Positions 1 through 64,000 of a stretch of 64,000 nt of DNA are shown piece after piece. A model generated the notes under the pieces. The model saw nothing but the letters and a program-made list of their open reading frames with translations. It was not told where the DNA came from and did not search any database. The stretch lies in the NCBI GenBank assembly GCA_000004985.1, contig GG738873.1; one strand, 5' to 3'. Within the stretch, counting starts at the first letter, position 1. The number at the start of each line of letters is the position of its first letter. The DNA comes from Naegleria gruberi (taxonomy: Eukaryota). The position numbers were made by a program, and so were the translations under genes.

Positions 1-92
1 GAATGTTTCGATAATGTGATGGATTTTATGGGTGAACAAATATTGAAAGAGTAAATATTAATTTCACAAACATTTCCATCACTAAATGTAGT

Positions 93-3000
93 TTATTTGA
101 ATAATTGAACAGTTGTCATTTCTCTGGTGGCTTGAACTTGCTTGATAATTCTAAATTCCTCTGTCAAAACAAATCTAGAATAGGTATCCATCAAATTGTA
201 AACAATATCCGTCATTAGATCCATAATAACCTCATTGGTGGCAGTCTTTAACTCGGCAACTTCGCTTCCATTGAGAGTATTAATGTTAGTATTGAGAAGA
301 GTATTGTGGAGAATCAAGTACTTTCTTCTCGTGATTGAATTGATATTGACAGACATTTCAGAAGAGGAATCAATGTGAGTTTTGAAAAGTTCATCCATCT
401 CTGTAACAACCCTGTCCCATTCCCCAATATTCGCATTTGAAGGAGAAATGACATCTGAAAAATCTTGCTTGAATTTTTCCAAACGAATCCAAATAATATA
501 ATTCTCCAAACTCATCTCAGTTTTGGTGTATTGACGGAATAATTTCAACAAGTACTTGTTTTGTTTGAGAGTCAAAACCTCAAATTTTTCATCAAACTCT
601 TGGAAGGCATTGGCTTGCTTTTTAGTGAACCATCCTCCCTTAGTAAATTCAGTCTTGAGAGCCCAAACAACAACAAATCCACCAAATGCAATAATCAAAC
701 AAATAGTCATTAAAGTTTCAAACAAGAATATAACACTATCCATCATGTCAACTATGTCGTTATTGGTAGAGTCGCCAGAGAATCTCAAACTCAAAGTTGA
801 AAAACCAACCAAGTAAGAAACTATAAAGAAAAGCATTGCTGCCAAATAAAAGATAACCTCCGTTCTGAACATTAGTACATCATTTGAAATGAATGTTTTG
901 AAAATGGATCCTAGTAATCTACCTCCTTTTGCAAGCTCCTGAGAAAAATTATTCTTGACGAGTGCTTGTTGGGAATTAGCAGTTGAAGAATCGATTACTA
1001 ATGAATTCATTTCCTCAGCAATATCAACAACTTCATCTGACATTTGTTTGTTTGACTTTTCGAGAACTAGATCAGTAACATAAATAGCAATAATCACCAT
1101 AGTCATTATTATCAACAAGATGAAAATAGATACCGTTGAAGCAGTTGAGAATTGAGCAGTGGTAAGTGAGCTATCTCCTCTTAAAATAACAAAAATGGAA
1201 AAGTAGATGAGAAAAAGTACTCCAGTAATTATGCTAGTAACGACAAGGACAGTCTGCTTTTTCAAAATATTCAGATACTTGACCATGGAATCCTTCTTGT
1301 TTGTTTCTATTGCTTTCATCATCCACTCATAAAAATACCTGTGAACTAGATATCTGAGTGACATTATCATGTAACACCAAATAGCAGCAGCTCTCATCGA
1401 TGTAGAAATGACAGTGCAAATAGAAACCATTAAATCCAATCTCAATGAAGGGAAATATGAGTAATGGAGCAGGATTGATTTGGAAAATATTCCAACAGCT
1501 AAATTTTCAATAAACAGAGAGGCAAGAGCCAAATGTGGGGTAATGTATCTGGACTTGACAGGTTGTTTCTTCCTTAATATAATTAACAACGCAAATATTA
1601 TGCCAATAACTACAAGAAATATGGAAGAAATGGCAATATTAGCAGTGGAGAGAGAATCATGAATACTCCTATCATTCCTCTTATAGGGAGCTTCTGAGAA
1701 ATCGATAAATGCTGAGAACCTTGTTGTGTGATCACAATAGCATGTCACCGTTCCATTACTGTATGAGGTACTACAACCGTTTTGAAGCCATTTCATTTCA
1801 GTTTCATTCCAATATCTACAGACATAGGTCTTGACAATCTCTGGGTTCGAAGAGTTACTGTTAAGTGTGGAATTGATTAAGGTTTCATTGATAGTCCCCT
1901 CATCAATGGTAAAAGTTAGGGTGATATTCTCAGATAGATTGTTGAGTGGAACATAGGTACCACTTACTAGGGTCTTGAATTGTAAAATTTTGGCACCAGG
2001 AAAAGAAATAGATTGATCAGTGAAAAACTGTTCAGGAGAGGATTCAAATCGAACAATGCCAAAACTAGTAGCAGAAGGTCCCAACGCAGCACCAATAGTA
2101 GAGGGAATAGCCACACTGTGAGAGGCATCAATAGGGCTACTTCCTCTATTCTCATCTAAAACAACGAGTACTACAAAGTTTTTCGTTTCAACTTTGACTG
2201 GTTCTTTTTTTCCCTCATTCTTATTGGAGATTGCAATAGCAGAGAGTGAGCTATCAATGGCCTTTTGCATTGTTTTCAATTCGAGTGACAATTCCACAAG
2301 GTTAGAGGCAATTAGTAATAAATTAGTGGAAATATTGTTGATGATGATGGTAGCCGAATGTAATTTTTTCAAAGTGTCTGAGAAATCATTCACTGTTTTG
2401 GAAATAGCTTCCTTGCCAGCTTCTGTGAGATAGTTAGTATAGACAGAGTCGGTAATAACCAATAGAGTTTGGGTTAAAAAGATACTCTGTTCAGTGGTAA
2501 TGTTTGAGGTCTTGTTTGTGAGGGTACTAGCTATAACCTCAATCAGTTCTGTCTTGTTGGTTACATTTTGTAGATTGTTAGCAATTTGATTAATAGATCC
2601 AATATCTAGCTCTTTAATCCTACTTGGATTATCCGTTACTTGTTTTAGAGAGAAAACTGATATTGACCTTGATTGAGAACTATTACCAACAATGATATCA
2701 TAGTTTCTATCAATAATTGTGGCTTCAATTGAATATTCTCCAACAGTTAGAAGTGGCAATTTCCAGGTTAGAGAGGTTGTGTTTTCAGAGTAGAAATAAT
2801 TGCCATTCCTAATTGTAAATGTTATAATCAAGGATTCCTTCTTATTGTAATAGGTTGTAAAATTAGAGTCTGCAAAGCTTAAAATAACATGAGTGTTGTT
2901 GGACTGAGTATCCAACATGGAGCTATCTGTCAATGAGAGGATTACGTTCTCACCAGCTATTAACAGTGCTCCACAATCAAAACCATCGCTATTAGAATTG

Positions 3001-3860
3001 CAACTACAAACATCTAAAATCTGGCATTGGCCCTTTCCTTGACAGACATCTGAGCTATTGGACAATATCGAAAAACAACTAGTCAACCCACAATTCGATC
3101 CAAAATGTCCTGCAGAACATGAACAAACATCTGGAAGTGTGCAATTACCTCTCCCAGAACAAACCAATGAGCTCTGATAATCCACAGAGAAACACGAATA
3201 GGATGAACAATTAGAATCATAATATTCACTCTGACAAGTACATGAACCATTGGCCGTACAATTTCCACGTCCAGAACAAACAAGAGGTGATTCCTGTGTC
3301 AATGAATCACAAACATACAAGTTATTGCACTTATTTCCATAATAACCAACACTACATGAACAATTGTTCTTGGAAATGCACTTTCCATGACCAGAACATA
3401 CAGAAGAACTTGATGAAGACTGTCCATAGCATTTGTAATTATCACCATCATCGTCGTCATCGCCTTCATCGTCATCACTCTCGTCTGATATCGAACGGGA
3501 GTGGTGGGTCTTGTCTCGATAAATTATGTTGTTGTTGATGGTGGGTATTTCTTGGCCCTGTACCAAAATTATCCAATTAGAATTGTGTTTGAGAAACCTT
3601 CTCGGTGATGGCAACACATTATTATTATTATTCGAAATTAATAGATTCCAATAATTACTATTCGAAAATACATCCGATGAAATTAGCAAAAAGCAAACAG
3701 ACACTATGAAAATTAGAACAACACATAAGTTCCTCCTCGCCGAATAATTCCAACATAATTTTAAAACTGATGATATGTAATTCTCCTTCCGCATACATGA
3801 TAATTTCCCCTCCAAAATACAACAAGCATCATCTTCCGTATTACTTCTAACAAGTAGCAT
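93..3860 (-). CDS. Adhesion-GPCR-like receptor: signal anchor, tenascin-type EGF repeats, GPS-like motif, 7TM, C-terminal RGS-like domain
   Basis: 1255-aa ORF; repeated Cys-rich EGF-like units (CSGHGKC..CSCSVGYYGNKC, CSGRGNCT..CTCQSEYYDSNC etc.); 'CRYWNETEMKWLQNGC..CYCDHTTRFSAF' GPS-type motif immediately before seven hydrophobic helices; C-terminal 'EMSLENYIIWIRLEKFK' resembles RGS core (SxENLxFWxAxExFK). Possible N-terminal intron not resolved. Confidence 0.6.
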   Translation of the reverse strand: MLLVRSNTEDDACCILEGKLSCMRKENYISSVLKLCWNYSARRNLCVVLIFIVSVCFLLISSDVFSNSNYWNLLISNNNNNVLPSPRRFLKHNSNWIILVQGQEIPTINNNIIYRDKTHHSRSISDESDDDEGDDDDDGDNYKCYGQSSSSSSVCSGHGKCISKNNCSCSVGYYGNKCNNLYVCDSLTQESPLVCSGRGNCTANGSCTCQSEYYDSNCSSYSCFSVDYQSSLVCSGRGNCTLPDVCSCSAGHFGSNCGLTSCFSILSNSSDVCQGKGQCQILDVCSCNSNSDGFDCGALLIAGENVILSLTDSSMLDTQSNNTHVILSFADSNFTTYYNKKESLIITFTIRNGNYFYSENTTSLTWKLPLLTVGEYSIEATIIDRNYDIIVGNSSQSRSISVFSLKQVTDNPSRIKELDIGSINQIANNLQNVTNKTELIEVIASTLTNKTSNITTEQSIFLTQTLLVITDSVYTNYLTEAGKEAISKTVNDFSDTLKKLHSATIIINNISTNLLLIASNLVELSLELKTMQKAIDSSLSAIAISNKNEGKKEPVKVETKNFVVLVVLDENRGSSPIDASHSVAIPSTIGAALGPSATSFGIVRFESSPEQFFTDQSISFPGAKILQFKTLVSGTYVPLNNLSENITLTFTIDEGTINETLINSTLNSNSSNPEIVKTYVCRYWNETEMKWLQNGCSTSYSNGTVTCYCDHTTRFSAFIDFSEAPYKRNDRSIHDSLSTANIAISSIFLVVIGIIFALLIILRKKQPVKSRYITPHLALASLFIENLAVGIFSKSILLHYSYFPSLRLDLMVSICTVISTSMRAAAIWCYMIMSLRYLVHRYFYEWMMKAIETNKKDSMVKYLNILKKQTVLVVTSIITGVLFLIYFSIFVILRGDSSLTTAQFSTASTVSIFILLIIMTMVIIAIYVTDLVLEKSNKQMSDEVVDIAEEMNSLVIDSSTANSQQALVKNNFSQELAKGGRLLGSIFKTFISNDVLMFRTEVIFYLAAMLFFIVSYLVGFSTLSLRFSGDSTNNDIVDMMDSVIFLFETLMTICLIIAFGGFVVVWALKTEFTKGGWFTKKQANAFQEFDEKFEVLTLKQNKYLLKLFRQYTKTEMSLENYIIWIRLEKFKQDFSDVISPSNANIGEWDRVVTEMDELFKTHIDSSSEMSVNINSITRRKYLILHNTLLNTNINTLNGSEVAELKTATNEVIMDLMTDIVYNLMDTYSRFVLTEEFRIIKQVQATREMTTVQLFK

Positions 3861-4148
3861 GATGATATTTTCTACTTGGGAATGCGTGATAATTATTTTG
3901 ATATTGTTTTTTTTAGTGAACTTGAAAAATTATGGAAAGGAAAACCAAGGATGGATCTAGAAAGCGTAGTGACATTGATAACTGCAGTAAATTGTTTCAT
4001 AACATGACTCTGATATTATTGATATTATTAATAGAATTTTGATATCTTGAAATTGGCCTATCTGATTTGAAATTTTCAAAACTTGCATTCTTGGTCTTGT
4101 ACATTATCTTCAACAGAATACAACTGTCATAAGTCAAACATCAAAAAA

Positions 4149-6291
4149 ATGGGCAATGAACAATCAGCACCAACTTCATCAGTACCAGCAGGTACAGAAT
4201 TAGCTACAATGCCAATTCGTCGTAACACAACTAACTATGCTTCCACAGCTGGCAGCTCATCCATCACAGCCTCCTCCACAAACAACAACCTTCTCAACAA
4301 TAGTACTACATCCAACAATCACGATCCTAACAATAATTCAAATAATCAAAATAATGGAAATTTCCTCTCCCTCCTCACCACCTCCCAAACATTAATTTAT
4401 GGCTATGCAAACAATGCCTCCCATCAAGTTGATCCATTCCGATCCAATGTAAAACAATTGGCCGATTTAATCAGACCAAATGCTCTTCAACTCGCTCCTC
4501 AGGAAGGCTTCTTTCATATCAGCGTCATGTTGGATGAAATCTGCAAGACTCACGAAGACATTTTAAATAACTATCGTAAATATTTGCCACTGGTAGAGTT
4601 TGCATTGAGCGGGAAAACTGAGAACAATGTATTGTTTGGATCAGGTGGTGGTGGGAGTATTTTTGGCGCCACTTCTTCATCTGCCTCCTCTTCAAAGGAA
4701 GCCTTTGAAAAATTGTTATTCTCTCTAAAAAATCACATTAACAATACGAGGAATGCTATTGAGGGATTGGTTGCTGCTTCGGAGAGTTATGAGAGGAGAA
4801 GTTTAAAGGCTAGTAATCAATCGTCGCATTCTCAGACTGCTTCAATGGTTAATTTGTTACCAACTTCGGGAATTACTTCGTTTGATTGGTCGACAATTGC
4901 TAATAAGAAGGTAAATTTTGATTTTAATTGATGATTAATAATTTTAATAATTATTCAATAATAATATATATATTATATTATACAAATTTAATACAAAATT
5001 TTGGAATTGTTATTGAATGGATAACATACAAATATTAAATTATATTGATTGGAATAATTATTTAATATTTTAGAAATATTTTCAAATTAAGGATGAAATT
5101 GAAATATTGCTAACATACCACTTGGAAGAATTACGTGGATATAAAGAAATTGTGGAAAAGGCTAATGCAAAAGGAGATACAGAAGTTAATGTAGCAACTA
5201 TAATTTCTGATGAATTTGCTGCAGAATTTTGGAAAACTAATTGTGGAGCTAATGTATTTTCTATTGATAAGGAAGCATTTATTGACTTGTTGGATGCTAA
5301 CTTTCAGGGTTGGTCTAAACGTGTAAAAAAAACATGGGTTGAGGAGATATCAGAGCTCATAGATCCAACCTGTGACAGTGTTGTTTCCATTGTAGATTTC
5401 AAAACTGTTTTACAATGGTTCGGTCCTTTCACAATTTCCTTCTTTACACCTATGGACAGTTTTTTAGCCCAGAAACATTTTTGGGGAAGTATTTCATCCA
5501 TGGAAGCTCAACACTTACTTGATTCCCAGGAGCCTGGTACTTTCCTCATTAGATTTTCTGAAATTGAAGCTGGTGCTTTTTCTATAAGTGTTGTAGAACA
5601 AGAGAGTGATGACAATTTAGGTCTCTCAGGTGGTGAATCTACCATTTTCAAGCAAACTTCTCACTTTATATTGAGAAGGAAAAAGGAAGACCAAAAATTC
5701 CTCTTTATTCTTTGTGAAAATGATACTGAATTCAAATGTGAAACTGTTGATCAATTAATCAAACAATATCGTTTGACATTTAAATATCCATTCACTGATG
5801 AAACTCAAAAATTAGAAGTTAAACAACAAGAGGACGAGTTGGACTTTTTCAATTTTATGAAATCAACAGCTGCTCTCAGTGCTCTTGACGATGATGAAGA
5901 AAACTCAAACTTTGTAAAATTCAGAGGAAGAATTGTTGACAAGTCCATTGCCAAGCAAAATGAAAAAGTTCCTCCAAACTCTACCAAAAAGACACCAACT
6001 TCAGCCACACTCAGCACTCCAAAACCATCTGGTCACAATAGAGTTCTCTCAACAGCTAGTAGTAGTGGAAATTCTTCTCCAGTACCAAATACTCCAACTA
6101 CCATTGCTGTAGCTTCACCGACAACCACTCCTTCTACCACTCTTCCATCTGATAAGAATATCACTACACCACAACCAGCAGCATCATCATCATCTGCAAC
6201 AGTTAGTAGTAGTGCCAATTCTACCACCAGTAGTAGTAGTACACCATCAATAGATGAAAATAATATTGCTCTTGAGGAAAAGAAGCAATAA
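4149..6291 (+). CDS. STAT-family protein (poly-Asn N-terminus, helical region, EF-hand-like linker, SH2 domain); 2 exons (4149..4910, ~5092..6291)
   Basis: SH2 signature 'FWGSISSMEAQHLLDSQEPGTFLIRFSE' (STAT-type GTFLLRFSE); EF-hand-like 'IDKEAFIDLL..VSIVDFKTVLQWF' just upstream as in the STAT linker; donor GTAAAT at 4911, acceptor AG at 5073 or 5091 (both in frame); MGNEQSAP start in A-rich context. Confidence 0.75.
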
Positions 6292-6575
6292 TTTCAAGAT
6301 TAGTTTGATTTAATTGAATCATTAAATCTTTAAATTATTATCCACCATTTTATAACTTTTCTACAATTTTAGAAATGAAATCAATCTGGATTCATTGGTA
6401 ATACATCATAAACAAGCTAAATATGCTATTTGAGTATTTGGTTTATTTCAAGAAATCACCAAACAACTCAACATACCATAAATGGTTATTCATTACAAAA
6501 AGTAATTCATTTAAATTTAAATTTGCTTTAAAACCAGAGAGTCACCATCCACTTGAAAACAATAAGAAAAAAGAA

Positions 6576-7202
6576 ATGAAAGTTTATTTTGCGCTTTGCA
6601 TTGCAGTAGTTTTGTGCCTTGTCAATTTTGGAATCTGTCAAGGGGATCGTTACATTCCAAGTCATCCACTCGATCAGTACAACAAGCCAGCAGACAACAA
6701 ACATCAAGCACCAAATGCGCTTCCATACTATCCGTACATGCCAATTTACATTCCACAATTTAAGGCACCAGAATATAAAATTCCTGAACCTCCAAAGTAT
6801 ACCATTCCAGAAGCTCCTAAAGCTCCTCAAGCTCCATGGAATTATCTTCACAATGCTCCAAGTTACTATGCTCAACCATTTAATTCAGAAGAATTTAAAA
6901 AGTACATGCCAGATTGGTTAAATGCCAAACCACTCCATGCTCAACAACCAAAGGATTTCCCTAAATTCCCTCAATTCCCTCAATATGCTGGAAATCAACA
7001 TCAATATGGACAACAATATGCCTCGCCTTATGCTCCACAAGATTGGAATGAATTCTTCAAGAAGCAATACCCATGGACTGAACAATACAATGCCTTCCCT
7101 TGGAGCACTCAAAAACAAGGTTTTGCCAAACCATTGAAATCTGTTGGTTCCATTTCAGAGTCTGACAATAATGTTAGTGGAGATGAAAGCGAAACCATTT
7201 AA
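6576..7202 (+). CDS. Secreted Pro/Tyr/Gln-rich protein (signal peptide MKVYFALCIAVVLCLVNFGICQG)
   Basis: ORF with N-terminal signal peptide followed by low-complexity PxY/PQ-rich sequence (PEYKIPEPPKYTIPEAPKAPQAP..); start chosen at first Met preceding the hydrophobic leader. Confidence 0.55.
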   Translation: MKVYFALCIAVVLCLVNFGICQGDRYIPSHPLDQYNKPADNKHQAPNALPYYPYMPIYIPQFKAPEYKIPEPPKYTIPEAPKAPQAPWNYLHNAPSYYAQPFNSEEFKKYMPDWLNAKPLHAQQPKDFPKFPQFPQYAGNQHQYGQQYASPYAPQDWNEFFKKQYPWTEQYNAFPWSTQKQGFAKPLKSVGSISESDNNVSGDESETI

Positions 7203-7570
7203 AGATATTATCGTAGTGATTAATGAACAATTTTGTTAAATAAATTAACCTTAAATGTTTGTGATTGAAATGTTAAAGCTTTTTCTTTAATATGTTATAG
7301 CATCCTCAAAACAAGTACCGCTGGAACATATATAGTATAGGCCTAACTGTAACAACCTAACTTTATTTGAACTTGATCAATACATTATTGGTCATCATCG
7401 CTCTGTTCGTTCTGGGATGTCAAGTTGAACGTTCACAAAGTGAATTGCTTAGTAATCATTGTGATGCATACTCTCAAAAACATCACTATTATACCTCAGA
7501 GGTTTATGTTTGCTCGAACATTTGTCTGCCTTATCAAAATTGTTGACAATTTCTTATCAATGTTGCTTTT

Positions 7571-8383
7571 TTACACTTCGTCATCAACATCATTTAGCTC
7601 CATTCCATTGGAATGTTTTGGTTGGGTTGGTTGATAAAAGTTACTAGTAACATCTTGATTCTCTGGATTAGTAATGCATAGAATTGGAATTTCACAAGCA
7701 AGAAAATATTCTGATGAGGTGGAGCTTACACAATCTGGATCAGAATTACAATTCTCAGAATCTTCTTCTAAACGAGTTAATGTGTGATCAGTTTCATCAT
7801 TAAAAGAAAACGTACGATCTTCTTCGATAGTCTTAATAGTCAACGCTTGTGAACCAACAGTAGACAATGTTGTTGTTGTAGAAAAGAGAGATGAAGTTGA
7901 TTGTGGATAAACCTTATTATCTGACTTGTTTCTGAGAGATCCTAGTCTTGGCATGGAGAGACCTCTCTTTGGTTTTGAAGGTAAATTATCAAGGGAGGAT
8001 GTGGTGGAGTGTGTTGAAGAGATGGTTCTAGCAGTGGTGGAAGTACTAAGGAGAGATGAAGTTGGTCTATAACATGTGGATGAGGTGGAAAGTGTTCTCG
8101 AGGTGCTATTAGTAGCAGTATGTGTTGTAGCAGAGGAAATGGTTGAAGAGAGTGAATTAACCTTAATAAAGAAGGCAGGCTTGGCACTTGGTTTACGAGT
8201 CAGTATATCGACCAGTTTGTTTCCACTCTTACTAGTTTCATCATCCTTCTTCAAACTCTTCTGACTTGTCTTTTTGAGGCTTGATGATGACGACGATGAA
8301 TCACTTAGGACGGTTACTGTCGTCGAGGTTGTATTTGAATTTACAGCTGAGTTTCCCATTTTCCTTAGTCGAGAGAGAAACAA
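7571..8383 (-). CDS. Ser/Thr-rich hypothetical protein (MGNSAV.. N-terminus)
   Basis: 270-aa ORF, S/T-rich low complexity typical of dictyostelid proteins; true start may be the internal MGNSAVN Met at 8359. Confidence 0.45.
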   Translation of the reverse strand: MFLSRLRKMGNSAVNSNTTSTTVTVLSDSSSSSSSLKKTSQKSLKKDDETSKSGNKLVDILTRKPSAKPAFFIKVNSLSSTISSATTHTATNSTSRTLSTSSTCYRPTSSLLSTSTTARTISSTHSTTSSLDNLPSKPKRGLSMPRLGSLRNKSDNKVYPQSTSSLFSTTTTLSTVGSQALTIKTIEEDRTFSFNDETDHTLTRLEEDSENCNSDPDCVSSTSSEYFLACEIPILCITNPENQDVTSNFYQPTQPKHSNGMELNDVDDEV

Positions 8384-9562
8384 TGTTATATGTCTATTAA
8401 ATATTTACACGAGGTTGAGAGGTTTGTTATTTTTGAACGTTTACGTTACGAGTATATGAAGTAAACGTTGTCGAGGAGGTTCTTGTGTTGTTATTTTTTT
8501 CTTAGTGGGAGTTTGCCTGCCCCAAAGGGAAGCATGTGCTCTTGTTGAACGCAAGGCGAATTGCATTGATCTCTTTTTGAGGTTAAATAGCTTGAAAAAA
8601 GAGATTTTTTACTGCAACGAATAAGGAGTCGAATACAGTGATTTTATAAAAGAAGCTAAGGAAGATGAATAAGGTAAATGCAAGGAATTGTTTTCGCTCT
8701 CGTTATTTTTTTAAAATATTCGGTAGAGTTTGTTATTCGTCCAAGTTTGGGTCTGTGAGAAACAAACATGTGAATGATGGCTCATCAGCTCAAAATCCAA
8801 CCTCTGCAATTGTTGAATTATTCTTGTTGGTGAAGATATTGATGATGAATTAATAATGTATCCATCTCCTTAAAGTTAGTTAGCTTGTTCCAAAGAATCA
8901 AAAGAATAAATTGCTCAGAATCATCTCTGTAGTGTGGCTCACAAAAGCTGTATTGATTTTTACAGTTTCTGTTGAGGGGTTTGAGGAAGGTCGTAAATGG
9001 AACGAGCACAAGAAAGTAAAGAATTTTTTCGATAATCTCTTTTTACCTTGTTTGAGTGAATATCACGCGCAGCTCAATAACAGAGATTTTTCTGTATTAT
9101 GTACAACATTGTTTTCAAGGCGAACAAAAGGTTCATTTGTAACAACTCGCTCAATTCATTGGTCATAATTTGAATTCGGGGAATACTCTTCAAAAATTAG
9201 TTTTCAAATCTAGAAACATTTTCACCTGGTGCCCAACTCTCAATATATTTAACATAATTTTGAAAGGTGAAGGTAAGAGTTATAACTGTAAATAAACTGT
9301 AAACAATTTTTTTTTCTTTCCTTGTCGAATAGTATCACGCCAATTTATCCATTACCTCCATACCACAAGGTATGCACATTCATTGTAAACTTTTGAAACC
9401 CTACATTGTAATTTCTATCTCAGAACAAAATTATTGTCCTAATCCTCTTCCAGGCCTGATAGTTGACCTGAAAATTGAAATGAATCTTCAAACAAAACTC
9501 CGCAACAGAAACTTTGTGCTTCTCAAAATCAGCGCCTTGTTTCAACAAACACAACAAAAAAA

Positions 9563-11014
9563 ATGCAACATCATACCGTCAGATTATACTCGTTGCTGCT
9601 CATGTTGTTGGTTAGCACAGCGTTGATATGTTCGACATGGACTTTTTCAGCAGCTGTAGAAGGATCAAAACTACCAAGAATAACAACAACAACTATGGAT
9701 TATACTCCATTATTTATGCACTTGGCATTTACATCAGTGCCGACTGAGATGGTGGTTTCATTTCATACCAATGATTATGATGAAAAGATTTTGGGTAAAC
9801 CTTTTGTAAAATATGGAAAGGAGGATACATTAAAGATTGGAGCTAAAGTTTCGTGGATTGGAGCTGTGATTACTCAATATGGTGATGTGAAACATACTGG
9901 ATACGATTTTAATATTTTAATGAAGGATTTGGAATATCAAACCAAGTATTATTATCAAGTTGGGTTTTTGGGAAGTAATGTAACTTCTGGTGTTTATAAT
10001 TTCCATACCAGAACTGATCCAAGATCAATTGATAGTTTTGAAACTACAGTTGTCATGTATGGAGATCAGGGAACAACCAATTCAAAGTATGCCATTGCTC
10101 AAGTTGAGAATTTTATTCATTCTTTTTACAATGACAAGTCGGCAAAGAATATGTTTATTTATCATTTAGGTGATATTTCATACGCTGATGATTGGCCTGG
10201 AATTTTATATCAAGTAATCTGGGCTCGTTATTTAGACATGATGTCAAACATTATGCCATTTGTATCTTACATGACCTTGCCTGGAAATCATGAAAAGGGA
10301 CCAAAAATTCCACCTTATCATTCCTACGAAGAAGGATTTGTTGCTTACAATCATAGATTCTTCATGCCACTCAGAAATGATTCTCGCTTTGGACATAACA
10401 TGTGGCACTCTTTCCAACATGGTCCAATTACCTTTGTGAGTATTGACACCGAAACCAATTTCCCTCACAATTTCTATCCTGAGTACGATTTTAAGGGAGA
10501 TCAAATGAAGTGGTTAGACGAAACTTTGAGCAAAATTGATAGAAAGGTAACACCTTGGGTTATAGTTTTAGGACATAGACCAATTTATACTTCAAAGCAT
10601 GGATTTAGTAATGCTGAAGGTATTCCAGAAGGTCAAGCCATAATTGTCCAAGATGCATTTGAAGAAATATTGTACAAGTATCATGTTGATATTGCCACAT
10701 TTGGGCATGTTCACTCGTATCAGAGAACTTTTCCTACGTACAAGTTACAAGTAGAAACCAAGACTAATTATCACAATTTAAGATATCCTATTCACATTAT
10801 TAATGGAGCTGGTGGTTGCTTGGAAGGAATTACTATTTTCATGCACAAATATTCACCTTGGAGTGCAAAAATTTTCAATGAAGATGAAGCATATGGAATT
10901 TTGAGAACCTCCTATAATCCAACAACCAGAGTACACAAGATTACCTTCAATTTGCATGCTGCTAAAACTAATGAAATTGTAGACACTGTAACAATAACCA
11001 AAGATGCCTATTAA
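9563..11014 (+). CDS. Purple acid phosphatase-like metallophosphoesterase (secreted)
   Basis: All five PAP metal-ligand motifs in order: 'YGDQG', 'GDISYAD', 'LPGNHE', 'VLGHRPIY', 'GHVHSYQR'; N-terminal signal peptide; single exon; A-rich context before ATG. Confidence 0.9.
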   Translation: MQHHTVRLYSLLLMLLVSTALICSTWTFSAAVEGSKLPRITTTTMDYTPLFMHLAFTSVPTEMVVSFHTNDYDEKILGKPFVKYGKEDTLKIGAKVSWIGAVITQYGDVKHTGYDFNILMKDLEYQTKYYYQVGFLGSNVTSGVYNFHTRTDPRSIDSFETTVVMYGDQGTTNSKYAIAQVENFIHSFYNDKSAKNMFIYHLGDISYADDWPGILYQVIWARYLDMMSNIMPFVSYMTLPGNHEKGPKIPPYHSYEEGFVAYNHRFFMPLRNDSRFGHNMWHSFQHGPITFVSIDTETNFPHNFYPEYDFKGDQMKWLDETLSKIDRKVTPWVIVLGHRPIYTSKHGFSNAEGIPEGQAIIVQDAFEEILYKYHVDIATFGHVHSYQRTFPTYKLQVETKTNYHNLRYPIHIINGAGGCLEGITIFMHKYSPWSAKIFNEDEAYGILRTSYNPTTRVHKITFNLHAAKTNEIVDTVTITKDAY

Positions 11015-11160
11015 TATATTTACTGAACTAGTTTCATCTCTTTTTGATGAACAAGTAAATTGTCAATAACTTTATTTTGTATTGATTTTTTTTGTGATAG
11101 GTTCATGATCTTAAACATCTTGTCTCTCAAGTAAATCTTTCTAATTTAAAGTACTATAAT

Positions 11161-11842
11161 TTACTTTTGCAATGAATCCAACTCTCTAATGTAGTCATCA
11201 ATTTGACTGAGAATAATTTCCTTTTGTCTTCTATCCATAGGTCCCAACTTTTCCATATGTTCAATAAATTGAACTCTCTCATCAATTTCCTCTTGAACTA
11301 TTTTTGATGGAATGAATGTATTGAATATTATACTTGAAATAACACTTACTCTCTTCAAACCTGGATTTTTGTTTAACCACAGGCTTGTTGGAAGGAACGA
11401 TTTGCTTATCAATTCTTCCTTTGAGTACTGCTTGAGGCACATTCTTTCGTCCTCCAAATTCGTTATAGGTGGCCAAGATATTCTTCTCTCTATCTCTATC
11501 TACAGTTGGGGAAGGTCTAAACACTTCCTTCTGAAAGAGAGACTCCTCAAACATTTTCTTCTTTGTTGTAAATTTCCCTCTATTCGTATCAGGGAATATA
11601 TTCTCCTCCTTCTGTCTCAACTTGTAAGACAACATGGCATCATCAATAGATTTTTGTTTCGAGACGGCAATCCCAGTGCTCGGAAGTGATGATTTATACT
11701 TGTAAGACTCCATAATTTCCTTCTTTTGAAAATGACTCAGCTTGGCATCACCCACCATATCCTTGATCAACTTTTCCGTATCATATTTCGATTGCATCTT
11801 GGAGGAGGTCGTTGATGATTTTGTTCCCTTAGAGAATGACAT
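11161..11842 (-). CDS. Hypothetical protein; coding frame changes between two overlapping ORFs (candidate 52-nt intron 11298..11349 with GTAAGT donor, exact structure unresolved)
   Basis: ORF 11282..11842 (MSFSKGTKSS..) and ORF 11161..11457 (..EEIDERVQFIEHMEKLGPMDRRQKEIIL..) overlap in different frames on the same strand; minus-strand GTAAGT at 11349 and AG at 11298 but phase could not be reconciled cleanly. Confidence 0.4.
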
Positions 11843-12232
11843 TTTTTTTAATTGATTTTTCTATCAAAAAGCAGTACAATTTTGGCGGGAAAGAAATGCC
11901 TCATTACCATTAACCTCAACGCTTAACTATTCTCATGAATGGAACAATTCAACTCATTAGCAATACCACACGAACTTGTAAACTTCATATTAAAAAAAAC
12001 AATCCAATCCCTGAAATTTCAGTTGACTTCAGTGCAACATCCACATGCCCTTCCAATTTTTCATCAACAGAAAAAATGATTGACATTTGAAATTTAAAAA
12101 AAAATTAGCAGCAAAGAGAGCCATTTTTCCTTCGAGCCTGCTGCTACTCGCCTCAAACACAAAAAAAACCCGCGCCTTTTTATTTCCAAGAGAGTGAGTT
12201 CTCAGAGCAAATCCATTTTGGTCCGTACTAAT

Positions 12233-12271
12233 ACAACAACAAACCAAACAAACAAACAAACAACAACAACA
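12233..12271. repeat. (CAAA/CAA)n microsatellite in 5' flank of LRAT-like gene
   Basis: caacaacaaaccaaacaaacaaacaaacaacaacaacac. Confidence 0.6.
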
Positions 12272-12364
12272 CATTATCAACAGCAAGGTTTAAAAATTAC
12301 CTTCCCGTGAACAATTCAACTCATCAACTCATCAACAACAACTAACTTGTAAAAAACCAAGAAA

Positions 12365-13626
12365 ATGGGTTTAGTAAATAGTCGTCCAGAACATCCGCAC
12401 AATCCACCAAGTAAACCACCATCCAGAAAGAATAATCATCTATCTGATGATGATATGGTCATTAAGAAACTCAAGAAGGGTAATCGTCAAGCACAGAATA
12501 TGCCAGAGGAGGAATTGAGAGAGTGGGCACGTTCATTGTGTAATGAAACTGATTTGAAGGAGTGGTATCTGAATCCGGAATTTGCTACCACTGTTGAACA
12601 TTATGAAAAGTTGGAAAAGGTTAATGCTGCTGCAGTCAATGCTAATTCATCGTCAACTGGTGCAAGTGTATTTTCAAGTACGAGTGAATCAGCCGAAACT
12701 AAACCAACTGAAAATGGCGAAGCTTTTAATTTGGACGATATTGATTTTGATTTGGAAGATATTAGAAAGGATGCTGCTCAACCATTTATGCAAATCGGAA
12801 AGAAAATTAAGATCAAATTGATCATTGCTGAAATTTGTAAATCTGATACACAAAAGGCTTTGAGAAAAATGTTGAGTCCAATTTTGACTAAATTGGATTA
12901 CCAACAACAATTTGGTATGTTCCACTCTGCCCTTGTTATTGGTCCTTGGTATTTAGAGGTATAGTATTTATTCTAATAGTTTCTAATAATATTTTTTGTA
13001 TTCGATTCTTGTCATGAACATATTAATAATAATAATAATAACAACAATGAAAATAGTGGAACAACTCATCCTTATGTATTCCTAGAAAGTGTTATAGTAG
13101 TGCTGCCATGATTGCAGCTGATTTGGAATATCAAGGTGTTGCAACATTTGACTTGACGACAACTATTGAAAAGATTAGTAAGGTTATTATTGATTGGAAT
13201 GTAAATAAGGAATATGACCAACAAAATGCAAATTGCCAACAATTTGTTGATGACATTATCAAAGCTTTGGATGTTCCTGTTGTTTTTACTGGTGTTTTAG
13301 GAGAATATTTGAATAACTTGAGATCAAAGGGTGAATGTAAAATATTCTTCCCAGTGAATGAAAACTTGAGAGAAAAATTTGGTATCAAGGAATCTCAAGT
13401 TGGATTCAAGACCCATGCCGAATTGGATAAATTTGTCAAGGATTTAATCGACAAGGAACCATTGTTTGAACAGGATTATCCTGAGGAATGGAACTTGTTG
13501 AAGAGTTTCGACAGAGCTTTCTGGTTACGTCACTTCCGTCACGATAAAGATCCAACATACCAACCTCATGAATGTCCTTTCAATGATCCATCTGTGACAG
13601 CCAGCTTTAAGAAAGAATGGTTCTAA
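12365..13626 (+). CDS. LRAT / H-rev107-like (NlpC-P60 superfamily) acyltransferase-like protein with N-myristoylation motif; 2 exons
   Basis: MGLVNS N-terminus (MGxxxS); exon 1 ends with His box '..FGMFHSALVIGPWYLE' (cf. RHWAIYVGDGYVVH) and exon 2 carries the 'NCQQFVDDII' Cys box (cf. NCEHFV); intron roughly 12951-13095, donor/acceptor phase not fully resolved. Confidence 0.65.
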
Positions 13627-13872
13627 ACAATGTGTAACATTGCACGTGTTACTGAGCTTGCTGTTCCCAATTTCATTGTACTACTGTATTTATATCAAGT
13701 AAATAAACATTAACCTCAATAATATTTCTTTACCTAAGTTGTTACAAAAATATTCTTAAATGGATGATGCAAATTGATATAGTGATTTGATACTTTGATT
13801 AATGGTGATTGATGCCGCAACCGGTAGTTATCTTCTTTCAAAACAACACTACAAAAAAATAACTGTTCTTCT

Positions 13873-14986
13873 ATGAGGATTTATTGCAGCTGTTACCATT
13901 ACTTGATCTGTCTAATTTTTCTTAGTTCAATATTAAGGAGCTCAAAACTGTCATTAGTCGATTGCCAAGTGACACCCAACAAAAATTTTGTTAAAGCAAT
14001 TGATGTTGCCACTGCCATCTATACTCGTTCTGATGAATGGAGAAGAACATTGGAGGATTATAAAATCATATTCAAAGCACCCGAATGTTCATTGACTGCA
14101 AAAGATTTTCCATCCAATTTAAACTTTTCAAGAAATTACATGACAGTTTGTGGAGAAGTTGAGGCAATATATCCCTGGAAATATGTTCATCATGTTTCGG
14201 GTGAGCTACTTGTAAAAACAATCAGGGAACAATATAAACTTCCCAAACTGGATATGGTATTCCTTAATATCAATACAAGTGAGGGTTATTTCTATTCAAT
14301 GAGAAGGGCTGTCGATTCAGGTAAGTAATTATCATTATCAGCGATATTAGAAGCTCTGATTCAAGGATATTGTGACGTGGCAGTGGCTTCAACAAATTGG
14401 GATTCAGAAAGAGCCAAGGTAGTTCATTTCCAATGTAAGTTTTCCACTTCAAGTTACTAATCACCATGTCATATTATTAATAATATTAACAGGTGCATAC
14501 GCCAGTTCATATTTTGGATTTGTTCGTTCTGAGTTAGATCCACAAATTAAAGTAAGAAATGAAACTGATTTAAATAGACCTGGCTTCAATGTTGTTGTTT
14601 CGATAGGAACAATAACAGACACGTGGGCCACAAACAATCTCAAAAAAGCAAACATTATAAGGCTCACTACGTATGAGGAAGCATTTCAAATGATCCTACA
14701 GAAACAAGTTCACACCTTCATTGCTGATTCACTCGATATGTTTTTGTGGTTATCTCAAAACAGGAACAATTGCTCCACTTGCTATGGTAAGTCTCACTCG
14801 ATTAGCTGATCTGTTAACAATCTAATGATTGAAAGTAAAAGCATTTGGTGAGAATTTGCCATTGGGCTCCTTTGTATCCAACAATTTGGTTGATACATCA
14901 TTTGCCTCAACAAATCAGACAAGTATTTTCCTTCCTCTCTTCTTCATCATTCTGACCACCATAACCATTAAATTTATCACTTACTG
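13873..14986 (+). CDS. Secreted, probably GPI-anchored, solute-binding protein family 3 (periplasmic amino-acid-binding type) paralog 1; 4 exons
   Basis: Signal peptide; 'EGYFYSMRRAVDSG|YCDVAVASTNWDSERAKVVHFQC|AYASSYFGFV' aligns with the GlnH/HisJ core 'G(K)[33 protein letters not shown]'; GTAAGT donors at 14324, 14441, 14787; C-terminal hydrophobic tail after Ser-rich omega region. Confidence 0.7.
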
Positions 14987-15138
14987 ATGTTAGTAAACAT
15001 GTTGGGCATTTAATTTTAAAATACCTCAATACTTATCTCTAAAATCCCATTAGTTTTGACAAATTTAATTAATGGTGATTGATGGCTCATACAATTGCTA
15101 TATCTTCAAACTAGCAAAAAAAAATCCCAATATACTAA

Positions 15139-16254
15139 ATGAGGGTTCATTCTAATTTCATCTATTTCGTCATCATATTTTTTCTTAGTTCATTATTAAG
15201 GAGCTCCAAACTGTCATTAGTCGATTGCCAAGTGACACCCAACAAAAATTTTGTTAAAGCAATTGATGTTGCCACTGCCATCTATACTCGTTCTGATGAA
15301 TGGAGAAGAACATTGGAGGATTATAAAATCATATTCAAAGCACCCGAATGTTCATTGACTGCAAAGGATTTCCCATCCAATTTAAATTTTTCAAGAGATT
15401 ATATGACAGTTTGTGGAGAAGTTGAGGCAGTATATCCCTGGAAACATATTCATCATGTTTCGGGTGAGCTACTTGTAAAAACAATCAGGGAACAATATAA
15501 ACTTCCCAAACTGGATATGGTATTCCTTAATATCAACACGAGTGAGGGTTATTTCTATTCACTGAGAAGAGCTGTCGATTCAGGTAAGTAATTCTCATTA
15601 TCAGAAACAACAAGCATATCTTTCCTATCAAAGGATACTGTGATGTGGTAGTGGCTTCAACAAATTGGGATTCAGAAAGAGCCAAGGCAGTTCACTTCCA
15701 ATGTAAGTTAATATAATTGTTAATTCCTCTAATTTCAATAGGTGCATACGCCAGTTCATATTTTGGATTTGTTCGTTCTGAGTTAGATCCACAAATCAAT
15801 GTAAGAAATGATACTGAAATGGACCGTGCAGGCTTCAACGTTTCTGTCTCAATAGGAACAATAACAGACAAGTGGGCCACAAACAATCTCAAAAAAGCAA
15901 ATATTATCAGGCTTAGTGGATATGAGGAAGCCTTTCAAATGATCCTGCAGAAACAAACGCACACCTTCATTGCTGATTCTCTCGATTTGTTTTTGTGGTT
16001 ATCCCAAAACAAGAACAATTGCTCCACGTGCTATGGTAAGTCTATTCAAGTACAAAACTATATTAATATTATTAAATTAATAATTAATGGTTAAATTATT
16101 AAAATTAGTAAGAGCTTTCGGAGTGAATTTTCCAATCGGTTCCTTCGTATCCAATAATCTAGTTGATACATCATCTGCCTCAACAAATCAGACAAGTATT
16201 TTCCTTCCTCTCTTTCATGTCTTGATCTACATCACTCTCATCATTTGCTTTTAA
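15139..16254 (+). CDS. Secreted, probably GPI-anchored, solute-binding protein family 3 paralog 2 (tandem duplicate of 13873..14986); 4 exons
   Basis: About 1266-bp tandem repeat unit including promoter ('ttaatggtgattgatg' upstream of both); identical exon/intron layout; about 90% identical protein; exon 4 ends ..SIFLPLFHVLIYITLIICF*. Confidence 0.7.
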
Positions 16255-16400
16255 ATCATTTTTTTAATTGAAAAGCAAAAACATTAAATTCTTCCATGTA
16301 AAAAATTGAATGAATTGTCCTTATATGTAATCATTATTACATAGATTAAGCTCTCTTCTTAATAGAATCATGATAATTGAATTTGGATTTAGTTTAAAAA

Positions 16401-17651
16401 ATGGAAAAACAAGCATTTGTGAATGTGCAAGCAAATTCACTCGAATTTCTTGCTAAATATTTGGAGGAAAACAGACAAACTCCAATGGATCATGTAATTA
16501 TTAATAATGAATTATATTCAATTATAGCATCGGGAGGAAATAGAGGGTGCACCATTTACAAAACAACTAATTTTGAAAGCAGCACCAAATGGCAATCCAC
16601 CTTGATCGGAGAATTTGAATTAATTAAAGAGAATCAATCTGATGATGATTTATCCCAAATGTATTGCCTCTCTATTGATAGGAATATTTATATAATTACC
16701 ATCTCTAATAATTCAATGAGTCGTATTCATCGAATTTCTATTCAAAAGTCTGATGAAGAGGAAAATTATGTGGAAACCTTGTTTGAGGATAGTGGTGGTG
16801 ATTTTATTGGAATTGATCCAGGGCTGATTGCAGATTCAAAGAGGAATTGTTTATATTTCATGTTTGGATTGACTGTGGCTGATTCGGCCAAGAAGAATAT
16901 TACCAGATTTGATATTAATACTGGATCTTTTTCTGTTATTGGTGAATTGGATAGGGAATTCTACTGTTTATCCTCAACATTTTGGAAAGATAGATATATA
17001 ATCTTAGTTGGAGGTCTAACAAATTTGACACCTTCATCAGATATTTTGGCTTTTGATGTTGAACAAGGAATTTGGAAGCAAATCTATAGAGCTAAATCAA
17101 TGCCAGTAATTTATCCACGATACATGTCAGGAATTACAATGGTTTCCAATAATTATGCATCTCAATTTCATCCTGAAATTCCAAAAGATTCCAATACTGA
17201 TACGATATTTATTTATGGTGGATTTTTGGATTATGAAGTGGAAGTTAGTGACCATTCAAGATTTTTCATTAGTAGACCCTCTCACGAAGTCATTCTCCAC
17301 TATTTGAAAGAAAGTGAATGGATCGATAATATGGAATCTGATTGTGAGAAGAGAATCCCAATCAGTTTGACTGATATTTGTACACCAGAAGATAGAAAAC
17401 TTGAGAAACTACACATAAGAAGAATAAAAAGTGGCATAGAGGATGACGATGCAGAAGACAGCAATGAATTCAAGATTTTACCCACTTGCACATTTTCCAC
17501 AATACTCCCTCTGAAAATTAGAGGAAGGCAGGAATTATTAATTTTCAGAAATACTGAACAAGTCTTAAAAATTCAATTATTCCACAATAATCCATTCCAC
17601 AGAGAGTCGATGAATAAGAACCCAGATGTCTCAATTCTTTTTTCAGAATGA
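16401..17651 (+). CDS. Kelch/beta-propeller-like hypothetical protein
   Basis: 416-aa ORF with Kelch-like 'ILVGG', 'IFIYGGF' blade motifs; terminated by TGA at 17649. Confidence 0.5.
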   Translation: MEKQAFVNVQANSLEFLAKYLEENRQTPMDHVIINNELYSIIASGGNRGCTIYKTTNFESSTKWQSTLIGEFELIKENQSDDDLSQMYCLSIDRNIYIITISNNSMSRIHRISIQKSDEEENYVETLFEDSGGDFIGIDPGLIADSKRNCLYFMFGLTVADSAKKNITRFDINTGSFSVIGELDREFYCLSSTFWKDRYIILVGGLTNLTPSSDILAFDVEQGIWKQIYRAKSMPVIYPRYMSGITMVSNNYASQFHPEIPKDSNTDTIFIYGGFLDYEVEVSDHSRFFISRPSHEVILHYLKESEWIDNMESDCEKRIPISLTDICTPEDRKLEKLHIRRIKSGIEDDDAEDSNEFKILPTCTFSTILPLKIRGRQELLIFRNTEQVLKIQLFHNNPFHRESMNKNPDVSILFSE

Positions 17652-17705
17652 ACATTGTACAACTTCCGTGTTGTAATGTTGGAACTAGGAAAAAGCCAAA
17701 AAAAA

Positions 17706-18719
17706 ATGTCTTTACATGATGATGATGAACCTGTTACACTTTTCCTAATTGATTTTAGATCGAGAACATTGAATTATTGTATTAATAATTGTGATTATGC
17801 CGATGCAGATGAAAATAACAACATTGCACTCATTCAACAAGAAATGGAATGGTTAAAGAAAAGCTTTAGAAAGCCAAAAACTTTATTTTCCTATCAATTC
17901 GAAAATCCTCCACGAATTTCCTTACCAGAAACTGAGCTCCGATTTGATGTTAAAATTTCATATAGATACGATTGTTTGATTGTTATTGCATCAGACATTT
18001 ATGTTTTTGATCGAAAGTCGAAATTATTGATCAATTCTTTTAAATTTGCAAATGTTGTGCTATCAACTTTGGATGATGAACATGATGAACTGTACGTCAT
18101 GATACCAGACCGAACAAATTACAAAGTTGAGAAGTATTCATTAGGACAATTTATCAGAAGCAAGGAGAAGGAGAAAGCACAACCAATTTGGTCAGTAACT
18201 GCATGCTCTAATCCGTATGGTGCTGTTGTGTTTAATGGTTTGGAGCACAGATATTTGATTATACTTGATAACTCCAGTGATGAAAGTAATTTGATAATAG
18301 TGGATTGTGAGGATGGATCCTTAATTGAAAACACAATTTTTACAGTTCCTCCGAATGGCTATTCGCTAGGAATGATCTCAAGGAAGGAAATAATTGTTGG
18401 GTGCTCAGATATTATTGGAATTTATGAAATTGATGAGAAATCATTTGGTGCCACAAGACAAGCTCTCAATTTGATAGTTTCTGCATCTATGAAGGACGCC
18501 ACAGAATTCTATTCAATTATTCATGACGAATTGAATCGAAAGATTATCCTTTCAAATGCTGATAGTAACTCAATTACAGTTATGAGGAGAGACAATTTAG
18601 AAACAGTACAAACCCATAATTGTGAGGGCTCTGTACGGGGTGTTTCAGGATTGTGTTTGGATGAATATACGGGAGAGCTTTATGTATGCTTTTCAAATGG
18701 ATTGTTAATATACAAGTAG
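17706..18719 (+). CDS. Hypothetical protein (possible beta-propeller); begins 55 bp after the upstream gene's stop, same frame
   Basis: ATG in 'aaaaaaaaATGtct' context; ORF is open in frame back to 17655, separated from the upstream ORF by a single TGA. Confidence 0.5.
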   Translation: MSLHDDDEPVTLFLIDFRSRTLNYCINNCDYADADENNNIALIQQEMEWLKKSFRKPKTLFSYQFENPPRISLPETELRFDVKISYRYDCLIVIASDIYVFDRKSKLLINSFKFANVVLSTLDDEHDELYVMIPDRTNYKVEKYSLGQFIRSKEKEKAQPIWSVTACSNPYGAVVFNGLEHRYLIILDNSSDESNLIIVDCEDGSLIENTIFTVPPNGYSLGMISRKEIIVGCSDIIGIYEIDEKSFGATRQALNLIVSASMKDATEFYSIIHDELNRKIILSNADSNSITVMRRDNLETVQTHNCEGSVRGVSGLCLDEYTGELYVCFSNGLLIYK

Positions 18720-19162
18720 ATCAAGTTAAACCCCTTATATCTGATAATCTTTGTTTCTACATTTCCAAAATAACCTCTCCTGCATTTCTCTTTCAAATTG
18801 TTTGGGTTTCCTATTGCCATGCAAGAGACAAGGAGAAATGAACGTATTTTTCGAATTATGATCTAATTATTACAGAAAGGACATTCCATTAATTTGGCAT
18901 GAGCTGAAGAAGATGGTAAACTCTATTGTTTCATATTATTTGAATTTCGCCTCTCAGGTTGATAACGACTCCTGTTGCTGACTTTCCGATAGATGGACGC
19001 CATTTTAAAGATATTTCGAATTTGATTGATACAATCAGTTCTAGTTCGCATACTTGAGTTTACTAAGATTACAACAATTATAAAACAACAAAGGAACACA
19101 GACACTGCCTGTAGCACATCAGAAGCATGATTGATTCTCTGAGACAACATTAATAATTAGGT

Positions 19163-19411
19163 TTATGGCAAACCAGGCCAATCCTCTACATATTGGATCT
19201 TAAAATCTGGCCAATCTTCAACAATTTGAATCTTATAATCAGGCCAATCTTCAACAATTTGCCACTTTCCAACACTATCTGGCCAATCATCAACTTGTTT
19301 AACCTTGAGATCTGGCCAATCTTCAACAATTTGAACTTTGTAATCTGGCCAATCTTCTACGAATTTGATTTTGCCATAGATTTGGGCAATTTGATCTTTG
19401 GAAATGGTCAT
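19163..19411 (-). CDS. Small repeat protein: seven tandem 11-residue 'VEDWPDxKxQI' repeats
   Basis: 82-aa ORF MTISKDQIAQIYGKIKF[VEDWPDYKVQI][VEDWPDLKVKQ][VDDWPDSVGKWQI][VEDWPDYKIQI][VEDWPDFKIQY][VEDWPGLP]; ATG start, TAA stop. Confidence 0.5.
   Translation of the reverse strand: MTISKDQIAQIYGKIKFVEDWPDYKVQIVEDWPDLKVKQVDDWPDSVGKWQIVEDWPDYKIQIVEDWPDFKIQYVEDWPGLP
19172..19365. repeat. 33-bp tandem repeat (x6-7) encoding the EDWPD units
   Basis: periodic 'ggccaatcttcaacaatttgaa(t/c)tt..' 33-nt units visible on the plus strand. Confidence 0.7.
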
Positions 19412-19529
19412 GATATTGATTGTGAAATTTGATCAGAGCTAAAAGCGAATGGAAATGTTATCAAGTGAACGACCTTCCACAATTTTTTTTAAGTAATTTA
19501 TTTGGAGAAATGTTTTCTGATTCAATTGT

Positions 19530-19892
19530 TTACAATGAATTTATTTTTAAAACTACCCGTGCCTGAACAATACGCCCTTGAATTGTGTATGGAAATAATC
19601 TGTCGTATCTGTTTGGAATTTTGTAAAAATCAACAACTTCCTTATCAATTTCTATTTTGGATTCATCTTCGAGTAATTCTATTGCTGATGGTCTCTTATC
19701 AACTTCCTCTTCGAGCATTAAAGGAAGAACTCTTTTGATGGTTTCATTTTCAATTTCAAGTTCGTTCAAGCATTGAACTACATTCGAATGATTTTCTAAA
19801 TTTCTTACTCGTTTTCTAGATAAAACTTCCAACATTACTAATCCTAATGAGTAAATGTCACTTTCCGGAGATTCAACAATTCTGGTTGTCAT
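19530..19892 (-). pseudogene. Protein kinase C-lobe fragment (subdomains VIII-XI only), truncated at a 5S rRNA gene
   Basis: 'TTRIVESPESDIYSLGLVMLEVL..KRPSAIELL' matches the GTxxYxAPE / DxWSxG / ..RPs.. kinase subdomains VIII, IX, XI; no room for subdomains I-VII because the 5S gene starts 14 nt upstream and the 14-3-3 gene follows. Confidence 0.55.
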
Positions 19893-19906
19893 TAAATAGA
19901 TAAAAA

Positions 19907-20026
19907 GACTACAGCACCACAGGTTCCCAAGTTGTCTCCAACCTCAGTACTGATGTGGCTCGACGATGCTTAACTTCTCAAATCGGACGGGATGAGGTGC
20001 ATTCATCGTGATATGGCCGTAGCCAT
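19907..20026 (-). rRNA. rrn5: 5S ribosomal RNA gene (copy 1)
   Basis: Reverse complement reads ..GGCTACGGCCATATCACGATGAATGCACCTCATCCCGTCCGATTTGAGAAGTTAAGCATCGTCGAGCCACATCAGTACTGAGGTTGGAGACAACTTGGGAACCTGTGGTGCTGTAGTCTTTTT; helix I pairing 5'GGCTACGGC/3'GCTGTAGTC; followed by T5 Pol III terminator (plus 19902-19906). Confidence 0.9.
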
Positions 20027-20077
20027 TCATAATCTTAAATTAAGGTTTATTTATCGTTTTTCAGCTTTGTGTAGACA

Positions 20078-20999
20078 CTAATCATCATCTGGTCCAATTT
20101 CAGTTTCACTCGACCACAAAAATAAATTATCCTTCAACAATTGTAGTATCAGTACAGCATCCCTTTCATCACCATATTCATCTTGCTTTTCCAATAATTC
20201 CTCAATGTGTGTCATGGCTAGATCGAATTCTGGACGTGCAATACTAATTGCCTTTCCAACATCAAACATTATGTCAGAATAAAAATATGAATAGTTTAGA
20301 ATAAGCCCCAATCTAATAGAATTCGTGCAAGGTAAGAGATTGATCAGCTCATATGATTTTTCATAACTTTCCAAAGCTTTAGCTTTCCAATCTGAAATTC
20401 TAAATCTATAATCCACATTGTAAATATATTTGAAAAAATCTCCTTTAACTTTCCAATAAAAAACAGAATCCACCAATGACAAACTTTCCACCTTCAAAAC
20501 TTGATCAATAATCTCATTAATTTCATAACAATAGTGCTCTGTTTTTTCCTGAATTTCTTTCACAAATCTTTCACACAACCCAACTTGCCAATCTTCTCCC
20601 TTATTCTCATGTCTACTCTGCACATTCACAACACTTCTAAAAGCCTTACTATAATCATATAATACATTTTTATAGGCAACCACTAATAGAGATCGTTCCT
20701 CAATTGTGGGAATGGGTTCATGAACCGATTGAATAATTATTTCCAAGATTAAACTCTTCATTTCCGAAACCATATCTTGATCATCAATATCATCAAATAT
20801 ATCAATTATTATTATCATCATCAATTATTATTAATAATAATAATTAATAGCAATGATGATGAATTATTATTATATTGGATGTTTAAATATCATCAAACTC
20901 ACCTTCATAACGACCTGCTTGTTCACATAATTTTGCATTGAATAATTTCTCATTCCGAGAGGCAATGAAAGGTTGTTGTAATGATGGTGATAAAGACAT
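20078..20999 (-). CDS. Highly divergent 14-3-3-like protein; 2 exons (20999..20893, 20776..20078)
   Basis: Exon 1 'MSLSPSLQQPFIASRNEKLFNAKLCEQAGRYE' (cf. AKLAEQAERYDDM); exon 2 'ERSLLVVAYKNVL', 'VFYWKVKGDFFKYI', 'NSIRLGLILNYSYFYSDI', 'AVLILQLLKDNLFLWSSE' match 14-3-3 helices 3, 7, 8, 9; minus-strand donor GTGAGT at 20892, acceptor ..gatcaag at 20777. Confidence 0.75.
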
Positions 21000-21433
21000 T
21001 TTTTTTATTAATATTTTGTAAAGAATTGAAATTACAATTGCAAACATTTTCAAACAATCAAGAAAAATTGTAAACAGAAAATACACATGTTAAAGTTTAG
21101 TATTGAATTACAATAATATTAAAGAATGTTACAATTTGCATCACAAAGTTTGCCATTGAAGGAATTTACTCCTTCAGCTAGTTCTATTTTACAAAATGGA
21201 ACCTCATGATTGAATTTTATTAATTTTTTAAAAGGAATCTTAAAAAGTAATTCAATAAAATTTAGTCCTTAATCTTAAAATGGAATTTCGAATAAAAAGT
21301 AAACTAAACTTTTTTCCAACAATTTTTTCTCAATAGTACCTAGGTAGTGACAATCGGAGCCTTTCACCTCCATTTATTCTAAATCTGGCATAAAACTGTT
21401 ACACTCCTGTCAAAATTCAACGTTAAAAAAAAA

Positions 21434-24400
21434 ATGTCAACAGTAACCAAAGTCAACTCTCTGTTGCTTTGGGCTCAGAATGCCACAAAAAACTACGACA
21501 ATGTAGAAATTAAAACCTTCTCATCGCCTTCGTTTGCTAATGGCTTGGGTTTTTGTGCTATTATTCATCACTTTCGTCCGGATTTAATTCCCTATGGTAA
21601 GTAGTGATGATTTTTTGTATAAACCAAGTTGTGTTGATTTTTGTGATGATTTTTTGTGTTGATTTTATTTGAAATGGTGATTTTGTGGTGTGATTGGGTG
21701 TGATTCATTTCGGATAACACTTTCGAATATGTATTGTTTCGAATACAGATACATTGACCACTTTGAATGCCAAACACAATTTAGATTTGGCTTTTAGAGT
21801 AGCAGAACATGAATTGGGATGTACACAATATTTGGAAACAGAAGATTTGTTAAATTGGTTAGTAATCAACATCATCATTGTGAAAAGTATTAACAAACTT
21901 TGGACGAAATTAATTCGAAACTTGGGGAAAAAAACAGTGCTCGACCAGAACCAAAAACCATTCAAATGCAACTCAATGAATATCGAAGAGTTTTAGGAAG
22001 TGCCAATGAAATTCATAAAAAGAATTCTGATTTTGGAGATTTAGTCAAAGATTACGAAGATGCACAATCATTGAAGAGATCGGCAACAATGCCACCAAAG
22101 AGTTTTGAAAATCCGAATACTTTATTGAATTCTTCATCGTCTTCCTCTCCTCAGGGAGCTTCATCTGCCAATTTGGGAAGCAAACTTTCAATTCAATCGA
22201 GTGGTGGCAGTTCAGATGATCCAAAGAAGGGAATTGTTGCAAGACAGAAAGAGGCCTATTTGCAAGAAACTAAACCATCGATTACCATTACGAGTAGCTC
22301 ATCTCAATTTGATCAATTAAAGAATATGGATGATGCCAAGAAGAAAATTAAAGAATTATACGAACAAGTGTCCAGTTTGAGAGATGACAGTGATAGTATT
22401 AGAAGGGAGAATAGTGATTTGAGTATGAAATTCAGGGAAGCTCAACATTTGAAAGATGAAACTGAATTGGTATTTAAACAACAAAATGAAAATCTCAAAA
22501 AGAAAATTTCACAACAACGTCAAGAAATTGAGGACGAGAAAAATTCCAAACTCTCACTGGAAACATCAATTACCAAATTGAAACAAGAATTGGAAACTTT
22601 GAAAAAGGAAAGCACTGAATACAAGAAGAAGATTGAAACTTTGGAAAAGTTACAAGAATCTAATAAGGAAAGTTCTAAATCTGCTTCAACTGATCTTCAA
22701 AAACAAGTTGCCGAGCTCAATAATCTACTCAAACAAAAGGAACGTGTCATTTCTCAATTCGAAACTGAAAAAATTTCAACTTTCAAGGATTTACAAAACA
22801 AACTTGCTGAAAAGGAAAAGGATATTCAAAGTTTGAAGAATTCTCTTAAAAACCTAACAGAGGAAGCTGAAAAGACTAAGATTGAAAAGGAATCTTTAAT
22901 GAGTGAAATGAGTCAACAAGAAGGACTTTCTGGTGAGCTCAGCAAATTACAAGACTCACTGAAACAAATTACAATGGATAAACAAATTGCCGAAAGAAAA
23001 GCTCAAGACGTTGAAATGCAAAGAAATGATATTACCCAAAAACTCACTCAAGTACAAAAAGAACTTGAAGACTCCAAAAAGAACCTTTCTACCAAGTTGA
23101 CCGAATCTCAAAAATTAGAACAAGAATCAAAGAGTTTGAAAGAGCAAAATTCAAAACTCTCTCAAGAAATTTCAGAAAAAAACAAGTTACTCGAAAAGGA
23201 AAAACTCAATTTGAAGGAAGGTAACGAAAAGGTTCTCACTGAAAAACAAAAACTTGAAAAGGAAGTTGAAGATTTGAAAAAGCAAATTGCCAAATATATT
23301 GAAACTTCAAAGGAATTGGATAAGGCCAACAATGAAACCAAGAAATTCAGTGATATGGTCAACAAGCTCACCACCGAAGTTTCCACACTAAAGAAGGAAA
23401 AGGAAACTCTCAAATCAGAAAAGGAAAATGTTGAGCTCTCAATGAAACGTCAAGCAACTGAACTAGAGGAAAAGTATCAAGAAAAAATCGATCAATTTTT
23501 GGAAAAGAACAAAATGTCCTCAAAACAACAACAATCAGTTCTTGATTTACAAATTGAAGATCTCAGAGATCGTATTGAAGACCTCAAGAGAGAGAAACAA
23601 CTCGTTAAAGATGAGCTTAATCAAGTAGAAAGTGCCAAGAATCATGAGATTACAGAATATAAGAACAAGATTAGTCAACTTGAATCAGATCTCTCTAAAA
23701 AGTCCTCTGTCTCTCCATCCGTTGCCAATTTACCACAACTCATCGAACAAGAAAGAAAGGAAAGATTTGTTTTGGATCAATCCATTCTCTGTTTTGAAAA
23801 TTGCACATTCTCTAACCAAATTCCAACACCAGTCAAGTCCATCTATCATGCTCTCAATTTCTGGTTAGAATCTAGTGAAACATTTGGAGTCAATCTTGTC
23901 AATTCTCTCAGTTACAAGTTTGGTTCTTACATTACCTATGATTTACAAAAATCTGCTTACTGGCTCAATGTCATGATTAGAATTTTACACTTGTTGAAGA
24001 ATGAATCAGAATATGAAAAGAAGATCAAGTCCATTCTCAAGAATAACATTAACGAAAAGCAATTTACTGCCCTCACCACTAACGAATCAATTACAAAGAA
24101 ATCAGAATTCCTTGTACTTTCTCATTTCTCACTTTCTAATGATGGAAAAGTTCAACAACCATCCATTGACAAGTTTTTAATTTCTCTCTCACAACTCATT
24201 TATGATTCCTATTTTGAAATTATTAAGAGTATGCTCTTGAAGGCCAAACCTTTGATTTTAGAGAAATTGTTTGGTGTTACAAAGAATAATCCAACTCCAA
24301 CCTTAGGTAAAGTTAGTGGAGATGTCAAGATTGATGTAATTGTAAAGAATATGGCTTCATGGATGGATCAAATTAAGGATAGTTATTTGGATGCTCGTTT

Positions 24401-25231
24401 GATTATTCACATGTTTGAATCTTTGGCTAACTTGATGGATTCTTACATCTTTAATCAATTTATTACTTTTATCAGTTCTGAGAAGGAAAAGACAAGAAAT
24501 GCCAATCAATTAAGAGATTCCACTATGAATCATGCCATTCATCTCAAGATGTCTGTTTCATTCTTGGAAAGTTTCTTCTTTGAGGAGCATTTGACAGCTG
24601 GTCTTGATATTCAAAATCTTTTCCATCAAACAAGAGTATGTATTTATTTCAATATCATTATTTACAATTAATTCCAAAAAATTAATAGGAAGCTGCTGAT
24701 GTTTGTGTACTAGGTCAAAAAGATTTACTTCAAAAAGGAAATGATTTACGTGAAATTGTCTGTCCTCATTTGGTTACTTCACAAATCTCTGTCTTGCTAT
24801 TGGAAAGTACAACTAGTGCTCAAAACTTGGTTGTTCCAACTCTGGCACCATGTGGATTTACTGACCCAACTACTTTTGCTAAACAAACATCACCACTCTT
24901 TGATTTTGAATCCAAATTTATGACAATTCAATCCTTACAAACAGTTCAATATCCATCCATTTTTGATAAGAACAGACAAGAGTATCCATTCCTGTATCAT
25001 TTGGCAAGGAAGAGTTCAACATCTTCTTCGACAGCAACAGAAGAAGAGGACGATGTCAGTAATTCGTCATGGACTTCTCCATCCAAACAAAACATTCTCT
25101 CCAGCAGCAGTTCAGCAACATCATCCACCAACTCATCTCCTTCCTCTTCTACAAGTCAACAAGAAAAGAGAAGAGGTCAAAGAATGGAAAGATATCAGAA
25201 ATTAGATATGAATAATGGACTTTTCGAATAA
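21434..25231 (+). CDS. Calponin-homology (CH) domain protein with long coiled coil and C-terminal globular (DIL-like?) domain; at least 4 exons
   Basis: Exon 1 (21434..21596) '[47 protein letters not shown]' is a canonical CH domain, continued after intron in '[37 protein letters not shown]'; 21900..24650 is heptad-rich (E/K/L/Q) coiled coil; C-terminal about 250 aa globular; introns at 21597..21747, ~21858..21937, 24651..24693. Confidence 0.65.
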
Positions 25232-25325
25232 ATTTGATGTTAACATAAATCTCAGGTTCTACTATTAAATCCTAATTTAAATATTAATCGAGTGGAATGA
25301 TTATTTACAAGTATTTGAAAATGAT

Positions 25326-26110
25326 TTATTCTTCTTTCTTTTCTTCTTCCTTCTTTTCCTCCTTCTTTGGATAGGCCTTTTGGGCTTCTTCGAACTTGGT
25401 CTTGAATTCTTGAGCAACTAGAGGAATTGTTAATAAAACAATTTAAACATGAGAGAAACTTACTTTCACTAGTTTGGAAACGAATGGCAAAAGTTTCAAC
25501 CTTTTGTTCGTTATCGGCAAAATCAGCTGGGGAAGTATAAACCCAAGCCTTGTCGCTACCAACATTAGGAGACAACTTGATTTCTGGGAAGATCGTATGG
25601 TTAGCACAGATAGTCATGATCTTGTCTCTTCTCATCAAAGCTCTGACTCTCTTGTCAACCTTGTGTTGGAGGAATCTCATTTGACCAACACCACGTTCCT
25701 TCCATTCGTTGGCTTCACTGTCGAATCTGTAAAGCTTAGCACGACTAGTAAATTTCAAATCCAAAATTTAATTTGTTGTTGTGTGATGAATAACAAAATA
25801 TTAATAATGTGATCATATTGTTCAGGTTATTGTTGTTGTATAATAGTAATAATATAAATAAAAAGTAATCGTATAATATTATTATTATTAAATTTGTTAT
25901 TCCGTATAATTCATCATCCACACGATTAGCACACACAAAGGCTTCAAAAAAAACTTACACATTATAAATTTCTTCTTCATCATCATTCTTTACGGAGACA
26001 TCAACAGTTGGGAGGGCATCCTTGTCAACCAAAGGAGTGAAATGAGCCTTGCATTCTTCTTCCTTGGCGAATTCAGTAGTTTCTTGTGAGTTATCTTCAG
26101 TATCAGACAT
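25326..26110 (-). CDS. ranbp1: Ran-binding protein 1 (RanBP1); 3 exons (26110..25959, 25744..25464, 25417..25326)
   Basis: 'RAKLYRFDSEANEWKERGVGQMRFLQHKVDKRVRALMRRDKIMTICANHTIFPEIKLSPNVGSDKAWVYTSPADFADNEQKVETFAIRFQTSE' = RanBD1 domain; spliced C-terminus 'IAQEFKTKFEEAQKAY..' (cf. NAENAQKFKTKFEE); minus-strand GTAAGT donors at 25958 and 25463. Confidence 0.9.
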
Positions 26111-26334
26111 GGTGGTGTTGGAATATTTTTTAAAATGCTGCAAAAATATTTCGTGTTCCTTCAAAATTAAAAAGGAGGGAAAATTTTATTGCTTGTTCCC
26201 TGCAAGAGAATTCCGAGCAAAGGTTGAAATTTTTAATTTTTCAATATGAACAATAAGGAAATTTATTAAGAATGATGAAAATTATGTTATTGAATAATAA
26301 GAGATGGAATAATATTTAGTTAATTTTAATAATC

Positions 26335-27440
26335 ATGATGAAGAATTTAATATTTAAAAAAATGATCAAAAACAAAACATCACAAAGATTGCTGTCGGAA
26401 ACTCTTCATGATAATCAAAGTTTGCAACAGACAAGAGATGAGGAAAGGAATGAAATATTATTAAAATCACATGAGGATTTCCTATCGGAAATGAAGGTAA
26501 ATCAAGGATTGGGAGTATTCGATTTTTGGCAAACTTGTTTGGAATGTGTTGCCATTGCTTTACAATTTACTTGTTGTTGTTTATTTTGTATTATATTCTA
26601 TATAATTTATAATATCGAGCCGTATGGAAATTATCAGGATTTGGAAATGACTTTGTTGATTGCTAATTTCATATTAATTTTACCTTTTCTCTATATTCAT
26701 CATTCAAGGAAGAATCAGAATGGCAGTAGAAATTCATCATCATCGTCATCATTTGTTTATTCGATATTTAATTGGATCATTGTAGTGTTGATCTTGTTGG
26801 GTGCAGCACCCATTTTGAGAACACTCACTCTCCTCTATTCACAAGATACCATTATTGCATTGGTTTTCTTTTCATTCCTTATTCACTTATTTACTCATGA
26901 TTATTACTTTGTGAATGGAAAATCGAAAAAGTATAATTGTTACTTGTCGCTGAATTGTGTGATTTTTGTGAGTGCATTGTTGGCTTCTCGATTGAAATAT
27001 TCATTGGATGCCTTTGTAATTTTAATCATTGCCATTCAAATATTTCTATTATTTCCATTCTTGAGATTTGAATTGAGAAAGGAGGGAAGAAATTTCGCAT
27101 ACGTTTCAATTTTTATTGTAATTGTTGCAGTGACAGGAGTTTGCCTCTTTTACTTTGTTCAATCCATTTTCCTCTTCTTTACCTTTATCCTAATCAATAC
27201 CATGTTGGTTTTCATAATGCCTTACCTGTTTGTTCTCTCTCAAACCAATTACAAAAGGTATGTTACATAGTATTCCAATTTTTCACATTCGAAATTTCTT
27301 AAAATCATATTAGAGTTATATCTGGACCTTGGGATGAAGCTGTTGTAGCACCTCAAGAATATGAAAAATTAGAACAATACCTTTCCACAATTACTCCAGT
27401 CAATATTCAAGACTTACCTCAGAGAGAAGGCTCTGAATAA
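26335..27440 (+). CDS. pigC: GPI-GlcNAc transferase subunit PIG-C (Gpi2); 2 exons (26335..27257, 27314..27440)
   Basis: 'DTIIALVFFSFLIHLFTHDYYF..LSLNCVIFVSALLASRLKYSLDAFVILIIAIQIFLLFPFL' aligns with human PIG-C '[60 protein letters not shown]'; spliced C-terminus '..RVISGPWDEAVV' matches PIG-C 'HGPWDEAEI'; donor GTATGT at 27258. Confidence 0.85.
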
Positions 27441-27441
27441 T

Positions 27442-29028
27442 TTGCAAAGCCTTTTTATGATTAATTTCACAAGGCTTTTTTTCATTTACAAAAAAATGTC
27501 TTTAAATCATCAACAGCATTATCGGAAAGGAGAAATCATCACTAACAAGAAACAACAGAATAATAGTAGTACTAATTCATCAGTCTCTTCTCGGAAGAAG
27601 AGAAACAAATTATTAAAGAATTTATATTATCGATCAATAGATGGAAAATTCCAGGCTAGATGCAGTCCCTACAATGTAGGAAAGTCAGTCATGCAAGTAC
27701 CTATTAAATTGTTGGAAGATGAGGAGAAGATTCTGAGGAGGAGTGTTTCTCTTGGATTCACGAGGAATGGTAATCATTTGGTTGCCTATAGATTGGAGGA
27801 TGATATTTATGATCAGGAAGATGATATGATTGAAGAGGCTAACAAGCTGCTCTATTTGGTATTCTTTAAATTCGAGGTTGGAAGTTGTTTGGCTATTGAT
27901 AGCTGTTTCCAGATTGTCACAAACAATGTGAAAGATCTACTTTTTCCTCGATATGAAGGTAATGCTAATGAAGTAACAGTTAAAGTTGATAGCATGGGTC
28001 AGTTACTGTCAAATCCAGGAAAGAGAAGAATTGTAAATAATAGATCAGTTTCATTGGATGATTTTATTCCAAAATTTATTGTTCATGATGTACATTTTCA
28101 TTTCACAGAGACGATTGGTGAGGATGTTTTTCTGGTCTACCAGTATGCTAAAATGACTGCTGAAAAAGTTTATTTCATGTCAATAATGCCAAATGTATTG
28201 AATGTGAGAAGAGGAAATATCTACTCCTTGGCTATACGGTACAATGCCTCTACCGATGTGAATATCAGCATTTTCAACGCAAACTTGAATTTGGCATCTC
28301 TAGAAAATAACAGGCACTTGATATCTATTCTCACTCCAACAACTGTGGAATTATTTATTTTCGAGAGTATGATAATTGAGGAAAAGTATGAAGTGTTGGA
28401 CCCTTTTGAGATGAGTAATAATAATGAGGATGAATTTGGATCAATTCGCAAAGGACTCAGTGAAACTATTTCACTTAGTTATATACCAATTATCAAGAGA
28501 AGTGACGACTTGAGGACGACTTTTATCAGGACTAGCAACTTTTACCATCTCAACATTGAGGAATTTCTCTCATGTCAAATAGATCGAGATCAACGAATTA
28601 ATGACTATAGCTTTAAGGTAATCAAATGTGAGGATGTATCAGGGAAAGTATTCCTCCTTATAGCAGCCGACATTGCCAGATATCAACACATGCAAAGGAT
28701 GATCTATCATTGTATCATTGAGCCTGTTGACACTACCAACAACCAAAGACCATCCCTTAAAATCATCAACAAGCAATGTGTCATCGTTGCCACCAATTCG
28801 CCCATTCACCAACTCGTTCAAAATCTGTGTTTCATCTATTTGAAAAAAGAAATTCCCAAAGCTCACATCTACTCTTGCTTTAACAATGAGAATCTATTCA
28901 CAACAGGAACATCCACTTCCATTCTTTGTAATCCGCTTCTTCCCATCTGCCTCACCAACACTTCTTTTACCTCAACAAGTAGTAACAATCCACCAATCAA
29001 CAACATTCACAGAATTTCATCTCAATAA
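27442..29028 (+). CDS. Hypothetical protein (about 510-528 aa; start may be Met at 27496)
   Basis: Long uninterrupted ORF with non-repetitive composition; no recognisable motif. Confidence 0.5.
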   Translation: MQSLFMINFTRLFFIYKKMSLNHQQHYRKGEIITNKKQQNNSSTNSSVSSRKKRNKLLKNLYYRSIDGKFQARCSPYNVGKSVMQVPIKLLEDEEKILRRSVSLGFTRNGNHLVAYRLEDDIYDQEDDMIEEANKLLYLVFFKFEVGSCLAIDSCFQIVTNNVKDLLFPRYEGNANEVTVKVDSMGQLLSNPGKRRIVNNRSVSLDDFIPKFIVHDVHFHFTETIGEDVFLVYQYAKMTAEKVYFMSIMPNVLNVRRGNIYSLAIRYNASTDVNISIFNANLNLASLENNRHLISILTPTTVELFIFESMIIEEKYEVLDPFEMSNNNEDEFGSIRKGLSETISLSYIPIIKRSDDLRTTFIRTSNFYHLNIEEFLSCQIDRDQRINDYSFKVIKCEDVSGKVFLLIAADIARYQHMQRMIYHCIIEPVDTTNNQRPSLKIINKQCVIVATNSPIHQLVQNLCFIYLKKEIPKAHIYSCFNNENLFTTGTSTSILCNPLLPICLTNTSFTSTSSNNPPINNIHRISSQ

Positions 29029-29139
29029 TTTTGATTGGCATTCGCTTATCCAATTTGACCTCAAAATGTCAATAAATAGAACCAACAATGTATTGTAAAT
29101 GGATTGGATGTTAACTCTTCCAATCAATAACAGAAAAAA

Positions 29140-30627
29140 ATGCTACAACACAAGTTCATCCAATCTTCCAAGAATTTGATCAGCAACAATCGTTCCCCAT
29201 CACTGTTGCTCTTCGGAAAGAATATTGCTTTCAAGAAGGATCAATACAATTTGATTGATCAAAGCAGAGGATTTCAATCATGTTTGTATCGTTCTAATGG
29301 TGTTTCTCCACTTCCAACAGCTGTTGCACCAACAACCTCTTCACCAACAACAACAAATCCTCCGGCTATTGCTAATGCTATTAGTACTGCAACACCAACA
29401 GCACCAGTTACTGTTGTGCAGACATCAGTGGTCGATGGAGTTGTTTCATCTACAACTACATCATCATCAGTGATCTCTTCAAGTAATTCACAACCTAATG
29501 CTGCCACTATTGTAATTATTCAACAACAACCAGCAACATCAACAACAAATGGAACAAGTGATGGTGTTACATCTGTATCATCCGATCAATCACAAGGAGT
29601 TCTTCCTTCCACCAGTACCAGTCAACAGCAAACAATTATTCAAATTGATACTCAAGTATTTTCAAAGCAAATTGAACAAGCTGTCAAACAACAAATGAAA
29701 CAAAGTCTTTCTAAACATGCTTATGAACCTACTGGAGAGGAAAGTTTTGAAATTATGGAACATTTGGAAAGAGAAAGATTGTATGAAGAAAGTAAAGGAA
29801 AAGGATTGATTTATCAATTTAGAAGATTTATGAAAAAGAAGACGTCCTTATTGACAAATTTATTGGCAATTGGTAAAATTTTACCAGCAAATGCCATCAT
29901 GTCTCTCTTCTTTTCATTCCACAAAATGGAACAAAATTATAAGGAAAGAATTTTTGCTCAAAGAATTACAGCAAGTTTGAATTTCATTGACAAGAAGTCA
30001 AACACCTTCAAAATTAGAAATATCTTCTGTAAAAACTTGGATGAAGTTGTGTTAAATAATCAAGCAGTAGTTCAGGTCATCCAAGAAGCAGCTTCCAAAA
30101 CCAATAAGGAAGCACCAATTGTAATTTTACCCGATGAAGGTAAGCATTCATAATTATTAGAAATAATTCATTAATATTATCGAAATGCATGTGAAATTAT
30201 TTAAAAATCAGATAAGTGGTTTATTTTGAACCTTGTACAATCATGTATTTCACAAAATGTTGCTTCTGGATATTTCAGACAAGATATGATGCTCAAACAT
30301 CACAGTGAATGGTACGTTTAGTTTCATTTTGTCTAACAGTATTAATTTTCTCATTCCTTTCAGGTATGTTTTTGCCATCACCAATGAGACAGATGTGAGC
30401 ATTAAAAAGATGAGAGTTGTCATTGCGCAAGAGAAACTCTTAAAATCAATTCATGATGGAACTGTAAATCAACCAGAATTTGGTATGTACTCAATTCATA
30501 ATAATGGAATCATATTTAAACTTCTCAATATAGAACATGTTTATGGTGAAATTAGATGGAATACTGTGAAATTAATGTCAAAAATGTATCATGAACAGTA
30601 TGACTCGATTATGGAAAGTAAGTAGAT
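29140..30627 (+). CDS. Hypothetical T/S/Q-rich protein; multi-exon (exon 1 29140..30148, further short exons near 30268-30302, 30363-30481, 30532-30620)
   Basis: GTAAGC donor at 30149; downstream short ORF pieces flanked by ..ttcag / GTATGT / GTAAGT signals continue coding potential. Confidence 0.4.
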
Positions 30628-31083
30628 TCAAATTTCACAAATAGTGACATGACACTCTATTCACACAACAAATTATTTTACAATACTCTTGAATATGAAA
30701 CTTTGTGTGTTTCAAACAAAGTCTTTTGTATTAATTTGCTTGTCGTAAATTTTGCTTTCCATTGCTGGAAGATGTCTCTTCGGGGGTTTGGTTGTCAAAT
30801 TAAACATGACACGAGACAATGAAAAGTGTGCACGCAAAGGCGCAAATATGATGTGGAAAATTCTTTTGAAAGACGTTAAAATGGTCCAAGCACTTATTCG
30901 AAACCCTTACTACTGGTTAAGGAGGCAATGAATTGTCAGCTTGTCAAACCGTTTGGTAAGGTTTGGCTTTTGCGTGATGGATCGTTTTGCATATTATGCG
31001 AATAACCATTCAAAAAAGAAAATCTCAAACACTTCCACTCAAGGTTTTTATTCGAAACTAAACTTCTACCGACTCGACACAAT

Positions 31084-31740
31084 ATGAAGAGAAACAAGGA
31101 ATTTTTTCAAACTCTCACCAACGACTTTCTTTCACCTGGCACATCTTCGGCAGCCAGCAAGACGAAACCTAAAAACTCTATCGAAAAGCAAATCTTTACT
31201 TTCGAATTGAATAATAACAATACCAGTATTTCGAATAGTATCGAACATGTTGATTGTACAACAATGGTCGATAGACTCTCCATGCCATCATCTCCTTCCA
31301 ACTCTAGCTCTTCATCATCCTCACCTAACTTTAAAAGCTATTCGAAACTTAACAAGCCAAAATTAACACATTGTCTTTCTAACTCACCACTCTTACAATC
31401 TCCACAATCACCAACTGTGAAATCTCCTGCTTCTACAAATAGCCCTTCGAATAACAGCAATTCTTCCAGTGATTGGAAGTGGAAATCAGAAGATGGTATT
31501 CGAAAGAAGAAGAAATCAAGAAAAGATTCATGGGTGCAAATGGCATCTCGAGTGATTGTTCACCAAGAAGAAAACAAATCAACAACATGTTGTTTAAATA
31601 ATGTACATAAGAAAATGGAAACCTCACCCCTCTCTAATTATATAACAAATGACATGTCAATTGAACCACCAACTATTGTGATAACAAAACCAAATAGAAT
31701 TGTAAGAACATCAATAAAAATATCAGAACTGTTGAATTAA
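31084..31740 (+). CDS. Ser/Asn/Pro-rich hypothetical protein
   Basis: 218-aa ORF, low-complexity S/N/P-rich, basic patch KKKKSRK. Confidence 0.45.
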   Translation: MKRNKEFFQTLTNDFLSPGTSSAASKTKPKNSIEKQIFTFELNNNNTSISNSIEHVDCTTMVDRLSMPSSPSNSSSSSSSPNFKSYSKLNKPKLTHCLSNSPLLQSPQSPTVKSPASTNSPSNNSNSSSDWKWKSEDGIRKKKKSRKDSWVQMASRVIVHQEENKSTTCCLNNVHKKMETSPLSNYITNDMSIEPPTIVITKPNRIVRTSIKISELLN

Positions 31741-31969
31741 AGGTTAAAAACTTTGAATTATTATGAAATTACACAATGTACTTATATTGTATGTCAATTC
31801 TCGAACTTTTAAAACTAATTCGAGCTTATTCTCAAGTATTAATCAAAGAACATAATAGAAATGATCTTTGTTTTCCTTAGACATTTAATGACAAATATTG
31901 TAAAAAACAGAGATGGGGCAAGAATCTGGTTTTTTATTAACGGATTATTAAAAGTACTTTAGACTCTAT

Positions 31970-33255
31970 TTACAACAAGATTCCAAACAATGCCAAAACA
32001 GCAATGACAACAATACTTCCAATCTTGACACTACTTGCACTTGAAACAGTTCCTGATGCAGATTTATCCTCAGCACCTATTTACATTCAATTTTCAATAT
32101 CAATTTTCATATTGATTTCAACAATGTTAAATATTAATATTAATTATTATACTTACCAAGAGAAGGATCCCAATTCAAATTATCAACTCTTTCAGTCAAT
32201 GAAGCATAAAATCTAACAACACTTGCAAATGTTAAATCCTTCTTCAATGCACTTGTTGCAGCATTAAGTGAAAAATCAGATTTCAAAGCAGTTGTCACCA
32301 ATTGACTCTTTGTAATTCCAGCACTCAATGTACTATATTTGGAAACAAAGGTTTGGAATGACAAGTATGGATTTGGTAATTCAAAACCGTCTGGCAAATT
32401 CCATGAAGAGAAGAAACTTGTCTGATTGAATTGAATGACTTTTTGATCTGATGTGGCTGTGTCTGGTCTTTCTTCAGCCAAAATGTTTCTTGCACGTGGT
32501 TTCTCAAAGATTGCACCTCTGAATGCAACCAAAGTGCTGATACCTAACTTGGAATTGGCATTGGAATATTTAATTCCAGTGATTTCTAATGAAGATTTGA
32601 AAGATGAAGGGACCAAAACTTGAGTGACAGTTCTACTGACAAGTGTCTTGGATTCAAATGAAACTTCATTAGTAGTAATGAATCCAGTGAATGTAACTGT
32701 ACAGAAATTAGGAATATCAACACTTGAAACAGCCTTATACACAGCAGCACTTCCATCACTTGTCAAATCTGTCTTGGTTACAGAAATAACCTTCCATGAC
32801 AATCCAACAAGTGAATACTCCTTAACAATTGAATCAGCAGTATTTGGTTGATAACCAGGAGTACCATCATTATCCAAATACTCAAAAATCGAATCAAAAC
32901 CAAAAGCAACACCAGTATCAATATTAATTGTCAATGGAGCCAACTTGTTTCCTAATTGAATTTTGAAACCAGCACTTGCTGCCATTTTAATCATTGGCAA
33001 TGTAGCAACTGATGCCTCGAACTTTAAGCCAGTGAAAGTGGACAAGGATGCCTTGGTAGTGACATTGAAATCACATGTGGTTCCTGAAGTAAATGTCACT
33101 TGATTGGCTGGAGTAGAGTATTGAACATTTCTCTTACATGAGAGTGAAGTTTGACGGAATTTGAGAGAAATCTCATCCAAAGCATGGATGAACGGTAAAA
33201 GTGAAAACACCAAGCAGAGTGTTAACAAGATATTTTTACAGATATAAAGTTTCAT
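31970..33255 (-). CDS. Secreted Ser/Thr-rich protein with predicted GPI-anchor signal; 2 exons (33255..~32158, ~32080..31970)
   Basis: Signal peptide MKLYICKNILLTLCLVFSLLPFIHA; last exon after a minus-strand GTAAGT intron encodes '..AEDKSASGTVSSASSVKIGSIVVIAVLALFGILL*' (Ser-rich omega region plus hydrophobic tail). Confidence 0.6.
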
Positions 33256-33527
33256 TTTTTTTTTGATAAGTTTTGGTCAATTGTGATTTGGAAGACGTTG
33301 AAATTTGAAGATCTCAAGAATAGTGTGACAGGTTGGAAATTTGCGCTTATAAAATCGGTAGATAAGTGAAATTCCTTGAGTTTCGAATGCAGAGTTGGAG
33401 AGTTTGAAAAGTTTATTCTATAACGAGATGTGATAATGTTAATTTTCCTTGAGTTTACAATGAGGGGTATTGTTGGAAGGCTTTTTTGTAGTATCGAGGA
33501 GATCCGGTTTGTCCAGAATATTCGAAA

Positions 33528-35429
33528 TTATTGGATTAAACATTTAGGTTTACCATTATTCGAAACTTGAGAATCCTGTAAAAGACAGCACTTTACAATC
33601 AATTCTTTCAATTCTTCAATTCCCACCATTTTCAATGAAGAAACTTCTGTAAATGATAAACATTTCAATTCTCTGGCTAGATTTTCTCCTTCCTCATACG
33701 AAACTATTCTTGGTTTTTCTTTCGAATAAAAATTTTCTCCTGGATTATAATTCCTCAAATCAGATTTTGTTCCCAACAGTAGAATTGGTGTTTTTGGTGA
33801 GTGAAGTCTTGTTTCCTCTACAAAAGTATCCTTAACTCGATGAAAGCTGTCTAAATTGTAGATACTGTACACTACAATGGTAAGATCTGGTGGAGGAGAG
33901 TAGGATAAATATCTAATTATTTCATAATCATATCCTCCAGCTGTATCTCTCATTTGGAGTGTGAATGTTTGATTTTTGAGAGTTACTGGAATTGGATGTT
34001 CACTTTCGAATACTGTTGGGATGTATTCTTGTGGAAATTCATTCATGGCTAGTACTATTTGCATTGAGGTTTTACCAACATTTGATGATCCAATTACGGT
34101 AATTCTAAATTCATGTAAATTATTTTCAGTTTCCTTGACAAGTTGTTGAATGTCTTGTTTTAAAATTTCCTGTTTTGGCTTGAATTGAAATTCAATGAGG
34201 GTTTTAATTCTTCCCAGTTCAATAATGTGATTTTTGGATTGTTGATAAAAAGTTCTTGAATGTAAAGCAAGATTGTAATAATTAACTCCACTACGTCGTG
34301 GGCTCACATTTTGTGATTTGCTTAACAAGAACTTCTTCCATAATTTGTCCTCAATGCTTAGTTGACTAAGTTGACAGTCTTTTCCAATCAATTGAACATT
34401 ATTGAGATCATGAACTGGTAAATATTCCAAAATCATTCTAAAAATGTCTTCGTTTAGCATTGATAACTTTCCATTATTTTCCTTTGCATTGATATTTGAG
34501 ATAGATTGTTGATATTTTCCTCCCCAGACAAAATAATAAACCACAAAGGTTAATTCGTGGGGTGTGTAAATGGTCAATGAATGGAAAACAGGTCCAAATT
34601 CAGAATTATTAAACACTCGAGAGAGAAAATGAAAGTTTTCTTCTCTCCACTCATTCTTCTCTGAGAGGTTTAAACTATGTAGAGTGGTAAAATCATGATT
34701 TGAATTACAACCACCAATCAAGAATAGCCTATCGTTTTCTATCCATGATTTGTGACCATATCTTGAAATATTTTGAGGAATTTTCTTGATTTTACAATTC
34801 AGATACTCAGATTCTGATAAATTTTCTAAATCAATTAGTAAAACGTCATTGATTGGAATATTTCCACTTTGTTTTCCACCTGAAATGATCAACAAATTAT
34901 TGTAAATCAGTGAGGAATGAAAGTATCTCCCCAAAATTTCATTATTTTTCCTATTTTTTAAAGACCGACATTTCCATTCGAAAGTTTTCAAATTTAATTC
35001 GAAAACTTGATTGGAAACAAATCCATCAGAATCATATCCACCAAATATAATCATGGAATCTTTGTAAATCTCAGCAGAATGTCCAAATCTGGGAGAAATA
35101 ACTTGATCATTCACAGTTGTTAGTTTCGTCCATTTTCCAACAGATTCCTTTGAATTAAATTCGAATTGCCAAACATCAGCTAGATATCCATTCGATTTAC
35201 CACCAAATAAAATCATTTTGTGATCATGGGAGATTGCAGAATGGAAATTTCTTGGAGATGGTTTTTCACCTTCCGATAAAATTATTGGAATGCAAGATTC
35301 TGATGAAATTTCATAAACTCTCAACTGATCAGAGTATTCGTTTTGATTGGCACTTTCGAGTAATCCACCAAAAATTAAAATATATTCATTGTTGATATTG
35401 ACGGATGTGTGACCGATGAGTTTTGACAT
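33528..35429 (-). CDS. Kelch-repeat + F-box-like + Rho-family small GTPase fusion protein with CAAX box
   Basis: N-terminal Kelch blades ('IFGGL','ILFGGKSNGYLADVWQF','IIFGGYDSDG','LIGGC'); 'LNEDIFRMILEYLPVHDLNNVQLIGKDCQ..LWKKF' F-box-like; C-terminal GTPase 'VIGSSNVGKTS','IPTVFE','DTAGGYDYEIIRYLSY','LLGTKSDLR', ends ..PKCLIQ (CaaX). Confidence 0.75.
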   Translation of the reverse strand: MSKLIGHTSVNINNEYILIFGGLLESANQNEYSDQLRVYEISSESCIPIILSEGEKPSPRNFHSAISHDHKMILFGGKSNGYLADVWQFEFNSKESVGKWTKLTTVNDQVISPRFGHSAEIYKDSMIIFGGYDSDGFVSNQVFELNLKTFEWKCRSLKNRKNNEILGRYFHSSLIYNNLLIISGGKQSGNIPINDVLLIDLENLSESEYLNCKIKKIPQNISRYGHKSWIENDRLFLIGGCNSNHDFTTLHSLNLSEKNEWREENFHFLSRVFNNSEFGPVFHSLTIYTPHELTFVVYYFVWGGKYQQSISNINAKENNGKLSMLNEDIFRMILEYLPVHDLNNVQLIGKDCQLSQLSIEDKLWKKFLLSKSQNVSPRRSGVNYYNLALHSRTFYQQSKNHIIELGRIKTLIEFQFKPKQEILKQDIQQLVKETENNLHEFRITVIGSSNVGKTSMQIVLAMNEFPQEYIPTVFESEHPIPVTLKNQTFTLQMRDTAGGYDYEIIRYLSYSPPPDLTIVVYSIYNLDSFHRVKDTFVEETRLHSPKTPILLLGTKSDLRNYNPGENFYSKEKPRIVSYEEGENLARELKCLSFTEVSSLKMVGIEELKELIVKCCLLQDSQVSNNGKPKCLIQ

Positions 35430-35508
35430 TTTTTTAATAATTGTTTTCCTGTTAAATAGGTAAAGATGAAGGTTCTATCAACACATTCTTGTAAACATTT
35501 GTGTGAAA

Positions 35509-35566
35509 TCGGGTGTGGTATAGTGGTAGCATTCCAGACTGTCACTCTGGCGACCCGGGTTCAATT
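35509..35566 (+). pseudogene. Truncated tRNA-Asp(GUC) gene remnant (5' 58 nt; T-stem 3' half and acceptor 3' strand missing)
   Basis: tcGGGTGTGGTATAGTGGTAGCATTCCAGACTGTCACTCTGGCGACCCGGGTTCAATT: D-arm, perfect anticodon stem CCAGA/TCTGG with loop CTGTCAC (anticodon GTC), T-stem 5' half CCGGG and T-loop TTCAATT, then non-complementary TGTTTTG. Confidence 0.5.
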
Positions 35567-36159
35567 TGTTTTGTTAGTGTGTATGAGTTAGTAATGAATG
35601 ATATCGGTTAATCCTTATTTGGAAATTTCATTCCCGGTACCCAAAGTATGAACGAGAGTTTTGACTATGTGAAATCAAATTGTTTATTGCTCGAGTGCCT
35701 TTTGATCAAGAAGTTACAGTTATGAATAATTATCAAGAAATTCAATTCCCGGCACTCGAGTTTAATTTTTGACTCTGTCTCCAATTTTTAATATTTGATA
35801 ATTAAAAAATACAAAGACAGTTGTCTATTCTACCTATTTCTCAATTTTTATAGCTTTATTTCTTAAAATCATAGAGATAATAACCTCTTCTCAAACCCTA
35901 TTTTCAATTTAAAAATTTCTGCTAATCATGCTTTATAACATGGATGGATCAAAATAATGGATTGGTTGGTTAAATTGTAATAAACTAGATTCTTCCAGTT
36001 GAATTGGTAACTCTTAAACAATTCCTCACTTGCAGTAAGATAAAGAAATATCACAAAATATAGTGCTCACTACTGAATTTCTCATTTATCCGATGAAAAC
36101 AATATATTGTTGATCAGTTTTTAATGAATAGTGAAAGGAAGCGAAATTACAAACATGTA

Positions 36160-36232
36160 GCCCGTCTAGCTCAGTCGGTAGAGCGCAAGGCTCTTAACCT
36201 TGTGGTCGTGGGTTCGACCCCCACGGTGGGCG
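36160..36232 (+). tRNA. tRNA-Lys (anticodon CUU)
   Basis: GCCCGTCTAGCTCAGTCGGTAGAGCGCAAGGCTCTTAACCTTGTGGTCGTGGGTTCGACCCCCACGGTGGGCG folds as cloverleaf (7-bp acceptor with 2 G-U pairs, D-arm GCTC/GAGC, anticodon loop CTCTTAA, T-arm GTGGG/CCCAC); near-identical to metazoan tRNA-Lys-CTT. Confidence 0.9.
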
Positions 36233-36238
36233 ATTCCG

Positions 36239-36242
36239 TTTT
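36239..36242 (+). terminator. Pol III oligo-T terminator after tRNA-Lys
   Basis: TTTT run 7 nt downstream of the discriminator base. Confidence 0.5.
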
Positions 36243-36412
36243 GATTAATTCTTATTTTGTGGAGAATAGAACTTTTTATGTGGAATATCAATGTCTTGAG
36301 TTCACTCACAATATTCTGAATGCGTGTTTCTTGATTATTTCCAATGGAATAAACTTGAGCCATTATTTTATAATTTAATTACAATATTAAATACTCTTTT
36401 CGGCACCATCAT

Positions 36413-39400
36413 CTAGAAATTTTGAATGTCAGCACTTGTTGGTCTCATACTTGGTTCCTTTGAGACCATAGTCACAATAAAATTGCAAAGCTTCTCAGAG
36501 TAACCTCTTGATATCAAGTGTTCCATTGTTCTGTCCAACACCACTTCTTCCTTATCGTATAATAATTGAGCTGTAATGTTTAAATCTAAGGAATCATTTG
36601 CCATGGCCTGAATGAGTGAAACTCCAAGTGAAAATATATCAGCACTATAACTGTATTTTCTAGAAAAGACCTCAGGTGCCATATATTGCAATGTTCCTGC
36701 AACTGAATTTTGAGTTTCTCCAGTTTCCTTTGCCTCTCCATAATCACCAATAACCACTTGGATTTCATCCAATTCACGGTCCAATTTACTATAGAAAATA
36801 TTACGTGGTTTGATATCTCTGTGAACAATTAGTTTCTCTTGGTGAAGATAGTTCAAACCATCTCCAAGTTGTTTCATGATGGAGATGATCATCTTCTCAG
36901 AGACAATCTTTCCATCTTGTTTCAAATCTTTCAAGGCATGTTCCAAGTCGCCTTCATAAAATTTCATTACAATACAAATAGATTGAATAATCTGTGCTTC
37001 AAAGAATTCATAAACTTCAACCAGATTTGCATGTCTGTATGAAAGTGTTTTGGAACATTCATCAATAATTTTAGAATGTCTGCTTTGATCATAACTAATA
37101 GTCTTGATGGCAACTGGCATGTCATTCTTTTTAGAATCCAAACAGAGATAACATTTACCAAATGCACCCTGACCAATAACTTGTTGAATCTTGTATCTAT
37201 CTTTGAGCAAAGAATGATCTGTGTTTTGAGTAGAAGAAGTAGTAGTTGTGTTAGTATTGGAAGTATTGGAAGACAATTGGTACAAGGAATTGTTAAAGGT
37301 ATCGCTTGGGAAATCTGAAGTCACTGATGTACTATTATTGGCTGTTTGAGTGACATTTTCATCAATGGTTGTTATCATTTCAATTGGTTTTTCCTTAGTA
37401 ACCAGTGGTTTGCTTTTCTTCTTCTTTAATTTCACAATGAGACAGATGGTGACAATGATTGCAAGCAATATTAACAATACCAATAATGTTAAACCCACAA
37501 CCAATCCAACAATCAATCCAATGTTAGAATTAACTGGAGTAGTCACTTGTCCATTCTTGGATGCAAGTGGAGAGACATAGGTAGGAGGAACAATTCTATT
37601 CTCACAACTCAATCCACTATATCCTTCCAGACATGAACAACCATTACTTGATGTACATGTTCCATTTCCACTACAATTTTTCACGGCATCACAAGAGAAG
37701 AGGGAACAATCGAGACTTCCCTTCCATCCACTAGTGCATGAGCATGTATTATTACTCACACAGAAACCATGTCCTGAACAGGCATTCAATGTTTCACATG
37801 AGAAGAGAGAGCAATCAGAACTTCCTCTCCAGCCAGAATAACACGAACAATTGTTCATTACACAATCTCCATGTCCACTACATTGATTCTGTAGGTCACA
37901 ACCAAAAGAGATTGCTCTCACCTTTCCATTACTTGTGTCAGCAATGAAAATTTTAGATTCATCAGCAGAGAGAGCTACTCCCATTGGTCCATAAAATTGA
38001 GTTTCCAAAGGGTGCAAATTCTCTCCATTGTATCCATACAGTGGTGCAGTACCAGCAATGGTTATCAAAGTTCCATTCTTAAATAATTTCCTTATGGCAT
38101 GGTTTTGGGAATCAGAAATCAATAGTTCATCATTGGATAAAATGGCAAGACCAGCAGGATATCTCAACATTGAATTAACACCACTCAAATTCTCCCCACT
38201 ATATCCATCCACCCCAGTTCCTGCAATGGTAATGAGGGTTCCATCATTGAGAATTTTTCTCACTCGATGGCCTTCATACTCTGAAAAAATAACTTCATTA
38301 TTAGAGGTCAGTACAATTCCATATGGATTATTAATATTGGCACTAGTTGCTAATAGCCCATCTCCATTGTAGGTAGAAGTACCGGTACCAGCTACAGTAA
38401 TGATGGTCTGATTGAAAAACACTTTTCTAATTCGATGATTTCCAGAATCGGTAATGTACAAATCTCCATTTGTGGATCTGGCAATTCCTTTTGGTAAATT
38501 TAAATGAGCACTAGTAGCAGGAATGTTATCAGCATTGTATCCAGTAGTTCCAGATCCAGCTTTTGTTATTACAATTCCACTAGAAGATATGAGATATTTC
38601 ACAGTTGACGAATCAACAAAATAGTACTCCCCTACATTGGGCACGAGTGGAGATCTGGGTGAAATATAACTTGGAGTAATGGTTGTGATAATTCCACCGA
38701 GTGAAATCTTTCTCAATCTATAATTTCTTGTGTCGGCCACAATAACCTCATTATTTGGAGCGACAGCAACCGATTCTGGACCAAAGAGTTTTGCCTTCAC
38801 TGCCTCAATATTATCACCATTGTAGCCGAGATTGGAACCTGTTCCAGCAACAGTAGTGATGATATTGTTTGTGTTAATCTTTCTGACTCTGTAATTTCCA
38901 CCATCGGAAATGAAAATCTCCCCACTCGAGGATATAGCAATGCCTCTTGTGACTCTGAACATGGCATTGGATGCCAATTGATTGTCTCCAGCATAGCCAT
39001 ATGATGATCCAGCTATTAATGTTGCAACTCCATTCGTTTGAATCATGTACACTTTATCTGAAACAGTGACATAGAGAGCACCAGTGATTGGAGATATTGC
39101 CATTCCATTGACTGTATTAGTCTGGCCAGAGAGTTCAAAAGTAGTGAACATGACTACACTGGTGCCATTATTGAAAACCTTTCTAATCTTGTCATATTCT
39201 CCAATGTAAACTTCTCCACTATTAGAGATGGCAATGGAAGTGGGGAAGTTTAACTGTGCATTAGTTGCATCCTGTACCACAGTGGATGTATCTGTTCCAC
39301 CTCCAGCGAATGTTCTAATGATACCATCCGTATACGAAACTACACGAATTTTGTTATTTGAGGTTTCTGCAATATATAAATTATTATTCACAGGAGAGAT

Positions 39401-39961
39401 GACAATTCCACCTGGTGTATTCAATAGTGCATTGGTAGCGACTCCATCATCACCGATACTCCCTGGTACACCAACTTGACCAGCGTATGTGCTAATCAAA
39501 TTACTAGATAATATGACCTTTCGAATAACATGACTATTCGTATCAGACAAGTACATGACATCACTATTCTGAAAAGCAAGTGCACTAGGATAATTGAAAC
39601 GAGCCAAAGTTGCTATAGTTGTCGTGACAGAACCAGGAATACCCACACCAGCAATTGTTTTAATTTTACCACTACTTGCCACTACTTGTCTCACTCGACA
39701 ATTTATCTTGTCAACTATGAAAATGTCACCATTGTTACTTGGAGAGAGTGCAAGACCATCAGGTATGGCAATTTCTGCCTTGGTAGCATCAATGTTATCA
39801 CCATTGTAACCATTGGGATAACTACCTGCTATGGTTTTTACATGGTATAAAGATTGACCGTGGACAATTGGTTGGGCAGCAAGAAACACCAAGTGAAACA
39901 AAAACAACAATGGTAGCAAGAATGTTGAGCTATTAGTGTTGTTGAGTTTCAATTTGTCCAT
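36413..39961 (-). CDS. Receptor-like protein kinase: signal peptide, multiple NHL repeats, tenascin-type EGF repeats, single TM, cytoplasmic kinase domain
   Basis: NHL-like blades ending in ..RVRKI/..RIRKV/..RLRKI (x8 or more); 'CSGHGDCVMNNCSCYSGWRGSSDCS..CSGHGFC..CSGNGTC' EGF units; TM 'IGLIVGLVVGLTLLVLLILLAIIVTICLIV'; kinase motifs 'IGQGAFGKCY','VAIKTI','HRDIKPRNIF','GDYGEA','YMAPE','DIFSLG'. Confidence 0.85.
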   Translation of the reverse strand: MDKLKLNNTNSSTFLLPLLFLFHLVFLAAQPIVHGQSLYHVKTIAGSYPNGYNGDNIDATKAEIAIPDGLALSPSNNGDIFIVDKINCRVRQVVASSGKIKTIAGVGIPGSVTTTIATLARFNYPSALAFQNSDVMYLSDTNSHVIRKVILSSNLISTYAGQVGVPGSIGDDGVATNALLNTPGGIVISPVNNNLYIAETSNNKIRVVSYTDGIIRTFAGGGTDTSTVVQDATNAQLNFPTSIAISNSGEVYIGEYDKIRKVFNNGTSVVMFTTFELSGQTNTVNGMAISPITGALYVTVSDKVYMIQTNGVATLIAGSSYGYAGDNQLASNAMFRVTRGIAISSSGEIFISDGGNYRVRKINTNNIITTVAGTGSNLGYNGDNIEAVKAKLFGPESVAVAPNNEVIVADTRNYRLRKISLGGIITTITPSYISPRSPLVPNVGEYYFVDSSTVKYLISSSGIVITKAGSGTTGYNADNIPATSAHLNLPKGIARSTNGDLYITDSGNHRIRKVFFNQTIITVAGTGTSTYNGDGLLATSANINNPYGIVLTSNNEVIFSEYEGHRVRKILNDGTLITIAGTGVDGYSGENLSGVNSMLRYPAGLAILSNDELLISDSQNHAIRKLFKNGTLITIAGTAPLYGYNGENLHPLETQFYGPMGVALSADESKIFIADTSNGKVRAISFGCDLQNQCSGHGDCVMNNCSCYSGWRGSSDCSLFSCETLNACSGHGFCVSNNTCSCTSGWKGSLDCSLFSCDAVKNCSGNGTCTSSNGCSCLEGYSGLSCENRIVPPTYVSPLASKNGQVTTPVNSNIGLIVGLVVGLTLLVLLILLAIIVTICLIVKLKKKKSKPLVTKEKPIEMITTIDENVTQTANNSTSVTSDFPSDTFNNSLYQLSSNTSNTNTTTTSSTQNTDHSLLKDRYKIQQVIGQGAFGKCYLCLDSKKNDMPVAIKTISYDQSRHSKIIDECSKTLSYRHANLVEVYEFFEAQIIQSICIVMKFYEGDLEHALKDLKQDGKIVSEKMIISIMKQLGDGLNYLHQEKLIVHRDIKPRNIFYSKLDRELDEIQVVIGDYGEAKETGETQNSVAGTLQYMAPEVFSRKYSYSADIFSLGVSLIQAMANDSLDLNITAQLLYDKEEVVLDRTMEHLISRGYSEKLCNFIVTMVSKEPSMRPTSADIQNF

Positions 39962-40503
39962 TTTTTTGAAAGTTATTGGTCTTTGTTAACACAGTATCTT
40001 GGTCTCTCCACAAGGAAAGGTCGCGGTACTCATCCAAGATACTACTCTCCATGGAGTTCAGTTGCCAATATAAAGATCGGACTTGCAATCTCATTCACGC
40101 ATTCATGTGTACCTGTTCAAGTTTAAAAAAGTGTTGTTTTTGAACATGAATGAGCAATGCATAGAAGGCACAATATTTAAAATGTTTGCGAATGATTCGT
40201 TTCAAAAAGTGATCATGTTCATTAAAGTTTCATTGTCACATTGAACAATGATAGTATCTGCAGAACCAACGAATGGTCTGTTTCAAATATTTGTTGCACC
40301 AAATCAGAATGGTAACATTTTCAAATGCAAGTCTCTTACTGTCAACATCGTCCATCTCTCAGTGGACCTTAAGAGAGTATCAATTCGTGCCTTGGAAGCT
40401 TTTTTGTTTGGATGGAGGTCTTGGTTTAAGTGTGGGAGATTGTGGTGGAGTAATTGAGGAAGAATCATTTGATACTATTGACCTATATTTTCTTTATAAA
40501 AAA

Positions 40504-41618
40504 ATGGCAAAACACAATCTTGCATCTCTTCCACAAGAAATTCTTCGGATCATATTATCGTATCATGTAATAGGCACATGTGGAGAATCAGCTGATTCTT
40601 CTCGGAAGGAAAAAACAACAATTTCCATCAATCAAGAAATTAAATTTATGACCAATTTTCAATCGATCAGTTCAATAATTAATAGCAAATTAAAGGAATA
40701 TTTTGATGATTTTTGGAGTGGAATTTTTGAACAATATTGTGTTGATGAAGAGGAGAAACAGGATCCTAAATTTCGAATAATGAAAGAGAAATTGGTAGAA
40801 ATGGACGAATTAAAGAGAAAGATTCTTTTAATTCGTTATATTGCTCCGATTATGATAAAACACGAAAAGATAAGAAAGACATTTAGAGATTATTTGAGAA
40901 TTGTAGTATTTGGTGATGAAGCAGTGGGTTAGTTTATTTGAAATTAATTGTTTCTAATATTGAAAAGGAAAGTCCAGTATAATTCTACGTTTCATAGAAG
41001 GTGAATTTAAAGAATGGGATCCAACTGTTGAGGATTTTCATTTGAAATCTGTAAAATTTGGAAATTCAACAACTAATCTCGATATTCTTGGTGTGGGTAC
41101 GTGAATTGAAATATTTCTTTTTAACAATTCTCGAAACTCCATATACGGATAGCTGGCCAAATGGAACACAACTCACACAGCATTAGAAATGGATATCTGA
41201 GTCAATGTGATTGTTATCTGGGTGTCTGCTCAGCAACCATCAAAAATTCAATGAATTATATAGAAGAAAACATTCAAGATTTAAATAATTCTAAGGATGG
41301 GCCCTACACACCAATCATTGTTGTGTTAAATAAGATGGATCTTATTGAGAATGATATCAATGACAGTTCAGATCGGAAATGAACAGAATTATTAAGAAAA
41401 ATAATCTTGAAAATGTTTTCACTGTTGAATGCAGTGCCAAGACAGGCGAAAATATTTCACTAATATTTGATGCATGTATTCAAATGTATATTTATGAATA
41501 TTTGAGAAGAAAGTGGTGGAATCTTTTGGAAAATGTCGCCAAGTTTGACTCTAAATATATTGAGCTGTGTACTGCTGATCCTTCCAAGTCAAAGAAAAAA
41601 ACTTGCCTCCTGAACTAG
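40504..41618 (+). CDS. F-box-like + Ras-family small GTPase fusion with CAAX box; 3 exons (40504..40927, 40967..41096, 41153..41618) and an apparent +1 frameshift near 41364-41382
   Basis: N-terminal 'LASLPQEILRIILSYHV' F-box-like; 39-nt intron 40928..40966 restores P-loop/switch I 'VVFGDEAVGGKSSIILRFIEGEFKEWDPTVEDF'; 'LDILGV|AGQME' split by intron 41097..41152; 'IIVVLNKMDL' (NKxD); after frame change 'ECSAKTGENI' (SAK) and C-terminal CLLN. Confidence 0.65.
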
Positions 41619-41659
41619 TAATTTTAATGGTTTGTAAACTTGGAGATTGAACTGACAGT

Positions 41660-44600
41660 TTGTTAAAAAAAATGATAATTGACCAACACCAAACTGCACC
41701 TCGTTGGATTTGCAACAAGTGCCAAGGATTCATCGATAGGGGAACAATCCGATACGTCAATACTGATGAAAAGGACTTTGACTTGTGTGAAAATTGTTAT
41801 CACTGGTGTTGGGAACAGTATCAGAAGAGAAAGCAACATAATACAAATTCACAATTTAATTCTCTTGATGATGATGGTGATGATGATGTTGGGAATAACA
41901 CGGAAAATAACAAAATATTGGACATGTTCTGTAGGGATTTGGAATTTATTGTACCAACCAAGTATCACTATTCTGAAATGAAAGGACGAATTAAAAGTTC
42001 CGATCGGTTTAATAGTTCTCTGTTTAGATCATTTGTTGAATATTCACTCAATCCTTGCTTTGGATTGTTGAAACAAGATGATGGTCCCTATCATTTTCAA
42101 ACCTATGAACAGGTATTTCATTTGATTTGTTGCATCAGTATTGGATTAGATCAGATTTTGAAACCATTAATACGAGTGGGAAAGAGACAATTTGTATCAA
42201 TATGTGGAAAGAATAATTTGTATTGGTATTTGAGTGATTATGCTTGTTTCTTTAGGGGGTTTGTGATTGCCCCCATTCATTTTGCTCAATCATTTGAGGA
42301 GACGAAATATTGCATTGAACTGACAGAGAGTCAAGTTGCTATTTGTACTGAAGAAATGTTAGATTTATTCATTAGAATTACCAAAGAGTTGGATATTGTG
42401 AAATATATTATTGTAATGGATGATACAGAATCAAAATCAAGAGGAAAATTTACCAATCAAAGAGGAACACAAGAAATTGAAATTATTCCAATGAATGACA
42501 TTATTGACGCTGGAAAATCAATATTGTGTGAATATTTGAATGAAAAGAACAAACCAAGAACGAATCCATATCCAGAACATTATGAAAATCACGAGACAAT
42601 CCTTGTGACTCCACCTCAGGACAAGTACGATCCTAGAAAGATGTGGATTGGAGTGGAACATGAAGAATTTATTCTAAATAGGTTGGATAATGAGGAGGAT
42701 CTAGTGACTCTTGTTTTCACAAGTGGATCCACTGGTATTCCAAAAGGAATCATGATGAGTGATAGAGCTTTGAGAAAGGAAGTACTCAGTTTAAGGATAA
42801 AAGATCCTAAAGTTCGTTTCTCTTTTTGTCCACTCGCTCACATGAGTGATAGAAAATACACCCTATTGGCCATGTGTAATGGAGCCAGAGTTGGAATATT
42901 TACTAGAGAATTTGTTCACATCTTTGAGGATATTCAAAACTGCAAACCAGTTGTAATTGCATCCACTCCAAGATTATTCAATGTGCTGTACGATGAGTTT
43001 AAGAAAGTAGTCGAATTGGAAAGAATTCGTTGGCTTTCTTCCACTGAAACTGGGAAACCAAAAACTGAGAAGGAACTTGAGGAAAGAACCATGCTTGACT
43101 TTCAATACATGCTTGGTGGGCGTGTTCAATCAATTATTCTTGGAGGGGCTTCTTCTAGCCCACAATTAAGAGAATTTTTGGCAAAATGTTTCCAGTGTAA
43201 AGTAACAGATGGTTTTGGAATGTCTGAAGCTGGAGGAATTATGAATAACAATCGACTCAACACTAATGTCGAATACAAGTTGATTGATGTTCCTGAATTG
43301 AGCTATTTCACAACAGACAAACCTTATCCGAGAGGAGAACTTTGTGTCAAGACAAATTACATGTTTATTGGATATTATAAGAATGAAGAGCTCACTAATA
43401 ATGCACTGGATGAAAATGGATGGTTACACACCAACGATATTGTTGAAGAATTAGGACCAAATCAAATCAGAATTATTGACAGACTGAAGAATATTTTCAA
43501 ATTGAGTCAGGGTGAATTCATAGCACCTGCCAAGATTGAAGATGCTCTCACTACCTCTAAATTTATTTTCCAAGCTTTTATTTATGGCAATGTGACAAAG
43601 AGCTACTTGGTTGGTGTCATTGTTCCCAACAAAACAGTTTTAAAACAGTTTGCAATTAAGGAAGGAATTATCAAACCATCAGCCGATCACCATCTCCTAA
43701 ATGAAGAAGAGAAAGAAGTATTGGCAAATAATGAGCTGATCAAGAAAGCTCTATGTGAAGAGATTGAGAAAGTTGCTGTAAATTGTTCACTTTTGTCTTA
43801 CGAAGTTCCAAAAGATTTTATCATTGAATTTGAACCTTTTAGTGAGAAAAATGATTTACTAACCTCCTCTATGAAGGTTAAGAGATTTGGATGTGAAATG
43901 AAATATAAGGAACAATTGGAGACACTCTATGAGCATGTAGATAGAAATTACAAGAGAAAGTTGGACGAAGATTTGATTCGTGAATTGTTAGTGAACTCCT
44001 CATCAGGCTCAGAGGAATCTGCAGATGGAAATATGAAAATTATTGACAGTCTTCATGCAGTTAAATTTTCTGGAATTATGAAACAAAAATTCAACATTGA
44101 CATTCCACTTTCATTGATATTTTCTCAAACGGATAGGAATGTGGAAAGTGTAGTGAGTAGAGTTTCAAACTTTGTCACAAAAGGCCAAACTAATCAGCAA
44201 TCGTATGACTGGAAAAAGGATATTCTCTTACCACAAGAACTTCTCGATGAAATTACTGACATTACTTCAAAAGGAAAGCAGAAATTCAATAAGATATCAA
44301 ACCTAAAGAAGGGTATTCTTCTGACTGGCTCAACTGGATTTTTAGGTGCCTTCCTATTGAGAGATTTATTGGAGAATTTACAAACAGCTCAGGAGCATGT
44401 GAAAATCTATTGTTTGATAAGAGAAAAGAATCAGCAACACAGTTTATTCACTAGATTGAAGAAACATCTTGTAAAATTCAATATCTGGAAAGATACTTAT
44501 GAAAGGAGAATATCTGTCATTAGGGGAAATTTACAGGATGAGAATTTAGGTCTCTCTCATGAGGAATTCAACAAATTGGCTGGAGATGTTGACATTATTT

Positions 44601-45604
44601 ACCACAATGGAGCATATGTCAACTCAGTCATGTCGTACTCTCAATTATTCTCTTCCAATGCTGGATCTACGTACTATTTATTGAAACTTGCTTGCCTGTC
44701 ATCAAAATTGAATATCCAAAATGATGGAGATTCCTTAACACCAATTATTCTCGTTTCAACTGTTGGTGTTGTACAATCTGCGTTGTCAGAATTTGATCTA
44801 CCAACCAGAAAATCTCAAGTTAATGATAACCCTCAGGAAACTAAAGAAATGATTAGCAATCATGTCGATCAAGTCATTGGTCAACTGAAACCAATTATTG
44901 AAAAAGCAGCTGGGTATAACAGCACCAAATTTATTGCAGAACAATACATTCAACAAGCAAGGTTATTGGGATATCCCGGTGCCATCTTTAGACCAGGAAT
45001 GATTGGAAGTGATACTGAGAATGGAGTTTCGAATTTAGAGGACTGGGTCAATAGGTTGATTCTGGGATGTTTCGAATTGGGTTGCTTCCCACAAACCAAA
45101 AAATCTCTCAATGTCATTCCTGTGGATATTATTTCAAGAGTGATTGTGGAATTGACACAGAATGAGAATGTATTCATTGGTACTTTACAATCCAATCCAA
45201 ACTATTTGATTTATGAGGTGGCTAATCTTTCTCAATATGAAATTCAAATTGATAATTTACTTGGCATCGCTGCCACAACTCTAGCGAAATTGCTAAACAA
45301 GAAACCAATGGAAATGGTTAGCTACACTAAGTGGAAACAAATACTGAATGAGAGAACATCAACCGAAGAAAACGAAATGTTATTGATTTTGAAAACTCTC
45401 TTCAAATCAGATACGGAATTTCTAAAAAGCATAAACAAACTCCAAGACAACCACATTCAGAAAATCATTGAAGTTCTTTCTAGATCAGAAAGCATACAGT
45501 GCAGAGAATTAGTTCCTAACAAAAATCTAAACCAAAACTATCTTGAAAAACAAGCTCTATACCTAGTCCAGAGTCTCAAGAAGAAATTGGGCGAAAATTT
45601 ATAA
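41660..45604 (+). CDS. ZZ-type zinc finger + long-chain acyl-CoA-synthetase-type adenylation domain + phosphopantetheine carrier + NAD(P)-dependent thioester reductase (carboxylic-acid-reductase-like A-T-R enzyme)
   Basis: 'WICNKCQGFIDRGTIRYVNTDEKDFDLCENCYHWCWEQY' ZZ finger; AMP-binding core 'TSGSTGIPKG', 'GWLHTNDIVEE', 'IIDRLKNIFKLSQGEFIAPAKIE' (ACSL-like); PCP-like 'IDSLHAVKFSGIMKQ'; R domain 'LLTGSTGFLGAFLL', 'YHNGAYVN', 'GYNSTKFIAE' (YxxxK); single 1314-aa exon. Confidence 0.8.
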   Translation: MLKKMIIDQHQTAPRWICNKCQGFIDRGTIRYVNTDEKDFDLCENCYHWCWEQYQKRKQHNTNSQFNSLDDDGDDDVGNNTENNKILDMFCRDLEFIVPTKYHYSEMKGRIKSSDRFNSSLFRSFVEYSLNPCFGLLKQDDGPYHFQTYEQVFHLICCISIGLDQILKPLIRVGKRQFVSICGKNNLYWYLSDYACFFRGFVIAPIHFAQSFEETKYCIELTESQVAICTEEMLDLFIRITKELDIVKYIIVMDDTESKSRGKFTNQRGTQEIEIIPMNDIIDAGKSILCEYLNEKNKPRTNPYPEHYENHETILVTPPQDKYDPRKMWIGVEHEEFILNRLDNEEDLVTLVFTSGSTGIPKGIMMSDRALRKEVLSLRIKDPKVRFSFCPLAHMSDRKYTLLAMCNGARVGIFTREFVHIFEDIQNCKPVVIASTPRLFNVLYDEFKKVVELERIRWLSSTETGKPKTEKELEERTMLDFQYMLGGRVQSIILGGASSSPQLREFLAKCFQCKVTDGFGMSEAGGIMNNNRLNTNVEYKLIDVPELSYFTTDKPYPRGELCVKTNYMFIGYYKNEELTNNALDENGWLHTNDIVEELGPNQIRIIDRLKNIFKLSQGEFIAPAKIEDALTTSKFIFQAFIYGNVTKSYLVGVIVPNKTVLKQFAIKEGIIKPSADHHLLNEEEKEVLANNELIKKALCEEIEKVAVNCSLLSYEVPKDFIIEFEPFSEKNDLLTSSMKVKRFGCEMKYKEQLETLYEHVDRNYKRKLDEDLIRELLVNSSSGSEESADGNMKIIDSLHAVKFSGIMKQKFNIDIPLSLIFSQTDRNVESVVSRVSNFVTKGQTNQQSYDWKKDILLPQELLDEITDITSKGKQKFNKISNLKKGILLTGSTGFLGAFLLRDLLENLQTAQEHVKIYCLIREKNQQHSLFTRLKKHLVKFNIWKDTYERRISVIRGNLQDENLGLSHEEFNKLAGDVDIIYHNGAYVNSVMSYSQLFSSNAGSTYYLLKLACLSSKLNIQNDGDSLTPIILVSTVGVVQSALSEFDLPTRKSQVNDNPQETKEMISNHVDQVIGQLKPIIEKAAGYNSTKFIAEQYIQQARLLGYPGAIFRPGMIGSDTENGVSNLEDWVNRLILGCFELGCFPQTKKSLNVIPVDIISRVIVELTQNENVFIGTLQSNPNYLIYEVANLSQYEIQIDNLLGIAATTLAKLLNKKPMEMVSYTKWKQILNERTSTEENEMLLILKTLFKSDTEFLKSINKLQDNHIQKIIEVLSRSESIQCRELVPNKNLNQNYLEKQALYLVQSLKKKLGENL

Positions 45605-46267
45605 AGTTTTAAGAAAAGATAAAGTTGCAATATGTCTGAGTTTTCTGGATTTTCAAAAAGTGAAATATTCCGAATGTTAAATTGAAATACTTATTACCAG
45701 GTTAGCTAGCCATAAAATTTGTCATCATACATGCTCGGAATTTGACAAATACTCAATTTTACTCTGATTGAGATTTCTTTGTGCAATGATTTTTCAATTA
45801 ATTAAAAGAGTTAGGTGGCTCCTAATCTGACGGTTTGTGCAATGTCTGATTGAAACCAAATCAAAGTGAGCAATTAAGCTCAAACCCTGATCCCTACAAA
45901 AAATTGAGTTAATAGTAGATGCAACCCGTGAGCTGCTTTCAGCTATTAAACTGAAAAGAAAAGATACTACACTCGATCAAAGCCAATTGGCCGAGAAAGA
46001 TGGTTTTGAGAATTGCATAAGGAACAGAGTATTTATTCTGTTGGTTGTGGAGTGAAGAATGGCAAAATGTTTGTGGTATTTTAATAAATTTTAATGCCTT
46101 GTTCGACTATTGATATTGAACATGTAGCGAATCTTAATAATCAATATTTATGATGGAGCAGTTCAATCAGAACTTGGAAAGAATGTGAGAAGCAAACTTG
46201 ACTAACAATTAAGGGGGATGCATTGATAAGTAAAACGTGAACTAGTGAAAAAAACAAATAAACAAAA

Positions 46268-46387
46268 AGACTACAGCACCACAGGTTCCCAAGTTGTCTC
46301 CAACCTCAGTACTGATGTGGCTCGACGATGCTTAACTTCTCAAATAGGACGGGATGAGGTGTATTCATCGTGATATGGCCGTAGCCA
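46268..46387 (-). rRNA. rrn5: 5S ribosomal RNA gene (copy 2)
   Basis: Same 5S sequence as copy 1 with 3 substitutions (..GAATACACCTC.., ..CCTATTTGAG..); T-run terminator on minus strand (plus aaaaa 46264-46268). Confidence 0.9.
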
Positions 46388-46502
46388 TACATACTAATAA
46401 AATATGAAATAAATGAATTCACAATAATGACATTTCAAAATCCTTACTTCGTTTCTTAACCTTAGTAAGAAACAATCATTCATTATTCTCATTAATGGAT
46501 TA

Positions 46503-48110
46503 TTAAAATTTAATAATAATTTTCTTATGTTGACTCTTATCATATTTGGTAATAGTAAAACAATTAAATTGTTTCAAATTGATTGTTAACCATTCGTAAA
46601 ATTCTTTAAATTGACAATTATTGGAATCATAATCACCATACAATTCCACTATCAAAGTGGTCAATTTTGCCAACTTGCATACCTCCTTTCTAAACTTATC
46701 TCCAAAAATGTATTCCCACTCAATTTGATTTACTTTGAGAGTTGTCAAACTGGTTAACAACCCCAAGTTTAAAAACCTAAATTTCACTCTCGACAGTCCA
46801 GGATAAGTTGGTATCGTAAACTCAAAATATTCCAATTTCTCAAGCTTTGAAAGATGAATTAATGGAATGCAATCTGAGAATGTCAAAGATTTGAGTTCAG
46901 GGAAACCTTGAATCATTTGAAAATCATCTAACAAAAGAGTTTGTAGTTTCACTCTGCTCAGAGTTTTAGAATTTGATAATTGAATTATGGATTCCATATC
47001 AGATCTGTTAGTATCAATGATTAATGTTTTCAATTTTGGAAATTCAGAAAGAGAGGCACATACATCAACCATGGAATCATTATGGTTATCATGTTTGGCA
47101 TCCAGAATTTGTAGTGTTGTTAAATTTTTCAATTGTTTCAAACTGTCTGCTTTTTCCAAAGTCAATCCTCCATAAAAACTTAAATATTCTAAATTGGGGA
47201 AATGCTGAATATTGTCTAAGGTACTCCCACATTCATATTTACTCCTCAATTCCAATTTAGTGCATTTATCATAAATTTGATCAAGTTTAATTTTATCCAT
47301 ACCAAAACAAAAGATATCCACCAGTCTTAAATGTTCCACATTAGGAAATAATTTTAAAATAGGTTTCAATAATTCTAGATTTCTTGGCACATCCTCAAAA
47401 TTTACAACCTTGATAGAATTAAAAAGATCTTGATTCCTCTTTGATTTTGCTGATAATTTCTCAATCTTGTGGCAATATGCATTCACGAACTTTTGTTCAA
47501 TTTTTCTTTCCTTAGTTAACTTGGATCTATCAAAGCTATCACCATCACAAACTTCACACTTTTTCTGAAATATCAGCTTTTTATCCGAAATTTTAGTAAT
47601 TTGATTCAACAGTTGAGTTTCCCAATATGGAATATTAGAACTATTCAAACTTTTCATTTTCCATAACAAAAATTTAACTCTCGCCATATTGGAATTCTTC
47701 CTACACTCATTAACAAGTCCAAATTTAAATATAAATTTAATTCTTCCATCGGAGAGAAATCTTCCAAACCAATCCTTAATAAACAATTTCCAATCAATTA
47801 CAGATTCATCATTAAACTCATCAATACAAAGCGTCGAATTAATTATTACATTCCCACAAAATTCCAAAATATACAAGACACAATCGGAGGGAAGCCTAGC
47901 AAATTGTGAGGCAATACAACGAGAAGCAGAAACAGAAACAGAATTTGATGATCGCCTTATTCCGTCTTGTCGTTTAATCAATGCTGCGGAAGGAGTAGAA
48001 ACATGCCGTTTCGAAGTGATCCTATATGATGATGTTTTAATTGGTGATGAATTGGAAATATTCATAGTCGTGGTTGTATGACTGTTCATTCCTTCTTTAA
48101 AAGATTTCAT
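46503..48110 (-). CDS. Leucine-rich-repeat hypothetical protein
   Basis: 535-aa ORF; C-terminal half has irregular LxxLxLxx(N/C)xL repeats (..LKNLTTLQILDA.., ..LKTLIIDTN.., ..LKSLTFSDC..). Confidence 0.5.
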   Translation of the reverse strand: MKSFKEGMNSHTTTTMNISNSSPIKTSSYRITSKRHVSTPSAALIKRQDGIRRSSNSVSVSASRCIASQFARLPSDCVLYILEFCGNVIINSTLCIDEFNDESVIDWKLFIKDWFGRFLSDGRIKFIFKFGLVNECRKNSNMARVKFLLWKMKSLNSSNIPYWETQLLNQITKISDKKLIFQKKCEVCDGDSFDRSKLTKERKIEQKFVNAYCHKIEKLSAKSKRNQDLFNSIKVVNFEDVPRNLELLKPILKLFPNVEHLRLVDIFCFGMDKIKLDQIYDKCTKLELRSKYECGSTLDNIQHFPNLEYLSFYGGLTLEKADSLKQLKNLTTLQILDAKHDNHNDSMVDVCASLSEFPKLKTLIIDTNRSDMESIIQLSNSKTLSRVKLQTLLLDDFQMIQGFPELKSLTFSDCIPLIHLSKLEKLEYFEFTIPTYPGLSRVKFRFLNLGLLTSLTTLKVNQIEWEYIFGDKFRKEVCKLAKLTTLIVELYGDYDSNNCQFKEFYEWLTINLKQFNCFTITKYDKSQHKKIIIKF

Positions 48111-48215
48111 TTTTTTTATTAAAAAGAAATTACATAATTAATTCAAGTTTTATATTTCTCATGTACTTTACAATTAATTTGGAGTGATAGAATTAGTCCA
48201 GATAGAATGAGTCAA

Positions 48216-49590
48216 TTAAGCAAGTTGTTTGAAGAATCTGTTCCACATTGCCTCATTTGCCTTTTCTAAATCAATTTTTTTATCATCTTCTTCATCTTCT
48301 TCTTCCTCATCTTCCTCGTCTTCATCTTCTGCAAAATTGGAATTATTTGAAAGACCTCTACACTTGTGCAGTGGTTTCTTTTTAGCACGAAATAAATTAG
48401 GTTCGTTTCGGTCGATATATTGGTCTGCTGCCTCAGATAATGAGACTACTTTACAAAATCTATTCGTGTTCTCTATCAAATTGGAAATACTCTTTGAATT
48501 TTTAAATGGTAAAACGTTTAAACTTCCATTATTGGTGGAAACTTTTACAAAATCAAAGAATTTTTCAGACTTGTTGTAAATTGAAATTTCAACTTGTGAA
48601 AAATCTGTTGGATCATCTGGTTCGGAAGCATCATCTTTTGAAGTGCAAATATATTGATGAGTCAATTGGGGTTTGAATATTAAGGGAAGGGATGGCTCAG
48701 TATTAGAAATCATCTTACAAATAGAATGAATGAAATCTCTCAAAATAATGGGATCCTTTTCGATTGAAATAATAATATCATCATCATAGATCCATCCATC
48801 ATAATTTCTAATTTTGGATTTGAATATTGAGGTTTCTTTGGAATTGAGCTGGACGACTTGTCGAATAATAAAATCGTCATAGTTTCCTCCAGGTTGACGT
48901 CTAGAGTTTCATCTCAGTAATCATAAAAAAATATGAAACTTACTCTAATACTTTAAAATCAATTATCATCTTGATATCAAGAGAATCTTTGAATTGTTTC
49001 AATTCAGGTGACAGCTTTTCACTCAGTAATAAGCTCAATCTTGGTTCAATTCTCTTTCTTTTGAAATATTCCACAAATTGATTAGAACTCAAGAGTGTTA
49101 TAATGAGTTTTTCGTAATGAAAATCAAACTGTTTACAAGTTACTGCCAAATTGACCATCGAAGAACCATCTAAAAATTCACACACATGTGAAAATTCATC
49201 AAAATTCAATTTCAAACCACATTTTCCACTCAATTGAATTTCCTCACATTGTGCTCTAACAACTTTGTTTCTTTCAAAGAATCGATGCAACACTGTTTCA
49301 TATTGATCATGATATTTTCTTACCTCATCCTCCTCAAAGTAATTCCATTCTGTGTAAATATCACCACACAAACCGAAAAAGTAGTACCTAGAAGGATCTG
49401 CAGTGTCAGAAACCTCCGATGCTTCAAGTTGTAATATTTCATCAATTTGATCATCATTTAATTTGTGGCCATATTCGAGAAGGGCTTTTCTAAAATAGAG
49501 GTAGAATGGAGTGAGAGGAACTACGTGTCCATTGATGATGATTGGAGTCGGCTCGGTTAATGTTACGAGAGTACGTTTACGTCTTGCCAT
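48216..49590 (-). CDS. Hypothetical acidic protein; two ORFs (49590..48940 and 48900..48216) joinable in frame through a 43-nt GTAAGT..AG intron (48901..48943)
   Basis: TAA stop of upstream ORF overlaps a GTAAGT donor; splicing to ..ctctag acceptor continues the frame (..FKVLE|ERQPGGNYDDFIIRQV..RDFIHS..); poly-Asp/Glu tract near C-terminus. Confidence 0.45.
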
Positions 49591-49753
49591 TTTTTTTAAT
49601 AAACTTTACAATGACAGTGAAAATCTAGCAAAAAAAGAAAGTTCTCTTTAATGATCAATTCCGATAATATTCTATATTTTCATAACATCAAGAAAACCAT
49701 CTAATCTACCTAATATCTTAAAAATATAATATGAGAGTTTATTTATCTCTGGC

Positions 49754-51243
49754 TCATTCTTTTAAAACCCAATTTGAAAGAATATCTGGATCTACAGTAA
49801 GCAAATCATCAACAATTTCTCCTGCCACCACTTTTTTGAAATATGGAATGGAAGTGACTTTACATTCTCTGAAAATGTCCAACATTTCATCATTATCCAG
49901 TTTGTAAAATTTGAACTTTGAATTCAAATTGGACAATTTTCCAAATTGTGGAGAAACCATTTTACAAGGGCCCTAATTAGATTTGTACACAATTTAGAAT
50001 AACTACTTACACACCAGGTTGCTGTAAAATAAATAATTGCATTTTCTTTTGAAGAGAAAATAGCCCTAAAATCCTTTTCTTCTGTTATTGGAACTGCCTT
50101 ACCCATGATTTTCGTTTCCAAGTCCAATTTTAATGTTATCAATTCATTAGATTCTCTCAATTGTCCAACAAGTGTCATGACTTTCTCAATAGATCCTTCC
50201 TCAATATTTAATTCAATGCTATTTGATAATGTATTGACAAAATCAATGCATGATTCTGTTCCCTCTCCTTCTAAGCTCGTTATAAGTTCTCTCACCGATG
50301 CAACAATCTTTCTTGATTGTAATTTTGAAGAGTAGAATTTATCAAACTCCCTACATGGTTCTATATACTTGTCTATTGGGAAATTATTGGCACAATTCAA
50401 ATGCAAGAATGTGAGTAGCTCTTCAGTTAAAACCTCTTCTCCACACGATAATAATTGTCTTTTTAAGGTTGAATCTGATCGAGACAACCGAAGAACTGGA
50501 ATATAAGGAAGATTAAATTCATCTGACATATCATTCTTTTCAATGTCCATGCAAAGAATTTGAATTTTCTCTCCACCTTCTTCAAGTAGTTGAGCCACAA
50601 ATTCTATTACTGGAAATAAATCATCACAAGGCTCACAATTATTAATATAATTGACAACTAACACATCCATACTTGATTTCCAAACCAATTCATCATATGC
50701 AGAGTGAACCAATTTCTTCAAACTCTTCCAACCTTCAAGTTGATCGTTTAGAGATCTCTTCTCGCTCTTGTAAAATACCTTCTCCTCTCCAGATCTGATT
50801 CTATCAAGCCAACCCAATATTGGTTCAATCTCAAAAGTACCTCTATACAAAAACTTGAACACTCTCTTTGAAAAATATCTATACAATAAGAGTGCTGGTT
50901 CGAGAAGTTCAGAAATACCAAAACACTCTGGTAGATTATCCGACTCACTCAGAGGAGCATTAATCCAAACAATATCAACAACATTGGTTTCTTGGGTATC
51001 CTCATCCAACAACAATTCCATGGAGAATAATTTCCTTTGAGTGGCCTCATCTTCCGATTGTAGGATGGTTTCAATTTTTGAAAGGAAATCTTGTTCTGTT
51101 CCCTTATTAAAACAATACATTACACATCTACCATCCAATCTGGCTGCTTCTGGCGAAGAAATGGAAATCAATTTGGACATTTTTTTGAGTGAACTTTTTC
51201 TCCTTGATAATCCATTTATGAAAAATGTTCTTCCTGTTTTCAT
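49754..51243 (-). CDS. Thioredoxin-domain-containing protein (long N-terminal region + C-terminal Trx fold); 2 exons with 38-nt intron 49973..50010
   Basis: Splicing GTAAGT(50010)..AG(49973) reconstitutes the thioredoxin active site '..IIYFTATWC|GPCKMVSP..FYKLDNDEMLDIFRECKVTSIPYFKKVVAGEIVDD'. Confidence 0.7.
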
Positions 51244-51268
51244 TCAAAATGGTGTTTAAAAGATGAAA

Positions 51269-51388
51269 AGACTACAGCACCACAGGTTCCCAAGTTGTCT
51301 CCAACCTCAGTACTGATGTGGCTCGACGATGCTTAACTTCTCAAATCGGACGGGATGAGGTGCATGAATCGTGATATGGCCGTAGCCA
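51269..51388 (-). rRNA. rrn5: 5S ribosomal RNA gene (copy 3)
   Basis: Same 5S sequence; variant ..CACGATTCATGCACC.. in loop B region; oligo-T terminator (plus aaaa 51266-51269). Confidence 0.9.
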
Positions 51389-52720
51389 TTCATAATATTA
51401 ACACCATCCTTATCAAAATCCTTACTATATGAATTCGGTAATCATCCATTCGAAGCCATGTTGCAATATTCATGATCAAAGAACATTCATTGTATAATCC
51501 ATCAGAAAGGTAACACCTAGTAAAAGTGTCTACAGTATTTGTTAGAACCGCTACTGTAGATGATTTCTGACAGAAATAGCAACCATTTTTGTGATGCTTG
51601 GAACATTCCGAACAAACAAGGATTATCGCATGAAGCTTCCTCTTTTATCGCAATCAGTTGGTTCTATATTCACTAGCGTAACTCTCAATTTCTTGAACCT
51701 TTCTCAACAAAGTCCTTCATCTCCGATAGATTCTGTGATGATTTTTCAACATTCCCATTGAGGGTTTCATTTGTTACTAAGGGAAATAGTTAATTTGCTG
51801 AACCATCCACTTTGCAACCCACACATCACAACAACAGTAAGGAAAATTGCACATTCAAAACAGTGCCCTCAATTGACTTCAAGTGGACCGTTTGAAAGCA
51901 TCCTGCAAGACATAACATGGCCATGACCAAATTAATAACTTACCATTATGAAGGGAGTTTTTAGATAACGCCCACAAATAATCAGCTACAGTAAAGGAGA
52001 AAAACTGTAGTTTGAATATTATCAAGGAAGTAAATAAACGTGTTCTCCTTGCTTGAATGATCAATATGTTAATATATTCGATATGGAGGAAGGATGATTA
52101 TGATTCACTTCTACACAGAATGTTTCAAACTTTCCATTTATAAAGCAGGCATCAACATTCAATGTTGATATTTTCATAAGCAACCATTTCATCACAACAT
52201 CACATTATCCGGTAAAGTTTCAATGCCATCATGAGTTGCATCAAACATGAGCCTTCAAAATAGTGAAGGTTGCACTTTTGGCGCTTGATTTTTTTTGCAT
52301 TGTTGTTGCGTTGTTGCTCACATCAGCACATTCCAAGCTTCAAAGATGATTCAAAACGAAAACAACCTCCGAAAGCAAAAAAAAATCGGTTATATTGTAT
52401 TTGAAAAGCTGCTTTTCTCATATCCGATAATATTTTAGTGTCTTTTTGATTGTCGTCGAGACGAGTATTAGTAATTTTTAATAGCTACTACTACTTCTTT
52501 TGCTTTATCGGCTTGACACAATCTTCTTCCGTTCAACTTTGAATATCGGGTTTTATTTGGTTTTTTTTGTAGGAGGACTTGGATTGACTACTTTTTGGTG
52601 ATTGATACTATTGATAATAACATATATTGATACGACTACAACTTTTTTCAATACTACTTATTACTCGCCAGATATATTCACCTAAAAATAGTTGTCATCT
52701 TTATTAATAGATTAAAAGAA

Positions 52721-55700
52721 ATGCTACCATCATATCTTGCCAACTCTCCTGCCAGTGAAAATAACCAAGAAACTAATGTGGAATTCAATGAACAACACTC
52801 TCTAAAGAGAAAGAAAGAAGAAATAGACAAGGAATTGAAAGCTTGGGAGATTTTTGATGAAGTTAACAAGTACAAAGATGAACCATCTTTCAAGAAGGCC
52901 AAAAAAGCACTCAACCAGACTGAATGTTGTCCTGCAGGTCGTAACTTGATTGATAATGTCTTTATGCAAGATTGTGAATCATCTGATAATGATTCTTCCT
53001 CAGATGATGACCAAAGTAATGGTGCTTATAAGAAATCATGTTTAGGATTGTACAAGAGTGCAATTCCAAGCAAGGCATCCTGTATTATGGATACTTCTGA
53101 AGAATTACCATCAATCATTATCCCAGCTAGAAGAAGAAGAAAGAGTGCCAATACAAATAGTCCAACTTCACCAACTATTCCATCAAACGTTACTAATGAA
53201 CAAGTAACAACATTGGCTAATGTTTCTTCTGCACGTTCTGCAAAGAAATGGAACTCTTTCGAAATGATGCCTCACGGTATTTTGGTATTCATAATGTCAT
53301 ACATTTCTCAACCAATGATCATTCATGCAATGATGGCTGTTTGTAAGAGATGGTACCAAATCTCCAAGTTCAGTACACTTTGGAAGAGAATTGATTTTAA
53401 TGGTTCATTCAAGATCAAATCAATGAGTGATGTTGTTGGTTTCCTCGAAGACTTTACCACTTTAAAGATTTCTGACATGAGAAAGACCTATGCATTAGGT
53501 TCTACTGTGCTCATGGAATCTTTGGGAGGATTAGGTCAAAAGGAAGTTATTTACAATGTCCAACAATATGAATATGGTCTTTCTCTCCAAAAACAAGAAC
53601 AATTAGGTATCTATAAGAATGGTGGAGTTTTACTCCCACCAAAGAAATCCAGAATGCCTCACCTTTTTGGTGAAATCATTTTACCTGCTTCTTGTTCAAA
53701 CCTCTCTGTTGAAACTTTTGAAAAGTTGAAAGAGGTTTATCCATCCTTGTCTAAATTGGTTCTTCCAATGTGTTCTACAATTTCCACAGTTTCTAATACT
53801 GGTGCATTTCCTATCAATGCTGATAACAATTCCAGAATTCAATTCAATACTGAAGACATTGAAAACAGTATTTCTGATTCTGTACTATTGCAAATTGCCA
53901 AGATGCCATATTTGAGCTATCTTAAAGTATCTACTCATCACAAGTTAACTGATCAAGGTTTGAATGAATTTTCCATTCTTTCAAAGAGACTTGAATCCAT
54001 TGAACTTGACTATTGTTTGGGTTTGACTCAGCAATCACTCTTGCATCTTGTAAAGAATAGCAAACATATTAACACTATTAGTGCTCTCAGCAATGGAAAC
54101 ATTGTTTTGGGAGATCAAGAACTTGTAGAATTATCCCAATATGGTTCTCATTTAAAAGAATTGAGAATTGATGTTTCAAATATTTCTCTTCCATCCTTCG
54201 CTACCTTTATTAAGGGTTGCAGAAGACTCCAAACTTTATTTATTAGAGGTCTTGATTGTATTACTGATAAGACCCTCGATGTTATCTTTGCCGAGCTCCG
54301 TTACATTCGTAATATTACAATTATTTGTGAGAGCCCTGAGAAGACTGCTACAAACAAAATCTTCTCTACAACAATTTCTAGCACCACCTTAGAATCCTTC
54401 CAAATTACTGGTTGTGAGACTTTGAACATTTCCTTTGATCATTGCACCAACTTGAAGAAAGTATCTATTGACCAATGCAAGAGCTTGACTGGTCTTCAAA
54501 TTTCTAACTCCTTACTTGTTGATGAACTAAAATTCAGAAGTAGTAACATTGCATATGTGAACCTTTCACAATTGATAAATTCATTGCCAAAGTTGAGAGA
54601 GTTTGAACTCTTTGATTGCCAATCAGGAGAAACAAACAAGACTGTTACTTTCAATTCTGATATTATGAGAAAGATTATTATTCTCATGTGTAACGACATT
54701 ATCAACCTTGAAGTTTTATGTAGTAATCTTAGATCTATGAGCGTTGATTTGTGTGCCAACATTGAAAAGTTGATTCTCAAGAGTCCAAAGTTGGAAAATT
54801 TACAAATGTTTGCTCTTCCTCAATCAGCTACTCCAAAGCTCAAACATTTATTTGTTGAAAGTGATCATATCCAATCTTTGAACTTGCAAAAGATTCTCTC
54901 ACTCGAACAAATTGCAGTCAAGTGCAAGTCTTTGGATTCACTCAATGTTTCCAACCTTCATCAACTCAGAAGATTGGAAACTGGACCATGTCCAAAGCTT
55001 GAAAAGTTAGCCCTAGGAAGTGTCTTCCTCTTATTTGATGATCATCTTGTATCCAATATTATTAGCAAGTGTCCAAATATTAGTATGTTGAGCATTTCCA
55101 ATAGTGTATCATTGAATGATGTATCACTTGGAGTTTTGTGCAACAATTTGCCAAACCTTCAAGCTCTTGTCATTTCCAATTGCCAACGTTTGTGGAATGT
55201 CAACATTCAATCATCTGTACTTAAAGGTATCCAAATCTCAGATTGTCATCTCCTCAAGTATTTAAACTTGAAGAGTGAAAATCTTAACAAGTTATTCATT
55301 AGAAATTGTCCAAATGTTGAAGATTCTACATTTGATAACCTCTCTGCCTTCAGTCCAAATATCAAGTTTGTAGAGTTGGTTAATTGTAGTATGCTCAAGT
55401 CACCACATCTCAAGCTTCCACAACTTGTCGATCTCCATTTCAGAGAATGTGCCCAATTAGAAGTTCCAACCATTACTTCTGAATATTTGAAAAAGTTGTT
55501 GATTGTTTCTTGCACAAAGTTTTCTCACTTTAATGCTCAATCAGCAACCCTCTCTGAAATTTTACTCTCTGAATGTCCAAACTTGAACGAAGCTAATCTT
55601 ACAAAGAGTCTTTCCCAAACCGAAAACATTCAAGCTATTGTTTTCGATAAGTGTAAGGCCCTTAGAGCTCCTCAATTGAATCTTGATAACCTCAAGCTCG

Positions 55701-56449
55701 TTAGATTTACCTCATGTAATAATCTTGTCAATCCAAAGATTAATATTAGAGGTAATTTGTCTGTTCTCTCCTTCCAACATTGTGATAACATCAAGATTGA
55801 AAAGTTGAGCACCAACATTACTGGACAAAATATTGATAATATTGAAATTACTGAATGCAAGGGAATGACCAAACTCTCTTGTGATTTACCAACTAAGAGT
55901 TTGAGTGTTAGTGGATGTTCCAAACTTTCCTCTCTCACTCTTTCTCAAACCATTCAAACAATCCTTGTTGAAAAATGTCAAGCTCTCTGTACTATTCAAT
56001 GCCCACAAGAATGCCGTGTGACTGAGCTTAAAGTTAAGGATTGTGAACAATTCTCCTCTGTTCAATTTAGTGGACCAAATCAAGATATGAAGATTCTTGG
56101 ATTTTCAAGATGCCCACGTTTATCTGATATGTGTTTAGCATCCATGTTAAGCAAGTGCCAAACTCTTGAAAAGGCAAGATTAAGTGCTTGCGGTCTTGCT
56201 CGTCCATTTATTAATCATGCCAATTTATCTACTTTACATATTTCTCATTGTCAATACTTGGAAAGAATGAGATTAAAATGTCCAAAGCTTATTACCCTCA
56301 AACTCAATGATTGTCAAGCTTTAAATTCTGTTGTATTTGCTGAAGCTTCACCTGAGCTTAAGAATGTAACATTGAAAGGGCTTTCTGTCTGTGCATCTGA
56401 TAGAGAACTTTTGATGAGATGTTCCAACTCTAGTGTTGCCTCACAATAA
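52721..56449 (+). CDS. F-box / leucine-rich-repeat (FBXL-type, Cys-containing LRR) protein, 1242 aa
   Basis: F-box 'MPHGILVFIMSYISQPMIIHAMMAVCKRWYQISKFSTLWKRIDF'; more than 25 LRR_CC units (..CxNLxxLxLxxCxxLTD..); single exon. Confidence 0.8.
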   Translation: MLPSYLANSPASENNQETNVEFNEQHSLKRKKEEIDKELKAWEIFDEVNKYKDEPSFKKAKKALNQTECCPAGRNLIDNVFMQDCESSDNDSSSDDDQSNGAYKKSCLGLYKSAIPSKASCIMDTSEELPSIIIPARRRRKSANTNSPTSPTIPSNVTNEQVTTLANVSSARSAKKWNSFEMMPHGILVFIMSYISQPMIIHAMMAVCKRWYQISKFSTLWKRIDFNGSFKIKSMSDVVGFLEDFTTLKISDMRKTYALGSTVLMESLGGLGQKEVIYNVQQYEYGLSLQKQEQLGIYKNGGVLLPPKKSRMPHLFGEIILPASCSNLSVETFEKLKEVYPSLSKLVLPMCSTISTVSNTGAFPINADNNSRIQFNTEDIENSISDSVLLQIAKMPYLSYLKVSTHHKLTDQGLNEFSILSKRLESIELDYCLGLTQQSLLHLVKNSKHINTISALSNGNIVLGDQELVELSQYGSHLKELRIDVSNISLPSFATFIKGCRRLQTLFIRGLDCITDKTLDVIFAELRYIRNITIICESPEKTATNKIFSTTISSTTLESFQITGCETLNISFDHCTNLKKVSIDQCKSLTGLQISNSLLVDELKFRSSNIAYVNLSQLINSLPKLREFELFDCQSGETNKTVTFNSDIMRKIIILMCNDIINLEVLCSNLRSMSVDLCANIEKLILKSPKLENLQMFALPQSATPKLKHLFVESDHIQSLNLQKILSLEQIAVKCKSLDSLNVSNLHQLRRLETGPCPKLEKLALGSVFLLFDDHLVSNIISKCPNISMLSISNSVSLNDVSLGVLCNNLPNLQALVISNCQRLWNVNIQSSVLKGIQISDCHLLKYLNLKSENLNKLFIRNCPNVEDSTFDNLSAFSPNIKFVELVNCSMLKSPHLKLPQLVDLHFRECAQLEVPTITSEYLKKLLIVSCTKFSHFNAQSATLSEILLSECPNLNEANLTKSLSQTENIQAIVFDKCKALRAPQLNLDNLKLVRFTSCNNLVNPKINIRGNLSVLSFQHCDNIKIEKLSTNITGQNIDNIEITECKGMTKLSCDLPTKSLSVSGCSKLSSLTLSQTIQTILVEKCQALCTIQCPQECRVTELKVKDCEQFSSVQFSGPNQDMKILGFSRCPRLSDMCLASMLSKCQTLEKARLSACGLARPFINHANLSTLHISHCQYLERMRLKCPKLITLKLNDCQALNSVVFAEASPELKNVTLKGLSVCASDRELLMRCSNSSVASQ

Positions 56450-56612
56450 TATGATGGTTTTTAGTGAGTGTCAATGTTGAGAATGTTGTGTGGTAAGAAT
56501 ACGTCGTTTATTCTCAAATTTTTTCAAAATAAAGCGTGATTTGTACATTTAACTTGTTAATTTCCTCTCAAAGAGTCTTATTGAGCTTATCAGATTACAT
56601 TATTTACAATAT

Positions 56613-58056
56613 TTACATGATGAACAACTTCTTGCCGTCCTCTTCTTGGAATGATTTTCCATCTCTTGGATCAACAAATGTTCCATTATTCTTTGCCATA
56701 TTTTCTGCCACTCCTTTTTGACTGTATACATTTCCATTTGGGAATACAAGAGGCGGATTTAAGTGATCCATTATATCTCCACAAATTGAACAAACAAGTT
56801 TGGAGTGGTGATGGTGAGCGAATGGTAAATCCTTTGCAAGCTCTTTGAATAGTGGATGTGACAGTGGGTCGTTAACATTGATCGAATTCTCATCGTATGA
56901 ATAAGGGGTCTTGAGTGCAGAAAGTCCAGCTTTAAGAAGTTTGAAAAGGGTGGCCTCCTCAGTCATTCCATAAAGTTTGTAATTCTCCTTATTGAACTCT
57001 TCCACCAATTCATCCCATCTCTTATCATCGTACAATTCCTTATATCCTGCCATTAGAGTTTTTGGTCCAAATGCAAGAGCAGCCATAATTTTCTTTACAG
57101 TATTAGTTTGTTCAGGTGTTATTTTACAAGAGTTATCGTCTTCATTTGTTGTTGTTGCTGCTGATGAATTACCCTTATCTACAATAGGATTAGTTAGGTA
57201 TTTTCTTGCATGAATAACAGCTTCCATTTTCTTATCTTGCTTTGATAATTCAATAAATTCCTGAACTCTAAGATCAAACTCTATATTGCTCTGAATTTTT
57301 CCAATAAATTGTTACATAATAAGTCAACATATTGATGCAAATGTAAACATATAAATAATTATTACACAAAATAGTCATTCACACAATTATTAGAATAATT
57401 AAAGCAATTCAAGTAAATTAAATCCAACTTACTGATATCTTTCTCAATCTTGATCTGTTCTCCGAGCACCACTTAAGAGCTGGACCACAATCATTATTTT
57501 TCAAACCCTCAATAATTCCTCTAATTTGAATAAACACTTGAGTATTTACCAAGTGCTTAATCTTTTCCGAATCAGCCAAGGCTAGAGCAGTTTCATAATG
57601 TCCAAATCGAAGAAGATAATCTACCAACACTCTACTCACTCTCACCCTTCTCCAATTGGAAAGAGTACGATACTGATTATCATCAATATTGGAGGTAGAC
57701 TTTCTTCTTGATATGGCTCCATCAATGAGTGGATATTCATTGAGGTGATCGATACGATCCTTGCACGTATTCAATAATTGTGTTTCTTCAATGTTGGTTT
57801 CTTCCAACTTTCTCTTAACTCCTCTCAACTTGGTTACAACCTTATCGAGAAAATTAGTTTGATCTTGAATGGAGAGGTTTTGTTTTGAAGCCTTTTGAAG
57901 CATTTCCTTCATGGCCTTTTCTAATATTGATAAATCCTTCTCAACCGATTTTTGTGATGATCTAAACTCAAAGTTTAGCATTTCAAAGGGTACCTGAAGT
58001 AAATCATGTTCCGATTCTAATTCTTTGGAGGTTGAATGAGACAATGATGAAGACAT
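56613..58056 (-). CDS. maea: MAEA/Fyv10-type CTLH-complex E3 ubiquitin-ligase subunit (LisH-CTLH-CRA + degenerate RING); 2 exons (58056..57433, 57290..56613)
   Basis: 'VLVDYLLRFGHYETALALADSEKIKHLVNTQVFIQIRGIIEGL..ALKWCSENRSRLRKI' (LisH/CTLH) and C-terminus 'SKLVCSICGDIMDHLNPPLVFPNGNVYSQKGV..FVDPRDGKSFQEEDGKKLFIM' parallel human MAEA '..[27 protein letters not shown]..KVYIM'; 142-nt intron with GTAAGT donor. Confidence 0.85.
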
Positions 58057-58227
58057 TTTTTAAAAGGAATGTATCTTGAATAGTATTGGATGTATTAATA
58101 AACGATAATAAGACTGGAAGATTAAAAGATAATCTAATCAAATATTCTAATACTATCACAAGTTCTACAAAATAATAATTCTAAATTTGATTTTTAAATA
58201 TATTTTTTTTATAGTGGAAAAAACAAC

Positions 58228-58641
58228 TTATTGGGTTTCTTCAGTCTTCAATCTGGCAGTAGCGTTCAAAACCTTGATGTCCAATTCCTTAGCTCTTTCA
58301 ACAATTTGCTTTCTCTTTTGAGCACCAGTCTTAGCAGAAATGACGGCAGCATACTTGTTGTTATGCATCAACAAGACTTCGAGATCCTTAGCATTAGCGA
58401 CAACGTATGGGATCAATCTAGTCTTTCTGTCGTGGAATCTGGAGACCTTAGCAGTACCGAAACCAGATGAAGGCAAAGCTCCGTGACCTCTGTAGTGTCT
58501 TCTCAAAGGGTTATCAATACCGTGTGGACATCTCCAGGTGGTCTTTTGGGCCAATCTGGTGAATTTGTGGGCATCGAAACGTCTAAACTTCTTGTCTCTC
58601 TTGTGGACAGGCTTGACTCTCAAAGCTGGTGTGACGGACAT
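58228..58641 (-). CDS. rpl32: 60S ribosomal protein L32 (eL32)
   Basis: 'MSVTPALRVKPVHKRDKKFRRFDAHKFTRLAQKTTWRCPHGIDNPLRRHYRGHGALPSSGFGTAKVSRFHDRKTRLIPYVVANAKDLEVLLMHNNKYAAVISAKTGAQKRKQIVERAKELDIKVLNATARLKTEE' co-linear with human RPL32; the longer ORF to 58845 is upstream read-through. Confidence 0.9.
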   Translation of the reverse strand: MSVTPALRVKPVHKRDKKFRRFDAHKFTRLAQKTTWRCPHGIDNPLRRHYRGHGALPSSGFGTAKVSRFHDRKTRLIPYVVANAKDLEVLLMHNNKYAAVISAKTGAQKRKQIVERAKELDIKVLNATARLKTEETQ

Positions 58642-59315
58642 TGTGAGATATTTTTTTTCAACAAAATTTTTAATCAACAAGACTATTAGATTTTTACAAT
58701 GAAAATTTTTTGTGCAATAAAATTCAAGCATAAAAATTTTGAAGCAACAACAAGCTTGGCATAGCTTCTTCATCATGTCCCATAGATGATTATTTATGTA
58801 AAGATGGTACGGAAGTCGTGATACTTGACTTGAAAACACTAACACGTACCAACAATACGAGAGGAAGAATTTGTTGAAGGAATTAGCAGCTTATCCTATT
58901 AATATTATAATTATATGTTCATCAATGACAAAGCAAACACCACTACAAACTAATATTGCAGCCAGTAGTTGCTTCTCTAGCTAATAATTATAATATATTA
59001 ATTATAGGATATATATAATTAAATAATATTGGAGTTATAGGAGAAAGATTTAACTTGATTAATAACAACATAACAACCAGTCTTCAAATACCCTTCTGGT
59101 ACTTGATGTGATACGGACAACAATTATCTACCAGTATGAATCAAATGATTATTCCATGATCACATTATTAACACTACACAAATCTAAAGAATTCAAAGTC
59201 TTGGTATATCTTAATGTATTGGAAGGAACTTCTGGCACTCTTTCAAGTAATTACGACCAAGTAGAATTCAAATATTTACTGAGTGGATGTCTTGGAAAGG
59301 TTCTAAACAACATCT

Positions 59316-60005
59316 TTATTCAGATTTACATTGATCAATTGGTGGACAAATATCTGGTACCTTAAACACATTTGGATCAACACTCTCAACCATATTATAA
59401 TTATTTTCCAAGCTACTTCCAAATGAATCTTGTGAGTAGGTATTTAAAATCCAACAATTCTCGCTCTGAGATGGATTATCATTGAAAATGAAAGTCTCCA
59501 TGAATTGCTGTTGCGATTTGGAGACAATTCTCTTTGCATCTAAATGACCAATTCTGACCTTGCTGATATTTCCTTGATTTGGAAGACAGAACCAATCGAA
59601 ATCATATTGATATTTGACACATCCACATTGATTATTCATGATTTCAAAGTTGACATATTGGGAGCCAGCAATTCTGAATGTGTAGAGGATGTGAGGAGTT
59701 GGTTGACCAGTAGGTGATTTGGAGACTTCTTGTCTAATCTTTCCTAATTTATAATCTGCATAGAATGAGGAAGTGCCATTAAAAGAATTAATCATGGAAT
59801 TTGGGGTGAAAAAAATGTAATCACCAAGCATGGAGACAGTTCTTGGTAAACAACATAAATTACCTGCTGATCCTCTCTTTTTAGACAAACTTTTGGAAGT
59901 TTCGAATAGTTTACTGAGAGGAGTCAAAGAGAAATTGGTGCCACAGGTCACAGAAGAAATTGTAAGGATGGTTAAAAACAATGCATAGAGAAGTGATTTG
60001 TTCAT
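59316..60005 (-). CDS. Secreted Cys-containing hypothetical protein
   Basis: Signal peptide MNKSLLYALFLTILTISSVTCG; 229 aa, 10 Cys. Confidence 0.5.
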   Translation of the reverse strand: MNKSLLYALFLTILTISSVTCGTNFSLTPLSKLFETSKSLSKKRGSAGNLCCLPRTVSMLGDYIFFTPNSMINSFNGTSSFYADYKLGKIRQEVSKSPTGQPTPHILYTFRIAGSQYVNFEIMNNQCGCVKYQYDFDWFCLPNQGNISKVRIGHLDAKRIVSKSQQQFMETFIFNDNPSQSENCWILNTYSQDSFGSSLENNYNMVESVDPNVFKVPDICPPIDQCKSE

Positions 60006-60619
60006 TTTTTAATAAAGGAGTTGATTAGTTGTTGATCTTTCGGCTAAACATTAAGTAATCCATAGGGTTTCCAACTTGATTCCAATCTAAAATTTGGACA
60101 CCATTCTCCTGAGCCATTCTCTCCGTACCAACTCCACTTCCAAAACAATTAATTGAAATGCTCATTAGTGGCGTTGTAATTGATCTGGCAGTAATCCCAC
60201 AACTATGTTTGGGAGAAATATTTGAAATACTTTGAATCGAGGTAAGATGGATCCTATCTTAATGAAAAACCAAGTAGTACCTTACACATTATTTGGGTTT
60301 CCGAGCTGTTAATACGAAACTGTACTGTAACTAATGAAACTAAACATTCGGAAGAATATATACCAAGATGCATTTGAAGGTAATTCTTGAATTACTTGTG
60401 GTGAAGATGATACACCATACTATTCCGATCATGAAGAATAAAATGTTGGTATTACTATTGAAATGATCTTTTGTCAAATTTTCTTATCATCCATTAACTA
60501 TCTATTTGCATTATGAAGATTAAAATATACAACAATAATTCAATGAATCAGAAAAATCACTAAACCTTTTCACAATAAGTTATATATTAATGTACAATGA
60601 TGATTAGAGAGTTTCTAAT

Positions 60620-61447
60620 CTATTCCTTCTTTGACTTCTTACTAGACAATGCCTTGATAATACCCTTAGTGAGTTTAGTGAACCACATGATATTCAAAAA
60701 GGCCAAATTCAAACATTGGAGAAGCCAAAAACCGAGAGCAATCCAACCATTAACACCCTTTTCACCAACATAATTCATCCAAGCTCCCCAAGTATGAACA
60801 AAGAAGAGAATATTAAAGACAACATATCCAAGTCTAAAGATTGCCCATGAAAGCCACATCATTAATCCGTTCAAGACATAGATCATTGCTTCCTTGAAGC
60901 CTCCCTTCTCCAAGAACCATCTACCATTAATAAAAACAGTAGTATGTTCAGTCAATGTGACCCAGACACCCAAAATTTGAGCAACCTTCAATTGAACAAG
61001 TGCAATTTGAGCACCAGCAATACAAACATGGTGAATAATCATTTCAATTCCTCCAATTTGTGGATAATAATAAAAGACAAACAATAAATCAATAATCATA
61101 TAACCAGTTGAATAGTAAAAGATACATTCAGCATATAAAGAAGTGTGAAGGAAATCCCATTCAGACAAAAACTTGATATCATTCAATAAAATCCATCCTC
61201 CGACAAATCCCATCACAAATGAGTGAATTGAAGAAATGATACGTGATTCGTATTCATTTCGATCTTTGAGTTGAAGAGAATTGTAAAACTTTGGAAGGAG
61301 AATTGTTTTACAAAGAATTTTCATAACAAATAAATAGAGCAAGAGATTTCCGACCAAACTTGCCAACAATACTTGATGAGGAGTTGAAATTCCATAAGAA
61401 GACAAACTTTGATGCACGTCTTGAACAATTTGAATCACTCCACTCAT
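60620..61447 (-). CDS. TLC (TRAM/LAG1/CLN8)-domain multi-pass membrane protein
   Basis: Six hydrophobic helices; conserved TLC 'EMIIHHV' His-His motif and 'W..L..F' helices. Confidence 0.65.
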   Translation of the reverse strand: MSGVIQIVQDVHQSLSSYGISTPHQVLLASLVGNLLLYLFVMKILCKTILLPKFYNSLQLKDRNEYESRIISSIHSFVMGFVGGWILLNDIKFLSEWDFLHTSLYAECIFYYSTGYMIIDLLFVFYYYPQIGGIEMIIHHVCIAGAQIALVQLKVAQILGVWVTLTEHTTVFINGRWFLEKGGFKEAMIYVLNGLMMWLSWAIFRLGYVVFNILFFVHTWGAWMNYVGEKGVNGWIALGFWLLQCLNLAFLNIMWFTKLTKGIIKALSSKKSKKE

Positions 61448-61892
61448 TCTCTAATCTTACTTTTTTTTACTTTACTCTTATATAACTTTAGATAACTATC
61501 AGTTGTTGTTGTTGTTGTTGTACGGTTACTTCAACACTCTACTAATCACTACACTCCCGATAATGATGATGTGAAAGAAAAAAGGGCGAACAGCAATCGC
61601 TTTAATTTTTTTCAAATAAAAAACACAAACTCCTCTGTTATGAGAGTTTCGATACAATAATTGCGCCAATCATCACTATCGATAATTCCTCCATGTGAGG
61701 AGGAAGAAATTTGGATGTTTTGGTGTTGACGTGCGCAGGCATTTATCTAATGATTGGATTTGGATAAAATACGGAGAGTTTTTGAATCTTCATAATTGGT
61801 TTGATTGGATTACAATTTACAAAAAACTGCAATTCAGCATGGATGACTTGAGGGAGGACTCAATGAAGTTAAAAAATTGTTGATTTTATTTA

Positions 61893-62852
61893 TTAAGGAA
61901 GTGGTCTTGCGTGTGCTTTAATTTCTTCAACTTTTTCCTTAATCCAGGATTTGAGTGAGTGATCTTCTGGTTTTGCTTCTTCTTTGAGAGTTTCGTGCAT
62001 GATTGGTACTTCACCTTCCTTGAATTGAACTGTTTCAGGATTGGCATTTGGAACGTATTGAGGCATGGTGGTACGAAGATGTTCTTCTTGGAGAGGATTG
62101 TTAGTCAATCTCACTTGTTCTTCTGGAGTGAGAGTTTCTTTGAAGGTATCTTTGAGATGTTGGTTGGTGGCTTTGGCCTTATCGAGAAGTTCGTCTCTGG
62201 TTTCGTATCCAGTTTCTTTAAGGTCTTGGACAGTTTCTTTGAGAGTGTCTTTCCATTCAGAACCTGTTTCCTTGATGTTATCCTTCATGTCATAGGCCTT
62301 ATTGACTACATTTTCCTTGACATCAGCTGCCTTGTCCATCACTTTCTCTTTCACGTCACTTGCCTTGTCCATCACTGTATCCTTGACATCGGCTGCTTTA
62401 TCCATCACTGTATCTTTCGCATCAGCAGCTTTATCTTTCATTTCATAAGCTTTATCCATAACTGTCTCCTTCACATCAGCAGCCTTATCTTCCCACTCAC
62501 CAATCTTGGTTTTAATTCCTTCCTTCAAGTCGTGTGCCTTCTTCTTGATCGTATCCTTCCAATCTGAAGCAGTTTCCTTGATCGTATCCTTCTTGTCTCT
62601 CAAATAATCTTTGGTTTCATCGTAGGATTCTTTGATGTTGTCCTTAATCGAATCCTTGACATTCTCAACTCTTTCTTTCAAATTGTCCTTGAGCATTTCC
62701 TTCTTTTGAATATCGACTGGAACAATCTTTTCATTGGCTGGTGTCTTGGCTGGATTGCTGGAGGCACTGTACAGTGCTAATTGAATGACGAAACCTATTA
62801 GAATTGCAAATACGAAACCTGTTAAAAGTCTCTTATCAATTTGAAAATCCAT
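61893..62852 (-). CDS. Membrane-anchored LEA-like (group-3 type) protein with tandem 11-residue 'MDKAADVKDTV' repeats
   Basis: N-terminal TM 'LLTGFVFAILIGFVIQLALY'; charged K/D/E-rich 11-mers (KDTIKETASDW, KAADVKETVMD, KAADAKDTVMD, KAADVKDTVMD, KASDVKEKVMD, KAADVKENVVN); start taken at MDFQIDK Met. Confidence 0.6.
   Translation of the reverse strand: MDFQIDKRLLTGFVFAILIGFVIQLALYSASSNPAKTPANEKIVPVDIQKKEMLKDNLKERVENVKDSIKDNIKESYDETKDYLRDKKDTIKETASDWKDTIKKKAHDLKEGIKTKIGEWEDKAADVKETVMDKAYEMKDKAADAKDTVMDKAADVKDTVMDKASDVKEKVMDKAADVKENVVNKAYDMKDNIKETGSEWKDTLKETVQDLKETGYETRDELLDKAKATNQHLKDTFKETLTPEEQVRLTNNPLQEEHLRTTMPQYVPNANPETVQFKEGEVPIMHETLKEEAKPEDHSLKSWIKEKVEEIKAHARPLP
62296..62490. repeat. 33-bp tandem repeat (about x5) encoding the LEA-like 11-mers
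   Basis: ccttgtccatcactgtatccttgacatcggctg-type units repeated head-to-tail. Confidence 0.7.
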
Positions 62853-63180
62853 TCTTGTTGTTTTTTTGCTAATTTTCTTCCAATGGATTGTAAAGCAGGT
62901 AGTTTTCAATAAAACGGTTATTCTGTTTGGGAAGTTTTCATTATAGAAACTTGCTCTAATAGAATTTATTCACATGGATGTTATACATTTCCATTTATGA
63001 GCATTTTTATATATGGAAATTCACAATTTTCAGAATTATTGGACTCAATTATTTGAGACCTGATGAGCAACTGCATGTTTCAACTATTAGAATTTCATCA
63101 CACAAGGAAAATGTCCAAGTTTGCAAATATAAATTGAATAATTCCATAATAAATATTGAACTGTTGCTGTTTTATAAATC

Positions 63181-64000
63181 TTAATCACTGTACAGAGTTT
63201 CGTATGTTATATAATTTCGATATCTTGGTATGTATCTTATTTTTGTATAAATGTTCATGTCGTGATCTTCTGGGCTGAGCTTGTCAATTAAATTGAGAGC
63301 TGTATGGTATAGTTTTGCAAGATTTTCCCTATTTTCCACTTTCCAACAAGTATCTTTCGAATAGATATCTTTATCCAATTGAGAATATTGATAATTTTGA
63401 TAGAATGTTTCACAATACTCTACGAATGGAACATATTCACCATTGTAATTGATGCAATGTACCTGTTCCAACAAAGTTTTGAAGGCATGTAAACAACCAA
63501 CTTTCCATATTCTTTCTTCTGGATTCCAATCATGATATATTTCACAAATTTTCACAAGACATTCAATATTGAGTGAGTGAGTGATAAATTTTCCCAAAAT
63601 GGTAAGGGCATCAATTGCCTCAAACCAATTAAATTCAAATTCTGCAAATAATGACCCAACAAATTTGTTAACATACTCATCATAGTATGAATCAGGTCTA
63701 TTTCCTCCATCTAATTCATTCATTTTGTGAATTAGTTTTACAAGATCAAATTTTGGATATTTGTCAAAGTAATTATTGAAATAATGTGTAATGGCACCAT
63801 ATGGTTTTGTGAGGAAAGTGTTCATAAAGTTGTGAGCTATACCTAAATGATCTAAGACACATTCATATGGATCAAAATCCGGTAGTATTTCAATAATTTT
63901 CATCACTTCCTTATCTCTGAATTGATACTTATGAAGAAGGAGTTTCATATTCAAATGGTCAATCAGTTCACATTTAAACAACACATGCAAAAAATCAAAT
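63181..64000 (-). CDS. Hypothetical protein, 3' part only (5' end lies beyond the window edge)
   Basis: 269-aa ORF open to the window boundary; stop at 63181. Confidence 0.45.
   Translation of the reverse strand, partial: FDFLHVLFKCELIDHLNMKLLLHKYQFRDKEVMKIIEILPDFDPYECVLDHLGIAHNFMNTFLTKPYGAITHYFNNYFDKYPKFDLVKLIHKMNELDGGNRPDSYYDEYVNKFVGSLFAEFEFNWFEAIDALTILGKFITHSLNIECLVKICEIYHDWNPEERIWKVGCLHAFKTLLEQVHCINYNGEYVPFVEYCETFYQNYQYSQLDKDIYSKDTCWKVENRENLAKLYHTALNLIDKLSPEDHDMNIYTKIRYIPRYRNYITYETLYSD

Follow-up and report, generated by a model that had tools for sequence, protein, structure and literature searches.

Introduction

RhoBTB proteins, which occur in animals, Dictyostelium and Naegleria, have a Rho-BTB-BTB organization and act as Cul3 adaptors, such that an atypical, GTPase-deficient Rho is fused to a cullin-RING adaptor module. 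FBXL2 and FBXL20 are SCF substrate receptors anchored to membranes by a prenylated C-terminal CaaX box, which directly follows the LRRs and is geranylgeranylated (CVIL). Human FBXO42 and the plant FBK proteins (ZTL/FKF1, AFR) use an F-box and a Kelch propeller as a receptor, with the F-box N-terminal to the propeller and no GTPase. LZTR1 (Kelch-BTB-BACK) is a CRL3 adaptor for RAS-family GTPases that lacks a GTPase domain and binds its GTPases in trans, and its Kelch domain has been solved with KRAS, MRAS and RIT1. RhoH and the Rnd proteins, the latter of which are farnesylated, have other residues in place of Gly12 and Gln61 within an otherwise intact nucleotide pocket. Hydrolysis by Ras and Rho proteins is abolished when G12 and Q61 are substituted, and such changes are characteristic of RhoH, Rnd and RhoBTB. 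Canonical SCF receptors carry their substrate-binding domain on the C-terminal side of the F-box.

GTPase domains have been recruited repeatedly into protist ubiquitin-ligase adaptors, as seen in ARF-family GTPases fused to F-box or BTB domains (Vargova et al., 2021; PMC8358228), although those fusions involve another GTPase family, other lineages and no Kelch domain. For Naegleria, Additional Files 4 and 10 (Table S8) of Herman et al. (2021; PMC8296547) list Rho ("Rac") genes of N. gruberi and N. fowleri with "Kelch, F-box", and Table S8 attaches the label "BTB" to some paralogues. The same source describes the Kelch/F-box Rho proteins as divergent, lineage-specific paralogues and proposes GTPase-dependent ubiquitination for Naegleria F-box-GTPase fusions. 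This catalogue is the only description of Kelch-F-box-Rho proteins that we found in the literature. Because such genes are already listed there, we conclude that the architecture is known but uncharacterized; the fusion, which the original prediction had set apart from textbook architectures, is not new. Here we describe one such gene, located within a 64,000-nucleotide stretch of N. gruberi contig GG738873.1 (assembly GCA_000004985.1), which we refer to as the window.

Results

One reading frame encodes the Kelch, F-box and Rho modules

The encoded protein is identical (100% over 100% of its length) to the NCBI entry "rho family small GTPase [Naegleria gruberi]". From N- to C-terminus, its modules are a Kelch propeller, an F-box, a linker, a Rho domain and a CaaX box, and the features of the gene are as follows:

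33528..35429, minus strand: complete coding sequence from the open reading frame list, with an ATG start and 633 codons plus a TAA stop
34491..35429, minus strand: six-bladed Kelch beta-propeller, aa 1-313, likely the substrate-binding module (Pfam, AlphaFold2, Foldseek)
34308..34478, minus strand: variant F-box, aa 318-374, with the core LNEDIFRMILEYLPVHDLNNVQLIGKDCQLSQLSIEDKLW (family-level profile evidence)
34125..34307, minus strand: linker, aa 375-435, with low conservation and predicted flexibility (AlphaFold2, comparison of homologues)
33603..34124, minus strand: atypical Rho-family GTPase domain, aa 436-609 (Pfam Ras, PDB matches)
34068..34091, minus strand: P-loop GSSNVGKT, aa 447-454, with GxxxxGKT intact and Ser as the Gly12 equivalent (sequence and alignment)
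33933..33947, minus strand: start of switch II, DTAGG, aa 495-499, with Gly as the equivalent of the catalytic Gln61 (sequence and alignment)
33759..33770, minus strand: G4 motif TKSD for guanine specificity, aa 554-557, intact (sequence and alignment)
33531..33542, minus strand: C-terminal CaaX box CLIQ, aa 630-633, of the farnesyltransferase type (X = Gln) (sequence)

These features, all on the minus strand, confirm the original prediction of one 633-residue frame in which Kelch, F-box-like, Rho and CaaX segments each lie where they had been placed, and the motifs it quoted (P-loop GKT, PTVFE, TKSD and CLIQ) are all present in the translation. The frame is unbroken, and no intron is needed to read from the Kelch domain through the Rho domain. 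A frame of 633 codons would be free of stops by chance with P ~1.5e-21, as computed at the window GC content of 34%. Residues 333-455 include no in-frame Met, which indicates that the Rho part does not have a start codon of its own. Judged from this frame, the Kelch, F-box and CaaX-bearing Rho modules are a genuine fusion within a single polypeptide. A tRNA-Asp-like fragment upstream received no support from ARAGORN or Rfam.

The propeller resembles those of cullin-RING substrate receptors

Seven Kelch-type Pfam families score above threshold in the protein, including PF24681 (E=2.1e-41) and PF24981 (E=4.2e-31). AlphaFold2 predicts with confidence a six-bladed propeller at aa ~1-305 with four strands per blade, for which block-mean pLDDT values are mostly 80-96 as far as about aa 260, whereas the last blade scores lower, at 57-84. 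In a 16-sequence alignment of the family, the blade-defining GG/W/R positions are invariant columns. Using Foldseek, we found that the propeller matches Kelch propellers at E=1e-21 to 1e-16, with KLHDC2 (1.7e-21) and LZTR1 (3.3e-19) followed by FBXO42 and Keap1 among the best matches. The resemblance to LZTR1 is also seen in a match to the Attractin/LZTR1 Pfam family (4.2e-31), and the rmsd between the solved LZTR1 Kelch domain and the propeller is ~3.2 A; sequence identity is ~20% only. According to the predicted model, the propeller is of the type by which cullin-RING ligases capture substrates, with CRL substrate receptors as its nearest solved structures.

The F-box is a divergent, lineage-specific variant

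When searched on its own, the N. gruberi segment matched the Pfam F-box PF00646 at 12.7 bits (E=0.12), which is below the cut-off of 20.5, and the match covers only positions 1-24 of the 43 in the profile. A phmmer search of the segment alone against the PDB likewise returned no significant match. The segment deviates from the F-box consensus by an LP to LN change, by a W to C change in the CKxW motif and by a two-residue insertion. AlphaFold2 places helices at 327-335, 339-348, 353-357 and 361-373, with pLDDT values of 57-69 only.

The family gives a different result. In co-linear homologues, the aligned segment is a significant Pfam F-box at 27-47 bits, and the N. lovaniensis segment of the same variant scores 29.5 bits. 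An F-box profile built from the family matched FBXW7, beta-TrCP, FBXL5 and Skp2 in the PDB at 1e-12 to 1e-8, with matches almost exclusively to F-box proteins. Furthermore, comparison by hhalign of the N. gruberi segment with an F-box profile free of Naegleria sequences gave 84% probability (E=8e-6). The LN variant and the two-residue insertion are common to other heterolobosean members, with LN found in all other Naegleria and Willaertia members. Its conservation across Naegleria, Willaertia and metagenomic relatives implies selection, not decay. The variant preserves the hydrophobic pattern of helices H1-H3, and the F-boxes of amoebozoan proteins with the same architecture are fully canonical, with LP.

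Taken together, this family-level evidence supports a divergent, lineage-specific F-box and overrides the sub-threshold score of the single sequence. The earlier designation of an "F-box-like segment" is thus not recovered from the N. gruberi sequence alone in Pfam or the PDB but is upheld by the homologues, the family profile and hhalign. Failure in a profile search, which the original prediction had named as grounds for refutation, did occur for the single sequence against Pfam and is outweighed at the level of the family. Nevertheless, Skp1 binding by the predicted F-box could be weakened, given the sub-threshold score, the lost Pro and Trp, the insertion and an AlphaFold2 confidence of 57-69.

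The Rho domain retains nucleotide-binding residues and lacks catalytic ones

Between the F-box and the Rho domain, AlphaFold2 pLDDT values fall below 50 (aa 371-437), and the length of the linker differs among homologues. The Rho domain, for which the fold is predicted with confidence by AlphaFold2, matches Pfam Ras PF00071 at E=3.3e-29 (aa 443-613), and its best 60 PDB matches are all Cdc42, TC10, Rac or RhoA, with Cdc42 at the top (4e-32). The alignment with Cdc42 is ungapped through the Rho-insert region "DLRNYNPGENFYSKEKPRIVSYEE", which also aligns with the inserts of Rac1, Cdc42 and RhoA. All G motifs are present, namely GSSNVGKT, PTVFE (within YIPTVFES), DTAG, TKSD and VSSL. In the 16-sequence alignment, the nucleotide-binding residues G447, G452, K453, T454, T472, D495, G498, K555, D557 and S597 are invariant or nearly so.

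The catalytic positions differ. The P-loop of human Rac1 and Cdc42 reads GDGAVGKT, whereas that of the N. gruberi protein reads GSSNVGKT, which places Ser at position 12, and the position of Gln61 is occupied by Gly. Gln61 is absent from 15 of the 19 Kelch-F-box-Rho and F-box-Rho members, in contrast to its presence in 31 of 34 single-domain Rho controls. Within the family, the N. gruberi copy is the most divergent in the Rho domain, with W56 replaced by R, RLRPLSY by IIRYLSY and one residue added before PxxD. The residues at positions 12 and 61 place the domain among atypical, presumably non-cycling members of the Rho family, like those of RhoH, Rnd and RhoBTB, and are compatible with family membership. 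Because both Gly12 and Gln61 are replaced and Gln61 is missing from most of the family, the domain is probably locked with GTP and would not work as a switch. The "complete" Rho GTPase that had been predicted is therefore complete with respect to nucleotide binding but not catalysis, and the suggestion that the fusion places a GTP switch on an F-box protein is unlikely to hold.

According to established CaaX rules, S, M, A, Q or C at the X position specifies FTase and L or F specifies GGTase-I, such that CLIQ is a predicted farnesylation signal. Among the 18 family members ending in a CaaX box, 13 have Gln at the X position, compared with 2 of 18 control Rho proteins, and the CaaX Cys is invariant in the 16-sequence alignment.

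The architecture is shared by Heterolobosea and Amoebozoa

To define the family, we used an exhaustive profile search with clustering at the 50% identity level, and the relatedness of the fused genes was judged by shared derived characters. Local HMM mapping of domain order identified the co-linear arrangement of Kelch, F-box and Rho in 23 clusters, which derive from N. lovaniensis, N. fowleri (two paralogues), Willaertia, Acrasis, Balamuthia (two), Pelomyxa and Stenamoeba. Five of the matches (P0021, P0026, P0028, P0033 and P0036) extend in a single stretch over profile positions ~21-669, and the Stenamoeba members are Trinity transcripts with open reading frames of 657 and 659 aa. The position of Kelch ahead of the F-box, which had been flagged as atypical, is real and conserved across the family. 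The original prediction had also pointed to "related amoebozoan proteomes"; the host, N. gruberi, belongs to Heterolobosea, but amoebozoans do carry the same fusion.

Other arrangements occur as well. N. lovaniensis encodes F-box-Rho paralogues without Kelch (P0110 and P0123), and such paralogues are also listed for N. gruberi in Herman et al. (2021; PMC8296547). In the amoebozoan relatives Pelomyxa and Physarum, a permuted Rho-Kelch-F-box order is found in which nothing follows the F-box, and a Cochliopodium protein (P0011) has Kelch and F-box in that order without Rho. A word-indexed homologue search using the 16-sequence alignment recovered neither further family members nor N. gruberi paralogues. 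The N. gruberi protein is 31% identical to P0002 of N. lovaniensis. No synteny with the N. lovaniensis locus was found, which leaves orthology to P0002 without support, and we dropped P0002 as a candidate orthologue for this reason. The sequence relationships indicate that the gene is one paralogue within a multigene family of Naegleria F-box-Rho proteins.

Discussion

A candidate SCF counterpart of RhoBTB-Cul3

RhoBTB was the comparison offered in the original prediction, with BTB/Cul3 there and an F-box here, and it is the right one. RhoBTB has its Rho domain at the N-terminus and works through BTB and Cul3, whereas the N. gruberi protein has an F-box of the Skp1/Cul1 type, a C-terminal Rho domain with a CaaX box and an added Kelch propeller. 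No BTB domain was matched by Pfam in the protein even at E<=1, and none was found in P0002. Membership in RhoBTB is ruled out by the lack of tandem BTB domains and the C-terminal Rho, and the protein is, by analogy, a putative functional analogue of RhoBTB and not one of its members. The other systems differ in similar detail. Unlike FBXL2 and FBXL20, which share with it membrane anchoring of an SCF receptor through a CaaX box (predicted in this case), the N. gruberi protein has a farnesyl-type CaaX box that forms part of a whole Rho domain. Compared with FBXO42 and the plant FBK proteins, the order of F-box and Kelch is reversed. RhoH and Rnd proteins, which share the substitutions at positions 12 and 61, are small single-domain vertebrate proteins that are unrelated by descent to the Kelch-F-box-Rho family.

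As the most likely function, we propose that of an SCF substrate receptor that is farnesylated, anchored to membranes and comparable to RhoBTB-Cul3, a model to which we assign roughly even chances. It agrees with the published proposal of GTPase-dependent ubiquitination for Naegleria F-box-GTPase fusions (PMC8296547), and a comparable suggestion exists for the F-box and BTB fusions of ARF-family GTPases (PMC8358228). Docking of the predicted F-box on Skp1-Cul1-Rbx1 would make the protein a receptor for substrates of the SCF ligase. The Rho module, carrying a farnesyl group, would hold GTP and, because it would barely hydrolyze it, would not operate as a timer switch; instead, it would serve as a constitutive module for targeting to (or gating at) the membrane and partners. 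The Kelch propeller would offer substrates for ubiquitination at the membrane site, and the whole protein would constitute the SCF counterpart of RhoBTB-Cul3. The assignment of the propeller as substrate receptor is an assumption, because the Rho domain and not the propeller holds the canonical place C-terminal to the F-box.

Alternative explanations

The protein may instead be a scaffold built on an atypical Rho and unconnected to any ubiquitin ligase, in which Skp1 binding has been lost, the F-box is a helical spacer or dimerization element, and a GTP-locked, membrane-anchored Rho is joined to a Kelch interaction domain. The 12.7-bit Pfam score, the non-significant PDB search, the LN, Cys and insertion changes and the moderate-to-low AlphaFold2 confidence of the F-box are all consistent with this explanation. 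However, the same variant is kept in several heterolobosean genera and many paralogues, passes as an F-box in N. lovaniensis and against the Naegleria-free profile, and retains the H1-H3 hydrophobic pattern, and amoebozoan members of the same architecture have canonical LP F-boxes. We consider a scaffold of this kind unlikely.

We regard as decidedly unlikely an arrangement in which Rho is cargo or bait and not an anchor. The SCF ligase could ubiquitinate the fused Rho, which would provide the built-in turnover that was the second idea of the original prediction, or a GTP-locked Rho in the receptor position could bring in Rho effectors or GAPs to be ubiquitinated. The place immediately C-terminal to the F-box, which in SCF receptors usually belongs to the substrate-binding domain, is taken by the Rho domain, and in the Kelch-less paralogues P0110 and P0123 Rho is the only candidate binding module. 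On the other hand, the propeller resembles those of CRL substrate receptors, and the permuted Pelomyxa and Physarum proteins end at the F-box, which shows that the position of Rho after the F-box is not conserved.

A more elaborate proposal, which we hold to be very unlikely, is that Kelch-F-box-Rho proteins form a functionally undescribed class of SCF receptor common to the unrelated supergroups Heterolobosea and Amoebozoa. A permanently GTP-loaded, farnesylated Rho in the receptor position would act as an "active-Rho decoy" that brings Rho effectors or GAPs to the ligase, and the LZTR1-like propeller would bind small GTPases, either its own Rho in cis or others in trans. Together, these modules would make up a degrader with selectivity for nucleotide state, and the very large Rho networks of amoeboid cells would be shaped by it. 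The sharing of the architecture between the two supergroups might reflect ancient inheritance or amoeba-to-amoeba gene transfer.

It is highly improbable that the gene belongs to a birth-and-death family as a paralogue now decaying toward a pseudogene, with F-box and GTPase residues that are odd due to relaxed constraint. This idea draws on the unusual Rho residues of the most divergent family member, its 31% identity to P0002 and the lack of synteny with N. lovaniensis. Herman et al. (2021; PMC8296547) report pseudogenes and birth-and-death evolution for related F-box-GTPase groups and found that the Kelch/F-box Rho lacks a 1:1 orthologue between species. Yet the 633-codon frame is intact, with P~1.5e-21 by chance; the nucleotide-binding residues, the GG/W/R blade positions and the CaaX Cys are all retained as invariant family columns; and both the propeller and the Rho fold are confidently predicted. 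Finally, the chance that a gene model has merged adjacent Kelch/F-box and Rho genes is virtually nil, given the continuous, stop-free frame, a Rho part without its own start codon and the co-linear architecture in at least 8 named species, including the transcript-derived Stenamoeba frames.

Significance for amoeboid protists

The gene described here and the catalogue of Herman et al. (2021; PMC8296547) share the organism, gene family and domain combination, a likeness at the level of the family and not of one accession. Those tables are a catalogue only, in which homologues from Amoebozoa, the absence of Gln61, the LN variant of the F-box and the Gln-type CaaX do not figure. Our analysis adds to it the systematic loss of the catalytic Gln, the predominance of Gln (farnesyl) CaaX boxes and the same domain order in Heterolobosea and Amoebozoa. 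For the ubiquitin and Rho fields, the protein is a curiosity with precedent that overturns nothing. The model of a membrane-anchored SCF receptor leads to the predictions that the Rho domain is GTP-locked, that the protein is farnesylated and that it binds Skp1. If true, one polypeptide would physically couple Rho signaling to SCF ubiquitination, and the RhoBTB-Cul3 principle would have been invented a second time, independently, and expanded to a gene family in amoeboid protists that include the brain-eating pathogen N. fowleri.

Gene structure and neighborhood

The Kelch-F-box-Rho gene of N. gruberi is a 633-codon ORF with an ATG start at window 33528..35429 (-), and its translation matches the NCBI/UniProt entry 'rho family small GTPase [Naegleria gruberi]' with 100% identity over the full length. 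This match identifies the host as a heterolobosean amoeboflagellate rather than the amoebozoan assumed in the original prediction. At the window's GC content of 34%, the chance of 633 sense codons in succession is ~1.5e-21, and inspection of the whole frame revealed no stop codon. Met codons occur in frame at aa 1, 72, 126, 324, 332, 456, 462, 493 and 601, and the Rho domain, which begins at ~aa 438, has no start codon belonging to it alone. We rejected the possibility that two adjacent genes had been misread as one, based on the open frame, the lack of a separate Rho start, the co-linear homologs and the Stenamoeba transcripts described below. The fusion of all three modules in a single polypeptide is thus genuine, and every motif originally quoted for it was located.

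Met324 and Met332 (window 34440-34460 (-)) both lie at the extreme start of the F-box, and aa 333-455 contain no Met. Speculatively, an internal start at either codon could yield an F-box-Rho product like the Kelch-less paralogs, which include the N. lovaniensis proteins P0110 and P0123 and the 'F-box' Rac rows of Table S8 in Herman et al. (2021; PMC8296547). The surrounding sequence contains the following features:

32140-33255 (-): 371-aa ORF directly downstream of the gene, with a signal-peptide-like N-terminus (MKLYICKNILLTLCLVFSLLPFIHA)
~35505-35575 (+ sense): stretch 75-145 nt upstream of the ATG, resembling by eye the 5' two-thirds of tRNA-Asp(GTC)
36160-36232 (+): tRNA-Lys(CTT) gene in the intergenic spacer that separates the Kelch-F-box-Rho gene from the next ORF upstream (ARAGORN; Rfam tRNA, 66.4 bits)
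36413-39961 (-): 1182-aa ORF, by eye a receptor-like protein with a hydrophobic N-terminus, many NHL-like repeats, EGF-like Cys-rich repeats, a transmembrane segment and a C-terminal protein-kinase-like domain
52721-56449 (+): 1242-aa ORF with a canonical N-terminal F-box (local HMM match 53255-53392) and, by eye, a long LRR-like repeat array after it

In the tRNA-Asp-like stretch, the D-arm and the anticodon arm can be made out but the T-arm is broken. Neither ARAGORN nor Rfam (E<=0.1) made a call there, and the stretch could be what remains of a former tRNA or be similar by chance. The 1242-aa ORF is an ordinary F-box-LRR receptor with the usual domain order and has no relation to the Kelch-F-box-Rho finding.

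Kelch propeller and F-box segment

Kelch propeller families scored far above the Pfam threshold (PF24681, E=2.1e-41; PF24981, Attractin/LZTR1, E=4.2e-31). AlphaFold2, supplied with a 16-sequence alignment (mean pLDDT 73.7, pTM 0.53), placed six blades of four strands each within aa ~1-305; block-mean pLDDT was mostly 80-96 as far as about aa 260 and dropped in the last blade. The model also featured a low-confidence linker (aa 371-437) and a well-formed Rho fold (aa 438-618); its low pTM leaves the placement of the domains relative to one another unpredicted. When compared with the PDB using Foldseek, substrate-receptor propellers of cullin-RING ligases ranked first, with matches to KLHDC2 (1.7e-21), to the LZTR1 Kelch domain in complexes with KRAS, MRAS and RIT1 (3.3e-19, rmsd ~3.2 A), and further to FBXO42, KLHDC3, KLHDC10 and Keap1. 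Taken together, these results confirm the N-terminal Kelch propeller.

The segment originally described as F-box-like was less readily recognized. Its match to PF00646 (aa 322-345; 12.7 bits, E=0.12) fell below the Pfam cut-off of 20.5, and as a single query it found no significant match in Pfam or among PDB sequences, formally the outcome that the original prediction had named as refuting it. However, the aligned segment is a significant Pfam F-box in homologs from N. lovaniensis (29.5 bits), Pelomyxa (47.5), Cochliopodium (42.4) and a metagenome (P0004, 44.1), and a five-sequence profile of the segment matched almost exclusively solved F-box proteins (FBXW7, 1.2e-12; beta-TrCP, 7.9e-12; FBXL5; Skp2). 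Using a profile built from non-Naegleria sequences only, which avoids circularity, hhalign aligned the N. gruberi segment over 48 columns with 84% probability (E=8e-6), so that the F-box assignment is supported although the lone segment is sub-threshold. The low score results from two changes: Naegleria, Willaertia and certain metagenomic sequences have Leu-Asn in place of the canonical Leu-Pro, and a two-residue insertion, common to the LN-type sequences and Acrasis, precedes the last helix ('LRICQLT', 'FSLSQLS', N. gruberi 'CQLSQLS'). Amoebozoan members keep the canonical LP-type F-box. Because several heterolobosean members and metagenomic relatives have these changes in common, the alignment points to a conserved lineage-specific variant rather than random decay, and this distinct LN variant, shared among Heterolobosea, appears new relative to the published catalogue. 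The F-box helices predicted by AlphaFold2 (327-335, 339-348, 353-357 and 361-373) had a pLDDT of just 57-69.

Rho domain and predicted lipid anchor

A Ras-type G domain was detected at aa 443-613 (Pfam, E=3.3e-29), and the solved structures that match it are Cdc42, TC10, Rac and RhoA (best 4e-32), with the Rho-insert region aligned to Cdc42 without gaps. The residues that hold nucleotide are invariant or nearly so in the 16-sequence family alignment and are all kept in N. gruberi: G447, G452, K453 and T454 of the P-loop, Y469, P471 and T472 of switch I, D495, K555 and D557 of TKSD, and S597. In contrast, both catalytic positions differ: the equivalent of Gly12 is Ser (GSSNVGKT) and that of Gln61 is Gly (DTAGG). 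Of the 19 Kelch-F-box-Rho and F-box-Rho sequences whose Rho domain is complete, eight have Pro at position 61 (N. lovaniensis, N. fowleri, both Willaertia, Balamuthia-1 and three metagenomic sequences), five have Gly, two Ser and only four Gln. None of the six permuted or Rho-Kelch sequences that align there (four Pelomyxa, Physarum and Copromyxa) has Gln61; the residue is present in 31 of the 34 single-domain Rho proteins that came out of the same search. Loss of the catalytic Gln thus characterizes the family, a point that appears new relative to the published catalogue. The N. gruberi copy is the most divergent elsewhere in the domain too, and its W56-to-R and RLRPLSY-to-IIRYLSY changes would argue against regulation by canonical Dbl-type GEFs.

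Ras and Rho catalysis, together with RhoH, Rnd and RhoBTB, provides the basis for expecting a GTP-bound, non-cycling protein after changes at Gly12 and Gln61. By this analogy, we predict that the Rho domain binds GTP without cycling and would act as a constitutive module, which makes the GTP switch originally proposed for this F-box protein unlikely.

The CaaX box predicted at the C-terminus is present as CLIQ, the last four residues of the protein. A terminal Gln occurs in 13 of 18 CaaX-bearing family members versus 2 of 18 control Rho proteins, in which the box mostly ends in Leu. By standard CaaX rules, Gln at this position directs farnesylation, which suggests that the N. gruberi protein is putatively farnesylated.

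Distribution of the architecture

A profile search run exhaustively against 1.84 billion representative proteins gave many co-linear matches, each full-length and in a single stretch. When the three modules were mapped with local HMMs, 35 proteins emerged in which Rho occurs together with Kelch and/or F-box.

Domain orders among the 35 proteins (local HMM mapping)
Kelch, F-box, Rho: 23
Rho, Kelch, F-box (permuted): 6
Rho, Kelch, F-box undetected: 3
F-box, Rho, without Kelch: 3

Named heterolobosean sources of the co-linear type are N. lovaniensis, N. fowleri (two paralogs), Willaertia magna (two) and Acrasis kona; further sources are Balamuthia mandrillaris (two), Pelomyxa schiedti and Stenamoeba stenopodia. 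The fusion that the original prediction had proposed to seek in amoebozoan proteomes is therefore present, with identical order, in Balamuthia, Pelomyxa and Stenamoeba, and because those from Stenamoeba are ORFs of Trinity transcripts (657 and 659 aa), the fusion is transcribed as a unit there. Pelomyxa and Physarum supply the permuted type, sequences from Copromyxa and Rhizamoeba are among the Rho-Kelch proteins in which no F-box was detected, and Cochliopodium has a Kelch-F-box protein without Rho.

The circularly rearranged amoebozoan version includes P0006, P0063, P0088 and P0097 (Pelomyxa) and P0091 (Physarum), with P0055 (Copromyxa) and P0062 (Rhizamoeba) related. A CaaX box is missing from the rearranged Pelomyxa and Physarum proteins; Copromyxa and Rhizamoeba have CaaX-like ends (CVLQ, CLVM) after the Kelch region, not after the Rho domain.

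In N. lovaniensis, the homolog P0002 spans 2510 bp (8001-10510 of locus L001 on PYSW02000021.1) for a 764-aa product and so must include introns; its N. gruberi counterpart, by comparison, is a single unbroken ORF. The neighbors at L001 (guanylate cyclase, Myb-like, RCC1-like and IFT122-like genes) have no counterparts within the window, in agreement with the absence of orthology described by Herman et al. (2021).

Herman et al. (2021) provided an annotation of the Ras superfamily for both N. fowleri and N. gruberi, and according to their Supplementary Material 4 no other additional domain occurs on Naegleria GTPases (Rab, Rho, Ran, G-alpha) as often as the F-box. In Table S8, N. gruberi 'Rac' entries are labeled 'Kelch, F-box' (XP_002672610.1, XP_002668324.1), 'Kelch' (XP_002676274.1) and 'Kelch, BTB, F-box' (XP_002677266.1), with 'F-box' alone in at least seven rows; several revised models place the propeller first, with an LN-type F-box within. 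The original prediction had called the fusion not a textbook architecture; these rows already list it. Because the table is a full inventory, the window's gene is very probably one of its accessions; if so, our guess would be that it may be the row labeled 'Kelch' only, given how poorly its F-box is detected. Herman et al. suggest GTPase-dependent ubiquitination for the Naegleria F-box-GTPase fusions, and Vargova et al. (2021; PMC8358228) argue along similar lines for ARF-family GTPases that carry a fused F-box or BTB domain. Literature searches turned up no study on the function of a Kelch-F-box-Rho protein. Compared with the catalogue, an apparently new point is that the architecture, domain order included, extends beyond Naegleria to other Heterolobosea and to Amoebozoa, with Gln61 loss and the Gln-type CaaX mostly retained.

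Some Naegleria paralogs carry the 'BTB' label in Table S8; Pfam scans detected no BTB in either the window's protein or P0002. In some paralogs, a long linker separates the F-box from the Rho domain and may hold a divergent domain.

Interpretation

The best-supported reading, to which we give about an even chance, sees the protein as an SCF substrate receptor that is farnesylated and anchored to membranes. In this reading the F-box would dock Skp1-Cul1, the propeller would bind substrates, and the non-hydrolyzing Rho module would provide constitutive targeting to membrane or partners, or gating. RhoBTB-Cul3 and the prenylated F-box protein FBXL2 would be functional parallels but not the same family, as the N. 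gruberi protein lacks both BTB and LRRs. Of the original interpretation, the SCF link and the RhoBTB analogy stand; a switch is improbable, the taxon was incorrect and the architecture had already been catalogued.

An unlikely though credible alternative is that the variant F-box no longer binds Skp1, which would leave merely an atypical Rho scaffold. That the Rho domain itself is the bait or degradation target is rather improbable, although it lies C-terminal to the F-box and F-box-Rho paralogs without Kelch exist. Decay of the N. gruberi paralog is very improbable, as the ORF is intact and the invariant residues are retained, and the likelihood of a gene-model artifact is negligible.

The derived characters that the genes of Heterolobosea and Amoebozoa share favor a probable common ancestry, which would reflect either ancient inheritance with losses or amoeba-to-amoeba transfer. 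Interest in the finding would grow only if a decoy or degrader role, or transfer across supergroups, were demonstrated.

Follow-up and report, generated by a model that had tools for sequence, protein, structure and literature searches.

A probable 13-bp deletion behind the frame break of a Ras-family gene in Naegleria gruberi NEG-M

Introduction

GTPases fused to F-boxes have been catalogued in Naegleria, where they include Rab-like, Rho/Rac, Ran and G-alpha members (Herman et al., 2021, BMC Biol 19:142, PMC8296547, Additional files 4 and 10). One subgroup of the Rab-like clades carries a CaaX, and in some members the coding sequence is disrupted by mutations, in keeping with birth-and-death evolution (Herman et al., 2021, PMC8296547). 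A FYVE-F-box-GTPase of Euglenozoa, TbFRP, has also been described. Its F-box was proposed as a link to rapid turnover, and its authors found no orthologue in N. gruberi (PMC3593210).

Here we analyse the gene NAEGRDRAFT_68567 of N. gruberi NEG-M, which lies in a gene-dense stretch of 64,000 nucleotides with about 34% GC (contig GG738873.1; hereafter the window, to which all positions refer). The annotated protein is XP_002676200.1 (identical to EFC43456.1; P0031 in our collection). Herman et al. (2021, PMC8296547) classed this gene and its paralogues as plain 'Ras', with neither an extra domain nor a pseudogene flag. The locus belongs to a heterolobosean-specific clade of the Ras family that is found in N. 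gruberi, N. lovaniensis and Willaertia magna. In proteins of this clade a helical N-terminal extension, some 125 residues long and opening with the motif LPxEIxxxILxY, precedes a Ras-like G domain; a polybasic stretch and a CaaX close the sequence. The N. gruberi paralogues are XP_002668509.1/XP_002673033.1 (P0033/P0181), XP_002674532.1 (P0036) and XP_002678008.1 (P0124), all of which are named 'ras family small GTPase'. Three relatives come from N. lovaniensis (P0035, P0043 and P0065) and one from W. magna (P0058).

The reading frame of the NEG-M gene is broken within the G domain. We consider it highly probable that the break is a microhomology-flanked 13-bp deletion in this Ras-family gene and that it created a recent null allele. 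What is new here is that a 13-bp deletion, seen against an intact wild allele, accounts for the truncation, and that this Ras clade also bears an F-box-like extension. The locus is otherwise ordinary and already catalogued, and it reveals no new mechanism.

Gene model and existing annotation

Reading of the three forward frames gave a three-exon gene on the + strand with its ATG at 40504. Its features are as follows.

40504-40927, + strand: exon 1, with the start Met, the F-box-like motif, a helical linker, GTPase beta-1 and the start of the P-loop (GDEAVG)
40519-40563, + strand: LPxEIxxxILxY motif (residues 6-20), within exon 1
40928-40967, + strand: intron 1, 40 nt, GTTAGT...AAAAG, phase 1, splitting the P-loop codon of Gly142
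40968-41096, + strand: exon 2, with the rest of the P-loop (GKSS), switch I (EWDPTVEDF), beta-2/beta-3 and the start of G3 (LDILGV)
41097-41152, + strand: intron 2, 56 nt, GTACGT...GATAG, phase 1, splitting G3 into GV and AGQ
41153-41382, + strand: exon 3 as read in NEG-M, AGQ...NKMD (G4, 41329-41340)...DINDSSDRK, then a premature TGA at 41380-41382
41366-41371, + strand: candidate deletion junction, with TTCAGTGTTACAT absent between 41366 and 41367 and the kept TTCAG copy at 41367-41371
41367-41618, + strand: exon 3 remnant in the -1 frame, FRSEMNRIIKKNNLENVFTV-ECSAK (G5, 41427-41441)-TGENI..., polybasic stretch, CLLN at 41604-41615 and TAG at 41616-41618

Both introns are used in the annotated protein, where the junctions read GDEAVGKSSIILRF (intron 1) and LDILGVAGQMEH (intron 2). 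A first-pass annotation of this DNA had placed a 39-nt intron in the P-loop and a second intron within a DTAGQ motif. Both introns are real, but the first is 40 nt long and its removal gives the peptide GDEAVGKSS rather than GDEAVGGKSS, while the G3 motif split by the second is GVAGQ, in P0031 and in the environmental allele described below alike. The annotated protein has 161 aa, starts at an internal Met (MDELKRK), ends with ...DSSDRK at the TGA, and matches residues 100-260 of the present model with 100% identity. In Table S8 of Herman et al. (2021, PMC8296547) the N-terminus was corrected to MAKHNL..., giving a model of 260 aa whose C-terminus is still truncated. The N-terminus of exon 1 is the same in that model, in ours and in the gene call on the environmental allele. 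A 42-nt in-frame intron within exon 1 (GTAATAGG...CGGAAG) was also considered and rejected; its removal gave no F-box match, and it is retained as coding sequence in the curated model and in the environmental gene call.

The G4 motif NKMD and the in-frame TGA are found where the first-pass annotation had placed them, and the G5 motif and the CaaX are indeed encoded in a different frame from the preceding part of the gene. The shift that is needed to join the two frames is -1 (or +2), not the +1 that had been named. The second frame is open from 41363 to the TAG at 41616-41618 and encodes ...FRSEMNRIIKKNNLENVFTVECSAKTGENI...KSKKKTCLLN; one of the peptides encoded within 41383-41615, for example, is NNLENVFTVECSAK. 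This downstream frame is free of stops for about 85 codons, for which the chance expectation from base composition is about 5e-4. The premature TGA and an ATG overlap as ATGA at 41379-41382, and this ATG opens a remnant ORF of 79 codons.

An intact environmental allele and the 13-bp deletion

The closest sequence to the locus is a metagenome contig of 2089 bp in ENA (ERZ929261; L001 in our collection), which is N. gruberi-like and 99% identical. The gene product called on it (P0032) has 140 aa and is 98% identical to exon 1. Both P0031 and P0032 were recovered by an exhaustive representative search; a word-indexed protein search returned neither, so a negative result of that search does not equal absence. 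The contig is syntenic with window positions 39642-41552 and includes the start of the adjoining kinase gene. In the pairwise alignment the two sequences differ by 22 substitutions, and the environmental allele carries 13 additional bases, TTCAGTGTTACAT, between window positions 41366 and 41367. Its local sequence reads GACAG-TTCAG-TGTTACAT-TTCAG-ATCGG, so what NEG-M lacks is one copy of TTCAG, a 5-bp direct repeat, together with the 8 nt between the copies.

The lesion at 41366/41367 lies 14 nt upstream of the TGA. The first-pass annotation had offered a 1-nt indel as one possible cause of the frame change, and the alignment replaces this by a 13-bp deletion that is not at the TGA itself. With the 13 bases present, the ORF reads through as NKMDLIENDINDSSVLHFRSEMNRII…ECSAKTGENI and remains unbroken as NKMDLIENDINDSSVLHFRSEMNRIIKKNNLENVFTVECSAKTGENI... 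to the end of the contig, which corresponds to window position 41552, 66 nt before the stop. Thus the environmental allele has G4 and G5 in one frame, whereas in the window their frames differ and the TGA separates them. The coding sequences of the two alleles differ by just two indels, the 13-nt one and an in-frame one of 6 nt (His-Asn). Upstream of 40504 there are several indels whose lengths are not multiples of 3.

The repaired protein aligns with the paralogues without a gap at the site (SSVLHF--RSEMNRIIKKN versus ETIDRF--RQEVNSIVSDN), and after repair the spacing from NKxD to ECSAK is 32 residues, the same as in XP_002668509.1. On the strength of this gap-free alignment and of the matching spacing, the intact state present in the 99%-identical environmental allele is identified as ancestral and NEG-M as the allele that suffered the deletion. 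The ratio dN/dS between the NEG-M and environmental alleles is 0.20 (7 synonymous and 6 non-synonymous changes; binomial P=0.006 against neutrality). Intron 1 is identical in the two alleles, and the introns together differ by 3 substitutions in 96 nt. The low dN/dS and the stop-free tail of about 85 codons point to purifying selection until very recently and hence to a young lesion. The suggestion of a young pseudogene in the first-pass annotation is supported by the intact environmental allele.

Deletion between the two TTCAG direct repeats would fit replication slippage or a microhomology-mediated event. The 13 bp lost, equal to 4 codons plus 1 nt and located 26 nt downstream of G4 NKMD, would amount to a -1 shift. 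Translation would then end at the TGA at 41380 after 260 residues, and the truncated product would lack G5 (SAK), helix alpha-5 and the membrane anchor. The C-terminal truncation of both XP_002676200.1 and the curated 260-aa model is attributed to this deletion. The NEG-M allele thus appears to be a recent loss-of-function allele, a young pseudogene that is possibly strain-specific or heterozygous, and we infer that neither frameshifting nor unusual splicing rescues it. The value of this result is chiefly for annotation: NAEGRDRAFT_68567 merits a flag in NEG-M as a disrupted allele or pseudogene, and the environmental allele allows the full-length form of about 343 aa, with its CaaX, to be rebuilt.

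Two further observations concern the alleles of this clade. Between the kinase and GTPase genes the environmental contig has about 216 extra bases (its positions 526-741, against window positions 40166-40188), a segment without a repeat copy elsewhere in the window; several small indels lie at 40404-40478. P0033, on a 9,586-bp contig, and P0181, on a 337,165-bp scaffold, are both from NEG-M and share one protein cluster at 90% identity. The pair may represent two haplotypes that were not collapsed, or else a very recent duplication, a question that bears on whether the deletion described here is allele-specific.

Alternative explanations of the frame break

The reference assembly or consensus may have dropped the 13 bases, for instance through a collapsed repeat or in a low-quality region, in which case NEG-M would have them and its gene would be intact. 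We regard this as unlikely, although it is favoured by the undecayed state of the rest of the gene, with its dN/dS of 0.20, and by the look-ups, which yielded no independent NEG-M confirmation of the deleted allele. Look-ups of three ORFs found no independent contig with the NEG-M-type deletion, and two JGI metagenome scans, the first with the protein and the second with a DNA pattern for the junction that would have matched either allele, revealed no further alleles; the environmental contig is the one intact allele that these searches yielded. Against an error stands the form of the lesion: a clean loss of 13 bp that is bounded exactly by a 5-bp direct repeat bears what we read as the signature of biological slippage or microhomology. 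The 100 nt on each side of the deletion are identical in the window and the environmental allele, which does not suggest a low-quality stretch. Errors of base calling are typically changes of one nucleotide in a homopolymer.

Recoding of the deleted allele could take the form of -1 frameshifting within 41363-41382, or of termination and reinitiation at the ATGA at 41379-41382, and the intact downstream frame and the overlap of stop and ATG speak for it. A programmed frameshift had been among the readings of the first-pass annotation, next to a young pseudogene and a sequencing error. There is, however, no slippery heptamer X_XXY_YYZ in 41340-41382, including the 20-nt overlap of the two frames (GAC AGT TCA GAT CGG AAA TGA), and the arrangement is not kept in relatives, since this region lies in one and the same frame in the nearest allele and in every paralogue. 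In the intact protein the Met of the ATGA overlap is simply an internal residue, at a position where paralogues have V or L, and between G4 and G5 a product of frameshifting would fall 4-5 residues short. Recoding is thus very improbable. If the deleted allele were nevertheless expressed in a non-standard way, its core (residues 1-260) and a separate, prenylated fragment of 79 residues with G5 and alpha-5 might reassemble as a split GTPase, an outcome to which we give almost no weight. Restoration of the frame in the mRNA by a non-canonical intron (AT-AC or GC-AG) is likewise hardly to be expected. Enumeration of all GT-AG, GC-AG and AT-AC introns confirmed that none of the GT-AG type would both fit the phase and leave NKMD and ECSAK in place. 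AT..AC candidates do exist at 41344-41384 (41 nt), 41356-41384 (29 nt) and 41379-41422 (44 nt), but only their terminal dinucleotides fit, and by our own reading of the sequence none has a U12 donor of the ATATCCTT type in register. Each non-canonical intron would moreover remove conserved residues that the environmental allele and the paralogues encode in frame, and the 13-bp deletion already accounts fully for the frame break.

The GTPase domain

The Ras profile of Pfam (PF00071) matches the joined product with 88.5 bits in one stretch, residues 132-295, and the product repaired with the 13 nt with 86.4 bits (cutoff 21.6 in both cases). The match spans profile positions 1-158 of 162 and runs as a single stretch across the junction, so that the scan of the corrected protein upholds the Ras-like assignment of the first-pass annotation. 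The G1 P-loop conforms to GxxxxGK[ST] as GDEAVGKS, and G2 has the switch-I Thr in DPTVED. By positional comparison with H-Ras, the residues equivalent to G12 and G13 are Glu and Ala. G3 departs from DxxG (Asp57, Gly60): NEG-M, the annotated P0031 and the environmental allele all have GVAGQ, and most paralogues have DTAG. The C-terminus, KSKKKTCLLN followed by a stop, is reached in the -1 frame only, and the paralogues end in CSIM, CLLQ, CLMV, CLFM and CLLM. A CaaX with N as its last residue is unusual.

From these motifs the intact protein would be a membrane-anchored, atypical Ras. Since GDEAVGKS and GVAGQ are atypical in both alleles, they suggest altered nucleotide handling rather than decay. 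With Glu and Ala at G12/G13 and Gly-Val in place of the Asp-Thr of G3, the intact protein is probably deficient in hydrolysis or altered in nucleotide binding.

The N-terminal extension

The first-pass annotation had described the gene as a fusion of an F-box with a GTPase. The GTPase part of this description stands, and so does a motif typical of the first helix, LPxE(I/L)xxxI(L/F)xxL, which is present in the target as LASLPQEILRIILSY. The target N-terminus does not match the F-box profiles PF00646, PF12937 or PF13013, and no Pfam F-box family matches it even at E<=10, so the label is a tentative one for this protein. Two paralogues marginally pass: the N-terminus of P0058 matches PF12937 with 25.3 bits (cutoff 24.3), and that of P0036 matches PF13013 with 22.7 bits (cutoff 21.6). 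The matches of the remaining paralogue N-termini are sub-threshold and cover the first helix only. In the alignment of nine N-termini, L9, P10, E12 and I17 are invariant. When the family profile was compared with PDB sequences, F-box proteins ranked first and third (FBXO42 and UCC1), as weak matches with E=0.37 and 1.9. The N-terminus is F-box-like and could plausibly be a divergent F-box, a tentative assignment in this protein, and this putative module may recruit Skp1/SCF.

Neighbouring genes

The flanking ORFs are exact matches to NEG-M proteins on a scaffold of 461,873 bp. The following genes adjoin the locus.

33528-35429, - strand: XP_002676274.1, a Kelch propeller and a Rho/Rac-type G domain with the CaaX CLIQ
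36160-36232, + strand: a single gene for tRNA-Lys(CTT), just downstream of XP_002676275.1
36413-39961, - strand: XP_002676275.1, NHL repeats, teneurin-type EGF domains and a C-terminal protein kinase; receptor-kinase-like
41672-45604, + strand: an intronless ORF of about 1310 aa with AMP-binding and NAD_binding_4 (thioester-reductase type) domains, starting 54 nt past the GTPase stop

The first-pass annotation had counted XP_002676274.1 as another F-box/GTPase fusion, so that two of them would flank the tRNA and receptor-kinase locus. This was overstated. The gene encodes Kelch and Rac parts, and its F-box match is sub-threshold (PF00646, E=0.12 and 12.7 bits for the whole protein, 15.2 bits for the excised segment; cutoff 20.5). 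Residues 322-370, between the Kelch and G domains, are F-box-like (LSMLNEDIFRMILEYLPVHDLNNVQLIGKDCQLSQLSIEDKLWKKF, with the match at residues 322-345). Herman et al. (2021, PMC8296547) curated the protein as 'Rac, Kelch' and its relative XP_002668324.1 as 'Kelch, F-box'.

A look-up of the adjoining kinase gene on other contigs found none on record. The architecture of the ORF at 41672-45604 is that of a carboxylic-acid reductase or an acyl-AMP ligase-reductase. As read from the first ATG, this ORF is absent from the protein collection, so its annotated model must differ.

Comparison with known GTPases of this kind

Like the target, the neighbour XP_002676274.1 has a G domain of the Ras superfamily and a CaaX at its C-terminus, and an F-box-like segment (LSMLNEDIFRMILEYLPVHDL...LWKKF) precedes the G domain. 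It differs from the target by its N-terminal Kelch propeller, and the two G domains are just 29% identical. The paralogues are much closer in architecture: they share with the target the LPxEI..IL.Y motif, a variable loop, QSINK...YFxxFWW, a KRK linker helix, the Ras domain, and the polybasic stretch with CaaX. The target is 34% identical to P0033 over residues 10-336, and the spacing of G4 and G5 is equal in the two once the 13 nt are restored. The paralogue genes are in frame, and most of them have DTAG at G3 and GxGGVGKS at G1. At these motifs both alleles of the target read GVAGQ and GDEAVGKS, and its CaaX ends in N.

The Naegleria fusions of Herman et al. are like the target in having an extension N-terminal to a Ras-superfamily G domain, with an F-box 'in at least some' members. 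TbFRP joins an F-box to a Ras-like GTPase in another discoban lineage, but the target is without a FYVE domain and has a CaaX. The disrupted NEG-M allele is one further case of the rapid birth-and-death turnover that is known for the expanded GTPase family of Naegleria.

Follow-up and report, generated by a model that had tools for sequence, protein, structure and literature searches.

Our analysis describes a gene of Naegleria gruberi that is real and intact, and that is an uncharacterised eukaryotic variant of the adenylation-carrier-reductase (A-T-R) carboxylate reductase design. The gene lies on the plus strand of the 64,000-nucleotide stretch of DNA analysed here (the window) and encodes a zinc module, an adenylation domain, a carrier domain and a terminal reductase domain, in that order, within a single exon. 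At a probability of about 0.65, we read its product as a self-contained, CoA-independent carboxylate reductase, belonging to an uncharacterised eukaryotic family with an N-terminal ZZ-derived zinc module; judged from the sequence, its most likely activity would be the conversion of fatty acids to fatty aldehydes or alcohols. The A-T-R logic proposed in the preliminary description holds, with all of the named domains present and every quoted motif located in the 1310-residue protein. In the Pfam scan AMP-binding and NAD_binding_4 are significant; the ZZ and PP-binding assignments hold despite weak scores on the single sequence, because family-level evidence rescues both.

Adenylation, carrier and reductase domains

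The adenylation domain, of the ACSL/FadD9/CAR class, spans residues ~95-760 (41954..43951, plus strand) and is assigned from PF00501, alignments, blastp and the structural model, with a Pfam AMP-binding (PF00501) match of 3.6e-44 (151.6 bits). It carries the A3 motif TSGSTGIPKG (residues 350-359), His390, the A5 motif GFGMSEAG with Glu519, the A7 motif HTNDIV with Asp589, in which the canonical TGD reads TND (Gly to Asn), and Lys735 of A10. The A8 region, IIDRLKNIFKLSQGEFIAPAKIE (residues 601-623, with Glu615), is what we take to be a strong, near-perfect example of the FACS signature of Black et al. In blastp the domain scores 259 bits against a dictyostelid ACSL and 231-260 bits against bacterial CAR A domains, and on this measure it is equally near to eukaryotic ACSLs and to bacterial CARs; NRPS A domains reach only 38-39 bits, which bears out the earlier assignment of an ACSL-like domain. 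An AF2 model of residues 1-760 (pLDDT 90.0) is closest in fold to PDB structures of CAR A domains (1e-49 to 1e-45).

An A-T-R enzyme need not act on fatty acids, and the protein could instead be an NRPS-like or Lys2-like enzyme of amino-acid or secondary metabolism that takes an aromatic, dicarboxylic or amino acid. Promiscuity toward aromatic acids is established for bacterial and fungal CARs (PMC5826065). The reductase domain also has an NRPS/Lys2-like character, scoring 132 bits against the Lys2-like protein P0068 and 199 bits against TIGR03443 over the R region. The TIGR03443 model, however, requires 1030 bits and is matched over the T-R part only, the A domain is barely similar to its NRPS-type counterparts while its A8 region has the features of a FACS, and the window ORFs that were scanned contain no biosynthetic cluster around the gene. 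We therefore regard a substrate of this kind as doubtful and retain fatty acids as the candidate substrates of the carboxylate reductase.

The carrier (PCP/T) domain occupies residues ~766-838 (43967..44185, plus strand) and is assigned from alignments and the model, Pfam PP-binding being not significant on the single sequence (E=0.08). Its motif IIDSLHAV (residues 790-797) contains the predicted phosphopantetheine site, Ser793 in KIIDSLHAV (44048-44050, plus strand), which aligns with the Ser of the CAR motif GGDSLSAL. The 'IDSLH' segment had been singled out as carrier-like, rightly in that it offers a modifiable Ser in 'DSL': the Asp and Ser are invariant in 37 aligned homologs, and Ser793 in 47. 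Of the GxDSL context by which this reading was to be judged, the Ser is kept and the Gly is lost, both Naegleria and Willaertia having IIDSL. An AF2 model of residues 740-1310 (pLDDT 85.2) predicts a carrier of four helices, in which the Ser opens helix II, together with a Rossmann reductase, and CAR PCP-R didomains align to this model over ~590 columns.

The terminal NAD(P)H-dependent thioester reductase (residues ~880-1310; 44309..45601, plus strand) is assigned from PF07993, TIGR01746, alignments and the model. NAD_binding_4 (PF07993) matches at 2.3e-54 (184.7 bits), and TIGR01746 narrowly misses its cut-off, at 199.1 against 213.35 bits. The domain contains the Rossmann motif GSTGFLG (GxxGxxG; residues 886-892, 44327-44347, plus strand), a Ser/Thr in VSTVGV (residues 1028-1033) and the catalytic Tyr1082 and Lys1086 in GYNSTKF (residues 1081-1087, 44912-44932, plus strand). 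The Gly, Tyr and Lys are invariant in the 37-homolog alignment, so the Tyr/Lys pair on which the preliminary description had made the reductase depend is intact. Fold matches to the model of residues 740-1310 include the MxaA R domain, PKS TR domains and CAR PCP-R didomains. In a phylogenetic tree the bacterial CAR R domains form a clade with 100% bootstrap support that excludes the Naegleria domain, and the linker loop of the latter, FRPGMIG (residues 1106-1112, 44987-45007, plus strand), has Gly1109 where bacterial CARs have Asp. The label 'CAR/FadD9-type' thus suits the A-T-R logic of the protein and fails for its R domain, which is not of the bacterial CAR type.

An alternative is that the protein is an ordinary ACSL with a vestigial carrier, fused to a FAR-like reductase that acts on free acyl-CoA. 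The equal nearness of the A domain to ACSLs, the sub-threshold PP-binding score and the missing Gly would all suit such a fusion, as would the top Pfam name of the R domain, the FAR-type ('male sterility') NAD_binding_4, and the appearance of a rice FAR (DPW, 7eoz) among the fold matches at 5e-13. Terminal R domains are far better matches, at 1e-23, and no FAR 'Sterile' C-terminal domain appears in the Pfam scan. The DSL Ser, moreover, is invariant in 47 family members despite its diverging surroundings, the predicted carrier fold places it at the beginning of helix II, and CAR didomains align over both the carrier and the reductase. We consider this fusion distinctly unlikely and favour a covalent A-T-R route.

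A candidate route from fatty acid to aldehyde or alcohol

Five residues, a His, a Glu, a Ser, a Tyr and a Lys, are essential in the Neurospora CAR (PMC5826065); their counterparts in the Naegleria protein, H390, E615, S793, Y1082 and K1086, are all present and, in the family alignments, either invariant or conserved to 90% or more. We propose that the ACSL-like A domain would use ATP to form an acyl-adenylate, most likely from a medium- or long-chain fatty acid, a chain length suggested by the A-domain class alone. The acyl group would then be transferred to the phosphopantetheine thiol presumed to be carried on Ser793. A check for a phosphopantetheinyl transferase next to the gene had been suggested, and none is present among the 30 window ORFs scanned; the pantetheine may be attached by an enzyme encoded elsewhere in the genome. 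The carrier would then swing round to deliver the thioester to the reductase, an SDR-type domain at the C-terminus, where hydride from the presumed cofactor NAD(P)H, aided by Tyr1082 and Lys1086, would free the fatty aldehyde.

The Asp of the linker loop has been proposed to hold bacterial CARs to a two-electron, aldehyde-only output (PMC8024701). With Gly1109 in its place, as in NRPS R domains, the aldehyde could be reduced once more, to the fatty alcohol, and on this residue the product could possibly be either an aldehyde or an alcohol. A role in ether-lipid or wax metabolism is plausible; the suggested link to signalling polyketides found no support.

Zinc module, family and gene model

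The zinc finger reported earlier is present at the N-terminus (residues ~10-60; 41699..41851, plus strand; alignment, family profile and model) as a half-relic of a ZZ domain, in which one of the two zinc sites is kept. This site comprises C14, C17, C39 and C42 (41711-41722 and 41786-41797, plus strand), a CxxC...CxxC pair whose four Cys are invariant in 47 aligned sequences; the residues of the second site (C3, C4, H, H) are absent from the family alignment. Pfam ZZ is not significant for the full-length protein (E=0.83), and the N-terminal segment alone reaches E=0.0027 against PF00569 (17.9 bits, with a Pfam threshold of 21.4 bits). The same profile is matched by 13 of 14 family members, and a profile of the family's N-terminal region hits ZZ domains of solved structure with values from 1e-13 to 1e-7. 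The module has a pLDDT of 93-96 in the AF2 model of residues 1-760, which predicts that the one-zinc relic folds as a module N-terminal to the A domain; the role of the relic is probably protein contact or structural support rather than catalysis.

The fusion of this module to an A-T-R enzyme, first thought unusual, characterises a whole eukaryotic family of dozens of proteins: Naegleria, Willaertia, Physarum, Balamuthia and the sponge Amphimedon all have it, as do at least 37 other cluster representatives. Its full-length members include an N. gruberi paralog (71% identical, 1324 aa), an N. lovaniensis homolog (1374 aa) and, for N. fowleri, the cluster representative P0002 (1376 aa), the named N. 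fowleri members having 1343-1380 aa. Our literature search found no paper on the ZZ-fused A-T-R family and no biochemical data for any member.

The 1314-codon table-11 ORF of the ORF listing (41660..45604, plus strand) opens at a TTG at 41660 and was recovered exactly as first described. From the first ATG, at 41672, the complete single-exon CDS (41672..45604, plus strand) encodes 1310 aa beginning MIIDQHQ, with its stop at 45602-45604. At 34.5% GC we expect ~0.072 stops per codon and, by our own arithmetic, a stop-free run of 1314 codons has p ~e^-98, so the frame is no chance ORF. Full-length Naegleria homologs (P0001, P0002 and P0003) cover 98-99% of the query, in agreement with a single exon. 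The public protein model EFC43457.1/XP_002676201.1, titled 'predicted protein, partial [Naegleria gruberi]', includes only residues 343-759 (417 aa; 42698..43948, plus strand), of which it is an exact substring; this 100% identity makes the host Naegleria gruberi, a heterolobosean, and not the dictyostelid that had been supposed. That the locus is decaying or misassembled, with only this central fragment real and the long ORF not one expressed protein, is very improbable: the partial model, an ATG just 53 bp from the upstream gene's stop codon (41616-41618) and the absence of the 'xxSLFSG' motif conserved at the N-terminus of homologs speak for it, whereas the frame is uninterrupted, the window has no Ns, the catalytic residues are all intact, and full-length homologs from Willaertia and from three species of Naegleria are collinear with the ORF.

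Comparison with known enzymes and zinc fingers

The bacterial type I CARs (Nocardia iowensis Car, Mycobacterium marinum, Segniliparus rugosus and M. tuberculosis FadD9; EC 1.2.1.30) share the A-PCP-R order and overall size of the Naegleria protein, provide the best PDB match for its A-domain fold, and have a similar PCP-R didomain fold; the catalytic His, Glu, Ser, Tyr and Lys are common to both. The M. marinum CAR, which reduces C6-C18 fatty acids, gives one contiguous alignment over residues 341-1141 (E=2e-88), and CARs from S. rugosus and N. iowensis match too. Identity to the bacterial enzymes is nevertheless only 25-29%, and the NCBIfam CAR equivalog NF041592 fails its cut-off (443.6 against 1300 bits); these CARs lack an N-terminal ZZ module, have Asp rather than Gly in the linker loop, and come from bacterial rather than eukaryotic hosts. 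Points that run against our main reading are this failed cut-off, the near miss with TIGR01746, the sub-threshold PP-binding score, the lost GxDS Gly, TND for TGD, the lack of a phosphopantetheinyl transferase among the 30 window ORFs scanned and the 417-aa extent of the public gene model.

Fungal CARs (types II-IV, such as NcCAR of Neurospora crassa) and the NRPS-like A-T-R enzymes of fungi share the A-T-R logic and the five essential residues (PMC5826065). The NcCAR R domain (8aep) matches the fold of the Naegleria R model at 1e-15. In sequence the fungal enzymes are far more distant (E=1e-12 to 1e-5), their A domains resemble those of NRPSs rather than ACSLs, and they have no ZZ module.

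The Naegleria R domain finds its best fold matches (4w4t/4u7w, 1e-23; 8v1x) in the terminal R domains of NRPS and PKS systems (MxaA, M. tuberculosis Nrp, AusA) and of Lys2. In a Gly/Asp census the linker loop of these domains, RPGxIxG, has Gly, like that of the Naegleria domain, and the blastp scores of NRPS R domains equal or exceed those of CAR R domains. They follow amino-acid-type A domains or KS/AT modules, whereas the Naegleria partner is an ACSL-type A domain, and the protein has no condensation domain.

Among eukaryotic ACSL/FAA enzymes, the dictyostelid FcsA-like P0048 is 29% identical to the A domain over ~650 residues; the FACS signature is common to both, as are motifs A3, A5, A8 and A10. 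ACSLs stop after the A domain and hand the acyl group to free CoA; the Naegleria protein, in contrast, has both a covalent carrier and a reductase. Acyl-CoA synthetase structures (Drosophila CG6178, 7kyd; Thermus, 1ult) are among the fold matches at ~1e-27, behind the CAR A domains.

Known ZZ domains belong to ubiquitin ligases and to proteins of chromatin and autophagy, and they bind N-terminal peptides; we know of no function described for one fused to a lipid-type adenylating enzyme. The Naegleria segment taken alone differs in scoring below the Pfam threshold. The Naegleria module shares the cross-brace Cys pairs C1/C2 and C5/C6 with the ZZ fingers of p62/SQSTM1, p300/CBP, Nbr1 and HERC2, and its single site recalls the one-zinc variant of RSC8/SWI3, since RSC8 ('RYHNLRARDTNLC') likewise has no Cys at C3/C4 in the alignment.

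Gene model and genomic neighbourhood

The best-supported reading of the protein, drawn from its sequence and predicted models, is that of a putative carrier-dependent, CoA-independent carboxylate reductase, in which adenylation (A), carrier (T) and terminal thioester reductase (R) domains follow an N-terminal ZZ-like module. The gene is a single open reading frame of 1314 codons on the plus strand (41660..45604), which in the ORF listing opens at a TTG under translation table 11; the first ATG, at 41672, gives a protein of 1310 residues with the N-terminus MIIDQHQ. Residue numbers refer to this 1310-residue product, and Pfam match positions to the 1314-residue translation. From the GC content of the window (34.5%) we calculate a stop-codon frequency of about 0.07 in random sequence, and a probability of about e^-98 that a frame of 1314 codons would remain open by chance.

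An exhaustive search of representative sequences returned a 417-residue protein, P0089, which is 100% identical to residues 343-759 of the window protein, and the names of its cluster members identify it as EFC43457.1/XP_002676201.1, 'predicted protein, partial [Naegleria gruberi]'. This public GenBank/RefSeq model spans 42698-43948 and covers only residues 343-759; the ZZ module, the N-terminal part of the A domain, the carrier and the reductase, all encoded in the same uninterrupted 1310-residue frame, are missing from the annotation. The truncated model is corrected here from 417 to 1310 residues. The homologs P0001-P0006 share a conserved K..SLFSG / SIFSG / NLFG motif at their start, some 25-45 residues before the ZZ cysteine pair; the window protein, which starts only 13 residues before its first Cys, does not carry this motif (region concerned, 41619-41700).

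Pfam scans of 30 window ORFs show that the neighbours are ordinary eukaryotic genes, among them a Kelch-Ras fusion, an NHL-EGF kinase, LRR and F-box proteins, a thioredoxin-domain protein, 14-3-3, RPL32, PIG-C and a TLC-domain protein; none of these ORFs adds another gene with A, T or R domains. Directly upstream lies an apparently intron-containing gene for an F-box-like and small-GTPase protein (40273-41618, plus strand), whose product has a polybasic CAAX box (KSKKKTCLLN) at its C-terminus; its stop codon lies at 41616-41618, only 53 bp from the ATG of the reductase gene. Two unusual multidomain signalling genes, both on the minus strand, lie nearby: the fusion of a Kelch propeller with a Ras-family GTPase (33528-35429) and a receptor-like gene combining NHL repeats, teneurin-like EGF and a protein kinase (36413-39961). 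About 15 kb downstream, the TLC-domain protein (TRAM/LAG1/CLN8; PF03798, 1.4e-18; 60620-61447, minus strand) may have a role in lipid metabolism, and nothing ties it functionally to the reductase gene. The same region holds, also on the minus strand, an 'Ependymin domain, amoebozoa' ORF (PF25544, 2.7e-7; 59316-60005) and an ORF (61893-62909) with weak matches to apolipoprotein and YtxH-like helical repeats that are sub-threshold in Pfam.

Adenylation, carrier and reductase domains

Every motif quoted in the preliminary description was located by residue in the window protein: A3, TSGSTGIPKG, at 350-359; A8, IIDRLKNIFKLSQGEFIAPAKIE, at 601-623; the carrier motif IIDSLHAV at 790-797; the Rossmann motif GSTGFLG at 886-892; and GYNSTKF at 1081-1087. 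The A domain matches AMP-binding (PF00501) at positions 144-573 with 151.6 bits against a cut-off of 29.9 bits (3.6e-44), followed by a weak match to AMP-binding_C_3 (613-759), and contains all of the core motifs A3, A5, A7, A8 and A10. A7 reads TND rather than TGD, with the Asp kept; this residue, D589, is invariant in the family alignments. The TGD to TND change (HTNDIV, window 43427-43444) is common to the two N. gruberi paralogs and the Willaertia protein, and HTGDIV is retained in N. fowleri and N. lovaniensis.

In blastp comparisons, residues 96-760 score 259 bits against a dictyostelid long-chain acyl-CoA synthetase (ACSL), 231-260 bits against the A domains of bacterial carboxylic acid reductases (CARs) and 38-39 bits against those of NRPSs; these values uphold the earlier designation of the A domain as 'ACSL-type'. 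The AF2 model of residues 1-760 (pLDDT 90.0) finds its best fold matches in the CAR A domains 6oz1, 5mst and 5msd (1e-49 to 1e-45), with luciferases and acyl-CoA ligases next at about 1e-30. Monophyly of the ZZ-bearing clade on the A domain receives a bootstrap of only 13%, because the N-terminally short homolog P0044 falls inside the clade.

The carrier is matched by PP-binding (PF00550) at a sub-threshold level (positions 795-831; 13.7 bits against a cut-off of 20.8 bits, E=0.08). In a phmmer search of the PDB, the Ser of IIDSL (Ser793) aligns with the pantetheinylated Ser of the CAR motif GGDSLSAL; both Asp792 and Ser793 are invariant in an alignment of 37 ZZ-family and bacterial CAR sequences, and Ser793 is also invariant across 47 ZZ-family proteins. 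The preliminary description had made its reading depend on a modifiable Ser at this position, and the residue is indeed in place within DSL. The Gly of the GxDS motif, two residues before the Ser, is lost: the window protein has KIIDSL, and the other Naegleria and Willaertia proteins have AIDSL or VIDSL, with the Gly kept in the homologs P0005 and P0006 and in those of Balamuthia, Physarum and Amphimedon. The AlphaFold model of residues 740-1310 (pLDDT 85.2, pTM 0.84) has predicted carrier helices at fragment residues 27-36, 54-68, 74-77 and 85-98, and fragment Ser54, which corresponds to Ser793, opens helix II; in the model this is the canonical carrier geometry. Foldseek aligns the CAR PCP-R didomain structures 5msr, 5msp and 5msv with this fragment over about 590 columns.

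The R domain is matched by NAD_binding_4 (PF07993; positions 888-1162) with 184.7 bits against a cut-off of 20.1 bits (2.3e-54), and falls just under the cut-off of the NCBIfam thioester-reductase model TIGR01746 (199.1 against 213.35 bits). It carries a GxxGxxG Rossmann motif and a Ser/Thr-Tyr-Lys triad on a predicted extended-SDR fold. Gly886, Gly889, Gly892, Tyr1082 and Lys1086 are all invariant in the 37-sequence alignment, so the catalytic Tyr and Lys, on which the earlier reading had also been staked, are both present. The model of the domain (pLDDT 85) matches MxaA, PKS thioreductase and CAR R structures at 1e-23 to 1e-16, the best being MxaA and a PKS thioreductase. In blastp the domain scores 132-149 bits against the terminal R domains of NRPSs, no lower than against the R domains of bacterial CARs, for which 114 bits is the maximum and most values lie at 70-100. 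In neighbor-joining trees the bacterial CAR R domains form one clade with 100% bootstrap, the only supported clade, and all ZZ-family R domains lie outside it, intermixed with those of NRPSs, so that an independent fusion stays a hypothesis.

Bacterial CARs have an Asp in the linker loop of the R domain (FRCDMIL or FRSDMIL), for which the proposed role is to disorder the nicotinamide after aldehyde formation and thereby to allow two-electron reduction only; NRPS R domains have Gly at this position, aldehyde releasers and alcohol releasers alike (PMC8024701). The linker loop of the window protein is FRPGMIG, with Gly1109 at the position of the Asp. Among ZZ-bearing homologs with a locatable linker motif, this residue is Gly in 24, Ala in six and Asp in none, and Asp is found in 26 non-ZZ CARs. 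The oxidation state of the product is thus not readable from the sequence.

The ZZ module and the spread of the family

The N-terminal module is, as judged from its sequence and predicted structure, a ZZ derivative with a single putative zinc site. The four Cys of this site (C14-x2-C17 and C39-x2-C42) are invariant in 14 aligned family N-termini, and the second ZZ site (C3, C4, H, H) is absent from the window protein (RYVNTDEKDFDL). Naegleria, Willaertia, Balamuthia and some other members likewise lack the second site, which the proteins of Physarum and Amphimedon and several metagenomic members possess. The only ZZ match in the whole-protein Pfam scan is a non-significant one to ZZ_ADA2 (positions 18-61, E=0.83), and the isolated segment scores 17.9 bits against PF00569, below the cut-off of 21.4 bits; 13 of the 14 family segments match PF00569, the best at 4e-9. 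A profile built from the 14 N-termini recovers the solved ZZ domains of Nbr1 (1e-13), RSC8 (4e-11), p300/CBP (6e-11) and p62 (7e-9), of which RSC8, like the window protein, has no Cys at the C3 and C4 positions in the printed alignment. Residues 11-60 are modelled by AF2 with very high confidence (pLDDT 93-96) as short hairpins followed by a helix. The Naegleria proteins have an extra conserved Cys three residues past the second CxxC, and nearby His residues (window 41798-41836; CENCYHWCW in the window protein and CETCFNKCY in P0002, which represents the N. fowleri cluster); these might provide a replacement second metal site.

The four top homologs are all from heteroloboseans: N. gruberi (P0001; 71% identity, 1324 residues), N. 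fowleri (cluster representative P0002; 52%, 1376 residues), N. lovaniensis (50%, 1374 residues) and Willaertia magna (44%, 1305 residues). Together with the perfect match to the N. gruberi fragment P0089, these homologs assign the window to N. gruberi and rule out the dictyostelid origin that had been suggested for this DNA. P0001 is full-length and represents a second gene copy, a paralog, in N. gruberi; N. fowleri and N. lovaniensis each gave a single homolog in the searches. With a view to synteny, contigs encoding P0001 or the window protein were sought, and none was found.

The ZZ fusion had been described as unusual, and it proves to be the hallmark of a family. Among the first 88 matches, a ZZ-like motif is found upstream of A3 in the window protein and 14 others, and in no bacterial CAR. 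The exhaustive search gave 2373 proteins at E<1e-30, and the motif is present in 37 of 145 new top-ranked representatives (22 with a full ZZ, eight with six Cys and seven with a half site). The named hosts are N. gruberi with its two paralogs, N. fowleri, N. lovaniensis, W. magna, Physarum polycephalum, Balamuthia mandrillaris and Amphimedon queenslandica, and no further named taxa emerged when a profile of 47 members of the family was used as query. Two metagenomic ZZ-A-T-R proteins, P0014 and P0035, have an added N-terminal FAD-oxidase/BBE region (PF08031, PF01565), which suggests that oxidase-reductase fusions exist within the family. A similarly long ZZ-bearing relative is P0155, with 1910 residues.

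Proposed activity and comparison with known reductases

We propose the following model for the activity of the protein. The A domain would activate a carboxylate by ATP-dependent adenylation, the ACSL-type character of this domain pointing to a fatty acid as the substrate; the acyl group would then form a thioester on holo-Ser793 of the carrier and be released reductively by the R domain, with NAD(P)H, as an aldehyde, which could be reduced further to an alcohol. Loading of the carrier with pantetheine would require a phosphopantetheinyl transferase (PPTase). No PPTase domain (ACPS) was found in the Pfam scans of the 30 window ORFs, and a regular-expression search over the six frames of the window for the motif (F/W)(S/T)xKE(S/A)xxK gave no credible match; as none of these ORFs encodes a PPTase, we assume that one is encoded elsewhere in the genome.

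Naegleria has a PEDS1 orthologue (PMC11225845), and on this ground a plasmalogen pathway consuming fatty alcohols is probable in this genus; that this pathway is the sink for the product of the enzyme is speculative. An amoeba peroxisome study reports nothing on ether-lipid enzymes of Naegleria. There is also a wider proposal, to which we would give roughly one chance in five: that the ZZ-(ACSL-type A)-PCP-R architecture represents an old, eukaryote-wide route that turns free fatty acids into fatty aldehydes or alcohols without CoA, found in Heterolobosea, in Amoebozoa, in sponges and in many protists not yet sampled; that an ACSL-like A domain and an NRPS-like R domain were joined in it independently of the bacterial CARs; that it supplies fatty alcohol for ether-lipid and plasmalogen synthesis in phagotrophic amoebae, in line with the PEDS1 orthologue of Naegleria; and that the ZZ module couples its activity to a protein partner or a localisation signal.

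Should the enzyme act on fatty acids, it would give amoebae an unrecognised route by which scavenged fatty acids are converted directly to fatty aldehydes or alcohols, with a bearing on ether-lipid and plasmalogen supply, and it would open a new source of CARs for biocatalysis. The amoebae concerned include the relatives of N. fowleri, a brain pathogen with an orthologue of its own, and we infer that such an enzyme could be a target without a human counterpart.

With the CARs the window protein shares the order of A, carrier and R domains on one polypeptide. The top-ranked NCBIfam model is 'carboxylic acid reductase' (NF041592 'carboxyl_red', EC 1.2.1.30), at 443.6 bits against an equivalog cut-off of 1300. 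In the phmmer search of the PDB the highest-ranked proteins are the three structurally characterised bacterial CARs, from M. marinum (2e-88), then S. rugosus and N. iowensis, and the alignment with the M. marinum enzyme (5mso) is contiguous over residues 341-1141. In the Neurospora CAR, replacement of His237, Glu433, Ser595, Tyr844 or Lys848 by Ala abolishes activity (PMC5826065); the counterparts H390, E615, S793, Y1082 and K1086 are all conserved, with Glu433 putatively paired with E615 by its spacing to the Dx14R motif.

Two other enzyme types were considered and rejected. The alpha-aminoadipate reductase (Lys2) model, TIGR03443, scores 198.8 against 1030 bits and matches residues 801-1269 only, and the A domain has the low similarity to NRPS A domains already described. 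The architecture of a fatty acyl-CoA reductase (FAR), PF07993 with a C-terminal PF03015 ('Sterile') domain and without A or T domains, is dismissed: PF03015 gives no match at E<=1, and the window protein has both an A and a T domain.

In the library searched we found no literature linking CARs to Naegleria, amoebae or sponges, or citing the accessions of the family, and the existing names are automatic only ('carboxylic acid reductase-like', 'FadD9', 'Carrier domain-containing protein' and 'predicted protein, partial'). To our knowledge, the biochemically characterised CARs all come from bacteria or fungi. As a candidate carboxylate reductase, the N. gruberi gene would represent a third, eukaryotic lineage of the CAR design, with an N-terminal zinc module of its own and an R domain without the residue thought to stop reduction at the aldehyde. 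The catalytic design itself is familiar; the novelty lies in proteins, spread across eukaryotes, that join a ZZ module to an ACSL-type A domain, a carrier and an NRPS-type R domain lacking the Asp of the bacterial CARs.
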